From: a virus
Taxonomy: Duplodnaviria > Caudoviricetes
Virus record (IMG/VR): IMGVR_UViG_3300033066_001917
Span: 64,001-128,000 of that record
DNA: 64,000 nucleotides
Reading direction: 5' to 3' (one strand)
The notes beneath the pieces were generated by a model. That model had not been told where the DNA came from and made no database searches. It saw nothing but the letters and a program-made list of their open reading frames with translations. The position numbers were made by a program, and so were the translations under genes. Positions 1 to 64,000 of this stretch are shown piece after piece; within the stretch, counting starts at the first letter, position 1, and each line of letters starts with the position of its first letter.

Positions 1-269
1 ACCCTCCTAATCTGATCACTTAACCTCTTTTTTCTGTAGGCTAACCTTTTCTTGTCATTTTTTATCCGTCTGTCCACATCCACCAGTGCCTCGAAAGGGA
101 TCTTGAAATATCCGAGCTTTTGAAGGTACTCGTCTGTTATTTTTGTGGCAACGGGACCACAGGTTGATTGGTTCGGATATGTGATGTACACACCAGATGC
201 GCGAAATTTTACCTTGCACTTCAATAGTACCATCTTTCCGTTTTGATTTTGTACCGTGTACCTGATCAA
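1..269 (-). CDS. hypothetical protein, partial (runs off window edge)
   Basis: Manual translation gives an open frame from TTG at 269 to the window start (LIRYTVQNQNGKMVLLKCK...), just downstream of the helicase gene. Confidence 0.5.
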   Translation of the reverse strand, partial: MIRYTVQNQNGKMVLLKCKVKFRASGVYITYPNQSTCGPVATKITDEYLQKLGYFKIPFEALVDVDRRIKNDKKRLAYRKKRLSDQIRR

Positions 270-277
270 TTGCCTAC

Positions 278-3200
278 TCATGTCCACACCTCCGAAATCA
301 TGTTGTAAAGCTCCTTACCCACTGAAAGGCCGGATACACCCACATCACCTACACCAGCCGCCATTAGGGCTGATTCAGAATCAAGTCCGTCGGTAGCCAT
401 GCTTACCCCCACCTTGTGGAAGAGGAGACTCATAGCTTTCTCTTGGGAGATTACCGTGTATCTCGGAAGGTAGATGCGAATTTCCTTATCCTGGCCAATT
501 CTATCCGATCGTCCTTTTGCTTGACGATAAACGATTGGGTTACATGCCGGGTTTTCGTGCCACCACTGCGAGGAAAAATGCACCAGAACGTTCAATCCGG
601 TCTGGACGCATACCGGGTTGGTGATAAGAACTGGAGCCTTTGGCCCCACTACGTGTTTATCAATCCACGACTGACGTTTACCCGTGGGGACTTTGGCCGG
701 ATCCAACACGGGCACCTTCCATCCAAACTTGGTTTCAATGAGCTTTTGCAAACGAGGGATAAGCTCCACGTGCCATGTAAGCACCAGGACGTTCCTACCC
801 TCTTTGTACTCATTTTCAATTGTGGAAAGAAGCTCACGTTCCTTGGGGAGAGGAGCCAACCCTACGGGTTCTCCTCTAGCCACAAGAAGTCGTCCCTCCG
901 ACTCCGGGTACCGGACTTCATAAGCCCCGTCCGGGGTATTTCCAGTATCCTTTGTCGCTCTGTCGAGATGAGAGGGGATCTCGGACACTTGCCCCCATAG
1001 CTTTCCTGCGAGGGGGGTGTATCTATCTTTCCTTACCTGATTGAGGAGTTCCCCCACAAGAAATAGGTGGACATTCTCCTGGTCCGGGTCAGGTTTGACC
1101 CTCACTACAATCTCACGGCATGGGGGAAGGTTTAGGGCTAGATCCGCTTTGTGGATCGTCACACAGGAAGCTAGCATTTTAAGGACAAATAGAGGGAGAA
1201 CCCCGGGAGCAGAACCAAGGTCTTTCTCCTTTCGTTCAACCCTATCCGACATAGCCCCGTATTCCACGATCTCTCCGGTGGACTTGTCCGTGTCTTGGAG
1301 GAGGCGCTTCCGATATCCATATCGGTCTACAAATGGTCTTCGGTCATCTCGGTCGAATTCCTCCCTAAAAGAAGGAAAAAGGGCCCACCAGTTGGCAAAC
1401 AAGGACTCGGCGTACCCATTCATAATAGACCCGGTGAGTAGGATGGTAGGTTTTCCCAATCCTGTAAGCCTGTGGGCAGCTCGTTCTTGGGCCGATCCAT
1501 CCGTACTATATTCGTGACCCTCGTCTAAAATAAGGAAATCGAAAGTCTCAGGTTTGTTGTGTGTGATATAAGTGGCCAGTGGGTAGCGCATAGGCTCCCC
1601 AATTGCTTGAAACAATTCTGTGCCACACTCCTCTTCCCGAATCCAGGTTGCGGTTTCGTTGAGGGATGATAGAGCCATGAATATGTGACCCGTATCTCCC
1701 ATAGGCCGATTCCGATACGTTGGGTGCCCGTCTGCCGTAGAAAGGTCTAGGTATCCATTTTCACATGACTCCTTGAAACTCGTCATCTCCCGCCAGAATT
1801 TCTTGAAGTTGTCATGTGTAGTTTCATCCCTCAATCTATTTTGGTGACTTGTGGGAAGCATCATGTACAGGTTTTTAGCCGCGTCCTGGCAATGCATTCC
1901 TGCCCCATATTCACCCAATTGGAATGCCACGGAACCAACCAGAAGTGTGGTAGCAACGTCCAGAGTCAAATCCGGATCATTGATTCCGGCTAGAAAGTGA
2001 ACGATGGCTTTTACCTCGGGGGCACTCCCGTACCCATAGCGTTCTGGGAACAACCCGACCAACCTTCGTGCAATATCTTTCACACGAGGCTGTTGTCGGA
2101 GATCCGCCATCAACTCCTTTCTTTTACTTTCTACTGAGGTTCTGTCCAATGAACCTTCCTCTTTTGAGGCTTTAAGCACCATGGAGGATAGGAGCCCACC
2201 CGTAAGAGCAGCCCTTACAACGGAGTTGGTTGGGTTTAGTTTGTAGAACGTCCTGGCTATTTCAAGCAGGATCTCCGCGTCCTCGGAGCTAGGCTTGATT
2301 GGTTTGAGGGAACATCGGCTTCTCTTTTTTGCCAAGTCTTCGTCAGGAAGCTTCCCCCCGCACCCAGGGCATGATTTTTCAACCCCAATCCAACCGTGGC
2401 CTAGTTTGGCCGCCTCACGGGATAGGATTCCAAGAATCCGTCCTCCTTTATAGGAGGCCATAGCATCAATGTCTGAAACCGACCGTAGAACCATCACTTT
2501 TGCGGATGGGTCTACGAATCTCATTTGTTCTTCCCAGGATTCTAGAAGGTGGGGTGGACAAACCACTAAAATCTTCTCAGAACCACATGCAAAAGCAGTG
2601 GCCAGCGACATTCCGCTTTTCCCGCAACCAATCTCACCTAAGAGAATGGCGGATTTCCCTTTCCTTCTAGCCATAGAGACATTGGGCCCCCCTAGAAGGC
2701 GAGTTAGGGCTCTAACCGCGTGCTCCTGAGCTTGAAATAGCGGTCTAGCGAGAATAGGCAGGGGAAAGTGATCCTTTGGGTTGGCCGGATCATATAGAAC
2801 TGGGCAATGGGACCTAAGAACTCTCAAAAGAGATTTGCCGTAGAGAGTGAGGAGATCCCCCGAAGTCATTCTGGCTGTATCAACGGATCCAGTTATCGAA
2901 GTAGAAGATTGGATCTCCTGTATTTTTTTTGTTTTGAGATCCAATACCGTGATGACAAGCCTGGGTCGCTGGGCTTGTACAACGGATGTGACTTCACCGT
3001 CTTTGTTCTTTTTTTCTTCAATGGTCTCGTATTCCCGGTCGAATACTCCTTTGACCAAAATGTCGGGAGCGCCGGATTTTGGGTCATCCGGTACAACCCG
3101 TTCCCCATTAAATACTCCGGCGGCAATACCCGCCGCAATGTGTGCAGGTTTTGGTGGGACGGCCACTGGATACTTTCTAGTAGCCAAAGACTCTGCAGAT

Positions 3201-4066
3201 GGGTCCGGAAGTACCGTTCTAATCGGTTTTACCTCTCCGCCGCGGGTGGAAAAGGACCATGGGATATACAGCTCTTTCACCCGAACGAGATCAACTGGCT
3301 GTAGCTCAAATGTGCCAAAGCCAATATTAACCTTGGTCCTGTATTGGAAATGACCAGGATAGTAACCCGGGGCAGGCAACTTCCATTTTGCAGAGGGTGT
3401 TCCAAGAACAGGGATTGTACTGGCATCCTTGGACCAACCTAGAATTTTTTGTTCCGTCTCAAGATCCCTCAACTGCAAAGTGTTAGTCCGTTTCCGACCA
3501 AACAGCACAACTTGTTTGTAGGTCGGAAAATCTTTCTCGGGAAAGGCAAAACACCCGATGTCATCATAGTTAGAAGCCAGAGTCTCTGCCGAGGCCGCCA
3601 GGGCAGTATAGGGGACGACGAAACAAAGGACACCCTCCGGGCACAAAGCGTCGGTGAACCTACGGAGAAATCTCTCCTCTAGTCTCTTGTATACTTTGTC
3701 CTGGTCATATGGGGGGTTGAGAAACAGAAGTGCCACACCCTGGTTGTCACTTTTACCTTTGGTCCATCGAACCTGGAAAGCGTCACCCACAATGGTATCC
3801 CCCCGACCGTAACCAACAGTGCGGCGGTGCGCATTTTTCAGAGACTCCCCCCTGCCCTGCTCCATTTCCACAGTATATAGCTCACACCCATTGTCAGTGC
3901 AGATTTTCTGGTAAATTTCGAGGATTGCCGACCCCTCCCCAGCACAAGGATCCATAAGAGCATATGGTTCATTGGGGTCCCAATCCAAATGACTAAGGAT
4001 GTGTGGGATGAGATGGTTGGGGGTTGGATAGTACCCGCCGACTGCTATGGAAGCTAACCTAGCCAT
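278..4066 (-). CDS. DNA methyltransferase (DUF6094-like) fused to SNF2/SF2 helicase
   Basis: N-terminus has YYPTP, DPCAGEG (SAM binding) and LFLNPPY (amino-MTase). C-terminus has GEIGCGKS (Walker A), ILDEGH (DExH), LTGS, QTGLN and QAKGRSDRIGQ (motif VI). Confidence 0.85.
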   Translation of the reverse strand: MARLASIAVGGYYPTPNHLIPHILSHLDWDPNEPYALMDPCAGEGSAILEIYQKICTDNGCELYTVEMEQGRGESLKNAHRRTVGYGRGDTIVGDAFQVRWTKGKSDNQGVALLFLNPPYDQDKVYKRLEERFLRRFTDALCPEGVLCFVVPYTALAASAETLASNYDDIGCFAFPEKDFPTYKQVVLFGRKRTNTLQLRDLETEQKILGWSKDASTIPVLGTPSAKWKLPAPGYYPGHFQYRTKVNIGFGTFELQPVDLVRVKELYIPWSFSTRGGEVKPIRTVLPDPSAESLATRKYPVAVPPKPAHIAAGIAAGVFNGERVVPDDPKSGAPDILVKGVFDREYETIEEKKNKDGEVTSVVQAQRPRLVITVLDLKTKKIQEIQSSTSITGSVDTARMTSGDLLTLYGKSLLRVLRSHCPVLYDPANPKDHFPLPILARPLFQAQEHAVRALTRLLGGPNVSMARRKGKSAILLGEIGCGKSGMSLATAFACGSEKILVVCPPHLLESWEEQMRFVDPSAKVMVLRSVSDIDAMASYKGGRILGILSREAAKLGHGWIGVEKSCPGCGGKLPDEDLAKKRSRCSLKPIKPSSEDAEILLEIARTFYKLNPTNSVVRAALTGGLLSSMVLKASKEEGSLDRTSVESKRKELMADLRQQPRVKDIARRLVGLFPERYGYGSAPEVKAIVHFLAGINDPDLTLDVATTLLVGSVAFQLGEYGAGMHCQDAAKNLYMMLPTSHQNRLRDETTHDNFKKFWREMTSFKESCENGYLDLSTADGHPTYRNRPMGDTGHIFMALSSLNETATWIREEECGTELFQAIGEPMRYPLATYITHNKPETFDFLILDEGHEYSTDGSAQERAAHRLTGLGKPTILLTGSIMNGYAESLFANWWALFPSFREEFDRDDRRPFVDRYGYRKRLLQDTDKSTGEIVEYGAMSDRVERKEKDLGSAPGVLPLFVLKMLASCVTIHKADLALNLPPCREIVVRVKPDPDQENVHLFLVGELLNQVRKDRYTPLAGKLWGQVSEIPSHLDRATKDTGNTPDGAYEVRYPESEGRLLVARGEPVGLAPLPKERELLSTIENEYKEGRNVLVLTWHVELIPRLQKLIETKFGWKVPVLDPAKVPTGKRQSWIDKHVVGPKAPVLITNPVCVQTGLNVLVHFSSQWWHENPACNPIVYRQAKGRSDRIGQDKEIRIYLPRYTVISQEKAMSLLFHKVGVSMATDGLDSESALMAAGVGDVGVSGLSVGKELYNMISEVWT

Positions 4067-4067
4067 G

Positions 4068-4862
4068 TTAACCTTTTACCGCGAAATAGCGATCAGTGCA
4101 CTGGGAAAGCACTTTGTTGAAATCATCATGACTGGATTTTAGTCCGAGGACTACATCTAAACCCAAGTCACTTCGCCCGATTACCTTGAATTCGTCCCCA
4201 CTACGATCCCATCGGCGATAAGTAGGTGTCTCAATGTCTATTGCTTCTTTGGCAATGCCCGCATCAATACAAGCCAGGAGAAGCTGAAGATGAAAACAAG
4301 GGTCGGGGATAATAGGGGCTCGTGTTCGATTGTCCAGGTATGAGCAAAAGAGGGAAGCGACAGCACAAAGCCCCCGAAGGTCGGATCTCTTTCGAGGTTC
4401 ACCATTCTGAACCCTTGTTTTCATGGCGTGGTCAACCATCAAATCTAACGGCAGTTTCTGTTCGTGTTCTTTTGACCATGGCACGGAGGGTGTTAGGGCA
4501 AACCGAATTTCCGTTGGGTCTACCATTCCCGGGTTGATGTCCCACAACTCCGGGAGATAGACTGTAGTAACGGACACACCCTCAAATCTCTGGGTTGCGT
4601 GAAGATACCGGGCACTCCGTAGAAATTCGAATGTCAACTGACTGTGTTTGGATCCTCCGGACAAGGCTTTGGCCCCCGTTTGAAGGTTTGCCATGAAGGG
4701 GCGGCCTTGTGTTTCGGTTGCGGCGAAGGCTGCAAATATTGGCCGCTCGTTGTCCCCCGCCTGAGGCCACAACCAATTCGATACAATGTAACCTAGAAGG
4801 GTAGCCTCGAAAACTCGGCCTTTCCCCTTCTTGTCTTTTTGTTCTATTTGGAGATTGATCAC
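4068..4862 (-). CDS. hypothetical protein coupled to the MTase-helicase gene
   Basis: 264-aa ORF ending 1 nt before the helicase ATG; GTAA-N9-GTG upstream. Confidence 0.75.
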   Translation of the reverse strand: MINLQIEQKDKKGKGRVFEATLLGYIVSNWLWPQAGDNERPIFAAFAATETQGRPFMANLQTGAKALSGGSKHSQLTFEFLRSARYLHATQRFEGVSVTTVYLPELWDINPGMVDPTEIRFALTPSVPWSKEHEQKLPLDLMVDHAMKTRVQNGEPRKRSDLRGLCAVASLFCSYLDNRTRAPIIPDPCFHLQLLLACIDAGIAKEAIDIETPTYRRWDRSGDEFKVIGRSDLGLDVVLGLKSSHDDFNKVLSQCTDRYFAVKG

Positions 4863-4936
4863 GAGCCTATCTTACGAAACGAGGGTGCTGTTGAAGCCTT
4901 CTAAGGAGATAAATGCCGCGGATTTCGGACCCGAAA

Positions 4937-5323
4937 TCAAGAGCCAATCAGCATTTTCTTTACAAGATGGGCGTTCAATTGCCGATCAATCTCTCGATCG
5001 GAGTATAGGTTACCCACATCATAGTGGACTAACCAAGCCTCCTCCATGAAATCAACCAACCGGAACTCTTCCCCCCCAAAAAAGTAGTAGACAGAAGCCA
5101 TAGGGTGTGGTTTATTCTCTACCCTACACACACGGATAAAATGGTCGATAACTACCGGGGAGAACGTCACAACGATGGCGTCCCCTGCATGGATGGTGTG
5201 ACCATCAGTGTCTTTCTCAATCTCCATGACTGAGTCAACCCGATCTCTGATCCGGTCGGGATGGTCGTCCCCAGAAATGAAAACCTCACCCGGTCGTGGG
5301 TGCCGGTTGATGACCAGCTTCAC
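4937..5323 (-). CDS. hypothetical protein
   Basis: 128-aa ORF with a GTGA overlap with the upstream ORF. Confidence 0.65.
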   Translation of the reverse strand: MKLVINRHPRPGEVFISGDDHPDRIRDRVDSVMEIEKDTDGHTIHAGDAIVVTFSPVVIDHFIRVCRVENKPHPMASVYYFFGGEEFRLVDFMEEAWLVHYDVGNLYSDREIDRQLNAHLVKKMLIGS

Positions 5324-5508
5324 TTCCCACCGTTTTTCATTGTCATCTGCAACATTTTTATGGTGTGACGGTAGGCACTAGCTTTGCCCTCGCAGTAACC
5401 AATGTCCCTCGCCTCCCCATTGATGGAGTGCTCCTCCGCACTGGTTTCATTTACCTCGACTAGCTGCTCCAGGTCCTTGAGTATACGTTCAATGCTTTGT
5501 TTGTTCAC
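5320..5508 (-). CDS. small hypothetical protein
   Basis: 62-aa helical-looking ORF overlapping the next gene by 4 nt. Confidence 0.6.
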   Translation of the reverse strand: MNKQSIERILKDLEQLVEVNETSAEEHSINGEARDIGYCEGKASAYRHTIKMLQMTMKNGGK

Positions 5509-5655
5509 TATTTTCTCGTTTCAGTAGGTGGGCTGACGAAGGTTCAAGGCTCCACAGATGGCGTGAGACATGGTGATGTGTTTCCACCTTTTCCAGTTGG
5601 ACGCGCCAACCCTGTAGTGGAGGTTGTATCTCACGTTAGGTCCCTTGTCCCTTAC

Positions 5656-5994
5656 CTATCGTTTATCCCCATACATGGTCTCGTCCCGACTAGTCCACCA
5701 CTTGGGGCGATAGGGGCACGAGCCTTCAGGGTACCTCTTCAGGTAGGTTTTGTAGTCCTCACGCCATACGGCGTCGTGCTCACCCATAGTTTCTCGAATG
5801 GCTTGGCGAACCCTACCTAAATCCCCCATGGCCAATACGTGCGCCCACCCGGAAGAATAGTGCCAGTCTACTGATTGGCCGGATACCAGAGCGATGGTTT
5901 TGACCCACCGTTCAATCTCTTCCGCAGGGCCAATACCTGTTGTGAACATTAACTCACCATATTTGGCAACGGTCGGATCACACGTGTCATCCAT
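5656..5994 (-). CDS. hypothetical protein
   Basis: 112-aa ORF; GTAA-N8-ATG upstream. Confidence 0.65.
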   Translation of the reverse strand: MDDTCDPTVAKYGELMFTTGIGPAEEIERWVKTIALVSGQSVDWHYSSGWAHVLAMGDLGRVRQAIRETMGEHDAVWREDYKTYLKRYPEGSCPYRPKWWTSRDETMYGDKR

Positions 5995-6048
5995 GGCCTA
6001 TGTTACTTTCAATCGGTGAGATGTGGTTTTGGGAAATCCTGTGGGGGA

Positions 6049-6417
6049 TCATGACTCCCATGGGATTAGGTACAACCCTGGGGTTACTCCAACCCCCTGG
6101 AGCTCTGGATCCAGGTGATTGAAGGTCTCCCACGCCCCGTCTCGATCCGCGAACACTGGACCAACATCAAGTTCATCGAGTTTTACCGGACATCCAGGGA
6201 TGACAGCACAGGATGCTATCACCACCCCCACGTACCCAATGGGATACCCGTAACCGTCCAGGCCCGGCAACCCTACGAACCCATACAATTCGAGTTCGTC
6301 AATAAACTCCGGGTCCCCACCTTTGTGACGTGGGTCGCCTTTGGGCCAAGAGCGAATCACGTCGGCATGTGCCTTGGTGAATGGCACGCCGTAGATCAAT
6401 TTCATGGATGTGTACAT
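6049..6417 (-). CDS. hypothetical protein
   Basis: 122-aa ORF in a tightly packed minus-strand run. Confidence 0.6.
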   Translation of the reverse strand: MYTSMKLIYGVPFTKAHADVIRSWPKGDPRHKGGDPEFIDELELYGFVGLPGLDGYGYPIGYVGVVIASCAVIPGCPVKLDELDVGPVFADRDGAWETFNHLDPELQGVGVTPGLYLIPWES

Positions 6418-6419
6418 GC

Positions 6420-6695
6420 TTAGTAATCCTCTTGGCGGAGAACCATGTTCTTCCGTGGGTGGTAGAAGTGCCCTTCGGGTCCCAAAAGGTCCATCATTCG
6501 ACGGTGAAGCTCTTTTTCCTTTGGTCCCCGTCGTGCAACATAGGTGACCTGTCGCTCGTGAATGTTACACCAAAGGACAATATCTGAGAATTCCACGTGG
6601 AGAATTTGGTTGATGGTGGGAACAGGGAATATAGCGTCCCACATCTTGTAGTTCCAGTGGGCTTGGTAGGTGGATCGTTTTGCAGGATCTGTCAC
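6420..6695 (-). CDS. hypothetical protein
   Basis: 91-aa ORF ending 2 nt before the next start. Confidence 0.55.
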   Translation of the reverse strand: MTDPAKRSTYQAHWNYKMWDAIFPVPTINQILHVEFSDIVLWCNIHERQVTYVARRGPKEKELHRRMMDLLGPEGHFYHPRKNMVLRQEDY

Positions 6696-6790
6696 GGTGT
6701 GTTATTTGAGTACAGGGGTTCTTGACCTATCCTTGACTCTTCTCATAGGTTTACGACGGGTCGCGTCATTGTGGTTGCGTAAGTGTCCCT

Positions 6791-7270
6791 ATGACACCAG
6801 AAATCATTATTGCCATCCTCCTCGAACTTTTTCCTCATATGTCCGGCAACAACCGACAGTGCATAGAAAACCATCAGGATAGGATTGTGCAACAGGTACA
6901 TGAGGCTACCGATGCCCCCTTGATTGAAGGAGTGCCCTCAATCCCGCCCGAGGTTCTCATGGTCGTCGGGTTTGTCGAGACTCATCTTGGTTGCGATGTG
7001 GGTGAGGGTGGTAATTGGGGCGCTCCAATTGATGCAGAGCATCGGCATACGGCTGGAACCCACATGCACGCTGCCTACTCCCTGGCACGAGGCTACCAGC
7101 GTTGTGGTTCGTGGGATGGTGCAATCATGCGCTTTCGCACCGGGCTTTGTAACCCAAGGCACAGTTCTAGTCCGGAGATAACGACCCTTGGATTAAGATA
7201 CCTCAGATTGGTTCACCACATCATCCGTAGGATTGAAGTTCGAGCCACGCCTGCCGGGATGGGGTGCTAG
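6791..7270 (+). CDS. SLT/lytic transglycosylase-like protein
   Basis: IPPEVLMVVGFVET resembles SLT motif I (catalytic E-S/T); YQRCGSWDGAIMRFRTG resembles the G-W--A---YN-G motif; GTAA-N8-ATG upstream. Confidence 0.5.
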   Translation: MTPEIIIAILLELFPHMSGNNRQCIENHQDRIVQQVHEATDAPLIEGVPSIPPEVLMVVGFVETHLGCDVGEGGNWGAPIDAEHRHTAGTHMHAAYSLARGYQRCGSWDGAIMRFRTGLCNPRHSSSPEITTLGLRYLRLVHHIIRRIEVRATPAGMGC

Positions 7271-7280
7271 TTTTCATCCC

Positions 7281-8123
7281 TCACTCGTCCCGCCACATAC
7301 CACTCGAATTTGCCGCTTTCTCCGCTAGACTACTGAAAAGTGCGTAGCACTCCGCAATGGTTTTGTGCCGCGGTGCCTGGGGGCCATTTTGGGAGGGTCC
7401 CCATTCCCGGTTTAGTCGACCCATGAGGATTCGCAGAAGGCACAGTTCGGCAAACCCCCGGAGTACCTCATCCCTATCTTCCGGATCCACTTCTTCTGTG
7501 GCGCAAATGAGGGCGAAATTTACGAATCCCATCGCAAGTCCAATGCGCCCCGGATGATCCGGAATCATCACGTTCGGCAGACCGTATGAAGCCTGCCACA
7601 GAGTCTTCCGTCGGTCCATCTCTTTCCCATCTTCCCGAGCCCATTCGATTTCATGGGCAACCTGTGTGATGGTTTCGTCCAGGGCCTTGCGGAGCACCAT
7701 AGTGATGCTTTCCAGGGAATATTTCCCCACGGTCATCCTCATCATTGGGTCCCACACGTCACGGCGGATGAAAGCCAGACGTAGTGGTACAGGACGTTCA
7801 CCCTTACGGTCGATCACTTTGTGGAGACCGTAAGGGATGACCCTTTCCATCATCCCCCCGAAGTTTGCATTTTCGTCCAGGGGTTCGGCCGGATCCAACC
7901 GGATCTGCTCCCAGGCGATCCGCTCCATCCATCCGTCTCCCGGCTCGTAGCACCCGTTGTGCTCTCGGTCATATGTGTTGTGGATTGGGGGTGAGCGGGG
8001 TACCCATCGGGCTTCGGAACCCACGTCACTGGTGCGTTCGCTACCCGCTAGGATGATGACTACCACGTCTTCGTCACCAATGGGAAGTCCAGAGACTGCG
8101 CAAATGCCGTATTTATCACTCAT
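7281..8123 (-). CDS. hypothetical phage protein
   Basis: 280-aa ORF with N-terminal CAVSGLPI; GTAA-N9-ATG upstream. Confidence 0.7.
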   Translation of the reverse strand: MSDKYGICAVSGLPIGDEDVVVIILAGSERTSDVGSEARWVPRSPPIHNTYDREHNGCYEPGDGWMERIAWEQIRLDPAEPLDENANFGGMMERVIPYGLHKVIDRKGERPVPLRLAFIRRDVWDPMMRMTVGKYSLESITMVLRKALDETITQVAHEIEWAREDGKEMDRRKTLWQASYGLPNVMIPDHPGRIGLAMGFVNFALICATEEVDPEDRDEVLRGFAELCLLRILMGRLNREWGPSQNGPQAPRHKTIAECYALFSSLAEKAANSSGMWRDE

Positions 8124-8167
8124 GGTTGCTAGTTACGACACTGCGCGAATGGTTGATACCTTAAAAT

Positions 8168-8455
8168 CTACTCGTCGGATTCACGCACCGAGAATCGGTA
8201 GGTGGCGCCATGCCCGGAATCTTTCGTGTAGGATGCACACCATCCTTTTTTACGGATCCGAGTCATGGCTTCTTGAACTGCGATTTCATCCCATTCTTTG
8301 TTCGTGACGGGGAGGGATACACCCTGTCTGAGATTTGCCCGGATAAAAACCAAAATCTCTTGGATTTGTGGTTCGAGGATTTGGATCCGTTCGACACGCA
8401 TTTCGTGGGGGGTGGGGAACTCAATGCTGTTTTCATCAAATTGTTCAAGGCTCAT
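8168..8455 (-). CDS. hypothetical protein
   Basis: 95-aa ORF with AGGA upstream. Confidence 0.6.
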   Translation of the reverse strand: MSLEQFDENSIEFPTPHEMRVERIQILEPQIQEILVFIRANLRQGVSLPVTNKEWDEIAVQEAMTRIRKKGWCASYTKDSGHGATYRFSVRESDE

Positions 8456-8463
8456 TGGCCATC

Positions 8464-8898
8464 CTACTTTCTTTTGATAAGATCAAAAGCAGCATATGCT
8501 GCTATCTCCCCGTCTGAATGGCGAACATAATAGGTTTCTCCATTCTTACTATCGATGACCCCGGGTGCACTGACTTTGCGGCGAACCACATAGGATTGCG
8601 GCGCCTCCACACAGAATGAGGGACTCATATGATCGGTCGTTTCGATTTCTGTTCCAACTTTCAGGTGGCGATATCGAAACCAACGGCCCACTTTGGGTGC
8701 TATGTCATACGCTAGATATGCTCCCCCAAGGTAAAGGACTCCAGCAGTAACAACCGCAACTGGTCCTAGCACAAGACCGATAAGGACCCCCAGAGCTTTC
8801 CCAGACAGAAGATAGCCCCCCAAGCCGCCACCCAGAATCGATCCGGCCAGACCTTTGGCAAATGTAGTGTGTTTTGGTAAAAATGCTGCGTTGTTCAT
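8464..8898 (-). CDS. predicted membrane protein
   Basis: Two Gly-rich hydrophobic segments; start moved to ATG 8898 to avoid overlapping the upstream gene. Confidence 0.6.
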   Translation of the reverse strand: MNNAAFLPKHTTFAKGLAGSILGGGLGGYLLSGKALGVLIGLVLGPVAVVTAGVLYLGGAYLAYDIAPKVGRWFRYRHLKVGTEIETTDHMSPSFCVEAPQSYVVRRKVSAPGVIDSKNGETYYVRHSDGEIAAYAAFDLIKRK

Positions 8899-8905
8899 AC
8901 CCGGG

Positions 8906-9745
8906 TTACTCTTTTGTTGGGCAATTTGAAGTGAAAATCCTCGCCCATGCCTCGGCACTCCAACCTACACGATCCGACACCTGCCCATCCCCCAACTCGA
9001 CCAATCTATCTTCCCCTTCCGTGTTTCTCGCGATGTCCACGCAAAAAAACGGACTGTCAATAACCTTAGCGCAATGCCTTAAGATATCCGGAACTACTTC
9101 CCTCCCCTCCGGTGAAAATGGTTCTCCGCGAAATACGAAAAATCTCTTCTCCGTTCCTTCTTCATACATTTCCACTCTACGCAGACACACTCCACCCTCT
9201 ACCATCCCCCGATAATACCTCATTTGCTCAAGGGTTTGTTGTAGCTGTTCGATGTTATGGACAAAAGGCCCCCGGCCTACTTTGAGTGACTTGACATAAT
9301 CCTTGACAAAGTAAGCACTCCACCCAAGTTGACCCATCAGGGATGTAAAATCTGTATTCTCTTCCACCACTACGGTTTCAGCCGTCCATCTTCGGAGAAG
9401 CGGGTACCAATTAGGAAGATGGTGACATTGGAGATATTTTTCATAGGATGTCAACATCATCCCGCCCTGTCCATGAACTCCTCGACACAGATTCAAGTAT
9501 TGCACTGCCGACAGCATCCATCCACGATAGACGATGATGTCACCTGGATTTATCTGGGGTCGTACCTTGAAATTTTCCGTTTCGAGGTTCCCGTCTAGGA
9601 TAGATAGGTCTACCTCCTTCAGAGCATCAACCTCCTCCAAGAACATTTCATCCGGCACCCTCGGATTAATGGGGTTGGAGGGGTGCAGAAATCTTAGGTT
9701 GCCATACATTTTCCGAAGGTATCCTGTTGATGGTTTTGGTGACAT
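8906..9745 (-). CDS. ATP-grasp domain protein (DUF4343/R2K-like)
   Basis: YRGWML, HHLPNWY, YFVKDYVKSLK, EKRFFV, FFCVDIA and VELGDGQVS are typical of the family; true start may be 9709. Confidence 0.75.
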   Translation of the reverse strand: MSPKPSTGYLRKMYGNLRFLHPSNPINPRVPDEMFLEEVDALKEVDLSILDGNLETENFKVRPQINPGDIIVYRGWMLSAVQYLNLCRGVHGQGGMMLTSYEKYLQCHHLPNWYPLLRRWTAETVVVEENTDFTSLMGQLGWSAYFVKDYVKSLKVGRGPFVHNIEQLQQTLEQMRYYRGMVEGGVCLRRVEMYEEGTEKRFFVFRGEPFSPEGREVVPDILRHCAKVIDSPFFCVDIARNTEGEDRLVELGDGQVSDRVGWSAEAWARIFTSNCPTKE

Positions 9746-10603
9746 ATGAGCTTCGGTTGGAACGGTACTTTTAGGCAGGGTGCTTGGAGAGACTTCCGGT
9801 TTTTTGTCCTACATCAGCGAAAAGACGTTCTTCCTCGTTTGACTACGATCAACGCAGAACTGAATCGCATTGGTCGAATACGTATTCTTTATGCCAGAAA
9901 TAACCCGGATGACCCTAATAGTCCTCTTTCGGAAGCTAGGGTTGGTCTTGATGTAACCCCCGGGACCAGTTTGTGCAAGCTTTTGCAGGCTTACATCGCA
10001 AATGGGGGTAATCCCTTTGACATATCAATGTTTCTTACTCCGGACGCTTTTGAGCTGATCGAGGATGGGGAAAATGCTGGGGGTTTGCGAGAGACGCAGC
10101 CTTATGGCGGGGCGGCTTGGTCGGCTTCTAGAGATCCTATTGTTGGTGGTCTTCATACGGGAGGGTGGATTCCACTGTGGCGATATCCCCCTCGGAGATT
10201 GGGTACCAATCGCTCCTACCCGGAGAAATCTACCGAAGTGGCAAGGGATACCAGAGCCATGAGGCAATGGATCTCTAAAGAAATTCGAACCCTTCGCAAC
10301 GACTTAGAGGCTAGAATCCTCAAACTTTGCGATTTGCGAGAGCAACTCATGCAAGAGGCAAACGAGCTTCTTCCGCAAGCCGTTGGTGGGGTTGTCCCAG
10401 GCGTTAGCTATAATTCCAATCTTTACGCTGTTAGCCATCACGTTAGTGCGATTACCGATGCAATAGATAGTATCTTTTACACCACCACACCTGAGGGTAT
10501 GTTTGATTTTTCTAACCCCCGATCTACTGGACCAAATCCCGAGTATCCAACACTCATGGATGATGCCCCGGATGGGGAAGAGGATTGGACGGCTCTGGGG
10601 TGA
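9746..10603 (+). CDS. hypothetical protein, first gene of the virion block
   Basis: 285-aa ORF with a coiled-coil segment, co-oriented with baseplate genes. Confidence 0.7.
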   Translation: MSFGWNGTFRQGAWRDFRFFVLHQRKDVLPRLTTINAELNRIGRIRILYARNNPDDPNSPLSEARVGLDVTPGTSLCKLLQAYIANGGNPFDISMFLTPDAFELIEDGENAGGLRETQPYGGAAWSASRDPIVGGLHTGGWIPLWRYPPRRLGTNRSYPEKSTEVARDTRAMRQWISKEIRTLRNDLEARILKLCDLREQLMQEANELLPQAVGGVVPGVSYNSNLYAVSHHVSAITDAIDSIFYTTTPEGMFDFSNPRSTGPNPEYPTLMDDAPDGEEDWTALG

Positions 10604-10630
10604 TGCCCCTATTATATTTAAAGGAGATCC

Positions 10631-11707
10631 ATGTCTCAAGATTTTCAGCTCGCTTGGCCATGCCCCCATCTGCAAACTGAGCATGATCTGTCCCTACAAC
10701 CGGATCGGATGTCTCTTGTCACACGCACTCCTATTAACGGGATTGGTGCGATGGTGGTTCGGGCTAATGGTGTTGATATCCCAACCAACGGAATCAGTTC
10801 GAAGGCTTTTCTTCAATCTGGTCTCCGAGAACCTTACCTAGTCAGTCGGGGCAATACGGATCTCACCATCACCACTCAAAGCACCACAAAAGTTGTAAAC
10901 CTTACGCCCGGGTATGTTAGGGTACAAGACCTTGTTTCTGTTCTTCAAAGGTCCCTAGGATCCAGTGTTGTCGTCGGGAACAACAACGGGTTTCTAACGC
11001 TTACAGAGCAACTGGAACTTGGCCCTTTCTCTACCCTTCGAGTAACCGGAACCGCGGCCTCCTCAATTGGTTTTGGTTACCAGTGGGGTTCTGCCGGGCA
11101 GGTTGTTGTACCTCCATGGTCATTGTTCGGTCTTGGCGATGGGGGTTATCAAATTCGATTTTCCAAACCTATTCGATCAGGTTCTATTTTCAGCGTCACG
11201 TATCCCGTGGCTCCAACACAATGTCTTCGGTGTCGGGCTACAGGTATTGAGAATGACGTTCGAACGGGGGTTCGTGGGGATGCCAGGATGGTATCTGACA
11301 ACAACCTTTTGTATCAGATGTGCCTCAAGGTTATCCTCACCAACCTGCGTAGTAACATCTACTACCCCTGGTATGGGTCAAACATTAAGGCTTCAGTAGG
11401 GACGAAAGCTCAGAGTGGATCCGCACTCGCAATCCAGCAATCGGTTCGAACCGCTTTGTCTAATCTCCAGAATCTGCAGTCAGCCCAATCAAATTTTCAG
11501 TTGGTATCCCCTAAGGAAAGGCTGTTTGCCGTGGATCGTGTTCAGGTAACCGAGTCAGAAGTGGATCCTACGGTATTCCTTGTAGACGTTGCGGTGAGAA
11601 GTTACTCAAGTGATCCGGTAAGCATCACAATTGTTTATGCCGCTCCGGGCACGTATGCACTTCCCGGTACCAACGGGTTGTCACTTGGAATGGGAGGAAA
11701 TTCGTGA
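10631..11707 (+). CDS. baseplate wedge-like protein (C-terminal gp25/GPW-like domain)
   Basis: Strong SD (AAGGAG); C-terminal KVILT..SN.YYPWYGS and ERLFAVDRVQV...VDVAV resemble gp25; CxxC motif; directly precedes the baseplate-J-like gene. Confidence 0.6.
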   Translation: MSQDFQLAWPCPHLQTEHDLSLQPDRMSLVTRTPINGIGAMVVRANGVDIPTNGISSKAFLQSGLREPYLVSRGNTDLTITTQSTTKVVNLTPGYVRVQDLVSVLQRSLGSSVVVGNNNGFLTLTEQLELGPFSTLRVTGTAASSIGFGYQWGSAGQVVVPPWSLFGLGDGGYQIRFSKPIRSGSIFSVTYPVAPTQCLRCRATGIENDVRTGVRGDARMVSDNNLLYQMCLKVILTNLRSNIYYPWYGSNIKASVGTKAQSGSALAIQQSVRTALSNLQNLQSAQSNFQLVSPKERLFAVDRVQVTESEVDPTVFLVDVAVRSYSSDPVSITIVYAAPGTYALPGTNGLSLGMGGNS

Positions 11708-14700
11708 CCGTAACATTTGTATCTCCGGATGGCCTGGATAGGGAACACCTAGTTTTCAGCACCACGTCCGGGACTCGCTTTTTTCACGGGACCGTACCAT
11801 CAGGAACCGTCGATATCTTAGTATCCCTCCGCGGTGGTGCCTACACAACGGATCCATCTCTGGTGTATTTTGATGGTGGTACATCTTTCACCATCCCCAA
11901 TCCTTCTGCTTTCCCTAATGGTCTGGATCTCTTTGGGGGCGAGAACGTCATCGGAGCTAAGGCTGTTTCCCTTACGGGAGGGTCCTCTCTTCCTGCTACG
12001 GCAACCGTTTATCTTCTTCCATCTGGTGCTACACCTTTTCCACCCCCCTCTGGCATCTCTGTTGTTCGAACAGATTCCTCCGTTGTCATCCGGGCTCGTG
12101 GTTTGGATGATTCTCGCATTACGGGCTACAATTTTTACGCCTCTTTGGAGCCAGGAGGGGGGGTTGCGGGTTACACAAGATTGAATGTATATCCGGTTAC
12201 AACCTATGAGTCTTCGGACCTCACTTCTACGCTCTACACACTAACATCAAACAACCCCGTTGGAGCCGCCGACCCGACTTATGTTCGGGCCATTATACGA
12301 CAAGAAAACAGTTCCGAGGTGGTTCAATCTACGGACGTTGACAGTAGAGTTGAGATTCCGGATGGTGTTTCTACCCTGGCAACCTTAGTGACGCTTTCAT
12401 CAGTGGAAAGGATTCGTACCTATTCTTTCACCCACAATCGTCTGTTCAATGAATCCAGCGATCCAGCCACTATATTCGTGGGGTCCTTTGCTTCTCTACC
12501 GCCCTCTCAACCTCTATATTATGTGGTGACTGCCGTCTATTATGACGCGGTGACCGGCATCGAGTATGAGTCCTACTTCTCAACCGAAGTTGTCGCGAAC
12601 CCCGTTGATGTGAGGATTGCAACGACTGGTCTCCCTGTTGTTTCCAGGCAACAGGTTCTCCAGAATGCCGTTACTTCTATCTATGGTCGCAACAGCACCG
12701 TGGCAATTCAGCCCGGGAGTGTAATTCGGGACACCGTTCTTGACCCTTTCGCTACTGAAGCCGAGAGGCTGAGGTTTATCGTTGATTTCATGTATCGAGC
12801 AAGTTCGTTTGATACCTTGCTGCAAATCGACGATCCAAATGGCACTGGTGTAAGCATTCAGCCCACATCTTCGGCCTATAAAACTGCTCTGGCTTCTGCT
12901 TTCTTTCTTAGTAATCCTGCTGATGTCCAGCCCATTATTGATGGGGCATTTGATAAGCTAGCAGCAAATTTCGGTGTTCCCAGACCATCGGGAGAACGTG
13001 CTATTGGTGAGGCTAGGTTTTATACCCCGGTCACCCCCACCCGCACTTTAAGTGTTCCACTTGGTACTCGTGTCTCGGGTGGTGGTGTTCAATTCCGAAC
13101 AACCCGTGCCGCCGAGCTCCCACTGGAAAGTTTGGCTAGTTATTACAATCCAGTTACCAGAACGTATTCGGTCACCGTCCCCATTCAGGCGGTATCCGTG
13201 GGATCCTCTGGGAACTTGGATCGGGGGGCAATTCGATCCGGAGCTCCTTACGGTTTCAGTGTCACCAATGATTCAGAGACTTTTGGTGGGATGGATGTAT
13301 TTTCCAACGCACAGTTAGCCGCCCTCGCTCGCAGCGTCCTATCTTCCGTGGATACGGGCACGGCACAAGGGTACAGACAAACCGCGGCTCGTACTCCGGG
13401 TGTTATTCAAGTCGCCGTTGTAGGCGCCGGAAGTCCCTACATGCAGAGGGACTTTATCAATGGATCGCATGTGGGCGGCAAAGTGGATGTATGGACACAA
13501 GGGGTTAGGACATCCACAATTACCGACACTTTTGCTTTCTCATATCAGACAAAAAGAGACGTGCAATTTGTCGTGGTTGGGGATCCTCTGCTATATCAAT
13601 TTCGAGCAATAGATCCTAACCTGTCCCCATCGAACCCGCTAGCTCAAATGCTAGATTATCCTTCCTTGGGTCTTGGATTGAAAAACATTACTACAGGACA
13701 GGAATTTGACCTGACGGACGTAGAGATTGTTTCTTTCGACACAATCCGTCTGTCTACTGCCGTAGGGGTGGTTCAACCGGGGGTGACACTATCCGATGTT
13801 GTACTCGGTGACTTCCGGTACAGAATTGGAGACAAATATATTTTCTCCCGACAGCCGGTATCTTACGTGGCCTCTGTTGTTGGCGAGGAAAGTGGCGCGC
13901 TAGATGGTAGCACTTTTTATTTGGTTCACCCTAATAGTCCATTGGGTCTTGGGCGATCCACGAAAGCCGGAGATTATCTCCAGGTAATCTCCCCAAGTAC
14001 CAGTGGGGCTGTTGGGGCTAGTGGTCGTCTCATCACGGAGAACAACGAGCTTCATGTTCTTACCGGATTTTATGTTGAGTATGTGTTTGCATTGGGGGCT
14101 GATCCCCTTTCTCTAGTTGTTAAAGACAGTACTGGGACTACCACATACCTCGGGCCGCATACTCCTACCGGCACGCCAGACTATGAGATCGTTGAGGGTA
14201 CTCAAACAACACCCCTTGGAATTCGGCGGACAACTTCGAGCGCTATTCCGGATGGGGGTAGTGTTCTTATTGATTATGTCCACGACGAGAATTTTGTTGT
14301 GACATATCAAGTGAATCTTGTCACATCATCTTTGCAGGCAAATCTGGATACTTCCAGACATGCCACGGCCGATGTTCTGGCAAAAGATTCCATTCAAGTT
14401 CCTGTTAATATCGCGGCTACCGTTGTTCTTCAGCGGGGTGCTTTGCAGAGTACGGTGGATCAGACAATTCGTGATAACTTGCAATATCTTGTGTCGAACC
14501 TTCGGCTGGGGACTCCTTTGAGGCGTAGTGATGTTATCTCCGCGATTGATCAATCCTCCGGGGTCAGTTATGTTATTGTTCCACTCACAACCATGGCTAG
14601 AGCTGTTGGATCTACAGTTTCAAGAGAAGATATTGTCACTTCCGATCTTGGGTCATACACGCTTATCCCAGCGTGGTCCACATCTTCGGTACAAACGTGG

Positions 14701-15126
14701 TTGCTTACTAGAGGCTTAAGCTCTCCTCCGTATCCGGGGGGTGCACCTACTGGGGGCTTTTCCGGGGTTTTTCAGGACGATGTAAGTCTTATTCTGCAAT
14801 CTTCCAACCCCGAGCAACTGTCACAGGGTTCGGGTAGGGCTTACATTCAGGGGGATTCAGGTATATCAATTCCCGGTTATTCGGACGATGCTACCCTTCG
14901 GACTTTGGGGTATGTGACTCCCACGGAGATCCAACAAGCTAGGTATGATCTGACAAAAGGTAGAATTCTACTTTCCTTGCCTTTGGGGGATTCACCTTCC
15001 AATCACGACTATTGGGTTACTTATATTGTGGCAACGTCCTCCGGGGACCACGACATTGCCCCGACTCCCGTAGAGTATCTCGTTTTAGGTGATGTGTCTT
15101 TCACCTATGACGAAGATAGAGTATGA
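11704..15126 (+). CDS. baseplate J/gp47-like protein
   Basis: PGSVIRD, FDKLAANFGVPR..GERAIG, VPLGTRV, VPIQAVSVGSSGN, FGGMD, DTGTAQGY and GGKVDVW follow the baseplate-J pattern. Confidence 0.75.
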   Translation: MTVTFVSPDGLDREHLVFSTTSGTRFFHGTVPSGTVDILVSLRGGAYTTDPSLVYFDGGTSFTIPNPSAFPNGLDLFGGENVIGAKAVSLTGGSSLPATATVYLLPSGATPFPPPSGISVVRTDSSVVIRARGLDDSRITGYNFYASLEPGGGVAGYTRLNVYPVTTYESSDLTSTLYTLTSNNPVGAADPTYVRAIIRQENSSEVVQSTDVDSRVEIPDGVSTLATLVTLSSVERIRTYSFTHNRLFNESSDPATIFVGSFASLPPSQPLYYVVTAVYYDAVTGIEYESYFSTEVVANPVDVRIATTGLPVVSRQQVLQNAVTSIYGRNSTVAIQPGSVIRDTVLDPFATEAERLRFIVDFMYRASSFDTLLQIDDPNGTGVSIQPTSSAYKTALASAFFLSNPADVQPIIDGAFDKLAANFGVPRPSGERAIGEARFYTPVTPTRTLSVPLGTRVSGGGVQFRTTRAAELPLESLASYYNPVTRTYSVTVPIQAVSVGSSGNLDRGAIRSGAPYGFSVTNDSETFGGMDVFSNAQLAALARSVLSSVDTGTAQGYRQTAARTPGVIQVAVVGAGSPYMQRDFINGSHVGGKVDVWTQGVRTSTITDTFAFSYQTKRDVQFVVVGDPLLYQFRAIDPNLSPSNPLAQMLDYPSLGLGLKNITTGQEFDLTDVEIVSFDTIRLSTAVGVVQPGVTLSDVVLGDFRYRIGDKYIFSRQPVSYVASVVGEESGALDGSTFYLVHPNSPLGLGRSTKAGDYLQVISPSTSGAVGASGRLITENNELHVLTGFYVEYVFALGADPLSLVVKDSTGTTTYLGPHTPTGTPDYEIVEGTQTTPLGIRRTTSSAIPDGGSVLIDYVHDENFVVTYQVNLVTSSLQANLDTSRHATADVLAKDSIQVPVNIAATVVLQRGALQSTVDQTIRDNLQYLVSNLRLGTPLRRSDVISAIDQSSGVSYVIVPLTTMARAVGSTVSREDIVTSDLGSYTLIPAWSTSSVQTWLLTRGLSSPPYPGGAPTGGFSGVFQDDVSLILQSSNPEQLSQGSGRAYIQGDSGISIPGYSDDATLRTLGYVTPTEIQQARYDLTKGRILLSLPLGDSPSNHDYWVTYIVATSSGDHDIAPTPVEYLVLGDVSFTYDEDRV

Positions 15127-18100
15127 CCGAGCGAAACGAAACAGGCATTGACCATATCATCCCTGAAAGCGTACGGGGACCCGAACCGCAAAATCCAGTT
15201 GTTGGTGAAGGGCAGACTTATCTGGACAGAGTTTCGGCTTTGTCTGGACAAATTGTCAATGTTTTCCTCAATAGCCTTCCGTCAAACTATGTCTCGGAGA
15301 TTGAGGGGCCGAATTATGTTGCTCATTTCCGCGCTGTAGCCGAAGAACTAGCACGCATCCAACTGACTTTGACGGATGCTTATGAAGATACAGACTTTGA
15401 TTTCACGCGATCCGAGGTCTTATTCCAATTCCTTGGTTCGTTGGTTTTCCCGGACGGTGAAACAACAGGAATCCCGGATCCAACATCTTTGGTGATAGGT
15501 GGGGTTCAAGGGGGGGACACGGCTTACCGATCCTTCCTCAAGCGGATGGTGACCCTCCTCCTTAAGGGAAGTAAAGCATCTACGGTTTTAGAGGGCATTC
15601 GGGCTTTGACGGATGCCGAGATCAATCTTTTGGAGAGGGCTCGGCATATCGGCCAACCCGGTGTCGGTTGGGTTTCCGAAAAGGATCAGTTCACAGTCGA
15701 TATTGAGGTTTCAAAGCACCGTAGGACTTCTCCTACCGAGGCATCAGGTGTTTTGCGCCATTACCACCCTGTAACAGTAGACAACGAAGGCAACGGGGTA
15801 TCCGGAGAGGCCGTTTATGACGCTGGGTCCGGTCCTACTCATACCCACGCAATAGAGTCCTGGTCCGTTCTTCGATCCAATGGAACGGGTCAACCTAGCC
15901 ACACACACTTTTTGTTGTCCGATTTTGCAACGGCACCGTTTGCTTTGCAAACTAACGTACCTTTGGTTACTTCCGCTTTAGGACCCGGAAGTGTTCTCTA
16001 CACATACACCAACCTATTTCGTGAAATTCTAAGTCCCGTTGTGGCTGAGAGCACACCTACGTGGGACCTGTCCACCTACCGATACGAAGACCTTAGGCGG
16101 AATTGTTATGGGTTGGCTTACATTTCCAATACGGGTTCGATTCTGGCAGGCCGGTATCTTTTTAGCGACCCCCAAGCCAGCTTCCAGAATATATCGTTGG
16201 GATCTGAATTGAAGTTGACTTCTGGCCCCAATGCCGGTAACTATGAGGTTGCGGAAATCCTCACATTTCCATACGGGAATGATCCGGATCATTTATATCC
16301 CTACACTACTTCCCCTACGGGTCTCTCGGGGTATCTTACGGTTAACGATGGTGCCCTAACGGACACGTCACAGAATTTCGGTCTGGCCGTACCCAACGAG
16401 CTTTTGACCATTACTTCTGGCCCCAACGCCGGGACCTATCGCCTTTCGATGCTTCTGGGACCCACAGGGGGACCCGTGGGTGTGCCTATTGGTCCTTTGG
16501 CTACCACTGGCCCAGCAACATCTGTAACGGTCTACCCCTCTATTCTTCGGTCTAGAACCAGATTCCCTCAAACTGGGTCCGCGATCCCCTATCAGCTAAC
16601 GGTGGACCGACTGGGCCGCAATGAAATTCAGGTGGTTACTGGTGAGGACGTTTCTTCTCAGTTCTACACCCCTGGTGGCCCCTTTGATACCATTCTAACA
16701 TCCCACGGACCCTTGGTGAGATTGGATGGTAGTCCCGCCACTATCCGAGATGTTACGGTGACAGTCAATGGGAGTCCCGTATCCGTAAATTCGGTCAATC
16801 CGATCACAGGACAAGTGACTCTTTCCACACCACAAGCCGGGGCGCTTCCGGGGGGGATAACCGTTCTGATCTCCTATCGGTGGGTTGGAATCACTAAGGT
16901 ACCCTTGAGGGGGTTAAACAACCCTGGGTTCAACATTGGTCGGTGGGATTATAGTGGCACATCTCTTACCGGCAGATTTAGGGTGGGGGTTGTTTTGGGC
17001 GTTGGGTCCAGGATGCCACAACCCAAAAGAATAGCTCACAGGTATCTTGGGTTTGAAAAACCCTACACCGCTTCCCTCAACAGTCCAACAACGTTGCGGT
17101 TGAATAACGCTCCGGGTAGGTTTACGGTTGAACCGGCCGAGAATAGCGGGGCTACCTCCTCCTGTAGGTTCCTGCACGGGGACCAAACGCCATCTCAACA
17201 GGGTTGGGTATCTGTTGGGAATTTTACGGGTACGGAGGGTCAAGCGTCCTATGGGATTACCAAACCCGTGGCACCTTCCGTGGCCTACTGGAAGGGCCCT
17301 TTACCAACACCCACTTCCTCAAATGTGGCCGTGGCGGCGAGGTTTACTCCTGGGGTTGGTGTTGCCGATGGTGTGTTTTCTGGTTGGGGTTTTGGTTTTC
17401 ACGATGATGATCACCTATTTTTCGCCGGGGCTTTGATTGTTCCTAACGATGCAGATGGCGTATCCCTTCGACATCTTGGGATTCTAGTTCGACCCGGGGA
17501 TCCGTCTCAAGTTGAATCCTGGGTGGTTGGTCCATTTGCAGAAGGTGTCGTGCGCGGCCGATCCGGATCTAACGTTGTTACTTTCAACACGGAAGAGATT
17601 CCAACTTTACTTTCTGTCGGAGATAGATTCCAAATCAGATCGGGTGCCCAGGCTGGCACCTACACTATTGTTGATGTTTATTCCGCTAACGGCACAACCA
17701 CGGTTCTAACCAACCCTGCTTTCCCTGCAAACCCAGAGATTTTTGGGAACCAGAGGATCCTTGCTACGTTTGAAGTGAGGTGGGACGTTGGATCTCCAAC
17801 CTGGAGGTTGATTTTCAACACCCGAACTAAATCCACGACTCTCTTCTATGGTGGAGCCTCCGGATGCCAACTAACGAATGGCACATCTGTACCAGCCAAC
17901 CCTTCCGCCTTAGGTCCGGATGTTGTTTTGGGTTCAGGGGGATCCGTTTTGTGGGGGTCGCCCAGCCGCCTAGCTTCCGGGGATTCGAATTGGGTATTTG
18001 TTCGCGCAACATCATCCCCCGATGGATATGAGCAATTTTCGAACGGGGCTATTGTTAATACCCTGATGACCGAGTCCCCAGAGGATTCCGGTTGGTACCC

Positions 18101-20516
18101 CACCACTCCCTTTGGTTACCCTTCCCTATCCGGGGGGTCACTGACTATTACGAAGCCACCGGCTTCCGGTCCCCTAGGAACCAGTTATGGTTATCGGTAT
18201 GACGATCCGTTTTTAACGGATCGTCGGGTGGTTGCTTTTGATGCTAAACTATCAGTTTCTAGGGACACGTCCGGATCCGGCGGGGCCTCACTGGTTCTTA
18301 ACAACGGCAAAAGAGAGGTTCGCCTAGGTACCATCCTTTATCGTGATGTCTCCACTACCCGGGAGATTTTTGAGGTACCCTCCATTTCTCTAGTTGGATC
18401 GGTCGGTTATGGATCTCAAGATTGGGTTGGATCCGGAGCTGACACCCCCAATGTCTACCCCAATGGTCATGAAGTTCTCTTGGGGTCAACCTCCACAGGA
18501 TGGTCTATAGCTGCTCCCTACACCTCTCTTTCGGGTGTGGATGGTCGGTTTCTGGAATGGGTTTTGGGGGTGGGGTCCTACACGCCTGGGGTGAATGGTC
18601 GTATTGGGTTGTCTCTCACAATGATGGCAGGGGGAAGGTCTGTCGTTGCAGATTTTGCGTTTGTTAGTGGTGTGGCCCGGATTAGTTTAAGGGGCACACC
18701 AACAGGAGCCAGTGTTGCTACTTACAACATCCCCTGGTCTGATGGTGTTAGACGCATATATCGACTTGAATATGATGGGTCTACTACGATTTCCTTTTAT
18801 GTGGATGGTGTTCTAGCTGGCACTTCGGCTCTATCCTCGTATACAGCATCGTCTGAAACCGGAGCAAAGATTGCCTACACTAGATCGTCGTTGGTGGATA
18901 CTTGCAGGTTTGAGGCAACTCTGTTTTCCCTTTGTTACTCCTCAACTCTTGATGGGGTATCCGGTCTTGGGAGGACTTTTGGGCTGTGGCTGGGAGGTGA
19001 TCCTCTAGATATCAACCAATGGAGAATTCCACGTTCAGATGGCACGGATTATCCAAACAGTGATGCCACGAACGCAATTCCGGTACCCATGGACTGGCGA
19101 TCTCAGTGCTGGGTGCGGATTTTCATGGACCCAACTTTTGGGGCCTCTTTTATCCGACCAGATCAAAACCCACCCCCTGGATACATTGGTGATTTTGCTA
19201 CCCAATCAATGAACCCCTCTGCCGGGTGGGCCACGATAGATTATGCCGAACTACCGCGCTCTTCCGTGTCTAGAGAGTTCGGTCACGCTTCTTTTGGGCC
19301 ACTCAATCCGAGCGCCTCCACCATTCAAAGCTGGGACGAGGTCAAATACCAACTCTTCACCTATACCTCGGTTCAACGAAATGCGCCGAGAAGGATGGTA
19401 CTTGGGTGGCGTTCGCTGATTTCCAGCGGTGATTACTTGCGAGACACAACACCGGAGGTGGTTGTTATTGCTTCGGATACAACCACCGTCGTTGATCTGA
19501 GAGCATGTGACATTGCTGTTGACCGGGTGTTTGTTGTTGCCGTAGACGGTGTGATTGTTCCAACCTCGGGTTGGTTGTTCAATAGGCAAACGCAAAAGCT
19601 TACTCTGACAACTCCGCTCCCCTCGGTTGGGTATCCCGTTCAGGTTACATTTGCCGCTGGTTTGCCCGCTACTGTTACCTCTTTGCAGACTCAACCCCTT
19701 CGAGAGTCCAACACAATTCTGAATGAAGGCACACCGCCTGTTCCATCCGGTCAAACCGGGTCTTGGACAGTCACAACGGTATCCGGAGACGGGGGGCCAA
19801 CACCGGCTTTCCCCCCCGCTATCCCCAGCAATCCAAGTTACTTTCTTAGAGACCAGTATCTGGTACGTCAGTTCAATGACGACCCCGTTGCTCGCCCTTA
19901 CGACAGGTTGGATTTTTTTCAGCTATCAGAGGGAACCTCTTTACCCCTGTCTGGTCCCTGTGACAATTGCGGCACACCCACCGGGATTGCATTGTCAGGA
20001 ACGATGTTCTCCGAACATTTTGGCCCTGGGGTTGGGGACGGGCTGTTTGGTGGGATGCTTATGTTATCCGGAGGGAGCTCGATTGCGGGTGGTGTTGTGG
20101 GGCCCGCTGTTTACTCCGGTCCATTTTCCCCAGGATTACCGTGGTCTGGTCCCCTACCACCGACTACGTATCCAGTATTGACAGGACCAGAGATATTCTG
20201 GGATATGTCTTTTTCAGGATCCGAAATTTGGGGTGGGACAACGGATCAAAACTATGCCTCTAATGGTCCGGCAGCGGTAAGCCCATCGGTGGTTGGTTCA
20301 CTCAATGGGTCCGTGTGGTCTTCCATGGTCATTTCCTCCGAGTATTCGAGGTTGGCCCCCTGGTCCGGTTACGCGGAAGACTTGAGTACCATGTCATTTC
20401 TTTATGGTGGAAGTTCTCTCCAGCCTTCCGGGATACCGGACTCCGGTGATGGTATGGTGCTCTTTGGTGGATCCCCACTCCCGGCGGATAATCCCGCGGT
20501 GGTGACTATCCTATGA
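15123..20516 (+). CDS. large virion/baseplate-associated protein
   Basis: 1797 aa, Gly/Ser/Thr-rich and beta-rich; ATGA-coupled to baseplate J; repeated SGPNAG-Y motifs and H-x-H motifs. Confidence 0.7.
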   Translation: MTERNETGIDHIIPESVRGPEPQNPVVGEGQTYLDRVSALSGQIVNVFLNSLPSNYVSEIEGPNYVAHFRAVAEELARIQLTLTDAYEDTDFDFTRSEVLFQFLGSLVFPDGETTGIPDPTSLVIGGVQGGDTAYRSFLKRMVTLLLKGSKASTVLEGIRALTDAEINLLERARHIGQPGVGWVSEKDQFTVDIEVSKHRRTSPTEASGVLRHYHPVTVDNEGNGVSGEAVYDAGSGPTHTHAIESWSVLRSNGTGQPSHTHFLLSDFATAPFALQTNVPLVTSALGPGSVLYTYTNLFREILSPVVAESTPTWDLSTYRYEDLRRNCYGLAYISNTGSILAGRYLFSDPQASFQNISLGSELKLTSGPNAGNYEVAEILTFPYGNDPDHLYPYTTSPTGLSGYLTVNDGALTDTSQNFGLAVPNELLTITSGPNAGTYRLSMLLGPTGGPVGVPIGPLATTGPATSVTVYPSILRSRTRFPQTGSAIPYQLTVDRLGRNEIQVVTGEDVSSQFYTPGGPFDTILTSHGPLVRLDGSPATIRDVTVTVNGSPVSVNSVNPITGQVTLSTPQAGALPGGITVLISYRWVGITKVPLRGLNNPGFNIGRWDYSGTSLTGRFRVGVVLGVGSRMPQPKRIAHRYLGFEKPYTASLNSPTTLRLNNAPGRFTVEPAENSGATSSCRFLHGDQTPSQQGWVSVGNFTGTEGQASYGITKPVAPSVAYWKGPLPTPTSSNVAVAARFTPGVGVADGVFSGWGFGFHDDDHLFFAGALIVPNDADGVSLRHLGILVRPGDPSQVESWVVGPFAEGVVRGRSGSNVVTFNTEEIPTLLSVGDRFQIRSGAQAGTYTIVDVYSANGTTTVLTNPAFPANPEIFGNQRILATFEVRWDVGSPTWRLIFNTRTKSTTLFYGGASGCQLTNGTSVPANPSALGPDVVLGSGGSVLWGSPSRLASGDSNWVFVRATSSPDGYEQFSNGAIVNTLMTESPEDSGWYPTTPFGYPSLSGGSLTITKPPASGPLGTSYGYRYDDPFLTDRRVVAFDAKLSVSRDTSGSGGASLVLNNGKREVRLGTILYRDVSTTREIFEVPSISLVGSVGYGSQDWVGSGADTPNVYPNGHEVLLGSTSTGWSIAAPYTSLSGVDGRFLEWVLGVGSYTPGVNGRIGLSLTMMAGGRSVVADFAFVSGVARISLRGTPTGASVATYNIPWSDGVRRIYRLEYDGSTTISFYVDGVLAGTSALSSYTASSETGAKIAYTRSSLVDTCRFEATLFSLCYSSTLDGVSGLGRTFGLWLGGDPLDINQWRIPRSDGTDYPNSDATNAIPVPMDWRSQCWVRIFMDPTFGASFIRPDQNPPPGYIGDFATQSMNPSAGWATIDYAELPRSSVSREFGHASFGPLNPSASTIQSWDEVKYQLFTYTSVQRNAPRRMVLGWRSLISSGDYLRDTTPEVVVIASDTTTVVDLRACDIAVDRVFVVAVDGVIVPTSGWLFNRQTQKLTLTTPLPSVGYPVQVTFAAGLPATVTSLQTQPLRESNTILNEGTPPVPSGQTGSWTVTTVSGDGGPTPAFPPAIPSNPSYFLRDQYLVRQFNDDPVARPYDRLDFFQLSEGTSLPLSGPCDNCGTPTGIALSGTMFSEHFGPGVGDGLFGGMLMLSGGSSIAGGVVGPAVYSGPFSPGLPWSGPLPPTTYPVLTGPEIFWDMSFSGSEIWGGTTDQNYASNGPAAVSPSVVGSLNGSVWSSMVISSEYSRLAPWSGYAEDLSTMSFLYGGSSLQPSGIPDSGDGMVLFGGSPLPADNPAVVTIL

Positions 20517-20529
20517 TTCAGGGCATTCA

Positions 20530-21183
20530 ATGAACCTAAACTACAAAGATACTGTTGTTGCTCCCAAAGATGCTGTTCATCACATGATGCACATCCATGA
20601 AGATGAGGTTGTTCGAAAACCAAAAGGCCACTTTACCCTCGAACTTCGCGATCTAAAGGGCAATCTTTTGGACCGAAGGGAATCCGACAACATCATCACT
20701 TTAGACTGTGGTGTTTTTTCGGCTATGCATTTTGCAGCGGGTCCCAACCCATCACCCGCCGTTAGCGGATTAACCATGCTGTGTGTCGGGTCCGGGGCTA
20801 CGGGCTCTATTTTGAGTCCGGACTCTCCAGACCCGAGGCAAAGAATGCTCAATGCCGAGGTAACTTTGGGGCGTAAGCCGGTCACTGCCATTTATCGGAC
20901 AGGATCCGGAGCAGTTTCGTCCGTTCCTACTCACGTTGTAGATTTTACCGCCACTTTCGGAGAGGGTGAGGCCGTGGGACCCCTGAACGAAATGGGGCTG
21001 CTTCGTACGATTTCTCAAAACCCTCTAGTTCGAACACCAATTACACCCACCCCTGTTTTCCCGGCCTATGACCCTACGGTTAACCTTACTTTGTTCGATG
21101 TGATGATAAATTACGGTACCTTTGGTGTTATTACCAAACCGTCTGCGGCAAGTTTATCTTTTACATGGCGACTGACCTTCTGA
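20530..21183 (+). CDS. tail fibre/collar-like baseplate protein
   Basis: DNIIT, CVGSG, FTATFGEGEAVGPLNEMGL and terminal TWRLTF match the small tail-collar/gp53-like pattern. Confidence 0.65.
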   Translation: MNLNYKDTVVAPKDAVHHMMHIHEDEVVRKPKGHFTLELRDLKGNLLDRRESDNIITLDCGVFSAMHFAAGPNPSPAVSGLTMLCVGSGATGSILSPDSPDPRQRMLNAEVTLGRKPVTAIYRTGSGAVSSVPTHVVDFTATFGEGEAVGPLNEMGLLRTISQNPLVRTPITPTPVFPAYDPTVNLTLFDVMINYGTFGVITKPSAASLSFTWRLTF

Positions 21184-21215
21184 GTATTCTTCTATTCCCC
21201 GCAGAGGACTGACCC

Positions 21216-24200
21216 ATGCCAAACTACCGCCGTTACTTCACAGGTACAAGTGTCTCCAGGGATTTAGATCCGGGGGAACGATCTTGGGACGCCGTCATCT
21301 TCCAGTCTGGAAAACCCGTTCTAGATGCCGAACTTAATCTCCCACAATCGGCGGCAGACTACAACAGGTCTCTACTGGCCACCAAAGGTCTCCCTTCTGG
21401 TTTTGTGAGGTCACAATCAACTCTCAATTCCGCCGAGGACTTTGATTTCCCCCCCGCCGATCCTTCGGTGGCCAACAAATTTCTTATGCTGGCACAAACG
21501 GCTTTGGTGGCCGGAATGCCTGTAACGGTGGATCTAACCGCGGATACTACCGGGGGCTTCAACGTCATCACCCTTCCGGCACCTACAACTCATAGCAGTC
21601 CGGCCGACGTTCGAAGGACGGATTTTGTTTTTCTTGAGGTTTGGAGGGCCTTAGTATCCCCTTCCCCTAGAGCAACCGGGAGTATCACCATCAACAACCC
21701 TCTGACAATAGCTGATGGTGATACTGTGACGGTAAACACAACGGCGGTTGGAGGACCCTCGGTTGTGTTTACCGCAAGAACAGTTCCGGCTGTGGCGACC
21801 GATTTCCTAATCGGAGGGAGTGCAGCCACGACGGCCTCTGCTCTTGTAACGGCAATCAACAATCCTGTGAACGGTCTGTATCCGTCTTATGTTTCGGCTA
21901 GGAACAATGGTACAAACACAGTAACAGTGAATGCAACTTTTGGTGGGACAACAGGGAATACCATCACACTTGCCACGTCGGCTCCGGCTAATGTTACTTT
22001 GTCCGGTGGTACACTGACGGGGGGTGCCAATACAGGGAACAAGCCCACTCAGAACTCTCTGTATCATCACGGAAACGTTTTGAGTCTGACGGGCTCGAAT
22101 CTCGCGGAAGATTTGGTTGACCCTGCTTTGAATGTTGAAACCGCGCGTAGGATTCAAACTCAGTACAGGATTCGGGTCTATTCGAGCCAGTCTACCGGGG
22201 TAAATCCTAAAACCCAACCCGATGGTTTTAGTAACTCGGGGGTTTTAGCTCAGGGGTCCACGGGAGCTCCGGTAGCTTTGTATCCTTTCGTGCCCGCGGA
22301 TAAAACAACCGTAGCCTCTAACTCAAGCGCTGTAGCTTATGGCTTTGAGGATCCGGGTTTGTGGATTGCCGGTCGAGGTGATTCCGGTTCTGCAACGGCT
22401 CTGGGAACTGTGGATGGGTATGTTTACGCTATCCCTATTGCCATGATTTTTCGCCGATCCGATGCTACCGGGACTGGAGGCTTTGATCCGTTTAACAACG
22501 CACAGGGAGCACTCCCCATTGCTCATGCTAACAATTTCCCCAACACAAATCTTCCCGGTGGCCCCTACCTGATTCCTACGGCAAAAAGTGACAGACCTGA
22601 TGGGTTGTTTGCCGACATCATTGTTCGCTCCGACTTATTGGACATTAGGCGCCACGTGTCCCTTTCAGGTTTCGATTCGGAGACCGAATTGAAACTGCAA
22701 CTTCAGGGGTTGATGGATGGGTCCATCAATACTTGGATGGGGGATGCTTCGGACCTTGGGATGATAGGAAACGGAACTGGTGGTATGTCTCCCACTCCGT
22801 TGATGTGTGATGAGATTGGTCGGGAGAATTCCAACGGTGGTGTTGCACCTATTTCTGGGGATACCACCGTTGGAACAACGATCCGTAACTTTGATCACAT
22901 CGCCAGAAGGTTCGCCAGCCAATCCGTTGTGGAGAGGGTGGTTTTCGAGGTTCCAGTTGCCGGGCCTTATGCAACCGGGATTTCGGTTACCAAGTCCGGT
23001 GGTACCTCAAATTGGCACGAAGATGATGAGATCACTATTGACTTTGGGGATCTGAATCCAACCACCCTTCAGACTTGGGGCACCGCGTCTGTACCCGGAG
23101 TTGCAGTTACTTCGTTTTGGCCTTCGGGAACTATGGTGACGGATGTTCTCGTGTCCTATCACGACGACGGTCACAGTACATCTCCGGTCTCTCAGGAAGT
23201 AGTTTTCAAAAGGATAGAGGGTATTGGAACCCCGCAAATTAAATTCATCCTGGACGCCAATTTGCAAACAGTGAACGGTGGTGGTACCGTTGGCAATGGC
23301 CCCATGGTAGATGTGGGCGGGTCGGATCTTGGTTCCGATCGTAGGCTTTTTCTAGAGTTAGAGGTCACGTATCCAACGGGATATGGCCTTACCAAAACTC
23401 CATTGGATCAAGCCCCGGAACCAACTCCTGGGTCCAATTACCCTGGCTATGATAACGGCGGGTCCATTGTTGAGAATGATAGGACTCAGCGACCCCCTGA
23501 GATGCGCTCTACTTGGGTACCAAAACCTGCATTTAGAAACGGCTTTCGTGAAGTGACATTGGAGCAGATTTCTGCTCCCTCTGGGACTTTCATCACGGAC
23601 AATCTAGTTACACGAAACGGTTCTAGTGTCTATACTCCCCGTCGAGTATGGTCCTCAACAGGGCTTACGGCTAACGCCGGAGCAGCAATTGCCGCTTACG
23701 GGAGCTCAACCCGCCTTGTGACGCTAACCGGAGCTCCGGTAGCAAATCAAACGGAAGTAGCTGTAACTTATTATAGCCAGGATCCAATTCCAAACTCTGG
23801 TGCAGATGGCTATCAAGTAGGTGTGTACTACAACGCCTATGCTCCACAGACAGCAGGTGCACAGTCCGGTGGCGTTCCCACCACACTCCTCCCCACCGAG
23901 GTTCCCATCGAAGTCTTGGCCGTGTCTGGAACCATGATGACGGGGCAGACGGGTAAGGGTAGCTCACAACTCCCTTATCCTTATGTCAACCCGCTGGAGC
24001 AAATCGCAACGGCTACCGATCCCCCTATCGGGTCTGACCCAAAGGAATGGTATTTCAGTGCTACGGCTGACGTATCCGTAAGTGACTTCAACGCCGGAAC
24101 AGGGCTTTTGAGTCTCCACAATTTTGTGCCCGTAGACGGATCTAATAGGATCGTTCTTGGATCAACCACCGCCGGTCGGGGCACAGAAACAGATGCCGAA

Positions 24201-24488
24201 GGCCGGGTCTATTATGATTATGTGAACCATGAAGGTTACAAGCCTGCAAGCATGTCCCAGCCTTTAGTTGGAGCAGTGCGGCACAAAAATTTCACCCCTT
24301 TGCTTGTTCGATCTCTCGTGGACACCCGGCTGTTTAGGAAGGGGGACGTTCTTCTCGTGGTGCTCAGTCGATTCGCCGACCTGGACCGGCAGAATTCGAT
24401 TGGCTTCACTGATGTCCCTTCAATTAGGACTGCCGCAGCCATTTATCGGTGCAAGAACCTACCACTTCTCCCTTCCCCCCCAGTTTGA
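21216..24488 (+). CDS. virion structural protein (N-terminus DUF4815/DUF6519-like)
   Basis: VIFQSGKPVLDAELN, RTDFVFLEVW and GTVDGYVYAIPI..IFRR; GAGGA SD. Confidence 0.6.
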   Translation: MPNYRRYFTGTSVSRDLDPGERSWDAVIFQSGKPVLDAELNLPQSAADYNRSLLATKGLPSGFVRSQSTLNSAEDFDFPPADPSVANKFLMLAQTALVAGMPVTVDLTADTTGGFNVITLPAPTTHSSPADVRRTDFVFLEVWRALVSPSPRATGSITINNPLTIADGDTVTVNTTAVGGPSVVFTARTVPAVATDFLIGGSAATTASALVTAINNPVNGLYPSYVSARNNGTNTVTVNATFGGTTGNTITLATSAPANVTLSGGTLTGGANTGNKPTQNSLYHHGNVLSLTGSNLAEDLVDPALNVETARRIQTQYRIRVYSSQSTGVNPKTQPDGFSNSGVLAQGSTGAPVALYPFVPADKTTVASNSSAVAYGFEDPGLWIAGRGDSGSATALGTVDGYVYAIPIAMIFRRSDATGTGGFDPFNNAQGALPIAHANNFPNTNLPGGPYLIPTAKSDRPDGLFADIIVRSDLLDIRRHVSLSGFDSETELKLQLQGLMDGSINTWMGDASDLGMIGNGTGGMSPTPLMCDEIGRENSNGGVAPISGDTTVGTTIRNFDHIARRFASQSVVERVVFEVPVAGPYATGISVTKSGGTSNWHEDDEITIDFGDLNPTTLQTWGTASVPGVAVTSFWPSGTMVTDVLVSYHDDGHSTSPVSQEVVFKRIEGIGTPQIKFILDANLQTVNGGGTVGNGPMVDVGGSDLGSDRRLFLELEVTYPTGYGLTKTPLDQAPEPTPGSNYPGYDNGGSIVENDRTQRPPEMRSTWVPKPAFRNGFREVTLEQISAPSGTFITDNLVTRNGSSVYTPRRVWSSTGLTANAGAAIAAYGSSTRLVTLTGAPVANQTEVAVTYYSQDPIPNSGADGYQVGVYYNAYAPQTAGAQSGGVPTTLLPTEVPIEVLAVSGTMMTGQTGKGSSQLPYPYVNPLEQIATATDPPIGSDPKEWYFSATADVSVSDFNAGTGLLSLHNFVPVDGSNRIVLGSTTAGRGTETDAEGRVYYDYVNHEGYKPASMSQPLVGAVRHKNFTPLLVRSLVDTRLFRKGDVLLVVLSRFADLDRQNSIGFTDVPSIRTAAAIYRCKNLPLLPSPPV

Positions 24489-24498
24489 GGAATGACTG

Positions 24499-27400
24499 AT
24501 GCCTAGAGTAATAGACCCCTCCACAATCTCCATGGGCGCTGGTACCTCGGATTCTTCCGGTGGTTCTCAACAACCCTTGACCGCTCACTTATTCGATGCG
24601 GGTGCCTCGCACGCATCAGCTTCCGTGACAAATGAGGATCCTTATGGATTGTGGTCCGGTAGAAGTGTGCAGAATGCGCTGGGGGACATATCATCCCTTA
24701 TCCCACCCACACCCGGCCCTATTGGTTCTTCCGGTGTGGCTTGGCTTGGGTCTACCAATTCCGGTGTTCCTGATTGGGGAATCTTAAAGTTACATGATGG
24801 GATCCTAACCCCAACTGGTAATACCACGGCCGATGTCCGTGGGGTTTATCCTTACTACTATCGGGCTCCTTTGAGTTCAGGTGGTGTCGGGATGACCGGA
24901 GCAGGAGTGGATAGCGCGACAGACCCAACATTCAATTACTACGACGGTGTCTCATACGCCTCGTATACAGGTTGTGGGGAAGGTAAAGCCCATGCAGGAT
25001 TCGCGACCGTTTCGATGGGGGGTGCTCCGGCCGATGGTTATCCTTCCTGGAGGATCCTTCCTCCTATCACCAACCCAGCAGTGGTTGTTAGTGGAATCGT
25101 TAGTCCGGCAGATCGTGGTGTCCTTGCACTGGTAAAATGGTCGGCTGGTACAACCTCTCTTCCCGGAGCATTGACCACTACATCTGCTGTTTTGGACCGA
25201 TGCCCAGCGGCCCTTCTTCTTGGGAAAGGGTTGTCGGGTGATGATGGAGAACCAGGGGGCATTTTCGTTGAAGAAAGTGGTGATGGGCGTGCCGTAGGGA
25301 CCATCACCTATGGTGCCAACCCAGCAGCTCCGTATACAATCACGATTGACCTTACTTCAATTGGTCTTTCCGTTGCAAGGTTCAATGCTGTTGCTGTTGC
25401 GACCGGGGCCCCCATGGAGTTCGTTCGCTCCGGTACGGCTTCGGTTACAGCATCCAATTTAGCTACGGCTATCAATGCCGTTCTATTCCCCGGTGTCCTT
25501 GTGGCTAGGCCCTCTGGAACCACGGTCACCGTTACTTTGGCGAGACCGGGCACGGAAGGTAACTTGGTGAATTTTGCAGATGGTTCCGGAGTCCTCACTC
25601 TGGTTCAACCTACGGGTGGCACCAGCTCCAACAATAGTCCTTACAATGTCCCCGGTCGGGTTGGGGGTCAATATAACCTGGACGAACTACACACTGGAGC
25701 TAGTACCACGTCTGGTCCAAGTCCTTTTCTCAATCCCGCAGCGGGACAAGTTCGTCTCCTTAGTGATTCTAGGGCTTTTCCAGGTGCCGTAACCCCCACA
25801 ACCGCGGGTGGTATCCCTATTCTGGGTGCTACCACATCGGCAATCGGGACAAACGCTGCTACCTATCTGCCTTACGGATTGGGTGGGGGTACCGACGGTA
25901 ATTTTTTCGCGTACCGTCTTCCATACCTTGCGGATTACAGTGTAGCAACGGGGCTGGTTAATACCCCCTCTGGTGAAAAGGTCAGATACACTACTAAGAT
26001 AGGTCCGGCTACGGCTGGGTCTTTGACCAGTGCGGGTGCCTACGATGATTTCCAACGAGACTTCTGGCCCTATCAGGTAGCCCGATACCGACACAGGTTT
26101 GTGATTGGCACAGGAGCTCCCGGGTCCTTGCGTCGTGATGGTAGTTACGCTCTGGTTCACTTCCGAACGGAAGCGGCGTTTGAGGCATACGTTCGCGACG
26201 GTGTCATCCCTACAGATGACCACTTGTATTCCGTAAACATGGTCTCCTGGGCTGGTTCGGCCCAACTTCTCAACCTCCTGGATGACACGTCCCCGGCAAC
26301 AATTTCAACGTCCTACCACCTACACGCATCTGAAATCGAAGAGGATCCCAATAATGGTGTGGCCCCAACATTAGGTGGTGGTAGTAGCTGGACTCTCACC
26401 TCAACACTTGACTCCACTTGGTATTCGGGAATTCGGTATCTTGTACCCAGGTCCCCTGGTGCTCCTTCCTCTCCTGCTCTGGGGATCACTGGATTGAATA
26501 TTTCCTTCTCCGGATTGTTCAATGCTACGTATCGAACACACGATAAGATCCCTCTTTCTGGACCTTTGTCCGCGGATAACAGAGCGTATGCCCTGAACAT
26601 GAACCCGGCTTTCATCTCCCTGTCTTCTTTCATTGGTCAGGGAACAGAAACCCCTGTGGCAAGTGGGATCTCGATTGGGTCTATGGCTCTTTTCCCAGGT
26701 GGGTTGGGTGAGGTCCGTCGCCAAAGAATTGAGTTGGGGTACGCGGATCTGACGGGTGGATCGGACTCTCCATCCACTGGAACTTCGGCGACCATAGTTG
26801 CAGGGTCTGTGTTGGCAACTAGTATCACATTCGAGGGTGATACGGATACTCCTGTATTTACCCAGAATGCTAAACTTCGTGTGTTCCTTCGGCGTCCTCT
26901 TGGTGTGGACCCAACAACGGGATATCCCCTCCCTTATGTCGGTGGTAACACCGGATCTTCTCGCGGGTTCACCATCTCGGAAACCGTTGGAGATCAAATC
27001 CTATATCACTCCATGAAGGAAACCAATACGGCACCCTCTTCTGAGACTGTTATGTATGGGAATCCGGCGGATCCTGCCAAAGTTGTATTCAATGCAACAA
27101 AGGACAGATCCGAGAGGTTTTTGGATGAAGTCTATAGGTATCCGCAAGACTGGTCCCCACTACCTAGCGGAAACGATTTGGATCAACTCTTAGGGCCCGG
27201 TCTGCCACACGGTGTTTCAGTTGTAAACGTTCCGGTTCGCCCCGTTGCGGCATCCAGTTATGAGGGGTATTACAATCAGGGTTACCACTCGGATCCGACC
27301 TATTTGACAACTCATCCGGAAGCCCAAGTGGCGGGGATGCCCGCCCGAAATCCTTCTTCTTTGGAGGGGTTGCTTGCTCCGGCTCCAAGTCGTGGAGTTC

Positions 27401-27966
27401 TTATCTATCCCCAGAAAGACTACTCCGCGGGCTACACTCCTGTAGGTGCTGATTACACGGGGTGTTCTGGATCCCGGGTCTACATTAGGGCTTTCAACGG
27501 TCGTTCGGCTAACGTGGGTGCAACCACCCTTCGATTCAAAATCTGGGGGGTTGAGTTGGTAGACTTTGCCTATTCCGCTCCGGGCCCCGGAAACGCAAAT
27601 CTCTCTATCGGAATCAAGATCCCGGGTAAAACTTCATGGATGGATGCGGGTAGGGCTGATGGGGATGGTCCATCAAAGCAGGATCCCGCTCTGGATGGGG
27701 CAGGATGCCTTGTGGTCGGTGCTAACACATTTGATGCTACTGACCCGGAAACACAAATCCGATACGCTCAGATCGAAGTGAATCTGGGAGCCTCGGGCGC
27801 TCTCTTCCTCAACACGGAAACTCCAGCAAGGTGCCCTATTCTTTTTGCCATAGGGTTCAATGATACCGTTGCGGCCAAAGCCTATAACTTTGAGCAGGGT
27901 GGGGAGGACGGACCAACGGTTTCGTGTCGTGGTTTTGTAGGTGTCGACCTCATCTATCCGGCCTGA
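24499..27966 (+). CDS. virion structural protein
   Basis: 1155 aa, Gly/Pro/Ser/Thr-rich; last gene of the block; GAGGA SD. Confidence 0.65.
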   Translation: MPRVIDPSTISMGAGTSDSSGGSQQPLTAHLFDAGASHASASVTNEDPYGLWSGRSVQNALGDISSLIPPTPGPIGSSGVAWLGSTNSGVPDWGILKLHDGILTPTGNTTADVRGVYPYYYRAPLSSGGVGMTGAGVDSATDPTFNYYDGVSYASYTGCGEGKAHAGFATVSMGGAPADGYPSWRILPPITNPAVVVSGIVSPADRGVLALVKWSAGTTSLPGALTTTSAVLDRCPAALLLGKGLSGDDGEPGGIFVEESGDGRAVGTITYGANPAAPYTITIDLTSIGLSVARFNAVAVATGAPMEFVRSGTASVTASNLATAINAVLFPGVLVARPSGTTVTVTLARPGTEGNLVNFADGSGVLTLVQPTGGTSSNNSPYNVPGRVGGQYNLDELHTGASTTSGPSPFLNPAAGQVRLLSDSRAFPGAVTPTTAGGIPILGATTSAIGTNAATYLPYGLGGGTDGNFFAYRLPYLADYSVATGLVNTPSGEKVRYTTKIGPATAGSLTSAGAYDDFQRDFWPYQVARYRHRFVIGTGAPGSLRRDGSYALVHFRTEAAFEAYVRDGVIPTDDHLYSVNMVSWAGSAQLLNLLDDTSPATISTSYHLHASEIEEDPNNGVAPTLGGGSSWTLTSTLDSTWYSGIRYLVPRSPGAPSSPALGITGLNISFSGLFNATYRTHDKIPLSGPLSADNRAYALNMNPAFISLSSFIGQGTETPVASGISIGSMALFPGGLGEVRRQRIELGYADLTGGSDSPSTGTSATIVAGSVLATSITFEGDTDTPVFTQNAKLRVFLRRPLGVDPTTGYPLPYVGGNTGSSRGFTISETVGDQILYHSMKETNTAPSSETVMYGNPADPAKVVFNATKDRSERFLDEVYRYPQDWSPLPSGNDLDQLLGPGLPHGVSVVNVPVRPVAASSYEGYYNQGYHSDPTYLTTHPEAQVAGMPARNPSSLEGLLAPAPSRGVLIYPQKDYSAGYTPVGADYTGCSGSRVYIRAFNGRSANVGATTLRFKIWGVELVDFAYSAPGPGNANLSIGIKIPGKTSWMDAGRADGDGPSKQDPALDGAGCLVVGANTFDATDPETQIRYAQIEVNLGASGALFLNTETPARCPILFAIGFNDTVAAKAYNFEQGGEDGPTVSCRGFVGVDLIYPA

Positions 27967-28763
27967 TTGTCTAGATAAGACAACCATTCCTCGTGATTGT
28001 CTTTGTAGCTTCCTTTTATCCCACCTTTTCTTTTTTCTAACAGGCAGAAAGCTTGTGGGGTCATCCTCTTCCCTTCGGATATCCAACAGGGCACCCTCAA
28101 GGTTTTCGCATAAGCCATGGTATCAATAGATTTCCCCTGATATCCCTTCGTTCCGATATATGGGGGATCAATGTAGACCTTCCCTTTGGCGGGTTTGACA
28201 AGAGCAATGTCGGAGCATATCCCGGTGATTCCTACCATAGATGCTGATAGTTGTGCGACTCTATCATAGAGTGTTTCCGGGGATGGTCTCATGGGGAAGT
28301 GGTTACATTTAGGGCCACATCCACAAGTTTTCCGAAAACCTTCGTGCTCCCATTTTCCATTCCACCCGATAGCCCTTCCCCCCCAAGACCCAGCTTGAAG
28401 GACCAAAAATACCGCGGGTCGATCTTTTTCATCCGGTATCTGATTAGACAGCCACCGGAAATGATCGTGCATTCGATCTTTCGCTGGAAAATCCCGGATA
28501 AGGTTACCTAGGGTTGATAAAGGGAAAGTCCCGCAACCGATCTCTCTCCATACCTCACCCCAAGGACCAGCATCCACCATAAAGATTTTTGATGTGGGGT
28601 GCCCTCGTCGAGCCAGCTCTAGGGAAACAGAGCCCGCCCCACAGCAAAGATCCCAAAAGTCGTCTTCCGGGTTGGGCCTAATGAGGTCTATAATCTCACC
28701 AGCAAACTTTGCTTTCCCACCCTGGTATGGGGTGGGACTGGGGGGCACATAGTTTACTTTCAT
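27954..28763 (-). CDS. DNA adenine methyltransferase (Dam/D12 class)
   Basis: PYQGGK, DLCCGAGSV and VYIDPPY; start at 28763 by TAATG coupling. Confidence 0.8.
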   Translation of the reverse strand: MKVNYVPPSPTPYQGGKAKFAGEIIDLIRPNPEDDFWDLCCGAGSVSLELARRGHPTSKIFMVDAGPWGEVWREIGCGTFPLSTLGNLIRDFPAKDRMHDHFRWLSNQIPDEKDRPAVFLVLQAGSWGGRAIGWNGKWEHEGFRKTCGCGPKCNHFPMRPSPETLYDRVAQLSASMVGITGICSDIALVKPAKGKVYIDPPYIGTKGYQGKSIDTMAYAKTLRVPCWISEGKRMTPQAFCLLEKRKGGIKGSYKDNHEEWLSYLDNQAG

Positions 28764-29524
28764 TACGCCCTTAAGAATTTCAGTTCGCAAAACCCATGCC
28801 CAATGTAAAACTTAGCATCCTTCTGGTTGAAATTTGTAACCTCGATATCAAGTGGGGATGTTTGATCTACAGTGTGGGAGATGACTTTCGTGGTAACTTT
28901 GACCCCTATTCCGGCATATGCCGGGTGATCTATTACCAGAATCTCCATACCCGCGGAGAACTTAATTCTCTCCATAGTTAGCACGGAAATGGTGGCCATG
29001 GGGGGTATGTGGATGTAATCCGAACCGCTTATGATGGAGGATGGATTTTTTCTTGGGTCCGCAACTGCGCTTTGAACTCTTACTAGCTTAATATTCCCAC
29101 TTGCTCTGGGAAAATAAGATTTCCCCAGTAGACCGTACTGTGGTTCCCCCGCCGGATGATCTACATAATCCACCAGTACGTCCCCTACCAGAATTGCATC
29201 AGAAGTTTTGGTCTCTTTAGGGGCAGGTAGATTGGGTGTGGATCCTTTTGGTTCCGGTGCTCCAGGGGAGAGGGCTTGAATCTGTTTAGTCAGATCCATT
29301 AGCCATGTTCCCCAGTCACTAACCAATTCTCCAGTCTCCAGATCCTCTTCCCTATCCTCGATGAATCGAAGAATGGGGGTGATATCTCGCAGGGGATACA
29401 AGTCGTCCACAACCTCGATAAGGCAATCCACCAGGGGTCGATTGCCAATGAGATATTGGTTCAAAGCATCTCCCAATTGGTGATTTTTTTCTCTAGCCCA
29501 TGTAATCTGATCGTGAGGATCCAT
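28763..29524 (-). CDS. protein with C-terminal degenerate dUTPase/dCTP-deaminase-like domain
   Basis: The spacing of IPPMATISVLTMERIKF...GIGV...LDIEVTN...IGHGFCELKF resembles the trimeric dUTPase fold, but catalytic motifs are absent. Confidence 0.45.
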   Translation of the reverse strand: MDPHDQITWAREKNHQLGDALNQYLIGNRPLVDCLIEVVDDLYPLRDITPILRFIEDREEDLETGELVSDWGTWLMDLTKQIQALSPGAPEPKGSTPNLPAPKETKTSDAILVGDVLVDYVDHPAGEPQYGLLGKSYFPRASGNIKLVRVQSAVADPRKNPSSIISGSDYIHIPPMATISVLTMERIKFSAGMEILVIDHPAYAGIGVKVTTKVISHTVDQTSPLDIEVTNFNQKDAKFYIGHGFCELKFLRA

Positions 29525-29561
29525 GATGCCTTTTACCCCTCTATCACGACCTACTTAGGAT

Positions 29562-29990
29562 ATGACGGAGCAGATCAAAGAGATCCGCGGAATTTTAGCA
29601 GTATTGGACCCATGCTTTCCCCTGGACAAGTCCATACGTTATTCAGGTCTTGAGTTGTTTGAAGACCGTGGTTGGAGGATTCTCCCCCAGGAGTCAATTG
29701 GTGACCCAAGTCTCCATACGGCTCTTATTCTTGATTTTGGTAATGGGGTTGTGAAGTTGTGCCCACACACTATTCGGGCCGAGTTTTGCTCGGTGGGATC
29801 CGAAACGAGGGACGGGATTCTAAGATCGATGGGAATGCAAATCCTGGAAGAATCAGGAACCACCAACACAACGGTATTGTTGAGGGTTCCTAAAACCCAA
29901 TCCGTTTTGGATTCTTTGGTCTACCTGAAAAACTCAGGTATTACCACTTCTTTGGATTTGATTTTTGTTCAAGCCGTAGTTTCGACTTGA
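29562..29990 (+). CDS. hypothetical protein
   Basis: 142-aa ORF filling the gap between two minus-strand genes. Confidence 0.55.
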   Translation: MTEQIKEIRGILAVLDPCFPLDKSIRYSGLELFEDRGWRILPQESIGDPSLHTALILDFGNGVVKLCPHTIRAEFCSVGSETRDGILRSMGMQILEESGTTNTTVLLRVPKTQSVLDSLVYLKNSGITTSLDLIFVQAVVST

Positions 29991-30352
29991 GGGGCTTCAG
30001 GCTGCGGTGCTTCCGTCGGGATGGCAACAGTTGCCACCCCGAGTTTCTCGGTCCGAGCTTTGACCCAAGTCCGAAGCGTAGGGGGGCTTACATTGAGGGT
30101 TTTCGCCGCCTTGTAAACGACTCCACCGGCTTCCCCCAAGGCTTTGTCAATGACCGACTCCTCAACGCCACGAAGGGTACCATACCGCTTCCGAGCCACA
30201 TTCTCTGGCCAACAAGCCGGGTGCGCCTGAACTCGCTGGTGCAGGGCTTGGCGGGTGATGCCAAGCGCAGCCGCAGCTTTCACCATGTTGCCACCCTCCT
30301 TCTCCAGTGCAGATTTGGTCGCCGACATCTCATCATTGCTCAGTGTTTTCAT
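29969..30352 (-). CDS. tandem Fis-type HTH DNA-binding protein
   Basis: Two copies: ALEKEGGNMVKAAAALGITRQALHQR and ALGEAGGVVYKAAKTLNVSPPTLRTW. Confidence 0.8.
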   Translation of the reverse strand: MKTLSNDEMSATKSALEKEGGNMVKAAAALGITRQALHQRVQAHPACWPENVARKRYGTLRGVEESVIDKALGEAGGVVYKAAKTLNVSPPTLRTWVKARTEKLGVATVAIPTEAPQPEAPQVETTA

Positions 30353-30376
30353 ATGTCTCTCTCTTTCCTTGCGGAG

Positions 30377-30449
30377 CGTGGCCGATGGGAGTCGAACCCA
30401 CTAACACCTGGATTTAGAATCCGGGCCCTTGCCGTTCGGGCACGACCAC
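30377..30449 (-). tRNA. amber suppressor tRNA, anticodon CUA
   Basis: Reverse complement folds as GTGGTCG-TG-CCC GAACGGCAA GGG-C-CCGGA TT CTA AA TCCAG-GTGTTA-GTGGG TTCGACT CCCAT-CGGCCAC-G. One C.A mismatch in the anticodon stem; no encoded CCA. Confidence 0.85.
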
Positions 30450-30567
30450 GGTTGATACTTACGTCCTGGCTTTTACTCTGACTCGAAATCCGAAAGAAAA
30501 TCTTCTCCCATGATGTCTCTTTTTTTAACCCAATCCAGAAGTTTCTGGCGACCTCACGCTCATAATT

Positions 30568-30792
30568 TCACCTCACTCTAAAAATGCGATAGGTTTGATC
30601 CCCTACTGTCCGGTCCACGTACTCTCCTTTTTGAGTTAAGGGGTCGAATTCGATTCTGATTCTCCGACCAAAATCAAGTCGAAGTAGCTCTTCGAAAATG
30701 CTATCTTCGCTCGGGTCGTACTCACAAAGACCACATATAGAGTTGGTCTTCACATTCCCACACACTGCGCAAATTTCTTGTCTCATACTCAT
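30568..30792 (-). CDS. small Cys-rich (CxxC...CxxC) protein
   Basis: 74 aa; ATGA-coupled to the AAA ATPase. Confidence 0.6.
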   Translation of the reverse strand: MSMRQEICAVCGNVKTNSICGLCEYDPSEDSIFEELLRLDFGRRIRIEFDPLTQKGEYVDRTVGDQTYRIFRVR

Positions 30793-32036
30793 TTTGGTGT
30801 TGTTGGACTTCCCGGAACGCTTGGTTGAGCCGTTGCCGCAGATTGTTTAGATAAGTGCCTCAGAAATTTTACGGACCCAAGTACCTCGTCTAGGGGCTCG
30901 TGCCTCAACCTACGGCACAGATCGTTAACATATGCGTGGGTCAAGTCATTTTCTTCGACCGATTTGACAATTGGTCCCCACATATCCGGGTTAACCCCAT
31001 AATGGTGGAGGAGATGACTGACAAGTTGGTGCGTTTCTTCTTTTGTGGGTACCGGGAATTCAATTGGTACATCAATCCTATCCGATCGAAGAAGGGCTGC
31101 ATCCAGTTTCGTAGTGTCATTGACGGTCAGAATGATGGCTGTTTTGGGGTGTGTCCCCTTTAATCTCTCCATGAGAAAAAGAATTCTTGCCCCAACGTCC
31201 TCTACTGGTGCCCGGTCCATATCGTCTACAACGAGGGTGTTTGGTTTGAGTACATCGAGTAGGTAACCAAAATCTTTTATCGCCATGAGATGGAGGGATG
31301 AGGCGTCAATTTTAACCGTTCTCCCTTCAAATTTCTGACCAAATTTAACCGCGAACGTGCTTTTACCTGTGCCGGGGGGGCCTAAACAAAGATAACATCG
31401 GTGGATACCGTCCTTAAGAAACTTGCGGTGCCTTGACGATAATACCTCAAGCTGATTTTCCGCTCTTTGGGACAGGATTGCTTGCACTGGGGGTATGTCC
31501 AGAACCGAAGTTTCTGATTTCCAACCACCCGGCTCTCGGACGACAGAAACGTAGATGCCGTTGGGGTGCTTCACCCACATTTCATTCACAACCATATCAA
31601 GGTTGAGGCCCCTTGATATGAAAAACCCACCATCTAAAACCAATCTGCCCATATACTGACATTCACGGAACGCCAGTCGGTCTCCGTTTCGGTTCACCGC
31701 TTCCACCATTGTTTCATTTTCCCCTACGGGAAGGCGGTTGATCCTAAAATGCTCCTTCATATCCGAATCAAAAAATAGTTTGACAAAGGTCTCACTTTCC
31801 TTTTCAATCATGTCGTATCTTTCTACCAGATCCCGGAATCGGTCACCATGCGCCCTGGCTTTGAGTGCGGCATCGGCGACGGCTAGACCTTTTGCTACCA
31901 TCTGAGCATACGTGTCTTCAGAGGTTGGGATTTTGTCCGCAACAAATGTACCAAACCTTAACAGGGGTAATGATCTGATGACTAGCTGGCGGGCTTTTGA
32001 AGCCGTTGCTTCCAGAAAAGCTGCGGGTTTCTTCAT
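30789..32036 (-). CDS. AAA+ ATPase
   Basis: GPPGTGKS Walker A, LVVDDMD Walker B, TVN sensor 1 and LDAALLRSDRID second region of homology. Confidence 0.85.
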   Translation of the reverse strand: MKKPAAFLEATASKARQLVIRSLPLLRFGTFVADKIPTSEDTYAQMVAKGLAVADAALKARAHGDRFRDLVERYDMIEKESETFVKLFFDSDMKEHFRINRLPVGENETMVEAVNRNGDRLAFRECQYMGRLVLDGGFFISRGLNLDMVVNEMWVKHPNGIYVSVVREPGGWKSETSVLDIPPVQAILSQRAENQLEVLSSRHRKFLKDGIHRCYLCLGPPGTGKSTFAVKFGQKFEGRTVKIDASSLHLMAIKDFGYLLDVLKPNTLVVDDMDRAPVEDVGARILFLMERLKGTHPKTAIILTVNDTTKLDAALLRSDRIDVPIEFPVPTKEETHQLVSHLLHHYGVNPDMWGPIVKSVEENDLTHAYVNDLCRRLRHEPLDEVLGSVKFLRHLSKQSAATAQPSVPGSPTTPK

Positions 32037-32061
32037 TGGGGGAATTACCCCCCAATGAAGA

Positions 32062-32397
32062 TCAGATCGTTGCCAGAGGCAACTTATCTGTTACTTTACG
32101 TGTGTGGTCGGATGGACCAAGGACTAGGCAGGTTGTTTGGTCGTCCAAATCCGGCTCCCTAAAAACTGAGCATGGGATCCCCAACTGACAAGCTTTCCCA
32201 TGCAGAGTCAAAAGGTGCCCCTCATCTTTAGCATGTAGGACAACGATGGTGTTCGATTTTTGCCGCCACGTGTGGTTGACCTCTGGATGGTCAGCGATGA
32301 ACTCATCTCTACCATGGAGGGCCTGGGCCAACTGGGAACCAAAATTCAGGTCCGATCGAACGACCACGTACATCTTGTCGGTGGGTTTGGCCATCAC
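32062..32397 (-). CDS. peptidyl-tRNA hydrolase, Pth2-like
   Basis: KMYVVVRSDL..GSQLAQALH, IVVL and FREPDL...TCLVLGP match the PTH2 fold pattern. Confidence 0.8.
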   Translation of the reverse strand: MMAKPTDKMYVVVRSDLNFGSQLAQALHGRDEFIADHPEVNHTWRQKSNTIVVLHAKDEGHLLTLHGKACQLGIPCSVFREPDLDDQTTCLVLGPSDHTRKVTDKLPLATI

Positions 32398-32834
32398 GCC
32401 ACCTTTGATGCACGAATTGAGGCTAGCTTGCTCAAGTTCGCTTCACGCTTGAGTCTCCTAGCCTCTTCCCCTGCGGCCATTCTACGGATACGTCGCTCTT
32501 TCCTGGCTTCCGTTTCTGGCTCCTTAAACCAGGAATCAATCTGATCCTGAGTAACCTCTACCCCATGGTGAAACAGTAGGGCCCACACCATCCACGAAAG
32601 GTGAACGTGTCCGCTTGTCAAGTCGGCCGTGGGTTCTGTTACCCTGTATGCTTTACCCCGAAGATAGGCATAGGCCAAAAACATAACCCTCGAAGCCTGT
32701 GCTTCGGAGTAGGGGTGCAGAGCGACATCCCCCCCCACTGGGTACTTGAACCTTTTTCCCGTTCTGTAAATCTCGAGAATGTGGGAAAATTGGCCCTTAG
32801 CTTTGATGATGCTTTTGATTTCAATCGTCTTCAT
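32394..32834 (-). CDS. basic hypothetical protein coupled to Pth2
   Basis: 146 aa with R..FLAYAYLRGK.Y...E; SD AAGGA 9 nt upstream; GTGA overlap with the Pth2 gene. Confidence 0.75.
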   Translation of the reverse strand: MKTIEIKSIIKAKGQFSHILEIYRTGKRFKYPVGGDVALHPYSEAQASRVMFLAYAYLRGKAYRVTEPTADLTSGHVHLSWMVWALLFHHGVEVTQDQIDSWFKEPETEARKERRIRRMAAGEEARRLKREANLSKLASIRASKVA

Positions 32835-32842
32835 GTGAACTA

Positions 32843-32894
32843 TTCCTTGTAATGATGCTGCGACACTTGAACTTGCAAGGCCATCATTACAGGG
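32843..32894 (-). promoter_or_regulatory. mRNA hairpin abutting/occluding the SD of ORF 32394-32834
   Basis: Perfect 10-bp inverted repeat (32848-32857 / 32882-32891), extendable by CC:GG pairs into the AAGGA SD. Confidence 0.7.
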
Positions 32895-32915
32895 GGGTCC
32901 ACGGGATCGATTGAG

Positions 32916-32933
32916 CTAGTAGAAGTGGTTCAT
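32916..32933 (-). CDS. leader mini-ORF MNHFY-amber; read-through gives LNRSRGPP... in frame with ATG 32834
   Basis: ATG AAC CAC TTC TAC TAG CTC AAT CGA TCC CGT GGA CCC CCC; the ATG sits exactly at GTAA-N8; no further in-frame stop before 32834. Confidence 0.6.
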   Translation of the reverse strand: MNHFY

Positions 32934-32971
32934 GACTGATGTTACCATCCTGATCATTCGACTGACTTGTG

Positions 32972-33508
32972 TCAAGTGCAGTTTTCTTCTTCAAGCAAAT
33001 TTGATTGAAGGATAGCCCCTATTGCTTCCACCTCGGTGAATTCCGAGGTGTCATAATTCCCCGATGTTATTCGTGCCACTAGTTCTTTGTTTCTTTTTTC
33101 CGCTTCTTCCAACTCTTGGGTCATCATTTCTGAGGCTGCAGCATGTGCGTCTTTAGAGGATTTAGCTGTGAGAACGTGGTGCCCATATCCATTAAGTAGG
33201 GCTCTCATTCTCCTGCCGCTTTCATTATCAATTGGACATTCCAGGGGGAATCTAAGCTCTCCGTGAATTTGTCGGTGGACGAGCCAGAGGTAACGGGGCT
33301 TCCCTTTTGTGTTGGTTCCGTTTGGAATGCGGATTATGCGGATTCCGGCTCTGTATTCCGCACGTGAAGTGACGTACACCTCCGTGTCCGCGTCAACCCG
33401 TTGGTCGCAGCAATCCTTATATATCTCTTCGGTAAGGTTTTTTTCGTACAATATGGCTTCATTCAAACTATGAAATTTAACCTCATCGAAATTGCGGAAA
33501 ATTCCCAT
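32972..33508 (-). CDS. hypothetical protein
   Basis: Long ORF with a C-terminal coiled coil; start uncertain (33508 vs 33556). Confidence 0.65.
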   Translation of the reverse strand: MGIFRNFDEVKFHSLNEAILYEKNLTEEIYKDCCDQRVDADTEVYVTSRAEYRAGIRIIRIPNGTNTKGKPRYLWLVHRQIHGELRFPLECPIDNESGRRMRALLNGYGHHVLTAKSSKDAHAAASEMMTQELEEAEKRNKELVARITSGNYDTSEFTEVEAIGAILQSNLLEEENCT

Positions 33509-33561
33509 GATATTCCTACCCCTTCCGAGATCATTTTGATTTTCAGATCGTAACAAATGCC

Positions 33562-34380
33562 ATGACTATTAAGATTGAGGCTTGTTATGTCAAAGGGGAC
33601 GAGGGTCAGTGGGTCACAATACCAGCCCCTGAGTTTTCTAGCCCCGAAGACGGGGGGGATGAGGCTTTAGCTCTTCAGGACTATCTCACCGCCTATTCCC
33701 CACCCAGGGAAGCGGTAGCCCTTCGGTTTACATCTGAATCCATACTGGCTTATGTTAGGATCCATCCCACCTATGGTATGGTCCCGAGATTTGAAGGTTA
33801 CGATGTTATCTGGCCCACAAATGAAGAGCTTGGTGGCATATGGACCACCCCACACGTTCTACCGGATGGCCATATCCTCCCGCTCAACTATGTCGAACCG
33901 GCCGAGAGATTCCAGATGGGGGACGATGAAAGCCCCAAGTCTGATCGCCGTGTAGTTGCGGTTGAGGGCCAATTTTTGGCAAAAACCGCAACCACTGTTG
34001 AGCAGTGGAACTGGTATGCAAAAGCAATAAATGACCCCAGTAAGGTGAAGCCAACCACAAACCAAGAGGGTAGAAGTATACTGGACCATCCAGTGACGGA
34101 AGTCAATTTCTGGGATAGTTTGGACTGGGCTGGGTGGGCTGGGTTGATCCTTCCTACTGAAGAGGAGTGGGAACGTGCGGCTCGGGGAAACGATGGCCGT
34201 AAGTATCCGTGGGGCAATGAACGTCCTACCACCGAGCTATGCCATTTCTCTACCCCCGAGGAAGAACAGACGGGTACGGCCTCCGTCTACGCTCACCCAA
34301 AGGGAATGGGTCCTTATGGGCATCTAGATTTGAGTGGAAATACTTGGGAATGGTGCAATTCCCCGTGGCGAAGAGAGTAG
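33562..34380 (+). CDS. FGE-sulfatase (SUMF1/CLec-fold) domain protein lacking the C-terminal RGG...GFR segment
   Basis: FQMG, HPVTEVNFWD, LPTEEEWERAARG.DGRKYPWG and PYGHLDLSGNTWEWC, then a stop 7 residues later. Confidence 0.85.
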   Translation: MTIKIEACYVKGDEGQWVTIPAPEFSSPEDGGDEALALQDYLTAYSPPREAVALRFTSESILAYVRIHPTYGMVPRFEGYDVIWPTNEELGGIWTTPHVLPDGHILPLNYVEPAERFQMGDDESPKSDRRVVAVEGQFLAKTATTVEQWNWYAKAINDPSKVKPTTNQEGRSILDHPVTEVNFWDSLDWAGWAGLILPTEEEWERAARGNDGRKYPWGNERPTTELCHFSTPEEEQTGTASVYAHPKGMGPYGHLDLSGNTWEWCNSPWRRE

Positions 34381-34384
34381 TCCC

Positions 34385-34535
34385 ATGGATCCACTTCTCC
34401 ACTTTACACTACGTGGAAATTTTGTTATCTCATTAGGTACGGAATACACGTATACTCGTTTCTCGATGTGTGGAAAACATTGAAGATGTGGGGTTCCGTC
34501 CATCCCAGCGAGGTTGGTTGAGGGTGGGGAAATGA
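34385..34535 (+). pseudogene. FGE C-terminal-like mini-ORF cassette 1 (one-base frameshift)
   Basis: MDPLLHFTLRGN...TRFSMC, then in the +1 frame ENIEDVGFRPSQRGWLRVGK*, whose TGA overlaps the ATG of cassette 2. Confidence 0.55.
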
Positions 34536-34663
34536 ATCCAGAATGCCTCCTCCGAGTTCGTGGAAATCCTTTTTTTAGGGTTCGTTTCTCCGCGAGCTAT
34601 CGCAGTCTAAAACTTGGCTTTAGAACATCACAACGAAGTTGGTTATGCCACTTTCGAGTGTGA
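34532..34663 (+). CDS. FGE C-terminal-like mini-ORF cassette 2 (43 aa)
   Basis: MNPECLLRVRGNPFFRVRFSASYRSLKLGFRTSQRSWLCHFRV, with an R-x12-GFR motif. Confidence 0.6.
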   Translation: MNPECLLRVRGNPFFRVRFSASYRSLKLGFRTSQRSWLCHFRV

Positions 34664-34708
34664 ATCCACATTCTGTCTTTTGCTTTATGCAGTTAGAATG
34701 AGCCAATC

Positions 34709-34921
34709 ATGGCGGCTAAAATGAATTATCAAGTAAGAGATAAAAGGATTCAAGTTGCAAGTAGGGGTGGTGGGTGGGGATCTGGTAGAATCCCACAGAT
34801 CCCATCGCGGAGGGATTATTGGTTGGCAGGGGTTCCGTCCATTGATGGAAGCGCGAGGTTATCACAGGTTGGATGGGTTTTACATTCCAAGGAGGTCCGT
34901 CAAATTGATGGCCTCCAGTAA
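34709..34921 (+). CDS. FGE C-terminal-like mini-ORF cassette 3
   Basis: VASRGGGW...RRDYWLAGVPSIDGSARLSQVGWVL, with RGGxW and R-x12-SAR. Confidence 0.55.
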   Translation: MAAKMNYQVRDKRIQVASRGGGWGSGRIPQIPSRRDYWLAGVPSIDGSARLSQVGWVLHSKEVRQIDGLQ

Positions 34922-35203
34922 CCTCTCCGGTTCCATTTTTTTGAGAATGCCTTTGGGGATCTCAACTTTTTTAGGGGCCGGGGGCGGTGGGGGAGGGGGG
35001 TTGGGGGCTATTACAGATGGTATAGGGCCAAGACTGCGAATAGTAGGTGTTCTCTTCCTAGCTTCTTGAATGATTCCCACCATGGCTTGACCGCACGGTT
35101 CACAATAAGAATGGAACTCACCCTCCCAGATGTCTACCTCAACCGTAATCGGATCAGTGTGGCAGGCTCGGCATCGTAATTTGGGGTCTAAAGTGTTTTT
35201 CAC
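34880..35203 (-). CDS. Zn-ribbon plus proline-rich protein
   Basis: CRAC...CEPC and poly-Pro; GTG start at 35203 after AGGAG. Confidence 0.6.
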   Translation of the reverse strand: MKNTLDPKLRCRACHTDPITVEVDIWEGEFHSYCEPCGQAMVGIIQEARKRTPTIRSLGPIPSVIAPNPPPPPPPAPKKVEIPKGILKKMEPERLLEAINLTDLLGM

Positions 35204-35230
35204 GGCTCTCCTGTTACGGTAATACCTATC

Positions 35231-35944
35231 ATGCCGAACCCATGGACGGATCAGGAAAAGAATACACTCAAAAAAGTCCTCGAAACCCGCAAGGCCCACA
35301 CGCTTGATTGGGTGAAGTTAAAGCAGGCGCTGCCTAAGAAGAGTCGGGATGCTATCTATCGGATGATTGGCGTTCTGGGACTACAGCAACGCAACTGGCC
35401 TGAAAAACACAAAGCCCTGTTGATTTCCTTGTGGGGTCAAGTGACTCCACGACAGCTCCGTAGTAGATTCAAGGACCTCTATTCATGGGACAAAGTTTTG
35501 AAGCAAGCTGACGGGCTTGGTTTATCTAGGGATCTTCCCAGAGGGATGGTTTCTATTCACTCTCTTGGGAAGAACCCTAAGTGGGGTTATGATTACGATC
35601 AAACTCTCCGGGTTCTAAAGTGGTCCGAAGTTCCGGTTCATAACTTCGCCTATGAGGGGAATCGACCGAGATACTGTGTGGACGAATTTGAGGCTCAGGA
35701 AGCGGCTGAGAATTGGGCCCGATCCGAATGCCTTAAAGATGCATCTCTTAGATTGGGTGTTCCCACCTACACAATCAGACGATGGTTGGAAAAGGATGGG
35801 CGGATCCTAAAGAACCGAAAGCATATCAGGTTCTACCCGAATGTATACGACGGTCTGTTGAAGAAGTATGGATCAACCACCCTCGGATCCCCCCAGAAGA
35901 AGAAGCAACAAATCTATCAGGATGGATGGCAAACCGCCGCCTAA
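35231..35944 (+). CDS. putative DNA-binding protein with Myb/SANT-like and HTH repeats
   Basis: PWTDQEKNTL and NWPEKHKALL repeats; ASLRLGVPTYTIRRWL HTH. Confidence 0.6.
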   Translation: MPNPWTDQEKNTLKKVLETRKAHTLDWVKLKQALPKKSRDAIYRMIGVLGLQQRNWPEKHKALLISLWGQVTPRQLRSRFKDLYSWDKVLKQADGLGLSRDLPRGMVSIHSLGKNPKWGYDYDQTLRVLKWSEVPVHNFAYEGNRPRYCVDEFEAQEAAENWARSECLKDASLRLGVPTYTIRRWLEKDGRILKNRKHIRFYPNVYDGLLKKYGSTTLGSPQKKKQQIYQDGWQTAA

Positions 35945-38419
35945 CAAGACCAAACCGGCGGAGTAGGCTTGTGGTCCATCAGCCGGTTTGTTTTCCGAAG
36001 CCGTAAGAGCACTTATCACACCATCCGTTCCTGTGGCTAAAACTGGAAGAATAACCGCGTCCGGGATCGATATTTGGAACGGGATGTCAAGGTATCCCCT
36101 GATTTTTCCTAGTACCTCTTGAATTTCAGCCACACGTTGTTCTAGGAAAGAAATGGTTCTCAGAATCCCACTTTCCACTGATTCAGTTCCAGCCGATAGG
36201 GATCCAAGGAACCCATTCACCATTTCCAAGACACGTCCGTTCGCCGCAAGGGGGCCAACACCAACAAGTGGCCTCCATGCCATCCACCCTCCGGGCCTAA
36301 CTCTAGATGTGGTCAAGGATAACACTTCTGCAGCAAGGTTGTAGATGTCAGGGGGGATGACATCCCTCACATACCACGCTCTTTTAGTCCGTATGTCACA
36401 TACCATTGGGGCTGAAGAGAAACCGTCCGGGACATCTCCAAAAGATGACCGGGCAAAGTCATCCCTGGCTTGCAGTTCCATAGCCAAAGGCACAGCAATG
36501 CCCATGTCCCTCCAATACCCAGGAATGCCATAAATGTTTCGGCAAAGAACTGTAGTGTTGGCATCCACTCGGCTGATGCACATGGACTCTAGGATGGTCT
36601 GATTAAGGCCAGGGTTACCCGACGCACCCTCAACCGTGGTATCCGACCATCGCCAATTGATGAGTCGATTGAAAGACTCGGTTCTGGCTCTCAAAAGAGC
36701 CGGTGGGAGATTCCCTTGCACCGCCATGATTTGGTCAGCGAGGGACACAACCTTTGCGTAAAAGTCTCTTGTGAAAGAGTCGGGGCTACTTCCTCTCAAC
36801 CCAAAAAATCGTTGCGGGTTAGTTTCAACTAGGGGAATAAGGTCCTTCCCCGGCCCCTCAAGTCCTGTTGGCTCGTAGACATAAAGTGGAGTTCCAACCA
36901 CTGGTTCCGCTTCCGGGGGTGGGCCGTGGGACACCGGATCGGCCGGTTGGATATCCGAACGACTCAATAGAACAATTCCCAGGGCCGTTTGTAGGGCTGT
37001 TGTATAAAGATTGGTCTCTTGGCTGGGGAACACAACCTTCAAGATCCCACTGGGCGTCCCTTTGGCATCTAAGGTAAATGGAGAGACCAATCCGACTTGT
37101 TCCCGTTCAGCAGAATTTCTTGGCTTCAAGTCCCATTGGAGGGTTTTGAAGTTGTCAGCCGTGACCGTGTCATTCACCGATGTCACCCTCACGTATATCT
37201 CGCGTGGGGCAATGGCATTGTGGGTATCAACCGTGCCATCTTCTAGAATTGGAGCATAGAGAGGCAAGTCATTTTGCGCCAATTCCAAGGTGTAGGTTCC
37301 ACCCACGAGTGCCTGCAAATTGATAGCTTCTCTTGGTACAAAGAACGTTTTTTGGTTGAAATAGATATCACCCTCTTTGGGGAAAGGGTTGTGAAGAGTT
37401 TCCGGGACTGAGGGGTCCCGGAAAAAGAATGCCGGTCGTGCCCCTTCTCTAATTTCAGAACCATTGAAACAGGAGTCCCAGATTACTCCTGGGTCGAGTG
37501 AAATTGAATCATGTCCACCCATGATCCGTAAAATTTGCCCCGTTGTTCCTTCCTTGTATGTTCCTGTCTCATAGGACTGATGGCCCTCGGTGGAACCACC
37601 ACCACCAGCACCTCCGGTTGAGGAAGCCGTTGGAGAAATCCAACCGGCGTAAAAACCTTCTGGAAAGCAAGAAACCTCCACGAGAAATCCCGCCGGGGGA
37701 ATGGTTGGTAGGGGGTTTCCATTGTTGGCATTTGATGGCAAAGTCCAGGAAATGATAGCTGTGTTTCGACCAACCATCTGACTTGTAGCCGCAATAAGTC
37801 TCAGATACGAAGCCTCTCCAGGTCGGGCTGTTTGCGGGGTAGAAGGATAAGTAACGGATAGCCCTGTAGGGGTAGGTAGAGATGTATTCCTACCCGAAAC
37901 CCCAGCCACACCAAGAAGCTGACCAAATGCTTGGCCAGTTCTGCGGAGAGATTGAAATCGGGTCGTGTCAAGAAGTCCATCAACGAAAGAAACGTCAACT
38001 CCGGTATAAACAAAAATACCCAGTACTGTTGTGTTTCCATTAAATTCTGGGCGTCTCGGGTCCCTCCTGTCCGTGAGCCGAGCGATCATTCTCCTCTGAA
38101 ACCCGTCGTATCCACCTTTGAGAGAAGATAAGGGTTCCCCAGAAGCCAAGGCCCCAAAATCTCCCATGTGAGCATACAAACCAGCTTTCCGGAGATCAAT
38201 GAGAGTTCCCTGACACAAATCCACTAACTCATCTAAGATGGCTTTGGTAGGGTTGAGTGTGGGAATTGTGAAGGTTTTTACAATTTGTAGTGTGCTCAAC
38301 CCAATATCTAGGCCCGCATTGACAATCTCCAGGGCCCCGTTTAAGGGCTCTAAGACATCATTGACTTCTGGTAAAGTCAGACGTATTTGAAGTCCACCCC
38401 AGGATCCAATTTCTGGCAT
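35873..38419 (-). CDS. probable virion protein
   Basis: 848 aa, translationally coupled within the giant-protein operon. Confidence 0.65.
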   Translation of the reverse strand: MPEIGSWGGLQIRLTLPEVNDVLEPLNGALEIVNAGLDIGLSTLQIVKTFTIPTLNPTKAILDELVDLCQGTLIDLRKAGLYAHMGDFGALASGEPLSSLKGGYDGFQRRMIARLTDRRDPRRPEFNGNTTVLGIFVYTGVDVSFVDGLLDTTRFQSLRRTGQAFGQLLGVAGVSGRNTSLPTPTGLSVTYPSTPQTARPGEASYLRLIAATSQMVGRNTAIISWTLPSNANNGNPLPTIPPAGFLVEVSCFPEGFYAGWISPTASSTGGAGGGGSTEGHQSYETGTYKEGTTGQILRIMGGHDSISLDPGVIWDSCFNGSEIREGARPAFFFRDPSVPETLHNPFPKEGDIYFNQKTFFVPREAINLQALVGGTYTLELAQNDLPLYAPILEDGTVDTHNAIAPREIYVRVTSVNDTVTADNFKTLQWDLKPRNSAEREQVGLVSPFTLDAKGTPSGILKVVFPSQETNLYTTALQTALGIVLLSRSDIQPADPVSHGPPPEAEPVVGTPLYVYEPTGLEGPGKDLIPLVETNPQRFFGLRGSSPDSFTRDFYAKVVSLADQIMAVQGNLPPALLRARTESFNRLINWRWSDTTVEGASGNPGLNQTILESMCISRVDANTTVLCRNIYGIPGYWRDMGIAVPLAMELQARDDFARSSFGDVPDGFSSAPMVCDIRTKRAWYVRDVIPPDIYNLAAEVLSLTTSRVRPGGWMAWRPLVGVGPLAANGRVLEMVNGFLGSLSAGTESVESGILRTISFLEQRVAEIQEVLGKIRGYLDIPFQISIPDAVILPVLATGTDGVISALTASENKPADGPQAYSAGLVLLGGGLPSILIDLLLLLLGGSEGG

Positions 38420-38637
38420 TACTTACCCCCACCTCTCCGTATCCTATCAAGCTTTTCCCGTTCTCTTTCCAAAAGCTCAAGGTCGGATTCCAACATCGTC
38501 TCAAGCTCTTTTCTCAAGTATAGGATCAGTTCTCTCTGCTTTGCGAGAGCCGGTAAGTCCCCCAAATTGGTAGGGCCACTGCGTTTCCAATCAATGGAAC
38601 CGGATCTCAATTTTTCTAACAGTTCTTCTCGGGTCAT
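38419..38637 (-). CDS. small coiled-coil protein
   Basis: 72 aa; ATGA and TAATG couplings on both sides. Confidence 0.7.
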   Translation of the reverse strand: MTREELLEKLRSGSIDWKRSGPTNLGDLPALAKQRELILYLRKELETMLESDLELLEREREKLDRIRRGGGK

Positions 38638-41600
38638 CGGGTAGACCTAATCGCAAGAGCTTTTTGTTTAAGCTGTTTGATCCTACCCTGTAATGCGGAA
38701 TCGAATCTCCTTATGGCTTCAAGGGTTCCCGTTACCCGGTGGGATCTTGTTGAAATCCAAGCGTCCCTTGTTGCTCTCAATTTGTCCGTCTGGTCTAGAG
38801 ATATCGTGATCCGGTTAGGTAGGACTGGTTTTCCAACCCCATTTTCAAAATCAGCGTAGGGGTCCGTGGAACCATATGGCGGGTGCTCGTGGTCAAGGCT
38901 GATGTCACCCAGCCAGAACCTACGATCTAGAATCGAAAGGCACAAGGCGTTATTGGAGAATGGAGTTACAAGGGTTCGTCCGAATACAGATGCAATCAAT
39001 CCGTTGGACATGATCCCCCATCCCGTATCAAAGTCCGGCAAATAACCCAATTTGGAGATATGTTCTTCAGACTGGAAAACTCTGTATCCACCACCGTGAT
39101 TAATTTCCGAAATGTTTCTCATGACATCAATCCAGGACAGGGTTCTTTCCCTGGTCGAGAATATGAGGTTGATCGTCTCATCCGACAGCTTTGTGGATGG
39201 CCGCAAGATTCTGTAGGAGAACGGGGCAACCGACAACCATGTACCCATGTAACTGTTAAAAGCATCGGGGAAAGCAGTCGGACGAAGGTCCATCTGACCC
39301 TCCAACCCGTTTCCGGAACCCGATAGATTAGATCCATGAACCGTCGGGTAGATGGCATAGGCAGCATTGGATGGTCCGAATACAATATCCGGGTTGCCGC
39401 GGTCTCCAGCAAGATTGTTCTCCTCCGCCGTTACCGTTAGAACACCGTTGGACTTAGCCGCCACCCTATAAAATCCTCTATTATCATCGCATTTTCGCGG
39501 TGTACCCGGGGTGTAATCAGCCCCTCGCGATGACACCCCAAGGTCTCCGGTTGGGGGCTGACCTTGCTCCGGTATTGGGGCCGTTCCTGTAGGACCAGCC
39601 AAGGATCCTGCAGGATCAACCACAACCAAGTCTCCCATTTCAACGTTGGTGTAGGTAACGGTCGGATCCGTATCCGTCAGCTTGTTGACCGATTGGTCAT
39701 ATGCGGTTTGAGGATCAGCATTAGGGACATAGGTGACTTTCCCTCCCTGTTGAGTGGTGTAATTGCATCGTCGGTCTAGAATCACCCGATCTGTGGCAAG
39801 GTCCGCAAGTTCGGCGACCGATTGCTCGTGGGGGACAGGAGGAGTCCTTAATATAACTTCGAATCTGGTGCCAGGAGCAATGGTTTCTTCACATGCAACC
39901 AGTGTAAGAATTTGGTTTTGGACTCCGACGATTTCGGATGTTGTTAGGGTAGTCCCGGATGGGCTAATGAATCTGATTGAGTCCCCCGGGTTGATATTCA
40001 CCCTCTTATCCGTAAAATCCCCCAATTGGGTAGCCTTGCCTCCTCCAATTGGAAATGGTAGCTGGTGGCCATCCACGGGCTCTGCCACCAACGTGCACAC
40101 TCCGTTCGTTGTTGTTACGGATGCTACGACCCCTCTTCTGATTTCATAAGCATAACGGAGGTCTCCGAATGGTGACGTAAGGTCCTCATTTCTGGTGCCC
40201 CATCTTCTTGGCCTTCTTACTTCGGCTTGAGCTATCTCCAAAAAGCTTTGGAGCGGTGGGATAATGCTCGAATCAAAGTATGTTGAAACCGATCTGGCTC
40301 CTACGGCATTGGCCGCTAGGGAGTGGGTGGCATCCACGACATTAACATTCACTGACCCAAGATTGTTACCCACCCTTGGGAACGAAGGCTCCACATAGAT
40401 ACCAGCAGCAGCACTATAATTCGCCACCCATCTGTCCCCTGGAAGAAAGCAACGGGCCCCTGCGGGAATAAAAGCACCTACGGTATGGATGTCATCCCAG
40501 TTGAAACCGGAGAAATCAATGACTCCAGGTATGTGATCGTATACCGGGTCATCTTCCGCTGTGAGTGTAGTGCTGGGTACCTTTACTTTTTCGTAGATGG
40601 ATAGTACCGTTGCTGTACCTTCAAGGTTGCCGTTGGTAGTGGCATCCAAAGTGACGTTAGATACCCCCCTGGATCCAACAACCGACCGAAACCCAAAGAA
40701 AGACCTATTTCCTGGCGCTGCTGTTGCGTTGGTGTATCCAGAATAGTTCTCTGGAATCCCTACGGCTTGCGGTGAAACCGGAGCTAAAGCCATACCACTC
40801 ACGGGCACTCCCACTTGGGCTGCGGCAATAAAAACACCTGAAGAAATAACGTTTCCCAAACCGTCCCGGAAGTCCGTTAGATTGGCAAATGTGGTGTCCC
40901 CCGCCCCCGAAATAGAGCCATATGCCGCACTGTAAATCGCCGTAGCATAAAGTGCGGAGTTGGTAGAGTCCAGGAGGTCCGGCCTCACAATTAGAAAAAC
41001 ACGACCTGTTGGTTTGAAGACTCTCGTGTAAGTAAGGGGAACGCCGCCAAAAGTTTTGACAAAGGGTACCTCCTGATTCGCTGATATGGTGAGGTTGTAG
41101 GGGGCTAGTGTTGTGATTGAAACAACACTAGGGAACTCTATACCTAACCAGTTATTGTCTCCCGTGTTGGCGGAGAGAGTGGCTCTTCTCTCATCTGTCC
41201 CATGTGTCGCTTTGATAACGTTACGAATGCAGTATGTCCCGGCCTTACCCGAAGCCGTAGGTATTGCACTTGCCCCATCCGTAAGGGAGCGAATTACCAG
41301 AAGATCCCCGGGAAGGACGTTTGATACATCTCCAGATAGGGTCGCTTGTGGGGTGAACCTATTTAGCCTGGGTGATAGGGTGGGTGGATTGAAGGCTTCA
41401 TCGCACACAACTTCACCATTGAAAATTGGATCCGTTGCAGTCTGCCGGGCCGTTGGCAGTGCCTTGAAAGTTATGTTAGATGCTTCAATTGGGATATTTT
41501 CATACCCCTCCCAAGCCATGACTTTTAGCGATCCAGTGCCTCCGAAGAACCTCCCAACGCCGTAAACGGAAGGGATTACAGAGCTTCTTGCTTTGAATGT

Positions 41601-44600
41601 GAATGGAACACCACCGTTTGTATTGGTATTTGAGTTGACAGTTATATCCCCTGTAACATATGAGGATGTAAGGGGATCCCAGAAAGAAGCTGTGTTTGAT
41701 GTGATGTTTAGCTGACACTCTACTGGGTCCAGACCAGAAGTAAGAGCACCACGGGGCTGGGCCGTTTTCACATCAATGGGTAGGGTTACGGTTAGCCTAT
41801 CCGCGGCAATGGTGCATGTCCTAGACCCAACACCACCAACAGACAAGGCAGAATCATGGTAGCCTCCGGTTCGTGTGATTCCAGGGGAGGGGTTTGTTGG
41901 GTTGAATGGGGTGAAGTCGAAGAAAGGATTTGCCGTTCTCACCTCAATCACTTGAGGGTGGAACCTTAAACCCCCGGCATTCACGGCTTGTTGGCTAGCT
42001 CCGTTATCCCCGGATACCGTGAAGGATGAAGCCAGGATGTTTGCCCCTGTTCCGGAGTTTGTGAGAACAACTGTTGTGTTTACTTGAAAGTGGCCGTCAG
42101 TGCGGACAAGTTTGATGGACAATCTTGTCCCAACATCACATTGAGAAAGAAAATCATTATATCCACCAACTGGGATGGGTAGGGAACCACCCCCAGTCCC
42201 ATTATCAAGGACAAAATCAGCCGGTGGTGTGGACTCAAAATCAAACGTCGTGATGACGATTCCAACCGTGGTGGTATCTTCGGTCACAACGACACCACTG
42301 ACTCCGCCCCCAAACCACGTTTGAAGATTATCTATTGTCAAATCTACAGCCGATGCCAATAAGGTAGGGGCTACAAATCTTGGGGGCTCTATGACGGAAG
42401 GTGTTCCGTGGGTCACCAACCCAACAGTCATGATTCCCGACGAGCCGGGGGGGGTGGTTACCTCGGGCTGTACCAGAACTACATCATAGGGCCGCAGGGA
42501 ACCCACCCCCCTGTGCCCGGGGGACGGATAAACAGTTGCTGATGGTTGTAGATCCGTGTCGGTCAAAAGGGCGCTTGGGTATGCCGTGTCATAAGGATCA
42601 ATCGCCCCGTCATTGTCGCCTATTTCATCCGGGTAGAGGGCTTCGACAATGTAAGTGTCTACACGTGCAGGGGTCGCTGGTGGTGGGGTTACCGAATCGC
42701 CATACAAGATAGCATCCCCTGGACCAGCAAGGCTTCCCAGCATCTCAATTTCCGATGGTGTCAGAGACGTGTAGGGGAGCCTGTAATCCCCGTTGTCTTT
42801 TTTGGACTCACCCCTCAAGGCCGGTATGTTCAAAGGCTCTACCTGACCGTTTTGGAAGGCAACAACACCCTCTACCGTTCCCATTGGTGGAGGTGGCTTC
42901 TGTCCCGTTATTTCTTTGAGTCCGAATAGGGTTGGGTCACCGAACGACGGGAGGGTTATGTCCAGAATGTCTCCTGTTTTGGGCGAGTACCCAACGTCTG
43001 TGCCTATCCTGTACCCCGGTAGGGCGGTAAGCAAAGTTGCGAGTTCGGAAGCCGTGGGTGGGTCCGAAAGTGTGGGAGATGAAGCACTGTTGGGTATGAC
43101 TAATAAAGTATCCCCCCGTACCGGATCATAGGGAATTCCCGTAGTTTCACCCGTCATAACAACGAGGGTGGATGGATCCGTGATGGGTACGTCGGCCCCC
43201 CCAATGGTCTTTCCCTTGAAAGTAACGGCTGTCCCCTTATATATAGAGTTTACATAAACCCCACCATATCGGCTTGTCCCATCCACATCTAATGTGGTTC
43301 CGGTGTAAGCCAAAGCCCGAATCGATCCATCTGGAAGACCTATGGCTAAAGCATCCCCAGGACGAAAAGGCGGAGTGTGGAGATCAACGCATCCGGTAGA
43401 GATATCATCAACCCCTGTAGGAGTTGGTCCCAAGCTTTGAGATGCAAGTCGCGAAGTATCCGGCAATCCACCGAGGACAGGAAATTCCGCGAAGGGTACT
43501 TGGGCCAAAAGTACGGTCGGGATACCGGAAGTAGCGGCTTCAAGCGAGGCAAATCCTGTTGGGCTATAGTCCCACACCCTGGCCCTGGCGGATCTGTCCT
43601 TAAGGGACAATCCCAGGACGTTCCCCACCACACCAAGAGTTGGGTTTTCCAGTTTCCCGATAGGTTGTCCCGTGGTGGATTGGAGGTCTACGGATAGACT
43701 TGGGGCGAACAGGTTGAGGGTCAGTTTCCCAGCACTATATACCCCATAATTCCCACCCTCGGCACCGATACCTGGACCTAAAGTCGTGAAAACATTGGTC
43801 CGTTCCGGGAAAATCCTAGAGAAAGGTGATGGTGTCGCCAGAGGTAGGAAAGAGCCATATCCTTTGATCCGATATGTGATGAAACCACTCAAAGATCGGC
43901 TTATCCGCTCTCTTGCTACAAGAGCCACGTCATCCAGGTCATTCTGAATTTTCCCACTCTGGAGACCCATGATGGAGGCAAAAGAAGAAGGGTCCTGGAA
44001 TGACCCGTCAGGTCTTCCTTTTCCATCTACGGATGCACCAATAGGACTGATGATGGGGTCCTCTGGGGTCAGCCGAATAGTTGCTTCTCCCGCGCGGAGT
44101 CCGGACCACACTTCTACCCACAGGTTTCTTGGGTTGATAGCTCCTGTCAGTGGATCCTCGTGGCCCGGTGGGACCCACCGATTACCCGGACCTACGCGGA
44201 ATCGGAACTTACCATCCGAGTCCCCAATGGGGTTGCCATCAACAACCTCAAGTATTTGCTCAAAAGATGTGCAGATACCATTGTAGAAAGCCAAAAATGC
44301 TCTGGCAACCCTATCCCTATTGACAAGCACTACCCTTTCTGAGTTCAAGGATTGATTCCCGTGGTCATCTCCGGAGGGTGGGATTGGATCCCATGATATG
44401 ACACTGGATACGGCTGTCTCCACGTAGTCCGCAAAGGGTAAAATCCGAGCATAAAAGCTATCCGGAGAATCATAGCTATATGTCCCCAAGAGGTTCCTTC
44501 CGGGATACGTAGGGAGGGTTATAGCCCCAAACGAAGCTGCAACTCTGGGATTTAGGGTCTGTCCCTCGAATACTTTTGGTTTAAGGGTTCTCCTATCCGT

Positions 44601-47600
44601 TCGGAACAGTCGGATGGTTTGATTCAGGTTTAATCCGGTGATCAGAGTCAGATTTCCCGTGTCCGGGTCTAAATTGAAGTCCCTACCCTCCAAGAGGGTT
44701 TCCCCGGGTAGTGATCCTTCCCACCTAACGGCAATATAGTTTTCCGTGGCAACAAGAGAACTGGATCCAAGAATAGTTTTTGCCCCATCCGGGTAAATTG
44801 GCCTCGTGGAAATCCTCAGACTAGATGCTGCCATTCCGGACGACCAAGAACCAGAGCGAATCACGGATGAAGCCAGGGTGATAGTGGTGGTTCTCCCATC
44901 CGCAGCGAGAGATGCCCCAGAGATTACATAGGGCACCCCAAAAGCCTCTAAGATATGACCCGCGATTGCATACCTCGTGAAATCTCCGGAGAGAACAACA
45001 CTGGTAGTACCGACCAGAAGAGGCTCGAATTGTGGGACTGATGTGACCCCATAGGCCATTGGGAATGTTGCCAGGAATCCAGAATCCACGTTAGGGATGG
45101 ACACACCATCCACTGAAGGGGTGATGGCCCGATCCGTCACGAAGCATATTTGGTCCTCACCGGGGGCGAGGGATCCCGCACCGTTAGGGGGCGGAGGAAA
45201 AATAGTTACAACGGTGTTGGCACCATTTAGGGTGACCGTTTTGAGGTAGGTTGCAAATCCCCCAAGCCGAATCATTCTCCCGGGTGCCATTTCAGCCCTT
45301 CGATCCCCGGAGAAGGTCAAAATGCTTTGATTTCTTCCGATGGAGAAAGGAGGTCGCCACACTGGTGGTTGTGAAACCGTGTAAGTTGTTTCCCCACCAA
45401 TGGTTTCCAGAACGGCATAACTTATCGTCACCACCGTGCCTTCGGCTATGGGGTCCTGGAAACTAATAGTAGATGCCTCGAAGTTCACGGATGACGCCGA
45501 GGGGACGCCGTATGATGTCATCCTCGCCCCAGCATACACTCGGGGTTCGACTGAAACATCCAACTCTCTACCCATGGGGTTGAAGCTATATACTTGCTCC
45601 GACACCCGTGTAGCCACTTCCCGACGAATGAAAGAAGGGAGGACTTCCGTTACAATCGCGGGTTGGCCATTTACAACAATTTTTTCCCCTGTCGAATCTT
45701 TGGCTTTTGTGTAGGTGGCTTCTACAAGTCTTCCGGCGGGTACAGGTTGACGGAAAGTAAATGAACCAAGGATGGGGTTGATTGAGCCATCCAACCCAGG
45801 AACCATTCGAGTTGCGAGGTAGATTTTACTCCCCGTCCTAGTTGCTGTAGCTGCTAACGAAATAGCTACTTCTCCCGTAGTGGGGATTATCTCACCTCTG
45901 CCATCAGGGATCAAAGCTGGGGGTAGGATCCCCTCCACATAGAACACCTCCGACCCCTCGTAATCTCGAAGAACGGCGGCACCAAATTTTAGGTTTCCAG
46001 CACCTGAACCACTCTGGATATACTCCACAGTGGAACCCGGATCCGGGGAGAAAGTAGAAACAGGAATGAGGTCTACCCCATGAGTGTAGGTTTTTGATCC
46101 TACTCGAACGGAGAAAGAAGCCGATGCCAGTCTATCCCCCGTAGGTACGGACAGGGAATCATTTGCTATAGGACCCAAATTTCTTTGGATCAACTTAGTC
46201 AAAGTCACCCACAAAGGAGGGGTTGATGCGATTTTTGCTCTAACTTCGGCGCCGTCCTGAAGAGTTCCCACGGGTTGAAGTGACCCACCGGCCAAACCAA
46301 TCTGTTGAAGAACCTCAATCGAAAATGGATCCTCTTGCAGATGATTGAATTCCCTGTACGTTACATCAGCCAGGATTGATGGATCGATCTCGCCTGGGGA
46401 TACTCCTTCTCTGAGTTCCCAACTTTTGTATGACCCACCGTTGCTTTCTGTGAATGATGGGGTCACCGAAAGGGTGTGTGAGCCAACACCTATTACGGTT
46501 CGATAGGCTCCACCAATACCCAGGAGGTCCCCCACTTCGGCAACGCCAACGAAAGTTGCGCTCTCATCCGTAAAAGTAGGGCCTACACCATATTCTCCTC
46601 TCCCCCCGCTCAAAATGAGACCCCCAACTCTATCAATCAGGGTTGCGGATCCGCCGGACAATAGATAATCGGTTCCTTGATTGAGGTGAACATAAGCACC
46701 ACCCCCTTCGGCCACTTTTAGGTATCCCCCAACAGCGTCATAAAGGGTGTCCCCGATCAAACCGGCGTTCTCGAAGTCAATAGCGTTGATGGTGGTTGTT
46801 ACATTGCCTCCAAAAGAAGCGCGGGCAATCCAACCAACGCGCTTTGTCGGGAATAGATAGGTAGCATTGTCAAATTGACGAAGATAGGACCCCCCGGAAA
46901 CTCTAAAATACACCCCAAAATCGTAACCCGGCAAATCTTCCCTTGGTACCTGATTCAGGAAAACATACGGAGATTGTTGGATGGGTCCTAGATTTTCATC
47001 CCTTAGAGTTGAGATGATTTGAGTGTCCGGAGTTTCTTCCGCACAATGAAGGCCAAATGTGGGCCCGCCTTCTGGACACCAATTACTGTCGTTTGAGTCA
47101 TAAGTGCCCTCCGTCACCGCATAGGACCCAGGGATGAACCCCAACGCTTCACATCCGGAAAGAGCAATTTGCCCCCCCGTGCCGAACCCTATAGATGCAC
47201 GGGTAATACCTTGAATTACGAGTTTGTTGTCTACAACAGAACAAGACCCAGGTGCACTGGCAATGGCGATGTTAAGAGACAGAGCTACGGCGTCAGCCGT
47301 GTGTGTCCCACCACCGAGAACTACGGCAGACCAGTTAACCGTAGTGCTCCCCAGGAGAAATGTGAGCGTTTCAGTTCCCAGTAATGTGTAGGGTCCCGTT
47401 TTACAACTAACTATTTCGATTCCCTCGGGATAGGTGGAGGGGACAAAGTCAGCTTGTGTGAAATATACAAGGTTCCCTTTGAGGGCATTCCCTACATCGG
47501 ATCCAAATACCACCTTACTCCCTAAGGATCCGTGTTTCTCAAGGGATACATACACAGTCCCCTCCGGCATACCATATGTTTCAGATGGTAGGTCTTCCTC

Positions 47601-49226
47601 AAACCCAACACCAATCAAATTGGTAAATCTCCCACCTTTTCCGAAAAGAATTGTGTCTCCGGTACCCGCGGTGAGTTTCCGCACAAGACCCGACCCGTTC
47701 GGACGGGACGTGGGTTGAGTTGAGGTATTAGGTACCACTCCTGTCCCGTCCGGAACCACTACAATGCCCGAAACACCTGTTCCTGGAAGTAATGTGGCAT
47801 CCGGTATATAGAGGTTGACGCCATCCTCATAGACCACCGGAGTACCACCATCACCCACCAATGCTACGGGAGCTATGGTTGGTTGTGGGTGACGGTTGAG
47901 TGTCACCCCATCGTAAAATACCTTTGCACCTAAATACAGGGGGTCAAAGTAAGGGTTTGGTGTGTTATGTGTGCCGGGGTTGGAACGGCTCAAATCCTGG
48001 GCATTGAATTTCAATTTCCCCGTCGTTCGAGCTACACCTACGGATCCAGATGGCACGCTAAGAGCTGCAAGGCTAGTCTCATTGAGAACTAGAATAACCC
48101 TCAGGTAAGCTCTCTGTCCAACCTTGATGAGCGGATACTCCCCATACTGTGGTATTGGGGACAGAAACAAATCTGTGTTAGTGTAGGGGCCTACTTCTCC
48201 AGTAACCCCGTAGAAACTGTCTTGAGATGACCATATAGTCATCCCCTCATAAGAGGACACAAATCCTGGGTTCCATACCAGAGATCCACCCACACCAACC
48301 ACGCCCGCCAGAGGTGGTGTGGTTGTGTTGAAATTATAGTCAGAGTTTGCTTCCTCATCACTAACCACTAAGATCCCGGAGTAGGGTCCAGTAGTGCGAA
48401 AAACTACTGGATAGCTGGTTTCATTTGGAGACGAACCCAGTCGGATTAATGCGGACCCAGATGGTGTTCCGGGGAGATAACCCCCAATTGGTGTATTGGG
48501 AGCCTGGATAATGTAGGCCGATGATGGCTTCATGAGCCCAACATTTATTGGCCCACCACCTTTGAGCGGTTCCCATCGTTGGCTGGATCCATTCCAGGAG
48601 AATCTCTTACGTGTGTCGTTCCTAGACCACCAGAATTTTGACCGCTGGGCGTAGTATCTAACACTTACCGTGTCTCCGCGGAGCGAGGATATTGCTACGG
48701 GGGATCCAACGGGTACATATACCGCTGAACGCACTGTGGGCGTGTCTTGCAGTGTGAGTTTTCTTGTGGGTCCGTCCGCAATAACATCCACACCCACGGC
48801 TAAAGTAACATCTGTGGTCGTACCCCCCCTTCGAAAAACCACGCTAGTGAAAGCGCCAATGGTTTCATCTCCGAGAATGGTGACAACGTTAGATCCATCG
48901 GTTCTGGTGCCCGTGTTGCTGGTAGGGTCCAGAACGGTCATCCCCCTGTTCGGAATATCCGACATCCCATCTTTGGCCCACGACCCATCCTCAATCGTGG
49001 TTAGGGACCCAGAGTTTGCAGCCCATACCAAATATCCGCCTGTGCCAGTAAGTGATGTCCGGACTCGATATCTCTCGGCCGCAACCTCAATTAGTATGGG
49101 TTGCCCTGAAGGGTAGCCCGAGGGGGCCCCCCCAACATACTTTGGGACATTAGCATCCGCAGTCATGCCAGAGGGATTGGAAGGGGAAGATTTGGCCCCG
49201 TCCAGGACGAACCCGTCAAAACTCAT
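38634..49226 (-). CDS. giant virion structural protein (3530 aa)
   Basis: Uninterrupted 10.6-kb ORF, Gly/Ser/Thr/Val-rich and beta-rich; AAGGTG SD. Confidence 0.75.
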   Translation of the reverse strand: MSFDGFVLDGAKSSPSNPSGMTADANVPKYVGGAPSGYPSGQPILIEVAAERYRVRTSLTGTGGYLVWAANSGSLTTIEDGSWAKDGMSDIPNRGMTVLDPTSNTGTRTDGSNVVTILGDETIGAFTSVVFRRGGTTTDVTLAVGVDVIADGPTRKLTLQDTPTVRSAVYVPVGSPVAISSLRGDTVSVRYYAQRSKFWWSRNDTRKRFSWNGSSQRWEPLKGGGPINVGLMKPSSAYIIQAPNTPIGGYLPGTPSGSALIRLGSSPNETSYPVVFRTTGPYSGILVVSDEEANSDYNFNTTTPPLAGVVGVGGSLVWNPGFVSSYEGMTIWSSQDSFYGVTGEVGPYTNTDLFLSPIPQYGEYPLIKVGQRAYLRVILVLNETSLAALSVPSGSVGVARTTGKLKFNAQDLSRSNPGTHNTPNPYFDPLYLGAKVFYDGVTLNRHPQPTIAPVALVGDGGTPVVYEDGVNLYIPDATLLPGTGVSGIVVVPDGTGVVPNTSTQPTSRPNGSGLVRKLTAGTGDTILFGKGGRFTNLIGVGFEEDLPSETYGMPEGTVYVSLEKHGSLGSKVVFGSDVGNALKGNLVYFTQADFVPSTYPEGIEIVSCKTGPYTLLGTETLTFLLGSTTVNWSAVVLGGGTHTADAVALSLNIAIASAPGSCSVVDNKLVIQGITRASIGFGTGGQIALSGCEALGFIPGSYAVTEGTYDSNDSNWCPEGGPTFGLHCAEETPDTQIISTLRDENLGPIQQSPYVFLNQVPREDLPGYDFGVYFRVSGGSYLRQFDNATYLFPTKRVGWIARASFGGNVTTTINAIDFENAGLIGDTLYDAVGGYLKVAEGGGAYVHLNQGTDYLLSGGSATLIDRVGGLILSGGRGEYGVGPTFTDESATFVGVAEVGDLLGIGGAYRTVIGVGSHTLSVTPSFTESNGGSYKSWELREGVSPGEIDPSILADVTYREFNHLQEDPFSIEVLQQIGLAGGSLQPVGTLQDGAEVRAKIASTPPLWVTLTKLIQRNLGPIANDSLSVPTGDRLASASFSVRVGSKTYTHGVDLIPVSTFSPDPGSTVEYIQSGSGAGNLKFGAAVLRDYEGSEVFYVEGILPPALIPDGRGEIIPTTGEVAISLAATATRTGSKIYLATRMVPGLDGSINPILGSFTFRQPVPAGRLVEATYTKAKDSTGEKIVVNGQPAIVTEVLPSFIRREVATRVSEQVYSFNPMGRELDVSVEPRVYAGARMTSYGVPSASSVNFEASTISFQDPIAEGTVVTISYAVLETIGGETTYTVSQPPVWRPPFSIGRNQSILTFSGDRRAEMAPGRMIRLGGFATYLKTVTLNGANTVVTIFPPPPNGAGSLAPGEDQICFVTDRAITPSVDGVSIPNVDSGFLATFPMAYGVTSVPQFEPLLVGTTSVVLSGDFTRYAIAGHILEAFGVPYVISGASLAADGRTTTITLASSVIRSGSWSSGMAASSLRISTRPIYPDGAKTILGSSSLVATENYIAVRWEGSLPGETLLEGRDFNLDPDTGNLTLITGLNLNQTIRLFRTDRRTLKPKVFEGQTLNPRVAASFGAITLPTYPGRNLLGTYSYDSPDSFYARILPFADYVETAVSSVISWDPIPPSGDDHGNQSLNSERVVLVNRDRVARAFLAFYNGICTSFEQILEVVDGNPIGDSDGKFRFRVGPGNRWVPPGHEDPLTGAINPRNLWVEVWSGLRAGEATIRLTPEDPIISPIGASVDGKGRPDGSFQDPSSFASIMGLQSGKIQNDLDDVALVARERISRSLSGFITYRIKGYGSFLPLATPSPFSRIFPERTNVFTTLGPGIGAEGGNYGVYSAGKLTLNLFAPSLSVDLQSTTGQPIGKLENPTLGVVGNVLGLSLKDRSARARVWDYSPTGFASLEAATSGIPTVLLAQVPFAEFPVLGGLPDTSRLASQSLGPTPTGVDDISTGCVDLHTPPFRPGDALAIGLPDGSIRALAYTGTTLDVDGTSRYGGVYVNSIYKGTAVTFKGKTIGGADVPITDPSTLVVMTGETTGIPYDPVRGDTLLVIPNSASSPTLSDPPTASELATLLTALPGYRIGTDVGYSPKTGDILDITLPSFGDPTLFGLKEITGQKPPPPMGTVEGVVAFQNGQVEPLNIPALRGESKKDNGDYRLPYTSLTPSEIEMLGSLAGPGDAILYGDSVTPPPATPARVDTYIVEALYPDEIGDNDGAIDPYDTAYPSALLTDTDLQPSATVYPSPGHRGVGSLRPYDVVLVQPEVTTPPGSSGIMTVGLVTHGTPSVIEPPRFVAPTLLASAVDLTIDNLQTWFGGGVSGVVVTEDTTTVGIVITTFDFESTPPADFVLDNGTGGGSLPIPVGGYNDFLSQCDVGTRLSIKLVRTDGHFQVNTTVVLTNSGTGANILASSFTVSGDNGASQQAVNAGGLRFHPQVIEVRTANPFFDFTPFNPTNPSPGITRTGGYHDSALSVGGVGSRTCTIAADRLTVTLPIDVKTAQPRGALTSGLDPVECQLNITSNTASFWDPLTSSYVTGDITVNSNTNTNGGVPFTFKARSSVIPSVYGVGRFFGGTGSLKVMAWEGYENIPIEASNITFKALPTARQTATDPIFNGEVVCDEAFNPPTLSPRLNRFTPQATLSGDVSNVLPGDLLVIRSLTDGASAIPTASGKAGTYCIRNVIKATHGTDERRATLSANTGDNNWLGIEFPSVVSITTLAPYNLTISANQEVPFVKTFGGVPLTYTRVFKPTGRVFLIVRPDLLDSTNSALYATAIYSAAYGSISGAGDTTFANLTDFRDGLGNVISSGVFIAAAQVGVPVSGMALAPVSPQAVGIPENYSGYTNATAAPGNRSFFGFRSVVGSRGVSNVTLDATTNGNLEGTATVLSIYEKVKVPSTTLTAEDDPVYDHIPGVIDFSGFNWDDIHTVGAFIPAGARCFLPGDRWVANYSAAAGIYVEPSFPRVGNNLGSVNVNVVDATHSLAANAVGARSVSTYFDSSIIPPLQSFLEIAQAEVRRPRRWGTRNEDLTSPFGDLRYAYEIRRGVVASVTTTNGVCTLVAEPVDGHQLPFPIGGGKATQLGDFTDKRVNINPGDSIRFISPSGTTLTTSEIVGVQNQILTLVACEETIAPGTRFEVILRTPPVPHEQSVAELADLATDRVILDRRCNYTTQQGGKVTYVPNADPQTAYDQSVNKLTDTDPTVTYTNVEMGDLVVVDPAGSLAGPTGTAPIPEQGQPPTGDLGVSSRGADYTPGTPRKCDDNRGFYRVAAKSNGVLTVTAEENNLAGDRGNPDIVFGPSNAAYAIYPTVHGSNLSGSGNGLEGQMDLRPTAFPDAFNSYMGTWLSVAPFSYRILRPSTKLSDETINLIFSTRERTLSWIDVMRNISEINHGGGYRVFQSEEHISKLGYLPDFDTGWGIMSNGLIASVFGRTLVTPFSNNALCLSILDRRFWLGDISLDHEHPPYGSTDPYADFENGVGKPVLPNRITISLDQTDKLRATRDAWISTRSHRVTGTLEAIRRFDSALQGRIKQLKQKALAIRSTR

Positions 49227-49234
49227 ATGTCACC

Positions 49235-49828
49235 TTATGCAATTGAGGATACCGAGGTCCCAACACCAGGGGTTGGTCCCACGGGGCCACTCGGAGATAC
49301 AATACCACTACCAGGAATGGTTACTCCAGTGCGGAGAATCGATGCAATACCATTAGCGAGAGATAGATAGAACCCGGGTACCATCGATCCACTGCCCCCT
49401 AAAGTAGAACACAACCCACGGTGAGTGGATTCCAAAAGTGACGCTAAAGTGGGGGTATTAACCGAGGATACCATGCTAATATCGGTCCCCGAAGATACGC
49501 CCGCCGATATCCCCCTGTATTGCGCACCGGACATGGCTTCACTCAAACCCAACGTGAGAGCCCTGGCAAATCGTTCGGACTGACTACCACCCACACCGCC
49601 CGCTCTTAAATTTTGTACCACATCCGGCACAGTGCCGAGGAAAATCATGTTTCCAGTGGTTGTTCCGGATCCTGTAGCTCCCGCAGTGATACCATTGAGC
49701 ACCACGCCGGACCCTATCCACGGCGGGAGTGCCAAACCAATCGCACTAGTGATTGTGTGAAATGAGGGGCCGCCTGGGAAATCAGCAGCTTGGTTAATCG
49801 ATCGGGTGATATTCGCCGGTATAAGCAC
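49235..49828 (-). CDS. Gly-rich probable virion protein
   Basis: 197 aa, directly upstream of the giant ORF. Confidence 0.65.
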   Translation of the reverse strand: MLIPANITRSINQAADFPGGPSFHTITSAIGLALPPWIGSGVVLNGITAGATGSGTTTGNMIFLGTVPDVVQNLRAGGVGGSQSERFARALTLGLSEAMSGAQYRGISAGVSSGTDISMVSSVNTPTLASLLESTHRGLCSTLGGSGSMVPGFYLSLANGIASILRTGVTIPGSGIVSPSGPVGPTPGVGTSVSSIA

Positions 49829-49831
49829 AAA

Positions 49832-50338
49832 TCACTTGACTTTCTTCCAATCCTCTCCCCGTTTCCAAGACCATTCGGAAATAATCTTATGGTCTCCGCT
49901 GGCCAAGACTCGTTCAATCGAAATCTCGGCCGTACGGTAGTAATCAGGGATTGCTTTGGTAAGTTCCTTACCACCTGTATAAGGGCTTCGGAGCTTATAC
50001 AGGTCCACCGTCCCAAGGTGGCCCTTGTCTATTCCTTTTTCCCATTGTGTTGTGATGTCTTTGACAATATCGGATAGAGACTTACTTGCTTCTTTAGCTG
50101 AAGCATACGTAAATCTTGCCCAGGCCAATGGTTTAATAAGGACATCGTGGGTCTGGACGGGAGACCCAGGGTCGGTTCTGTAGTCCCTCATAGCGGCTCT
50201 GAGTTTGATCTCAAAGGTTACCCCCGATACCTGATTGGCTGCTGATTTCATCCCCTCTGTTACGATAGGAAGAAGATGGGGACGCAGAGACGGGTTCTCA
50301 TAGGCTAGGCGGATGACTTTAGATCGGAGATGGCTCAT
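49832..50338 (-). CDS. hypothetical protein with N-terminal LRSxxIRLAxxN motif
   Basis: Starts MSHLRSKVIRLAYENPSLRPHLLPIV; GAGGAG SD. Confidence 0.7.
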   Translation of the reverse strand: MSHLRSKVIRLAYENPSLRPHLLPIVTEGMKSAANQVSGVTFEIKLRAAMRDYRTDPGSPVQTHDVLIKPLAWARFTYASAKEASKSLSDIVKDITTQWEKGIDKGHLGTVDLYKLRSPYTGGKELTKAIPDYYRTAEISIERVLASGDHKIISEWSWKRGEDWKKVK

Positions 50339-50379
50339 GTTCTCTCCTCAACCATAGAGTTTCAACCGTAAGGATGGGG

Positions 50380-51123
50380 ATGAAACCATCCACCACCCCC
50401 AAAGACAGACTCCTGGAAACTATTCAGACCATTGAAGAACACAGGCCCATAGCACAATCGGGCGAACTAACAGAAACATTCGCTAATATGCTTCGGGGTA
50501 TGCTTCATGGATTAATCATTGCTTCTTATGAGGAGTGTTTTGGTAGAGATACAACGGCTACGGTGTCCTGTTATCGTCATAACACCAAAAGCCGTTCGGC
50601 TAAAATCATTCTTGAAGAAGCGAGAAGCATCATCAGCGAGCTGTGGCCAGATGGAAACCAGCAAGAAACCTTTTTCTCCCAGCCTATTTTTCTTGGCGGC
50701 GGGGAAGATTATTCGGTTTTTCAAATCAACCGATTGCTTGGGCAAGTCAGACGAACTCTATCTTTGTTGAGTGGATTGCAACAAGCCCCGATGTCCACCG
50801 ATGAGATGAGTCAGGCTCAAGAGTGGGAGGGTCATCAATTGAAGCTTGAACACCAGGGTCTTGTTCGAAGCATTGTGATGGCTCTTGGGGGGGAGGTTGT
50901 CCTTCGACCCCTTGACCTACCCCTTTGGGTGACGGAAACAACCACCCGAGAGCTCCGAGAGGAGACAGGGAAAAAGTTAGTGGCTTGCGGTGCCATTATT
51001 GAGGCTGAGGACGCTTGTAGCATCCGATGGCGGGGGAGCGAAAAACTTCTGGCCTTTGTCTCCTCATGGCCGGGAGTTGTACGTGGCTCTACCTACACGA
51101 CCCCGGAATTTCTGATGCCGTAG
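50380..51123 (+). CDS. hypothetical protein
   Basis: About 247-aa ORF; GTAA-N8-ATG points to a start at 50380. Confidence 0.65.
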   Translation: MKPSTTPKDRLLETIQTIEEHRPIAQSGELTETFANMLRGMLHGLIIASYEECFGRDTTATVSCYRHNTKSRSAKIILEEARSIISELWPDGNQQETFFSQPIFLGGGEDYSVFQINRLLGQVRRTLSLLSGLQQAPMSTDEMSQAQEWEGHQLKLEHQGLVRSIVMALGGEVVLRPLDLPLWVTETTTRELREETGKKLVACGAIIEAEDACSIRWRGSEKLLAFVSSWPGVVRGSTYTTPEFLMP

Positions 51124-51133
51124 ACCTTTTAAC

Positions 51134-51679
51134 TTACTTATCCCGAAAGTAAGGGAGCGAGAACCGCACCATAAGACCATTGAGTCCGGTTTTGGGGCTG
51201 GTATATGGCTCTATTGCAACTTGAAGCTGGGAATCCATCAAATGGACTCTATCCCAGTACGGTTCCATGATTTTTTCATACCGATCTTTGTCACGAAAAG
51301 CGATATCTTCGTATTGCTCCGCCGCCATGTCTTTGTCTTCTGCCGCCATGTCCCGACATCTCAAGAGAACTTCACGCTCTAGTCGAGTTAGGTTTAGGCT
51401 CCTTATGGCACTATCATTGTCCAGAATATAGGCTACCCCATTCTTTGCTCGTGGCCATAAATCGGCCACATATCCAGCGACGTTGGCCGGATTGATAGTC
51501 CCAGCGGTTCCCCAGTGGGTGGGAATGGCCATGACATTCCCCTCATAGGCCGGGTTCGTGGTCCTGGGTTGCTTAATCATGGCCACCTTTCCATCGGTAA
51601 CAATTACCGGAAGGATGCAGGATTTGATAGCCCGATTTTGATGCGCGAGTCGAATAAGTTGACTTCGGAGAGAGCCCAT
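51134..51679 (-). CDS. hypothetical protein with N-terminal LRSxxIRLAxxN motif
   Basis: Starts MGSLRSQLIRLAHQNRAIKSCILPVI. Confidence 0.7.
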   Translation of the reverse strand: MGSLRSQLIRLAHQNRAIKSCILPVIVTDGKVAMIKQPRTTNPAYEGNVMAIPTHWGTAGTINPANVAGYVADLWPRAKNGVAYILDNDSAIRSLNLTRLEREVLLRCRDMAAEDKDMAAEQYEDIAFRDKDRYEKIMEPYWDRVHLMDSQLQVAIEPYTSPKTGLNGLMVRFSLPYFRDK

Positions 51680-51702
51680 GCGAGACCGGAAAGATAGGAA
51701 GA

Positions 51703-52549
51703 TTACTCTTCAACCCTCTCCATTTTCGTTTGGTGATCAATCTGGTGCGCAAAAATAGGACTTGCGCCTTTGAAAATTACGTCCACGGCGTTAACACAAC
51801 CCCATTTGAGTGGCAACTGAACCGGAACGTACTCCTGCCTTTGAACGATCAGTCCGGGGTTGGACCTAGCTTCGTGCATTTTCGGTAATTTCTGCACTTC
51901 TTCCGTCGTGAAGGCTCGATGTACCGTTTGCTTGTTGAATGCCACGCCGAACTTCCTCTCCGGCGGTAAGAGACCCCACGATTTACCATTTTCCGTTAAC
52001 CACGATCGAACGTCTCGTGGGCTTTTACCGTGAATAGCCGATGGGGATAAAAATTCCTGGCCCCTCCCAAGGGTTGAGTTACGAATTGCATCCGTTTCTC
52101 TCCATTTCACAACCTCTTGCGCCGTTGTTCGATCCAGAACATTGTAGGCCCTGCAATCAAAGGTAGCGATTTTATTGGTACTGATACCCCCACTTGTTAA
52201 GGTCGAGGTTGAATCTAGCAGCCGCAATTCCCGCCAGTAAGGAGCACAGTTTCATCACCCCCCCACCAAAGATGGGCTGGGCTTTCCCTTGTGGGTGGTA
52301 GACAAGAGTGATCTCGTCTGACTGCGTGTAGCAATAACATGCACCTATCTCACTGGCCAGATGCAGCATGGTATCGACCATGAGGCCATTAAGCCTTGGG
52401 TCAAATGGCCGTTCAACGCAAGATGTCCAGGAGTGAAAGGAACGGCCATCTAGGCGAATGATGATGGGCTGTTCCGGGTCTAGGGTCAGATCGGTGACCC
52501 CTTCAAATTTCTTGAGCCTATCCCCCTCGGGGTCTGGTTGCTTAGACAT
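51703..52549 (-). pseudogene. Thg1-like (tRNA-His guanylyltransferase / 3'-5' polymerase) gene split by a single-base frameshift
   Basis: RLDGRSFH, YTQSDEI and KLCSLLA in one frame; FDCRAY and WRETDAIRNS in the next. Removing one G from the G5 run (52187-52191) fuses them. Confidence 0.8.
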
Positions 52550-52564
52550 GCAAGGGGTTACGTC

Positions 52565-53044
52565 TCAGACAACCCTCTCGTTCTCTACAATCCCACCATG
52601 ACCGCAAACAGTGCAATTGTAGTGGACCGTGAACTGTGGTTGGTTTTTTCCATCAATGATGTCATACCGCAGAGTTGTTACGGGGTTCCCTGCGAAATCC
52701 TTGTGTTTTCGGTGAACGGCACCACCACATTTTAGGCATTGATATTCATAGGATTCGAAACAAGAAGATACGCCTTTGATGACACATGGTAGGCCGTCCC
52801 TTTTGTCTCGTGAGTGTTTTGTGTACCAGGAGTTGTCACATTTGATTTCGTGTGTGAATTCTTTTTTGCACTCTTCACACAAACAGGAATACCAATGGTG
52901 ATTGGGGTCACGTCCAATACCGCCCATAACAGTTTGCTCATGGTTTAACTGTTTCACTCGCTCACTGTCGCAATACGGGCATACGTGATTGGTTCCCAAA
53001 ATGGGACGGTTGCTGATGATGTCTAGAAGGTCCATATAGGCCAT
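52565..53044 (-). CDS. multi-CxxC zinc-binding protein
   Basis: CPYC, CEEC, CLKC and CTVC; TAATG-coupled to the MTase. Confidence 0.7.
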   Translation of the reverse strand: MAYMDLLDIISNRPILGTNHVCPYCDSERVKQLNHEQTVMGGIGRDPNHHWYSCLCEECKKEFTHEIKCDNSWYTKHSRDKRDGLPCVIKGVSSCFESYEYQCLKCGGAVHRKHKDFAGNPVTTLRYDIIDGKNQPQFTVHYNCTVCGHGGIVENERVV

Positions 53045-55002
53045 TACACTAAACCCAAAAGATCCGTGAGAGATTGCGGACTTTCATCTTTGGTCTCTTC
53101 ATCTTTGGGCTCACCCGCTTTTAGGTCTTCATCCCATAAAAGCGGGTTGTCAGCTAAAAGGATCCTTGCAACGGCTGTTTGATGTGATTCTGGTTCCATT
53201 TCAATGCCGGTAAATTGGAAACCCTCCTGAATAGCCGCTACTCCAGTGCTTCCACTTCCCATGAAAGGATCCAGAATATGGCCCCCAGGGGGTGTTACAA
53301 GACGGCACAGGTAGCGCATCAGTTTTAGTGGTTTGACCGATATGTGTTTGTTGATAACTCTCCCATCTGCTGTTCTTTCCTTTTTGGATGCCTTAGCACA
53401 GAAAAAGAACCGGGACGCGCCCCCCTCGTTAGGTTCATAGGTTTGAGTCGCTTGCTCTCCACGAAGACCGCCGAATATTCCGGGATCCCCCCGACTTCCA
53501 CCTTGCTTCAATTCTCCGGACTTCAACAAGCCACTTTGTTCATCTAACTCGGATACCGGGCACCCCGTTTCACATTCCCATTCTCCTTCGGTACAGAGGA
53601 AGAACCTGGATACATACCCTTCGTCTTTGTAACCAGCGTTCTGGGAACCTTCGGGGAAGGTTCCCAGACTTTTCCCTGTGTAACCACCTTGTGACACACC
53701 GTTGCTTCTTACGGATGTTCCCCCTTTAGAGATCCCACCCTGTTTGTTGAGTGCATCTACCGGACACCCGGGCTCGCACCCCCATTCATCAAATCCATCT
53801 GTACACAAGAAGAACCGAGAGGCCCCCCCGGAGTCCATAGGATACTCCACTGATCGATGGTTCCTAGGACCCCATACCGTATTCCTTACATCAGCTTCGG
53901 AAGATTGTTTTGATCTCCGACCCGTAATACTGGTCGTCCCGCTCTGTTCATCCAGAGATTTTACCGGACACCCGGACTCACATTCCCAAGCGGGAATGGT
54001 TTCCGTACCATCCTCGCCCCCATAACCGCAAGTCCTACCTAGGGAGTCAATTCCGCCTCCATAAAGGGTATGTTTGCGATCTCCATCTGGTTCATATGCG
54101 GTACCCGTTTTAACTTTCCGGGTGCCGATCTTTCGACAACCCGGAAGATGCGATAAAACCACATTTCCGGGCCACCTCCCGCCCGGCGTGGGGTTACATT
54201 GAACTTTTCTGTCCCCCTCGGCACCAAAATAGCTTTGCTGGTTCTCCGGCATTTCCTGCCCGCGGTTGCGATAGTACATGGCCCCGCTATCGGGTTCATT
54301 TGCACCTACCGGGATTCTGCATCCATCGATGTTGATACCCCCCGTTCCGTGCTTGAGAACGTTTTCCGCTACAGTTCCAATCAGTGGTTTCCTGAACATC
54401 AGGAACGGTTCATGGGAAGGTTTCAGTGCCGTGCCATGGCCTTCGTATCGTTTAGCCTCCTCCCGCTCTATAGTCTTGGGTTGAGTTTTCTTTCTGGACT
54501 TGGGGAACTCAGACCAGTGGAGATCCTCACGGTCCCGGGCCCCATCGCCCGTAACGGTTGAATCGGATCTGCCATGTTCTAGGTGGGCTTCCACCACCTT
54601 AGCAATGTTCACACTCTTGGGAAATCCTCCGGATTTGATCCACACTATGGTGTCCCGACATTCGAACCCAGCCAGTCTCAGAGCAATCCCCAGAAGGTCT
54701 TGCGTCCGGGTGCTGGAGGCCGCCAGGATGTGTCCTCCTGGTTTTAGGACCCGATAGCACTCCTTCCATAATTCTGGGCCGGGAACGAAAGCGTCCCACC
54801 CCCGGCCCATCATTCCCCCTTTCATGCGTGGAGTGTATATTTCACCCATTATCCAAGCTGACAGTGCCTGGATAATGTCGCTCGCTTCGTGATCCGACAT
54901 CCCGTAGGGGGGATCCGTCACGATCGAATCGTAGGTGTTGTCTGGGATGGATTTGAGGGTGGCGAGGGCTTCGCCAAGAAGGAGGGTGTCCCGAAGACTC
55001 AT
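53044..55002 (-). CDS. N6-A/N4-C DNA methyltransferase (beta class) with a triplicated internal module
   Basis: IVTDPPY precedes H..VKP..LM and LDPFMGSGSTG; GTALKPSHEP. Confidence 0.85.
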   Translation of the reverse strand: MSLRDTLLLGEALATLKSIPDNTYDSIVTDPPYGMSDHEASDIIQALSAWIMGEIYTPRMKGGMMGRGWDAFVPGPELWKECYRVLKPGGHILAASSTRTQDLLGIALRLAGFECRDTIVWIKSGGFPKSVNIAKVVEAHLEHGRSDSTVTGDGARDREDLHWSEFPKSRKKTQPKTIEREEAKRYEGHGTALKPSHEPFLMFRKPLIGTVAENVLKHGTGGINIDGCRIPVGANEPDSGAMYYRNRGQEMPENQQSYFGAEGDRKVQCNPTPGGRWPGNVVLSHLPGCRKIGTRKVKTGTAYEPDGDRKHTLYGGGIDSLGRTCGYGGEDGTETIPAWECESGCPVKSLDEQSGTTSITGRRSKQSSEADVRNTVWGPRNHRSVEYPMDSGGASRFFLCTDGFDEWGCEPGCPVDALNKQGGISKGGTSVRSNGVSQGGYTGKSLGTFPEGSQNAGYKDEGYVSRFFLCTEGEWECETGCPVSELDEQSGLLKSGELKQGGSRGDPGIFGGLRGEQATQTYEPNEGGASRFFFCAKASKKERTADGRVINKHISVKPLKLMRYLCRLVTPPGGHILDPFMGSGSTGVAAIQEGFQFTGIEMEPESHQTAVARILLADNPLLWDEDLKAGEPKDEETKDESPQSLTDLLGLV

Positions 55003-55030
55003 AGGGGAACGTTACCCCAAAAGTTGGCCC

Positions 55031-55300
55031 CTATCGGAGTACCAGGGTGGTGTACCGAAGACTCCAAATCACCCAGTAGATACCAATGACCATAAGCATC
55101 CGTTGGGTCTCCGGGTTATCAATACCCCGATCAACGAAAAAGTACCCCAAACACACACTGGCGCATGTTCCTACACCCCAAAGAACCCACCTTGTGGCAA
55201 GGTAATGGAACTCCACCCTTTTGTATTCAAGATACAGGTGCCTCCGGGTCGGTTTGGGAAGGGATATGTTTCGATAAGGTGATTCAATGGTACTGGACAT
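55031..55300 (-). CDS. small membrane protein
   Basis: Two hydrophobic segments; start uncertain. Confidence 0.45.
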   Translation of the reverse strand: MSSTIESPYRNISLPKPTRRHLYLEYKRVEFHYLATRWVLWGVGTCASVCLGYFFVDRGIDNPETQRMLMVIGIYWVIWSLRYTTLVLR

Positions 55301-55700
55301 TAGTCGTCTTCCCAATCCTAAAACAGTGGATTTCCACATCTTCTAATGTGGAAAAATACCCTTTCCATGGAGGGTAAGCATCTGTAAGGGTATCCTCCAC
55401 GATAGCTTCCCGGATTTTTAGAGCCTCATCCTCGGTTGCTACCGCGGCCCACACCTCCCAGTTACCGTGGGTCGTTCCGAAACTGTTTCCATCCTGATAG
55501 CGAGGGATTACCAGGAACACGCGCTCGGCATTGAAAACTTCCTCGGACACCTCGAAATCATGAGCGAAAAATCCATTCTTTTCTCTAGCCACGGATTTGA
55601 AAGTCACGCTGATGTATGCCGGGTTTCGGTAAATACTATCCTGCTGGAGCTCTCCACCTTGAGTGGAAGACTGGTAGCTAAGGTATAGCTTTTTGTTCAT
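55284..55700 (-). CDS. hypothetical phage protein
   Basis: 138 aa with Y.DGNSFG and PWKGYF; GTAA-N8-ATG upstream. Confidence 0.7.
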   Translation of the reverse strand: MNKKLYLSYQSSTQGGELQQDSIYRNPAYISVTFKSVAREKNGFFAHDFEVSEEVFNAERVFLVIPRYQDGNSFGTTHGNWEVWAAVATEDEALKIREAIVEDTLTDAYPPWKGYFSTLEDVEIHCFRIGKTTNVQYH

Positions 55701-55715
55701 GGTTTTAATTACCCA

Positions 55716-56498
55716 TCAAGGCCCAAGAAGAGTGTACAAAACCATACATTTCCCACCCGCTAGGGTGCCCAATCCGAATCCAAGATGATAGAGATCCCGG
55801 AGAGGTTCAAATGGGTTAGGTGTTTCTTTATCCCTTTTTGTCAGCTCCAGATACTTAGGCCAGAACTGCACCCCACACATAACCTCTTTGTAACTCTGTT
55901 TTGGTGACTCGAGAGTCACCAAATTGGTGGGTCCTTTGGCCGGAGTGTTGTGATAAATCTTCGACCATTCGGAGAAAATATCAAGAGATGTCCCCACGTA
56001 TCTCAGGAAACCCCATGGGTTTTCCCTGTAGGTGCTGTTATAGCATACACCACACCATGTCACATCCACGAGGGGCTCTTCACCCAGAATAAACAATCGG
56101 CGGTTGAATTCGCGGACCAACTCTTCAGCTAAAACAAGACTTTCCCCACCGTAAGCCGCGAGCGATGCTAGCTCTTTGATTGTGAGTGGGTAGGGGGATG
56201 GTGAGGATCCCTTGGGTGAGTAAAACGACCTTCTTCTACAATCGCTCCAATCTTCCGCAAGTACCCCGCGTGCGGTTAAATCCTCCCATAGCTGACTGAC
56301 CGAGTCGTAGACCATTGGAAAAGTGCGGGTCACGTTTTTGTATTGTGCTTTAGGTTTTCTCCCGGTCCATGTCCATGTAATAGTGCCTTCCTGAAAATGA
56401 ACGGCATCTGGCCAAGCGAAAAAATGCTTAAAGCTAGGACCCATCTCACCCGTGAGGCAGGCGAGAACATCCGCTAATCGTTTGCGCGCTGGTCCCAC
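55716..56498 (-). CDS. hypothetical protein
   Basis: 260-aa ORF with C-terminal PNPFEPLRDLY.LG. Confidence 0.65.
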   Translation of the reverse strand: MGPARKRLADVLACLTGEMGPSFKHFFAWPDAVHFQEGTITWTWTGRKPKAQYKNVTRTFPMVYDSVSQLWEDLTARGVLAEDWSDCRRRSFYSPKGSSPSPYPLTIKELASLAAYGGESLVLAEELVREFNRRLFILGEEPLVDVTWCGVCYNSTYRENPWGFLRYVGTSLDIFSEWSKIYHNTPAKGPTNLVTLESPKQSYKEVMCGVQFWPKYLELTKRDKETPNPFEPLRDLYHLGFGLGTLAGGKCMVLYTLLGP

Positions 56499-56899
56499 AT
56501 GGACTCCCGGAGTGTCATTTTAAGAAATTTCCCAAGCATAATGGCTACCATGTCACTATTGTATTCCGGAAACCTCCCTTCGGGTCCACAAAGAAACCAC
56601 AAAGGGCACCACTCCACGAGGCCCTCGGCCGAAGATTGGGGTGTGCCTTCGTACTCCAGAGCAAGGTAGGTGTGGGCGAGCGATCCATCTGCCAGATACC
56701 GTTGAAATAGAGGCTTGGCGTCCGTGACGGTGATTCCGGTTTCCTCTCTGGTTTCACGAATTGCTGTTTCCAGCGGGCTCTCCCCGGGCTCGCCCTTTCC
56801 AAATGGCATCCCCCATTTTCTGTCCTTGTTGGACCGAACGAGCAGAACTTTGCCCTCACTGATGATCAGCATCCCAGCGCAAGGTTGTTTTTTCTCCAT
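56474..56899 (-). CDS. NUDIX hydrolase
   Basis: Nudix box GKGEPGESPLETAIRETREETG; GTAA-N7-ATG at 56899. Confidence 0.85.
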   Translation of the reverse strand: MEKKQPCAGMLIISEGKVLLVRSNKDRKWGMPFGKGEPGESPLETAIRETREETGITVTDAKPLFQRYLADGSLAHTYLALEYEGTPQSSAEGLVEWCPLWFLCGPEGRFPEYNSDMVAIMLGKFLKMTLRESMWDQRAND

Positions 56900-56913
56900 A
56901 GTCTTATTACCTC

Positions 56914-57309
56914 TCACCCGAAATACTCTGGGCATGGGACATTGTCACCTTCAAGCCACCGAAGACAGTCAGTTGGGCCAGAATAGGATGCCTGGATGAC
57001 CTCCTTCCCCGCTAGGACATGGGCTACCCACCGATGATTGCCGTCTGAAATCGTGAGCTCGGTTGGTGCCACACCCCACCATTTCCAGTCAATGTTGATG
57101 GGATCCAGATCTTCCCCCGCCATGAGCCGATCATACATCCACCTCACGCGCCCAGCATCATAGCTGTTGGATCGGTCCAGTTCCGGTACGTAGTTCGGTA
57201 TGGGTGATGCCGCCAGTACCACATCCAAGCGCATTTTGTTGACCTCATTGGAGGGCCAGCCCGCAAGTCTGAGCCTGGAAACGAGAATCATGGAACTATC
57301 CCCGGCCAT
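56914..57309 (-). CDS. ParB/Srx-like N-terminal domain protein
   Basis: LDPINI...ISDGNHRWVAH; start trimmed because the ORF-track extension overlaps another gene. Confidence 0.55.
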   Translation of the reverse strand: MAGDSSMILVSRLRLAGWPSNEVNKMRLDVVLAASPIPNYVPELDRSNSYDAGRVRWMYDRLMAGEDLDPINIDWKWWGVAPTELTISDGNHRWVAHVLAGKEVIQASYSGPTDCLRWLEGDNVPCPEYFG

Positions 57310-57640
57310 AGTGGCGGTCCTCCTGTTCGCGCATCCACTCGTACCCGAAGGGTTCCAGGTCCGTGAGGGGGTTCGGGGCGGTGTTGGGGGTCCAGTTGGG
57401 GTTGTTGACGAAACGGTCTTCCGTGGGGTTATCTCCCCAAGCGGAGATAATTCTATCCAGGAGGTTCCGGGCTCCTTCTTCCCACTGGAAACTGTGATTG
57501 TGGTAGAAATCAGCCCAAAAGCGATCTCCCACGGTTCGGCGAGCACAGACGAAATACTGGCGTCGGCTTGAAGGACCGTCTTCCGGGTGGTGGTATTCAA
57601 CAACGGTCTCACCGATTTCGAGCATGAAGGTGTCAGTCAT
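57296..57640 (-). CDS. hypothetical protein
   Basis: MTDTFMLEIG...; GGGAG upstream. Confidence 0.55.
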   Translation of the reverse strand: MTDTFMLEIGETVVEYHHPEDGPSSRRQYFVCARRTVGDRFWADFYHNHSFQWEEGARNLLDRIISAWGDNPTEDRFVNNPNWTPNTAPNPLTDLEPFGYEWMREQEDRHYGRG

Positions 57641-57665
57641 GATGGGCTCCCTGTTGATGTGGTGG

Positions 57666-57968
57666 TTACCAGGAAAGACGGACGTAGTAGCGACCATGGT
57701 CAAGCTCACCCCTCTCTGCAAGGTCGCAGAGAACGTCAGAGATACTTACTTTGTTCGCGCGAATGGTTTCGATGGTGACGGAACGAGTGAACTGATCGTA
57801 GGTGGTGTCCCCACTTTTAATGCAGCCTTTGGTGGCATCGTCACCAAAGGTAGCCTCCTGAGCCTCGTCCCAATCCGCGCCGTATACCTCGCACATTTTC
57901 CTGAAAAGGTCGTTGGCATCGATGACACGATCCTCCCGACACGGGAGTTTGGTCCTGGTAGTAACCAT
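57666..57968 (-). CDS. hypothetical protein
   Basis: 100-aa ORF in the packed minus-strand run. Confidence 0.6.
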   Translation of the reverse strand: MVTTRTKLPCREDRVIDANDLFRKMCEVYGADWDEAQEATFGDDATKGCIKSGDTTYDQFTRSVTIETIRANKVSISDVLCDLAERGELDHGRYYVRLSW

Positions 57969-57980
57969 TGGGGTAGGGGA

Positions 57981-58181
57981 TCAGTGGGGATTGTGAGAGA
58001 GATCGCGGCGATCGAAATCACGGGTACGGGTACGGACTGCACCACGGTCGTGAGTGCGGTTGCGAGCGCGGGCGCGGCGACCGGCAGAACCCTTGTTGAA
58101 GCGGTCGGTGTTGCAACAAGGGCAGTGGACACCACCAACACCGCAGTTGCTGTGGACAAGACGGGTACGAACGTCACTCAT
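57981..58181 (-). CDS. small basic Cys/Arg-rich protein
   Basis: CGVGGVHCPCC followed by an Arg-rich tail; GAGGTG SD. Confidence 0.55.
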   Translation of the reverse strand: MSDVRTRLVHSNCGVGGVHCPCCNTDRFNKGSAGRRARARNRTHDRGAVRTRTRDFDRRDLSHNPH

Positions 58182-58237
58182 AGTGGAAACACCTCAACTC
58201 TGTATCGGTTGGGATTGTACGAAAACAACCATAAAAG

Positions 58238-58885
58238 TTACTTGATGGTCGCCCAAGGTGTCGGAACATCCCCGTAATGTTCTTGGAAAATGTTGGGGCT
58301 AAATCCATTTCGCTCCATAGCTGCTCTAGAATGGGTGTCCCGGGCTTGTTCCCCTTCCTGAAATCCAATACTGTAGGCATCATAGAGAGAGGGATTTACC
58401 GGAATACCCGTGTTCAAATGGCCACGGAATCCAGTCACACCGTCCTTGAATCCCATCTCCCAAGAAGAGAACAGTTGGTATGAAAGGTGAGGGGGGGTGT
58501 TGTTGGTGACTTTCGGTGCTACCATTCCAATAATACTCCTAAGGGAACGCAAGATGACGGATCCAATATCCGGGTGGACCCCAACCATAAAATTGGTCAG
58601 TTCATCGAGTTTTGCCCACCGAGCCGAACGTACCAAGGCCCCCAGTTCATCGTAGGCATCCACTACACTATAATAAACGACAATCGATGTCCCATTTGCA
58701 CTGATGGAACAGAGTTCATTAGGGTTTGTAATTCCAACCCCAAGTCGTCCACGAGCTAAGTTATCGAGTCTAGTTGGAGTACCCGAGTAGGGTAGAAAGT
58801 CCCCCTGATGACCCTGTTCGTGGTTCCCTGATACAACTGCAACTTCTCCAGATCTATTCAGTACTGCAAGTGCTACGATGTTCAT
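58238..58885 (-). CDS. hypothetical protein (possibly degenerate NUDIX-like N-terminus)
   Basis: 215 aa; ATGA-coupled; no intact Nudix box. Confidence 0.55.
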   Translation of the reverse strand: MNIVALAVLNRSGEVAVVSGNHEQGHQGDFLPYSGTPTRLDNLARGRLGVGITNPNELCSISANGTSIVVYYSVVDAYDELGALVRSARWAKLDELTNFMVGVHPDIGSVILRSLRSIIGMVAPKVTNNTPPHLSYQLFSSWEMGFKDGVTGFRGHLNTGIPVNPSLYDAYSIGFQEGEQARDTHSRAAMERNGFSPNIFQEHYGDVPTPWATIK

Positions 58886-59262
58886 GCTGCTTCTCCTACT
58901 TTGATTTCCTCGCTGCCAAAACGACCCCGTTTAATCGTTACAACAAAAGGATCAGGGTTGAGCTCAATCGTCACCTCAACACTGTAGGTGGTGGTGATGG
59001 GCCGACCGTCGCGAAAACCCGCGGCATTGTAGTGTCCAACTCTGACCGGCCATGGGATAGGGCTATCTTCGTCGAGTTGCTCAATTGTTGCCACCCAGAG
59101 CCCTTTGTCATTGTAGGACATGCGGAGGATAACTCCTCCCGAACCGTTCTGCGGTTCTATGACAAACTGAACCTCATTCGAGGTGTACACGTCTTTCAGT
59201 GGCTTATCATCCAAAGTGACCAGTACTAGATCGTCGCTGTGACCATGAATTTTGAGCTGCAT
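58882..59262 (-). CDS. hypothetical phage protein
   Basis: KIHGHSDDLV...G.W; TAATG-coupled. Confidence 0.7.
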   Translation of the reverse strand: MQLKIHGHSDDLVLVTLDDKPLKDVYTSNEVQFVIEPQNGSGGVILRMSYNDKGLWVATIEQLDEDSPIPWPVRVGHYNAAGFRDGRPITTTYSVEVTIELNPDPFVVTIKRGRFGSEEIKVGEAA

Positions 59263-59441
59263 TAGTATCCGTCCTTGTACCAGCCCCCACCTTTTAGTTG
59301 GAAAGAGGTTCTGGAGATCAATCTCTTGATTGGTCCCTTACACGTTTCCGAAGGGCACTGGGTTAGTGGGTCATCCGTAATTTTCTGCTGAAGCTCGAAT
59401 CTCTGCTGGCATTTTTCGCAGGTGTAAGTATAAGTCGGCAT
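59262..59441 (-). CDS. FmdB-family zinc-ribbon protein (59 aa, not in the ORF track)
   Basis: Manual translation: MPTYTYTCEKCQQRFELQQKITDDPLTQCPSETCKGPIKRLISRTSFQLKGGGWYKDGY. Confidence 0.85.
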   Translation of the reverse strand: MPTYTYTCEKCQQRFELQQKITDDPLTQCPSETCKGPIKRLISRTSFQLKGGGWYKDGY

Positions 59442-59502
59442 GGATCTGTTACACCTTCAGAGACGATAAGGTGATTTTTGGGGTAAGTGTGTACGTGTAA
59501 TT

Positions 59503-59895
59503 GTGGCAAGCTTGATTCCAGCAAACGAGTTTGAAGAAGTCCTGGAGATCGATCCGCCTGAATCTCTTTCTTCGGTCCAACGGATTCTTGGTTGTCTTAA
59601 CGTCACCCCCTGCAGATTCGTAGATGATGAGGGGGGTAGCTGGTTCTGGTCTCCCATATCTTCTCCCTCAAACCCCTCAAATAACCGGGTTGCTAAATGG
59701 ATTAAGGCACCCGTCCCAGTGCATGGAATGTGCCTTTTCATGTCAAAACGTGAAATGACGGCTTTTTTCCCACCGAGGGTGCCCACCGGATGGTGGGCAC
59801 CCAATTCCGTAACTTTGAAGACGGAAGACGACTCTGAGAATTTGGACTCGCTCGTGGCTTCGTTCAAACCTAGACCAAAATGGGGTAAGCCGTAA
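59503..59895 (+). CDS. hypothetical protein, paralogue 1 (DUF3846-like?)
   Basis: MASLIP...VQRILG...NNRVAKW...GMCLF. Confidence 0.6.
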   Translation: MASLIPANEFEEVLEIDPPESLSSVQRILGCLNVTPCRFVDDEGGSWFWSPISSPSNPSNNRVAKWIKAPVPVHGMCLFMSKREMTAFFPPRVPTGWWAPNSVTLKTEDDSENLDSLVASFKPRPKWGKP

Positions 59896-59897
59896 TC

Positions 59898-60302
59898 ATG
59901 GCTTCTCTCATACCTGTCGAAGGAGAGATACTGGAGTTATTTGTCCCCTCAACTTCTTCCGAAGTCCAAATTCTTTTGGGGCATCAACAAGTTTGGTTGG
60001 AGACGGATACAGGAGCCTTGTGGGTTTGGGGGACTGGGGGTGGTTGGAACAATAGGGCCATTCAATGGTGTGGGGGAGGGGTTATTGGACCCTGTCTTTT
60101 TGCCTCCGCAAAAGAGGCAAAAGTCTTAAAACCATGCCTCACACGAAAGACCCTGGATTTAAGACTTCAAGATACAATAGTATCCTACTTCAAGAAAATC
60201 CCCATTTCGTCAGTGCCCCTCTCAAAGCCGTGGGATGAGTTTAAGTTCGATTCCAACGATATTGCTCTGGATCCCCCCTATGATGTCAAATCAAACTTCT
60301 GA
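59898..60302 (+). CDS. hypothetical protein, paralogue 2
   Basis: MASLIP...VQILLG...NNRAIQW...GPCLF. Confidence 0.6.
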   Translation: MASLIPVEGEILELFVPSTSSEVQILLGHQQVWLETDTGALWVWGTGGGWNNRAIQWCGGGVIGPCLFASAKEAKVLKPCLTRKTLDLRLQDTIVSYFKKIPISSVPLSKPWDEFKFDSNDIALDPPYDVKSNF

Positions 60303-60696
60303 TCTCCCCTTGGTTGGTGACAAGTTAGGCACCAACCCTTTTGTTGACTTGACCGAGGACTACAAAGTCCTGGAATGGTATGACGGTCCCCTGCTTTCAT
60401 GTGCCAGATTTCCTGGCAACCCCCAGTGGTACGTTCTCCACTGGGCAGACGTAGACAGTCGGTGTAATCGGTGGATCGTCTACGATGTTTCGCCGACGGA
60501 CTTAGACGTGATGGCTAACAAAGACAACACGTCCACTTGTCGAGAGATCATTTCCCGATCCAAAGAGCTTTATCTTTTGGACATAGATAATGAATTTCAA
60601 CACGTGGCTACCTACCGAGTTACATTCAATGAGCTTGACTCCTACGGTGTACTTCCGGCTGAAAGCATGACCTATGGAAACCCAGATTCTGTTTGA
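60283..60696 (+). CDS. hypothetical protein (WYDGPLL motif)
   Basis: Open frame; start trimmed to ATG 60283. Confidence 0.6.
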   Translation: MSNQTSDLPLVGDKLGTNPFVDLTEDYKVLEWYDGPLLSCARFPGNPQWYVLHWADVDSRCNRWIVYDVSPTDLDVMANKDNTSTCREIISRSKELYLLDIDNEFQHVATYRVTFNELDSYGVLPAESMTYGNPDSV

Positions 60697-61417
60697 GCCG
60701 CGGTTATATACCGTGCGAGAGCTTGGAACCGTTGACTTACCGGGGGGCGAACATACCCGTGTAGGGGTGTTTATGTTCGAGGGAGAGGAGGAGAAACAGG
60801 TGGGTGAGTACCTCCGTAATCTAGGAGGTACGGGACCATTTTTCCCTTTCCTTCAAGGGGGTGTTGAGTACGCTCTCTACAGCCCTAACTACACGACGAC
60901 AAGCGTGATGAGACTTCCAGATTGTGAGAAGATAGCATCGGAACCCGATGACCCTATGGGAATAGGGTATTGCCCGATGGAATTTTGCGTACCAACCACA
61001 CCCAAAAAGAGATCGGAAATCTATGGGTTACCGTATGAGGATCAGGTAAGAGGATTGTGGGGTGTAGTTTCGGGGTGTTATTGGGGGGCCGAATGGTACA
61101 GCCCTATTCAGTTCCTTGACCTTTCGGAGATAGAGAAAGGAAAAGTTAGTCGGGATGATCGATTTGGGGGTCTTCAGGCACCACGGTCCCTTCCCTTGAA
61201 GGATGCTTTGGATCTGTGGTGTTACACGGATAAGTCACCGACCCTATCAATCCTAGCATCCACCCCGGTCAACCTAACGGAATCGATGGAAGTTGACCCT
61301 TTGGATCTTGCCAAAGAGATTCTAACCGAACTGGATCCTGTCAAAGACCACTCTCGGCGCGTATCTATTCTGGAATCAAAAATAAACTGGCTGCTTCGTT
61401 GGCATAAAAAAGGATGA
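60674..61417 (+). CDS. hypothetical protein
   Basis: 247 aa with YALYSPNYTTT, YCP.EF.VP and SGCYWG. Confidence 0.7.
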   Translation: METQILFEPRLYTVRELGTVDLPGGEHTRVGVFMFEGEEEKQVGEYLRNLGGTGPFFPFLQGGVEYALYSPNYTTTSVMRLPDCEKIASEPDDPMGIGYCPMEFCVPTTPKKRSEIYGLPYEDQVRGLWGVVSGCYWGAEWYSPIQFLDLSEIEKGKVSRDDRFGGLQAPRSLPLKDALDLWCYTDKSPTLSILASTPVNLTESMEVDPLDLAKEILTELDPVKDHSRRVSILESKINWLLRWHKKG

Positions 61418-61421
61418 CAAT

Positions 61422-61691
61422 ATGGGTCTTTCCGTGGTATCAAAACCAGAGGTGGCGTTGCGTTATACAACGCCTTGGGGCTTATCCGTCCAAAGTATTG
61501 GGGAGGAAGACCAGATGCTCCTCCGAAATACCTTTGGATCCGAAATGTATCTTTGGTACAAAAGTAGGGATGTCGTTCCTACTAGAGCTACATCCAATCT
61601 CCAGGGTCCTATCTTGTGGATCCATCGAAGCATTCTAGGCACAGGGCAACCTATCACGACGGAGTTAAAAGATGAAACCACCCAGGGGTAA
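61422..61691 (+). CDS. hypothetical protein
   Basis: AAGGA upstream; the alternative frame 61414-61638 cannot be excluded. Confidence 0.35.
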   Translation: MGLSVVSKPEVALRYTTPWGLSVQSIGEEDQMLLRNTFGSEMYLWYKSRDVVPTRATSNLQGPILWIHRSILGTGQPITTELKDETTQG

Positions 61692-62280
61692 CAATTGGAT
61701 TCAAACGTTCACCGGAAAATACCACTACCCTCTTGACGCGAGACCAGAAGAATTGGATATCCGTGACATCATCCACGGTTGCTCCTTGGAGAACAGGTAT
61801 GCCGGGCAAACACCTTTGGCGGTTTCCGTCGCACAGCATCAGTGTCACGTTTTTGACACGGCCCTCGCATTGTTCGGCGCGAGGATGACCCAAGTTTTGG
61901 ATCTGGATCTTATGCGAATCGTTGGTTACGAGGCCCTTTTTCATGATGCCCACGAAGGGATGGGATTCAGAGATATGCCTGCCCCGATCAAACGCCTTCC
62001 AGAATTTGAGATATACAGAAAACTGTCTGATGGCCTACAGCAGGTTGTGTGGGAATTCCTTGGGATTGATCCAACCCCGGAATCCTCGGATCTCGTACAC
62101 GAAGCTGATATGATCCTTCTGGCAACGGAGAAGAGGGACCTGTGCTCCCCTTCTGACTATGATTGGGGTCCTCTTCCTGACCCCCTCCCCGTAACAATTT
62201 CCCCATGGAGTGCAAAGAAGTCCGAAAGGGAAATGTTCCGAAGGTACAAACTTTTGAGATCGTGGGGTGTTTATGGGTAG
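61672..62280 (+). CDS. HD-domain deoxynucleotide phosphohydrolase (YfbR/YfdR-like)
   Basis: WIQTFTG, DIIHGCS..NRYAGQ, SVAQH, LFHDAHE, DMPAPIK and ADMILLATEKRDL. Confidence 0.8.
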   Translation: MKPPRGNNWIQTFTGKYHYPLDARPEELDIRDIIHGCSLENRYAGQTPLAVSVAQHQCHVFDTALALFGARMTQVLDLDLMRIVGYEALFHDAHEGMGFRDMPAPIKRLPEFEIYRKLSDGLQQVVWEFLGIDPTPESSDLVHEADMILLATEKRDLCSPSDYDWGPLPDPLPVTISPWSAKKSEREMFRRYKLLRSWGVYG

Positions 62281-62611
62281 CCTCGGTATTCGCGGAAATC
62301 CCTTCAAAGTGGTGGTTTGTTCCGCGAATTATTTTCGGCCCGGAGAGGGGATAATCCTCTGGTACACGGGGGATATCATCCGGCAACTCATTGCGGACTA
62401 TGGGAATAGTGCCGGGGAGTGTGGCTTTGACCTGGAGGAGACTGGTATTTTTGTTTTCGATGGGTCTTTCTTCTGGGAAACGGATAACAATGGTATGTAC
62501 ACCTACCCCGACGGTGGGTGGGTATTCAGAGGCGAATGCCGATCCCCTACGGATGAGGAGTGGGCTCTCATCAAACAAAACCGTAACCCTTTTGAGGTTG
62601 ATGAGCAATGA
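62267..62611 (+). CDS. hypothetical protein (paralogous to the N-terminus of 62872-63468)
   Basis: GIFVFDG...RGECRSPTDEEW...NPF. Confidence 0.6.
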   Translation: MFMGSLGIRGNPFKVVVCSANYFRPGEGIILWYTGDIIRQLIADYGNSAGECGFDLEETGIFVFDGSFFWETDNNGMYTYPDGGWVFRGECRSPTDEEWALIKQNRNPFEVDEQ

Positions 62612-62865
62612 GTGATAGAAAACTGGGAGTTCATTCCTTTAATTTCAATGAGAGGGACAATGGAGGGGAGTCCCTGATTCTTGACACCACGGCATTTGCA
62701 AATGGTGATCCAGGGGGGGTATATCTCAATCAGAGATTGACCCTCCACTCCTATTGCAATGCTGCTTCTTTTGAATTTATTGGGACCAACCTCACCCCTG
62801 AAGTCTTAAGAAGACTAGCGGATGGGCTAGAGCAATTCATTGAGCAATGCAAACTGAATACATGA
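62608..62865 (+). CDS. hypothetical phage protein
   Basis: NGGESL...LTLHSYCNAASF...LTPEVLRRLA; ATGA-coupled. Confidence 0.65.
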   Translation: MSDRKLGVHSFNFNERDNGGESLILDTTAFANGDPGGVYLNQRLTLHSYCNAASFEFIGTNLTPEVLRRLADGLEQFIEQCKLNT

Positions 62866-62871
62866 GGGTTT

Positions 62872-63468
62872 ATGTTTGAGGACCGGAACAAAACCAGATC
62901 AATTCGAGCCGTCGTAGTAAGTGTTCCAGGCCAGAAAGACATGGTTCTGTATCATGACAGTTTGTTCTTGGAGGAAATGATCCTGGGGTTCGGGAACGAT
63001 TTGGAGGAGCTGGGTCTATGCCCTGCTCCAGAGGGGATCTCCGTGTGGGAGGGTAAGTACCATTGGTGTTCAAACGGATACGAGGACCCGGAGGGTGGGG
63101 ATTGGGACCCTAGAGGGTCCTTTCGTTCACCGACGGAAAAGGAATGGGAAGCCATTCGCACCCATCATTCACCATGGGTTTCAGCAAACGAGTTCGTGCG
63201 CTTACGTGATGCCCACGGTGAAGAACAAAGATTTCTTTCCTGGGTGAATATGGAGGAGCCTAATCTTCTTCGGATTATTAGCATGGGGATGCCGGTTGTT
63301 CCCCTCATCAAGGAGGACATGGAGAGACCCAACAGTAATACGTGGTCGTGGTTTTATGCCCTCAAAGAGATCCTAAAAGATGGTCCAGAGATACCGGAAA
63401 GTATGTTGGGGAGAACCGAACCCATAAAACAACTTTGGCTAGCTTGGCTTACAGAAAGAGGCTTCTAA
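62872..63468 (+). CDS. two-domain hypothetical protein
   Basis: GISVWEG...RGSFRSPTEKEW...SPW plus a helical C-terminal domain (IISMG..VVPLI...WFYAL...WLAW). Confidence 0.7.
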   Translation: MFEDRNKTRSIRAVVVSVPGQKDMVLYHDSLFLEEMILGFGNDLEELGLCPAPEGISVWEGKYHWCSNGYEDPEGGDWDPRGSFRSPTEKEWEAIRTHHSPWVSANEFVRLRDAHGEEQRFLSWVNMEEPNLLRIISMGMPVVPLIKEDMERPNSNTWSWFYALKEILKDGPEIPESMLGRTEPIKQLWLAWLTERGF

Positions 63469-63500
63469 CCACCCAGCCCGAATCCGGTGTAAGTCCCACC

Positions 63501-63995
63501 ATGAAACCCATTCATAAAACTGACACCAACTTTTTCAACCAACAGGTTCAAACAAGAGTCTCAGACCTTGTCGGGGTTACCCGCGTGACCGTAGGGTATG
63601 ACCATTTGGGATCGGATCTATACCGGGGCAAGGTTGTGGTTGAGTTGGATTCGGAGGGGATTGAGGAAGAGGTGACGGGGGCTTTCGCGCGGTTGAAGCG
63701 TACCTATGATTTTCACCTGATTGTTTTGAATCTATTTTTGGGGGGTACGGTTCTTCCAAAACTCACGCCTAAAATTTTCTCAGTCGGTAAAAACCCTCAA
63801 TCTTGCACTGATTCTTTCATTAGGGATAATTTTCCGTATGAGAAGGATTACGAAGTGGTGGACTGCCATACAGACACATCCACCAAGGATCCTGTGTCTG
63901 GAATGACGGAAGTTCGATTGAAGTCTGGCAACCTTCTCAAACTTCATTGGAAGTCGGAGGGTGACCTTTATTGGGTTGTGAAGTGGGAACTATGA
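63501..63995 (+). CDS. hypothetical protein
   Basis: GTAA-N8-ATG at 63501; open to TGA 63995. Confidence 0.6.
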   Translation: MKPIHKTDTNFFNQQVQTRVSDLVGVTRVTVGYDHLGSDLYRGKVVVELDSEGIEEEVTGAFARLKRTYDFHLIVLNLFLGGTVLPKLTPKIFSVGKNPQSCTDSFIRDNFPYEKDYEVVDCHTDTSTKDPVSGMTEVRLKSGNLLKLHWKSEGDLYWVVKWEL

Positions 63996-64000
63996 TAGAA

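What the first reader, a model, noticed from the sequence alone, without database searches (positions are those of the whole stretch)
32062..32945. Candidate amber-readthrough sensor: leader MNHFY-UAG-LNRSRGPP plus SD-occluding hairpin controlling a Pth2 operon
Seen in the sequence (minus strand): an ATG at 32933, placed exactly at the window-wide GTAA-N8 position, opens ATG AAC CAC TTC TAC TAG. Past the amber, the frame continues L-N-R-S-R-G-P-P with no further stop into the ATG of ORF 32394-32834. The Pro-Pro codons directly precede the 5' arm of a perfect 10-bp stem (UGUAAUGAUG/CAUCAUUACA), whose 3' arm abuts and can pair into the AAGGA SD. The downstream gene is coupled to a Pth2-like gene. 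Established: RAPP/RGPP/RAGP-type motifs are ribosome-arrest sequences; SecM- and ErmCL-type leaders activate downstream genes when a stalled ribosome melts an SD hairpin; minigenes cause peptidyl-tRNA drop-off that Pth recycles. Inference: a ribosome terminating at UAG stays about 25 nt short of the stem (OFF). One that reads through, via the phage tRNA-CUA or low RF1 activity, stalls at RGPP on the 5' arm and frees the SD (ON). That would be a stop-codon-sensing translational switch for a translation-rescue module, an arrangement I do not recognise as described.
Basis: partly seen in the sequence, partly recalled or inferred. Interest (0 to 1): 0.9.

Follow-up and report, generated by a model that had tools for sequence, protein, structure and literature searches.

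The report
Stop-codon-gated leader sensing suppressor tRNA
A huge phage places a tiny leader before a peptidyl-tRNA-hydrolase operon; the leader reaches its ribosome-stalling Arg-Gly-Pro-Pro motif only if a UAG stop is read through, and in 20 related phage loci its stop codon matches the phage's own suppressor tRNA, so it looks like a natural, unpublished sensor of stop-codon readthrough.

Summary
On the minus strand, ATG 32933 opens MNHFY-UAG. The frame then runs LNRS-RGPP, and a perfect 10-bp stem follows whose 3' arm abuts the AAGGA ribosome-binding site of a 146-aa gene coupled to Pth2.

Every relative of the 146-aa gene with readable upstream DNA (about 27 loci, about 14 lineages) has the same plan:
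- a sigma-70-like promoter, then an ATG at or near the transcript's 5' end;
- a 2-12-codon mini-ORF, one in-frame stop, 2-23 further codons, then RGPP (rarely RVPP, RGSP or RASP);
- a helix pairing those codons with the ribosome-binding site 44-59 nt downstream.

RGPP codons vary only at synonymous positions. The leader's stop is TAG, TGA or TAA, and it matches the anticodon of a nearby suppressor tRNA (CUA, UCA or UUA) in 20 of 20 loci where a tRNA was found.

Corrections:
- The in-frame link to the main ATG is coincidental.
- The device is not amber-specific.
- GTAA looks related to the transcription start, not to ribosome binding.

Readthrough, stalling and switching are inferred, not measured. 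I found no published description. This scan has already met the same design in at least 10 other genomes.

The parts
32970..32975 (-). -35-like TTGACA; it overlaps the TGA stop of the upstream 194-aa ORF
   Evidence: Invariant in the five closest leaders. T[TGA]GACA is present in the distant leaders, which lack the 194-aa gene.
32947..32952 (-). -10-like CAGGAT, 17 nt after the -35 box
   Evidence: Distant lineages have TAGGAT, TAAGGT, TAGGTT, TAACCT or TAGGGT at the same 17-nt spacing, mostly 7 nt before the mini-ORF ATG (read).
32942..32945 (-). GTAA, 8 nt before the mini-ORF ATG; a recurrent motif of this phage, probably close to the transcription start
   Evidence: 35 of 273 genes at -11 to -13; it also lies 9-12 nt before the 5' ends of the tRNA-CUA, the tmRNA and three other tRNAs. 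Invariant in the window-group leaders.
32916..32933 (-). Mini-ORF ATG AAC CAC TTC TAC TAG (MNHFY-amber); the UAG at 32918-32916 is the gate
   Evidence: 17 of 18 nt are identical in relatives whose proteins are about 54% identical. The only copy in the 200-kb record.
32892..32915 (-). Post-stop codons LNRS (32915-32904) and the arrest motif RGPP (32903-32892)
   Evidence: RGPP is in frame with the ATG and stop in all 19 leaders tabulated (RxPP, RGSP or RASP in the further leaders). Thirteen distinct codon strings differ only at third positions, plus a CGN/AGG switch.
32835..32902 (-). Helix masking the ribosome-binding site. Outer pairs GUGGAC (32902-32897) with GUUCAC (32840-32835); CC (32894-32893) with GG (32846-32845); 10-bp stem 32891-32882 with 32857-32848
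   Evidence: MFE -22.7 kcal/mol, z -2.6. (duplex -19.9 against -5.7 for shuffles, p 0.001). (80% of cells paired in the five close relatives; outer helix 97%).
32844..32848 (-). Ribosome-binding site AAGGA of the 146-aa gene, 9 nt before ATG 32834
   Evidence: ACAAGGAAT is conserved in the five window-group leaders.
32394..32834 (-). 146-aa protein of an unnamed phage family; a conserved partner of Pth2 with no known fold
   Evidence: (46 representative clusters). AF2 pLDDT 94.7. No convincing structural match. No Pfam or PHROG family.
32062..32394 (-). Pth2-type peptidyl-tRNA hydrolase; its start overlaps the upstream stop (TGATG)
   Evidence: PF01981, E 5e-12; phrog_1866. Adjacency is conserved in almost all relatives.
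30376..30449 (-). tRNA with anticodon CUA (amber suppressor), same strand, 1.6 kb downstream of Pth2, preceded by its own GTAA-N9
   Evidence: Present in every TAG-leader locus.

Best explanation
This is a stop-codon-gated ribosome-arrest leader that reports whether the phage's amber-suppressor tRNA is working.

Proposed steps:
1. Transcription from the conserved promoter gives an mRNA whose 5' end lies at or a few bases before AUG 32933.
2. Ribosomes translate MNHFY and normally terminate at UAG.
3. The RNA from the RGPP codons onward then stays paired with the AAGGA ribosome-binding site and the bases just before AUG 32834. The 146-aa gene and the translationally coupled Pth2 gene stay silent.
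4. When charged tRNA-CUA outcompetes release factor 1 at the UAG, the ribosome goes on eight codons to Arg-Gly-Pro-Pro and arrests there with the Pro codons in its P and A sites.
5. The stalled ribosome holds the 5' strand of the helix, so the ribosome-binding site and AUG 57 nt downstream become free and the two genes are translated.

Shown here: the sequence anatomy; its conservation; translation-type constraint on RGPP; co-variation of the leader stop with the tRNA anticodon; conserved complementarity.

Taken from the literature: RGPP is the most robust RAPP-type arrest core and resists EF-P.

Inferred: that readthrough, arrest and unmasking happen, that the output is ON rather than OFF, and why Pth2 should be tied to suppression (probably recycling of peptidyl-tRNA or rescue of ribosomes under suppression).
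For: 1. Conservation beyond the coding level. The leader is about 90% identical in relatives whose proteins are 53-56% identical.

2. Same plan in distant lineages. Examples:
- MTHKPHFF-TAG-VRS-RGPP, MNHFM-TAG-LGA-RGPP, MYL-TAA-(13 codons)-RGPP.
- MIPFY-TGA-IFGA-RGPP, MLEHFM-TAG-VCHC-RGPP, MTHFM-TAA-LRGA-RGPP, MHS-TAG-IKI-RGPP-TAG.
- MA-TAG-INI-RGPP, MLNFW-TAG-HC-RGPP, a 12-codon ORF-TAA-LP-RGPP.
- MTH-TAG-VKV-RVPP, MKKT-TAG-IFFA-RGSP.

3. The arrest motif is always in frame with the ATG and stop, although spacer lengths differ by whole codons. Thirteen RGPP codon strings vary only at positions 3, 6, 9 and 12, plus CGN/AGG.

4. The stop matches the nearby suppressor tRNA in 20 of 20 loci where one was found: TAG/CUA in 14, TGA/UCA in 5, TAA/UUA in 1. 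Stop types are interspersed on the protein tree, which implies at least 3 joint switches.

5. Duplex between the RGPP region and the ribosome-binding-site region: p <= 0.013 in each of 16 leaders, built from unrelated sequences. Folds have z -2.4 to -5.2.

6. The distance from PP to the main AUG is 44-59 nt in the leaders (30-41 in three divergent ones), while the phase relative to the main ORF varies.

7. A relaxed pattern search hit only loci that carry the 146-aa family, plus L088 where a divergent member is likely.

8. RGPP gives the strongest arrest of the RAPP-like cores and is refractory to EF-P (PMC12992588). RGPP and RAPP are absent from the 274 predicted proteins of this phage.
Against:
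- The nascent chain at arrest would be only 13-14 residues and lacks the localisation signal of known RAPP peptides, so its arrest strength in this context is untested.
- One TAA-leader phage (L018/L047) shows no tRNA within 14.8 kb.
- Within the five closest relatives, covariation is modest: one compensatory pair, with 30-39 of 500 shuffles as good.
- MAFFT plus RNAalifold on 16 leaders found no consensus structure.
- GGACCUCC is also an anti-ribosome-binding-site sequence, so part of its conservation could act at the RNA level.
- The 200 kb in hand show no TAG recoding, so why the phage needs suppression is open.
Confidence: 0.72

Rival explanations
1. The same gated arrest leader, but it reads release-factor activity rather than the tRNA. 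Readthrough rises when RF1 (or RF2 for TGA leaders) is depleted or inhibited during infection. The tRNA match merely reflects which stop each phage manipulates.
For: Readthrough depends on tRNA/RF competition by established knowledge. An earlier, unchecked scan note says this phage also encodes a frameshift-gated RF1-like factor (e1-5666357). One TAA leader has no nearby tRNA.
Against: A cognate suppressor tRNA lies within a few kb in 20 of 20 loci where any was found, and its anticodon switches with the stop. Without a suppressor, near-cognate readthrough is rare.
Confidence: 0.1
2. The gated arrest is real but the output differs. The stalled ribosome might protect the transcript from Rho or nucleases, or trigger cleavage or rescue, rather than unmask the ribosome-binding site. 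Alternatively the switch turns the operon off.
For: Early termination leaves about 80 nt of untranslated RNA, a classical setting for polarity. The phage carries a tmRNA.
Against: Conserved complementarity targets exactly the ribosome-binding-site and pre-AUG bases in all lineages. The arrest site is 44-59 nt (30-41 in three divergent leaders) from the AUG, too far to occlude it. No terminator-like U-tract follows.
Confidence: 0.1
3. An RNA-only element. An anti-ribosome-binding-site hairpin (GGACCUCC-like) masks the site constitutively or under a protein or temperature signal. The ATG, stop and RGPP reading would then be incidental.
For: The RGPP codons are themselves complementary to GGAGG-type ribosome-binding sites. 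No experiment shows that the leader is translated.
Against: Variation has a strict three-base periodicity in phase with the ATG and stop. Spacer changes come in whole codons. One cognate stop is present in every leader. The stop and anticodon co-switch.
Confidence: 0.04
4. The leader is an N-terminal extension of the 146-aa protein, read through a recoded TAG. Or the hairpin is the terminator of the upstream 194-aa gene.
For: In this window the frame is open from ATG 32933 to the 146-aa ORF. The hairpin lies after the 194-aa ORF.
Against: The phase relative to the main ORF is 0, 1 or 2 in relatives, with an in-frame TAA in L009. The five nearest homologue clusters are 148-149 aa and begin at the equivalent of ATG 32834. 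No U-tract is present. The hairpin is conserved where the 194-aa gene is absent.
Confidence: 0.02

Closest known systems
RAPP/RGPP-type regulatory arrest peptides (ApdA, ApdP, ApcA; SecM with RAGP; Streptomyces lividans RAPP/RGPP uORFs; PMC12992588, PMC10987492)
   Same: An Arg-Gly-Pro-Pro core encoded in a short ORF directly upstream of the regulated gene. The downstream ribosome-binding site is held in a stem that a stalled ribosome would open.
   Different: - The arrest motif lies behind an in-frame stop codon, so it is reached only by readthrough.
- The peptide is 13-14 residues with no signal peptide or membrane segment, so nothing can pull it out of arrest.
- The element is phage-borne and upstream of Pth2, not of Sec/YidC or transport genes.
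ErmCL/ermC and SecM/secA translational attenuation
   Same: A ribosome stalled on a leader melts a hairpin that sequesters the next gene's ribosome-binding site.
   Different: The input there is an antibiotic or secretion activity. Here the inferred input is decoding of a stop codon by a suppressor tRNA.
prfB (RF2) autoregulatory recoding
   Same: An early in-frame stop codon serves as a sensor of termination efficiency to control a translation factor.
   Different: prfB uses a +1 frameshift at CUU-UGA-C within the gene itself. Here decoding stays in the zero frame, in a separate leader, and is coupled to an arrest peptide.
Engineered UAG-containing trp/tna leader peptides (unnatural-amino-acid switches; PMC6412442, section 6)
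   Same: Translation beyond an inserted UAG in a leader peptide, by a suppressor tRNA, switches on downstream genes.
   Different: Those are synthetic and act through transcription attenuation or Rho. This one is natural, appears translational, and uses an arrest motif.
AMD1 readthrough-and-stall (PMC13025110)
   Same: Ribosomes that read through a stop codon arrest at a conserved downstream peptide.
   Different: AMD1 is eukaryotic. The stall lies at the end of a 3' extension and limits output of the same mRNA. No dedicated tRNA is involved and no ribosome-binding site is unmasked.
Stop-codon-recoded phages with suppressor tRNAs (code 15 or code 4; PMC9523058, PMC10879173)
   Same: A phage-encoded tRNA-CUA or tRNA-UCA is thought to switch decoding during infection.
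   Different: This phage is not visibly recoded in the 200 kb available. Here the stop sits in a regulatory leader, not in late structural genes.

Membership tests
RAPP/RGPP-type ribosome arrest peptides | R-[AG]-P-P core in a short ORF upstream of the regulated gene | tested here: met
   RGPP lies at 32903-32892, 57 nt before the regulated AUG. It is conserved in frame in all 19 leaders, with RVPP, RGSP or RASP in three divergent lineages.
RAPP/RGPP-type ribosome arrest peptides | Amino-acid-level (translational) constraint on the motif | tested here: met
   Thirteen codon strings differ only at synonymous positions.
RAPP/RGPP-type ribosome arrest peptides | N-terminal signal peptide or membrane segment that couples arrest release to localisation | tested here: not met
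   The whole peptide up to PP is 14 codons including the stop, with no hydrophobic segment.
RAPP/RGPP-type ribosome arrest peptides | Demonstrated elongation arrest at the Pro codons, refractory to EF-P | not testable with these tools
   Known for RGPP in other contexts (PMC12992588). Not measured for this peptide.
Leader-controlled unmasking of a ribosome-binding site (ErmCL/SecM type) | Ribosome-binding site of the downstream gene paired with leader sequence that a stalled ribosome would cover | tested here: met
   MFE structures. Duplex test p <= 0.013 in 16 of 16 leaders. 80% of cells paired in close relatives.
PTH2 peptidyl-tRNA hydrolase (PF01981) | Full-length match above Pfam's gathering score | tested here: met
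   46.4 bits against a cut-off of 23; residues 8-108 on profile positions 2-114 of 115.
Stop-codon-recoded phage (genetic code 15) | Genes interrupted by in-frame TAG that open under TAG = sense | tested here: inconclusive
   TAG ends 50 of 274 heuristic genes. Long ORFs do not lengthen. Coding-like extensions follow TAG in 6 of 42 genes against 14 of 127 for TGA. Only about 38% of the genome is in hand.
prfB-type programmed frameshift sensor | Slippery CUU-UGA-C with an upstream ribosome-binding-site-like stimulator; product in the +1 frame | tested here: not met
   The sequence at the stop is UUC UAC UAG C. The conserved downstream motif lies in the zero frame in all lineages.
Intrinsic terminator | GC-rich stem followed by a U-tract | tested here: not met
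   No U-run follows 32848. The scan finds no terminator there.
Rfam RNA families | Match to any curated covariance model | tested here: not met
   Only chance-level hits (E 8-10) in 32700-33100.

The most novel reading that the evidence does not exclude
In this phage, which otherwise uses the standard code, the amber-suppressor tRNA may act mainly as a trans-acting regulatory signal rather than as a recoding device. Its dedicated natural target would be the UAG in this leader. The leader, the 146-aa protein, Pth2 and the tRNA would then form a self-contained circuit that times a translation-rescue or termination-control module. That would give 'orphan' phage suppressor tRNAs a function. It would also supply a natural, portable reporter of the genetic-code state of an infected cell.
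Probability: 0.3. Interest if true: 0.9.

Novelty: new variant of a known kind. Interest (0 to 1): 0.85.

Why it matters
- How, when and why phages deploy suppressor tRNAs is an open question. One paper says that what triggers the code switch 'is poorly understood' (PMC10879173, abstract).
- This leader would be the first natural regulatory element whose input is stop-codon suppression. It ties a peptidyl-tRNA hydrolase and an unknown partner protein to that state, which makes the question testable with simple reporters.
- It shows a new way to use an RGPP arrest peptide: gated by a stop codon rather than released by secretion force.
- It explains suppressor tRNAs in phages that are not visibly recoded.
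- It offers a compact natural part for genetic-code-expansion circuits.
- It reveals a general link between phage Pth2 genes and suppressor tRNAs.

Tried and rejected
- Rfam on 32700-33100: chance-level hits only.
- tblastn against the phage collection, and the search for related loci with the single protein or close alignment, found nothing in IMG/VR, the phage collection or the metagenome collection. Alignments A4 and A5 worked.
- Scan of IMG/VR for a 17-nt leader pattern: 4 hits, all chance, with no RGPP context.
- MAFFT plus RNAalifold on 16 leaders gave no consensus helix, because the alignment is not structure-aware.
- My first hand-written bracket string was one column out of register; corrected.
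- Complex prediction of Pth2 with the 146-aa protein: no verdict. This is no evidence either way.
- Foldseek against PDB, the ESM Atlas and VIA-align wide gave no convincing fold match for the 146-aa model.
- TAG recoding of the phage: no sign in 200 kb. G001, a GC-rich relative, was uninformative.
- The L018 record could not be searched whole. 14.8 kb of its twin L047 holds no tRNA.
- Isotype of the tRNA-CUA is unresolved; its nearest relative in the phage is tRNA-Arg(UCU) at 76% identity.
- Rejected readings: N-terminal extension, terminator of the 194-aa gene, sigma-54 promoter in GGCCTTGC (spacing wrong, read by eye), programmed frameshift.
Full report
**Setting.**
- The window is bases 64001-128000 of a 200,245-bp IMG/VR virus record that CheckV rates 38% complete, so this is a huge phage.
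- The record carries 37 tRNA genes and a tmRNA.
- TAG behaves as an ordinary stop. It ends 50 of 274 heuristic genes. Long ORFs do not lengthen if TAG is read as sense. Coding-like in-frame extensions are no commoner after TAG (6 of 42) than after TGA (14 of 127).
- A single tRNA with anticodon CUA lies at window 30376-30449 on the minus strand.

**Observation.**
- GTAA lies at 32945-32942.
- ATG 32933 opens AAC CAC TTC TAC, then TAG at 32918-32916.
- CTC AAT CGA TCC follows, then CGT GGA CCC CCC (RGPP) at 32903-32892.
- A perfect 10-bp stem follows: 32891-32882 with 32857-32848.
- AAGGA lies at 32848-32844 and the main ATG at 32834.
- The 146-aa ORF overlaps the start of a Pth2 gene in TGATG. 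Pth2 matches PF01981 at E 5e-12.
- The minimum-energy fold extends the stem: CC pairs with the GG of the ribosome-binding site, and GUGGAC inside the Arg-Gly-Pro codons pairs with GUUCAC just before the AUG.
- On its own this copy is not statistically striking. The value lies in comparison.

**The regulated genes.**
- The 146-aa protein has no Pfam or PHROG family. It belongs to a real family: five clusters at 53-56% identity and 46 representative clusters by profile search.
- The family shares a LAYAYLRG..YRV.EPTA core and a basic C-terminal helix.
- AlphaFold gives a confident model (pLDDT 94.7) with no convincing match in PDB or the ESM Atlas.
- In almost every locus fetched, a Pth2 gene follows the family member directly, often with overlapping stop and start.

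**Conservation of the leader.**
- In the nearest relatives (L002, L006, L009, L010) the proteins are about 54% identical. The stretch from TTGACA to the main ATG is far better kept, and the mini-ORF is 17 of 18 nt identical.
- These relatives lack the 194-aa gene that lies upstream in the window. The conserved block is therefore not that gene's 3' end or terminator.
- More distant members have unrelated nucleotide sequences but the same plan. The plan, in order:
  1. T[TGA]GACA, then 17 nt, then a TA-rich hexamer (TAGGAT, TAAGGT, TAACCT or similar).
  2. Most often 7 nt, then ATG.
  3. A mini-ORF of 2-12 codons, often ending in Phe plus an aromatic or Met residue.
  4. One stop codon.
  5. Two to 23 codons, usually beginning with Leu, Ile, Val or Met.
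  6. Arg-Gly-Pro-Pro.
  7. 44-59 nt to the main start codon (30-41 nt in three divergent leaders).
- The 7-nt gap after the -10 hexamer means the mini-ORF AUG should sit at or next to the 5' end of the mRNA, making it leaderless.
- In the window lineage the gap is 13 nt and contains GTAA. GTAA-N8-10 also precedes the 5' ends of the tRNA-CUA, the tmRNA and other first-in-cluster tRNAs. I therefore read GTAA as an element close to the transcription start, not as a ribosome-binding site. That point is unproven.

**Is RGPP translated?**
- Thirteen distinct 12-nt strings encode RGPP across the leaders. They differ only at positions 3, 6, 9 and 12 and by a CGN/AGG switch, so every difference is synonymous.
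- The motif is in frame with the ATG and the stop in every lineage, although the mini-ORF and the spacer differ in length by whole codons.
- The phase relative to the main ORF is 0, 1 or 2, and L009 has an in-frame TAA before the main ATG. The open frame into ATG 32834 in this window is therefore a coincidence, and the leader is not an N-terminal extension.
- A relaxed pattern was run over 1.3 kb upstream of 45 phage Pth2 genes. It looks for M, up to 14 residues, a stop, up to 22 residues, then R-x followed by PP, SP, GP or PG. It hit only loci that also carry a member of the 146-aa family, plus L088, where a divergent member is likely.
- Within the 200-kb record the only TAG-gated hit is this one.

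**The stop matches the tRNA.** All three stop codons occur in leaders.

| Leader stop | Suppressor tRNA found | Loci |
|---|---|---|
| TAG | CUA | window, L002, L006, L009, L010, L017, L020, L025, L037, L060, L066, L084, L088, L089 |
| TGA | UCA | L023 (ARAGORN reads an 8-nt loop, 'ttca'), L024, L028, L029, L032 |
| TAA | UUA | L078 |

- That makes 20 matches and no mismatch.
- L088 also carries a tRNA-UCA beside its tRNA-CUA.
- One TAA leader (L018/L047) has no tRNA within 14.8 kb. Five contigs are too short to tell.
- On a tree of the 146-aa proteins the stop types are interspersed. For example, L078 (TAA/UUA) groups with L025 (TAG/CUA) and L034 (TGA). L037/L060 (TAG/CUA) nest beside TGA/UCA lineages. 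The stop and the anticodon must therefore have switched together at least three times.
- The tRNA bodies differ: 74 nt in the window and L010, 84-92 nt with long variable arms elsewhere. What is conserved is the codon-anticodon match, not a particular inserted residue.

**The masking helix.**
- In every lineage the 22 nt starting at the Arg codon are strongly complementary to the 24 nt before the main AUG. Duplex energies are -15 to -26 kcal/mol, against -6 to -14 for shuffled partners. Each of 16 leaders gives p <= 0.013.
- The pairing sequences differ between lineages: GGACCUC with GAGGUCC, CCUUCGA with UCGAGGG, CCGUUGG with CCAACGG, and the 10-bp stem here.
- Whole-segment folds have z-scores of -2.4 to -5.2.
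- Within the five closest relatives, 80% of cells pair in the correct register against 27-54% when slid. The outer helix pairs at 97%. There is one compensatory UA-to-CG pair and several GU/GC/AU changes. The shuffle control is only moderately exceeded.
- MAFFT plus RNAalifold across all leaders failed.

**Mechanism.**
- RGPP is reported as the most robust of the RAPP-like arrest cores and as refractory to EF-P (PMC12992588).
- A ribosome arrested with the Pro codons in its P and A sites would hold the 5' strand of the helix.
- A ribosome terminating at the UAG, 13 nt before the helix, would not.
- The ribosome-binding site lies about 45 nt beyond the arrest site, too far to be occluded.
- The most economical reading is therefore OFF when the stop is obeyed and ON when it is suppressed.
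- Readthrough, arrest and switching are all inferences. No transcription-start, profiling or reporter data could be obtained.

**Why Pth2?** I can only infer.
- Of 45 IMG/VR phage Pth2 loci, about 33 have a suppressor tRNA within 3.5 kb, often directly 5' of Pth2 even where the leader and the 146-aa gene are absent. Pth2 and suppression are therefore linked more widely than this leader.
- Plausible roles are recycling of peptidyl-tRNA dropped during RF/suppressor competition, or rescue of ribosomes that run past stops. The phage's tmRNA fits that theme.
I did not check that note.
- The complex prediction for Pth2 with the 146-aa protein gave no verdict.

**Comparison and novelty.**
- The effector half is a known kind: a RAPP-type arrest peptide unmasking a ribosome-binding site.
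- Gating by an in-frame stop cognate to a phage suppressor tRNA is not described in any paper I could find.
- The nearest ideas are prfB autoregulation, engineered UAG-bearing leader peptides (PMC6412442) and the eukaryotic AMD1 readthrough-stall (PMC13025110).
- After reaching this reading I found that this scan had already reported the same design in at least 10 other genomes, with follow-up agents drawing the same conclusion. My tests were made independently of those notes.
- This copy adds several things: a phage that is not visibly recoded, a tRNA placed 1.6 kb downstream of Pth2 with its own GTAA element, and a leader that happens to be in frame with the main gene.

Noticed in passing
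whole record G000; e.g. window 32942-32945, 30459-30462: GTAA lies 8-10 nt before many start codons (35 of 273 genes at -11 to -13). It is often the loop of a small hairpin (a GUAA tetraloop). It also lies 9-12 nt before the 5' ends of the tmRNA, the tRNA-CUA and three other tRNAs. It looks like an element close to the transcription start, or a processing element, that gives leaderless mRNAs.
   Followed up: partly
L048-L092 (IMG/VR loci around phage Pth2 genes): About 33 of 45 phage Pth2 loci carry a suppressor tRNA (mostly CUA) within 3.5 kb. In many, the tRNA-CUA sits directly 5' of Pth2 without the 146-aa gene or the RGPP leader. The Pth2-suppressor link is wider than this leader.
   Followed up: partly
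L023:4124-4200, L050:3813, L067:3358: ARAGORN reports tRNAs with an 8-nt anticodon loop ('ttca') next to Pth2, in loci whose leader stop is TGA (L023/L050).
   Followed up: no
L017:3353-4618 and 5110-5201: A class-II aminoacyl-tRNA synthetase core (PF00587, 421 aa) lies between Pth2 and a 92-nt long-arm tRNA-CUA. This may be a dedicated charging enzyme for the suppressor.
   Followed up: no
L066:1759-1829: ARAGORN and gathering-mode cmscan both missed this tRNA-CUA. The RF00005 search of the whole record, and E-value-mode cmscan, found it. Absence calls from ARAGORN alone are unsafe here.
   Followed up: yes
L088:2887-4346: One phage locus holds tRNA-UCA, tRNA-CUA and a tmRNA around Pth2. Its leader reads MKHL-TAG-INFG-RASP.
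   Followed up: no
window 30376-30449: The tRNA-CUA has a 3-bp D-stem and a C.A mismatch in a long anticodon stem. Its nearest relative in the phage is tRNA-Arg(UCU) at 76% identity. The amino acid it carries is unknown.
   Followed up: partly
L037:3261-3327, L060 (leader at about 3018-3060), L084 (about 2154-2190): In AT-rich lineages the arrest motif is followed at once by a second stop (RGPP-TAG, RVPP-TAA), so the readthrough peptide ends at the motif.
   Followed up: no
G000, all 274 heuristic proteins: RGPP and RAPP are absent (about 1.4 and 1.0 expected). This is consistent with the reported avoidance of these motifs but is not significant by itself.
   Followed up: yes

Follow-up and report, generated by a model that had tools for sequence, protein, structure and literature searches.

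The window (the whole 64,000-nt stretch of viral DNA that was analysed) appears from its sequence to encode a split binding protein of the FGE/C-type-lectin (CLec) fold, in which a truncated scaffold is, on balance, probably completed in trans by peptides from separate mini-genes, here called cassettes. The split is conserved in related phages, the mini-genes are coding, and one scaffold goes with many cassettes; from this arrangement we infer that the pieces join physically in trans and that the product binds a ligand. The scaffold gene and the mini-gene array that follows it consist of these features:

33562..34380, + strand: scaffold gene, 272 aa; N-terminal beta-rich domain plus the invariant part of the FGE/CLec fold
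ATG 34385..34483, + strand: c1a, first piece of cassette 1, 32 aa; begins MDP, has an RGN anchor (LRGN), and its TGA precedes the GFR motif
GTG 34470 or 34488..34535, + strand: c1b, second piece of cassette 1, in a frame different from c1a; carries DVGFRPSQRGWL (..EDVGFRPSQRGWL..)
ATG 34532..34663, + strand: c2, cassette 2, 43 aa, intact; MNP..VRGN..GFRTSQRSWL
GTG 34660..34701, + strand: stub 1, 13 aa, VNPHSVF..; GTGA overlap with the c2 stop
ATG 34698..34724, + strand: stub 2, 8 aa; two ATGA overlaps bridge stub 1 to c3
ATG 34721 (or 34709)..34921, + strand: c3, cassette 3, 66 aa (or 70 aa); SRGGGW..x26..GSARLSQVGWV

The scaffold begins with a beta-rich domain of about residues 1-119 and matches the Pfam FGE-sulfatase family (PF03781) significantly, at 85.4 bits with a cut-off of 23.3. 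The match covers only profile positions 30-194 of 255, and the RGGSW..GFR end is missing from the polypeptide, whose C-terminus reads ...GNTWEWCNSPWRRE-TAG, with the TAG seven residues past GNTWEW. This confinement of the match bears out an earlier note, made from the sequence alone, which had described an FGE domain intact up to GNTWEWC and then stopped. The AF2 model of the scaffold has a pLDDT of 86.5, and Foldseek with this model returned a probability of 1.00 to EgtB, to FGE and an FGE paralogue, and to TvpA (2y3c); the modelled scaffold is of the FGE/TvpA fold. Catalytic FGE, human or bacterial, carries a cysteine pair just after RGGS in its C-terminal segment. In c2 and c3, the stretch from the RG.. 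anchor to the GFR/SAR motif is free of cysteine, which indicates a binder rather than an FGE enzyme. The window's genome also encodes another, complete FGE protein, and c3 had no BLASTP match to the C-terminal end of that protein. Searching 185,579 prokaryote genomes for members of the scaffold family recovered generic FGE domains only, with at most 40% identity over residues 113-270 and without the N-terminal domain, and thus offers no prophage or host lead.

The mini-genes begin immediately downstream, with the ATG of c1a 5 nt past the scaffold stop. The start of c2 lies in an ATGA overlap with the c1b stop, with a ribosome-binding-like site, GAGGGTGGGG, upstream. The linkage of the mini-ORFs by ATGA/GTGA overlaps, which had been reported before, extends over four junctions in a row, including those of stub 2, which had not been listed earlier. 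Runs of this length arose in 1.5% of 5000 dinucleotide shuffles, which makes this feature, taken alone, moderately unusual at most. All three of the RG..GFR-type mini-ORFs described earlier are present as c1, c2 and c3, but cassette 1 is broken in two by a frameshift. The second piece, c1b, resembles the tail of cassette 1 of a relative, L001, and c3 corresponds to L001 cassette 7 both in its position and when the two are aligned, at 33% identity. The anchor-to-anchor spacing of c2 is about 8-10 residues below that of other cassettes, and c2 aligns with the family anchors. Stub 1 is the remaining start of a deleted cassette. The tail of c3 overlaps the end of a convergent gene (34880-35299), and a promoter and terminator scan yielded nothing beyond shuffle expectation.

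Evidence that the cassettes correspond to the missing FGE C-terminus comes from other phages. When the window's 2393 six-frame segments were ranked by a cassette profile derived from other phages, c1b, c2 and c3 came out as the top three (E 0.02-0.08); c1b was the best window match of this profile (E 0.023), c2 was the second, and c3 aligned across profile positions 5-50. When a profile of the window and L001 cassettes was compared with a profile of cassettes from high-GC relatives, hhalign gave a probability of 90.5% (E 1.3e-6). The high-GC cassettes match PF03781 at positions ~196-255 (E 5e-10 to 7e-3), and scaffolds match positions 12-198; 11 of 29 cassettes match Pfam on their own. Scanned singly, the window's cassettes had no Pfam match even at E up to 10. 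The resemblance to the C-terminus of the FGE-sulfatase HMM that the earlier note had claimed is therefore direct for the relatives' cassettes but not for those of the window, whose homology to the FGE C-terminus is indicated indirectly, via the cassette profiles.

Comparison with related phages showed that the point of truncation is shared. The scaffolds of about 25 relatives (cluster representatives P0002-P0026; 40-73% identity) end 4-7 residues past GN[VT]WEW, in an alignment of the stop point that took in 20 of the 25 cluster representatives, and no contiguous scaffold-cassette gene was found among the relatives' candidates of 149-476 aa. Truncation at the same point followed by downstream arrays is thus present in about 25 relatives, and the shared stop and the lack of a contiguous gene contradict plain decay or misassembly, the outcome that had been weighed against the original proposal. 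The arrays are often larger than that of the window: L001 has seven cassettes, and a 20-kb stretch of L172 has at least 32 on the scaffold strand and 33 over both strands; high-GC related phages have 10 to >30, and the window has 2-3. Each genome record searched has one scaffold and many cassettes, and some arrays in relatives are remote from the scaffold. The high-GC cassettes are mini-genes of 55-60 aa, with unit lengths of 170, 173, 176 and 179 nt, all 3n-1. Throughout the arrays of L005-L008 and L003, beginning at the scaffold stop, each stop codon overlaps the next start by 4 nt, and none of the cassettes lacks a ribosome-binding site or an ATG or GTG start. In public assemblies, 39 stand-alone proteins of this kind, 47-94 aa long, had been called independently. 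These data support the view that selection has conserved the truncated architecture, and that the cassettes, most clearly those of the relatives, are genuine mini-genes encoding exactly the missing segment. A full-text search of the DGR literature found no split DGR target with a scaffold and tip mini-genes.

Variation between strains gives additional evidence that at least c3 is a coding gene. Its substitutions are six synonymous and four non-synonymous when read in its own frame, whereas the two alternative frames give 0/8 and 1/10; dN/dS is ~0.2 in the c3 frame and in no other, so that c3 evolves under purifying selection. The scaffold has five synonymous and three non-synonymous strain variants. 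For cassette c0 among L005-L007, pN/pS was 0.5-0.7, from very few changes. These observations bear on the proposal that the array is a fossil, i.e., a former DGR target that has lost its diversifier, with decaying cassettes that no longer work with a scaffold that acts alone or is itself being lost. Several features of the window fit this account. The c1 frameshift is present in all assemblies, and the break is real, since contigs from three independent studies agree in having no indel there; moreover, there are two stubs, in one strain 88 nt including stub 1 have been swapped for 72 other bases, the 200-kb record lacks a reverse transcriptase (RT) and a template copy, and the array is shorter than those of its relatives. 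The frameshift, the short c2, the stubs and the weak single matches suggest that part of the array may be non-functional. Decay of the whole is nevertheless unlikely given the selection on c3, the retention of the RG.. and GFR..Q..W anchors in the window's cassettes, and a scaffold stop point that is constant across clades down to 40% identity. In addition, c1-c2 show zero substitutions between strains although the scaffold varies, with 3 to 11 differences per assembly.

TvpA-type variable proteins of DGRs bind their ligand with a face formed by the segment from RGGxW to GFR, and this segment is hypermutated. Among the high-GC cassettes, 17 of 17 consensus-A columns are hypervariable, and A is found in none of 47 invariant columns (Fisher p=6e-8). 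This is the adenine signature of a DGR, so the family is, or was, subject to reverse-transcriptase-driven diversification. The window's cassettes are old and have drifted too far apart for their adenine columns to be compared, they are invariable between strains, and the contigs aligned to the window show no sign of hypermutation in its own lineage. No match to RT (PF00078) was found in the window's 200-kb record or in the records of four relatives (all five are 13-59% complete, the window's record about 38%), and a crude RT-motif scan of seven further cassette-carrying metagenome loci found none. Likewise, the window's 200-kb record (G000) has no second copy or template of its cassette DNA, and no template for the high-GC cassettes was found within the relatives' phage records. 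A search of 401 sampled Myxococcota genomes for a template of the window's cassettes gave one 26-nt match (E 0.0045 per genome), which over 401 genomes is the chance expectation and so does not indicate a template. The earlier suggestion that diversification proceeds without a reverse transcriptase is consistent with the five partial phage records and with the window's lineage, but not with the adenine signature of the high-GC cassettes. Given that the low-GC wastewater lineage keeps the device with no sign of hypermutation, the split architecture is separable from the retroelement.

The system resembles known DGR variable proteins in part. Treponema denticola TvpA (PDB 2Y3C) and Mtd of Bordetella phage BPP-1 have the same fold, the cassettes correspond to their RGGSW..GFR variable-region segment, and the high-GC relatives' cassettes share the adenine-specific variation. 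In those proteins, however, the variable region ends one contiguous gene, whereas here there are many separate mini-genes per scaffold; the phage records lack RT and template, and the window's cassettes are not hypervariable. Cellular DGRs with several targets are also similar in having one diversifier for many, partly remote sites, with templates rich in AAC codons. PMC5758913 describes seven non-adjacent DGR targets in Treponema and eight tandem targets in Stenotrophomonas. The targets in such systems are complete genes belonging to the RT-encoding cell, whereas here they would be mini-genes of ~55 aa in phage genomes.

A link to cellular DGRs underlies the proposal that the mini-proteins act without the phage scaffold, either as decoys or competitors of host CLec sensors diversified by a DGR or, at the level of DNA, as decoy targets for a host DGR. 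In the 401 Myxococcota genomes, DGR templates share their VR ends with the high-GC cassettes, at only ~72% identity, and an RT-like ORF, recognized by motif scan, adjoins the template at four of six loci. PMC10907252 describes clade-5 DGRs of multicellular bacteria that diversify CLec sensors of conflict systems. The remote arrays in relatives point the same way, since they imply that co-translation with the scaffold is unnecessary and that the peptides may have another partner. We consider this reading quite improbable. It leaves unexplained both a phage scaffold that is cut exactly where the cassettes start and the overlap of the scaffold stop with the first-cassette start, and a 45-60-aa piece of the FGE/CLec fold would be unlikely to fold alone.

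A store of alternative gene ends could also be used at the level of DNA. In Neisseria pilE/pilS and Borrelia vlsE, a full-length expression site and untranslated donor cassettes are required. The window's array is similar in that incomplete gene segments follow one another in tandem, each variable at the core and conserved at the flanks, and its cassettes might be silent donors, one of which is joined to the scaffold in a subpopulation by recombination or retrohoming. The common strand and anchor motifs of the cassettes fit this, as do a 14-nt repeat that is identical in c1b and c3 and the exchanged segment in one strain. Nevertheless, silent donors are very unlikely here. A joined form was seen in none of 28 gene calls or loci of relatives, nor in any contig aligned to the window, and each cassette is equipped with a start, a ribosome-binding site and a coupled stop. 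Joining by recombination, which the earlier note had offered as a second possibility, is not borne out, as these relatives and contigs include no full-length expression copy. The same applies to site-specific inversion. In the phage Mu G segment (Gin), the P1 C segment (Cin) and the R64 shufflon (Rci), alternative ends in inverted cassettes are joined by a site-specific invertase. The invertible tail-fibre systems share with the window a constant N-terminal part and adjacent alternative C-terminal specificity parts. Here, however, the cassettes are all in direct orientation on the + strand, each with its own start and stop, no long inverted repeats were found, and a scan of nine neighbouring proteins (AAA ATPase, PTH2, a methyltransferase and unknowns) found a recombinase domain in none.

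Joining could instead occur during translation, if amber suppression or a programmed frameshift allowed ribosomes to continue from the scaffold into a cassette and make a single polypeptide. In favour of this, the scaffold ends in TAG, and a tRNA with anticodon CUA is encoded 3 kb upstream, at 30376-30449. Read-through of the TAG would, however, add 46 residues without an FGE motif before the next stop, and the corresponding stop is TGA in three of the four high-GC relatives checked and TAG in one. TAG also terminates 56 of 238 long ORFs in the genome. A frameshift would have to be +1 in the window and -1 in the relatives, and no slippery heptamer was seen at the junctions inspected. Recoding into a single polypeptide is thus highly implausible, and stop-codon recoding was rejected given the motif-free read-through, the varying stop codon and the frequent use of TAG at the ends of the genome's ORFs.

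In the favoured mechanism, the scaffold gene encodes the N-terminal domain and the constant four-fifths of the fold, ending in a long loop after GN[VT]WEW, and the last fifth, from RGGxW to GFR, would be supplied by separate, translationally coupled mini-genes. Each 43-70-aa peptide would insert strands into a scaffold molecule and complete the fold non-covalently, such that a single scaffold gene would yield several binders differing in their tip. The set in the window is small and partly eroded, with c1 broken, c2 short, two stubs and c3 intact, and evolves by ordinary divergence, deletion and recombination, whereas many cassettes of the high-GC phages are rewritten in the adenine-specific manner of DGRs. 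Structure prediction was uninformative on the assembly itself: a complex prediction for scaffold residues 110-272 with c3, both as alignments, scored 0.01, and when AF2 was applied to a relative's ORF that naturally has a cassette in frame with the scaffold (L090:6008-7075), the cassette part had a pLDDT of 30-56. The proposed mode of assembly, with a peptide supplying missing strands, has parallels in engineered complementation by the LacZ alpha peptide and by strand 11 of split GFP, where a single short peptide restores a truncated domain. Both of these were made in the laboratory and use one peptide, whereas the phage system would be natural and would have a repertoire. Our broader proposal, which we hold tentatively, is of a natural protein-fragment-complementation repertoire, in which large phages express an invariant scaffold that is served by 3 to >30 tip peptides, each conferring a different specificity. 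The tips of some lineages may be rewritten by a DGR outside the phage, possibly that of the host, and the window may represent a slow, RT-independent version.

If the peptides do complete the scaffold, this would be a third way for viruses to vary a binding protein, besides DGR mutation and DNA rearrangement, and one in which many specificities arise at once from one scaffold by the mixing of protein pieces. It would also mean that variable regions of the DGR type can be stand-alone genes, which would escape target surveys that filter out short ORFs; in Roux et al. 2021 (PMC8144416), DGR targets <300 nt were initially excluded. A short peptide that sets specificity on a stable lectin scaffold would be a ready natural design for modular binders. 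The window extends this family to a low-GC lineage from wastewater whose split device persists with no sign of hypermutation.

In the window, a truncated FGE-sulfatase/C-type-lectin (CLec) gene, here called the scaffold, is followed by mini-ORFs, or cassettes (c1, split into c1a and c1b, c2 and c3), that resemble its missing C-terminal segment.

The scaffold and downstream mini-ORFs (window coordinates)
33562-34380 (+): scaffold ORF, 272 aa, Pfam FGE-sulfatase match of 85 bits
34385-34483 (+): c1a, ATG start, 32 aa, MDP..LRGN..
34470 or 34488 to 34535 (+): c1b, GTG start, ..EDVGFRPSQRGWL.., in a different frame from c1a
34532-34663 (+): c2, ATG start, 43 aa, MNP..VRGN..GFRTSQRSWL..
34660 (+): stub 1, GTG start, 13 aa
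34698 (+): stub 2, ATG start, 8 aa
34721 or 34709 to 34921 (+): c3, ATG start, 66-70 aa, ..SRGGGW..GSARLSQVGWV..

The scaffold covers only positions 30-194 of the 255 in the Pfam profile and ends in ...GNTWEWCNSPWRRE, followed by TAG. Its AF2 model is confident (pLDDT 86.5), with disorder confined to the last 12 residues, and combines an N-terminal domain rich in beta structure with a fold of the FGE type; Foldseek partners are EgtB, FGE, an FGE paralogue and TvpA (2y3c), the variable protein of a diversity-generating retroelement (DGR). The surrounding genes encode an AAA ATPase, PTH2, methyltransferases and unknowns, with no virion genes recognized among them. The window's record contains 37 tRNA genes; an amber-suppressor tRNA (anticodon CUA; labeled “Pyl” by ARAGORN) lies at 30376-30449 (-), 3 kb upstream of the scaffold. 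TAG is the stop of 56 of the 238 long ORFs in this genome, and a few TAG-ended ORFs have 160-400 open codons beyond the stop in the same frame.

The earlier note proposed that one scaffold is completed in trans by interchangeable peptides, an idea that a single contiguous gene in relatives would undermine. A search of 5.8 billion proteins yielded 25 further cluster representatives (P0002-P0026; 158-343 aa, 40-73% identical to the scaffold). All aligned relatives end 4-7 residues past GN[VT]WEW, complete FGE domains occurred only as distant matches, and no relative examined has a contiguous gene, indicating a conserved truncation rather than decay or misassembly. Moreover, cassettes follow the scaffold in every relative with readable DNA. 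The loci with the 73%-identical scaffold (L001/L002) have seven, with endings GFR..Q.GW[VLI]; L004 has at least five, with GFRC- or GWRC-type endings, mostly GFRC[RI]R; and L003/L172 have one directly after the scaffold stop and then further arrays. On the 392-kb L172 contig, a cassette profile detected 33 cassettes in 20 kb around a single scaffold, 32 of them on its strand. The 12 kb downstream of that scaffold (L172:8000-20171) contain at least 32 diverged cassettes on one strand, many of which were called as genes (50-62 aa, overlapping by 4 nt). In the relative G004 (L090:6008-7075), the last cassette of an upstream array continues in frame, with no stop, into the scaffold gene, giving a 356-aa ORF with the cassette N-terminal. 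This may be a natural circularly permuted form; in its predicted fold, the cassette part is at low confidence.

A clean version of the array is seen in four high-GC phages from IMG/VR (L005-L008; scaffold identity 45-53%). In L005-L007 the scaffold stop and the GTG of the first mini-gene overlap, and in L008 the stop lies 5 nt before that GTG. One to five more mini-genes of 55-60 aa follow, the last reaching into the start of the next ordinary gene. Every one of these is preceded by a GGAAGGGAA or GGAAGGTGA ribosome-binding site, starts with ATG or GTG and overlaps the preceding stop by 4 nt. Unit lengths of 170, 173, 176 and 179 nt are all 3n-1, the length required of coding units joined by a -1 overlap. 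Each genome has one scaffold, with cassette arrays at three to seven places. The expectation that cassettes would align with the C-terminus of the FGE model was borne out directly here, with scaffolds at Pfam positions 12-198 and cassettes at about 196-255 (E 5e-10 to 7e-3), but the window cassettes, taken singly, give no Pfam hit and match other phages' cassettes weakly, and are linked to that segment through profiles. Across all clades, 11 of 29 cassettes match the Pfam model by themselves, and gene callers independently predicted 39 stand-alone proteins of cassette type (47-94 aa) in public assemblies. In the canonical domain, the counterpart of the mini-gene starts, M/V-(N/K/D/S)-P.., is the NP.GP..RV.RGGSW stretch, which places the cut within the long loop that follows WEW. 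At synonymous sites, the first, non-hypervariable cassette (c0, ..GGGW..FRTHL..; L005:3828-3998, L006:3825-3995, L007:1966-2136) has diverged far less than the scaffold next to it (pS 0.05-0.09 versus 0.22-0.43), which hints at homogenization or nucleotide-level constraint.

When a profile made solely of cassettes from other phages was run on the 64-kb window, c1b, c2 and c3 ranked first to third among 2393 six-frame segments (E 0.023, 0.048 and 0.076), all within 540 nt directly 3' of the scaffold. Over the RGG-GFR span, hhalign aligned a joint profile of the window and L001 cassettes with the high-GC cassette profile (probability 90.5%, E 1.3e-6), and the first and last window cassettes are counterparts of those of L001 by position and motif. 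The final four junctions are ATGA or GTGA overlaps; such a run of four arises in 1.5% of dinucleotide shuffles, and taken alone is only suggestive. A terminator-like hairpin with a T-rich tail (34656-34673, +) coincides with the stop of c2 and the start of the stub, in a scan whose total did not exceed shuffle expectation. An exact 14-nt repeat, GGGGTTCCGTCCAT, occurs at 34490-34503, reading V-G-F-R-P-S in c1b, and at 34829-34842, reading A-G-V-P-S-I in a different frame in c3, whose alternative frame there reads ..GWQGFRPL... c3 may thus be a chimera, or may bear the trace of an earlier frameshift or of gene conversion between cassettes.

The strain comparison over 33400-35100 used contigs of four sequencing runs, from wastewater and rivers, each belonging to a different study. 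No insertions or deletions separate strains across c1-c2, so the frameshift splitting c1 is genuine. There are no substitutions between 34339 and 34714, against 3 to 11 scaffold differences per assembly. In one wastewater strain (run X4), 72 other bases stand in place of the 88 nt at 34617-34704, which cover the end of c2 and stub 1. In two assemblies, the region from about 34746 to 35048 is a far more diverged allele than the scaffold, implying a recombination boundary inside the array. The 11 changes of the diverged c3-region variant comprise, in the c3 frame, 6 synonymous, 4 non-synonymous and 1 stop in the dispensable tail (dN/dS about 0.2); corresponding counts in the other two frames are 0/8 and 1/10. 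c3 is therefore translated, and purifying selection acts on it. While the broken c1 and the stubs agree with decay of the array, that explanation fits only in part, as the conserved cut, the selection on c3 and the c1-c2 invariance disagree with it. Two other explanations fail. Cassettes serving as recombination donors are contradicted by the lack of a full-length copy in any relative or contig examined and by cassette translatability. Recoding is contradicted by TAG read-through into unrelated sequence, TGA at the scaffold stop in most relatives checked, and frame offsets that differ among relatives.

The earlier note also supposed diversification without a reverse transcriptase (RT). Using PF00078, no RT was found in the window's record or in the records of four relatives (13-59% complete), and those four lack a template copy; but the high-GC cassettes carry adenine-specific variation, by which DGR mutagenic retrohoming is recognized. 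Among 23 distinct equal-length high-GC cassettes (105-nt RGG-to-GFRCA stretch), all 17 consensus-A columns are hypervariable (minimum entropy 1.19 bits) and A occurs in none of the 47 columns without variation (Fisher p=6e-8). Most of the variation falls at codon positions 1 and 2, with consensus AAC at variable codons. True DGR templates were found in a sample of 401 Myxococcota genomes, with an adjacent RT-like ORF (IGNLTSQ/YMDD-type motifs) at 4 of 6 loci; they agree with the high-GC variable region at its 5' and 3' ends, with only about 72% identity overall. At five Myxococcota template loci (L189-L192 and L194), four of them with an RT-like ORF alongside, A occupies 23 of 36 variable columns in the two templates that align without gaps. 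The window array is not hypervariable in nature, c3 strain differences are not adenine-specific, and no template for its cassettes was found in its record or the Myxococcota sample, so nothing indicates a DGR for the window. Its 200-kb record has no further cassettes, and its one other FGE domain is complete, at the C-terminal end of a 608-aa Cys-rich lipoprotein. That protein (G000:C1:182622-184445, -; locus L084, outside the window) has a lipoprotein-like start and Cys-rich repeats, with no template-like repeat near the domain.

The best reading of these sequences is a split binding domain that would be completed in trans by cassette peptides, given the conserved cut with exactly complementary pieces, the peptides' own, coupled translation signals, one scaffold for many peptides, and protein-level selection on at least one window peptide. 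Termination-reinitiation coupling would produce peptides beside fresh scaffold, with yield dropping along the array. Catalytic FGE has its active-site cysteines in the C-terminal segment; c2 and c3 have no cysteines there, and a binder rather than an enzyme would be expected. Alternatively, the peptides may act independently of the scaffold, perhaps decoying host CLec sensors diversified by DGRs, such as those described in PMC10907252; why the phage scaffold is cut at the matching point would then have no explanation. Targets that are multiple, arranged in tandem or remote are known from DGR surveys, as are fragments that lack an RT but bear an adenine history (PMC5758913, PMC4372165, PMC8144416, PMC10907252). 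Neither these papers nor full-text literature searches yielded a DGR target divided between one constant gene and mini-genes for its variable region. To this split architecture, the window adds a wastewater lineage of about 51% GC whose cassette set is small, old, partly eroded and non-hypermutating.
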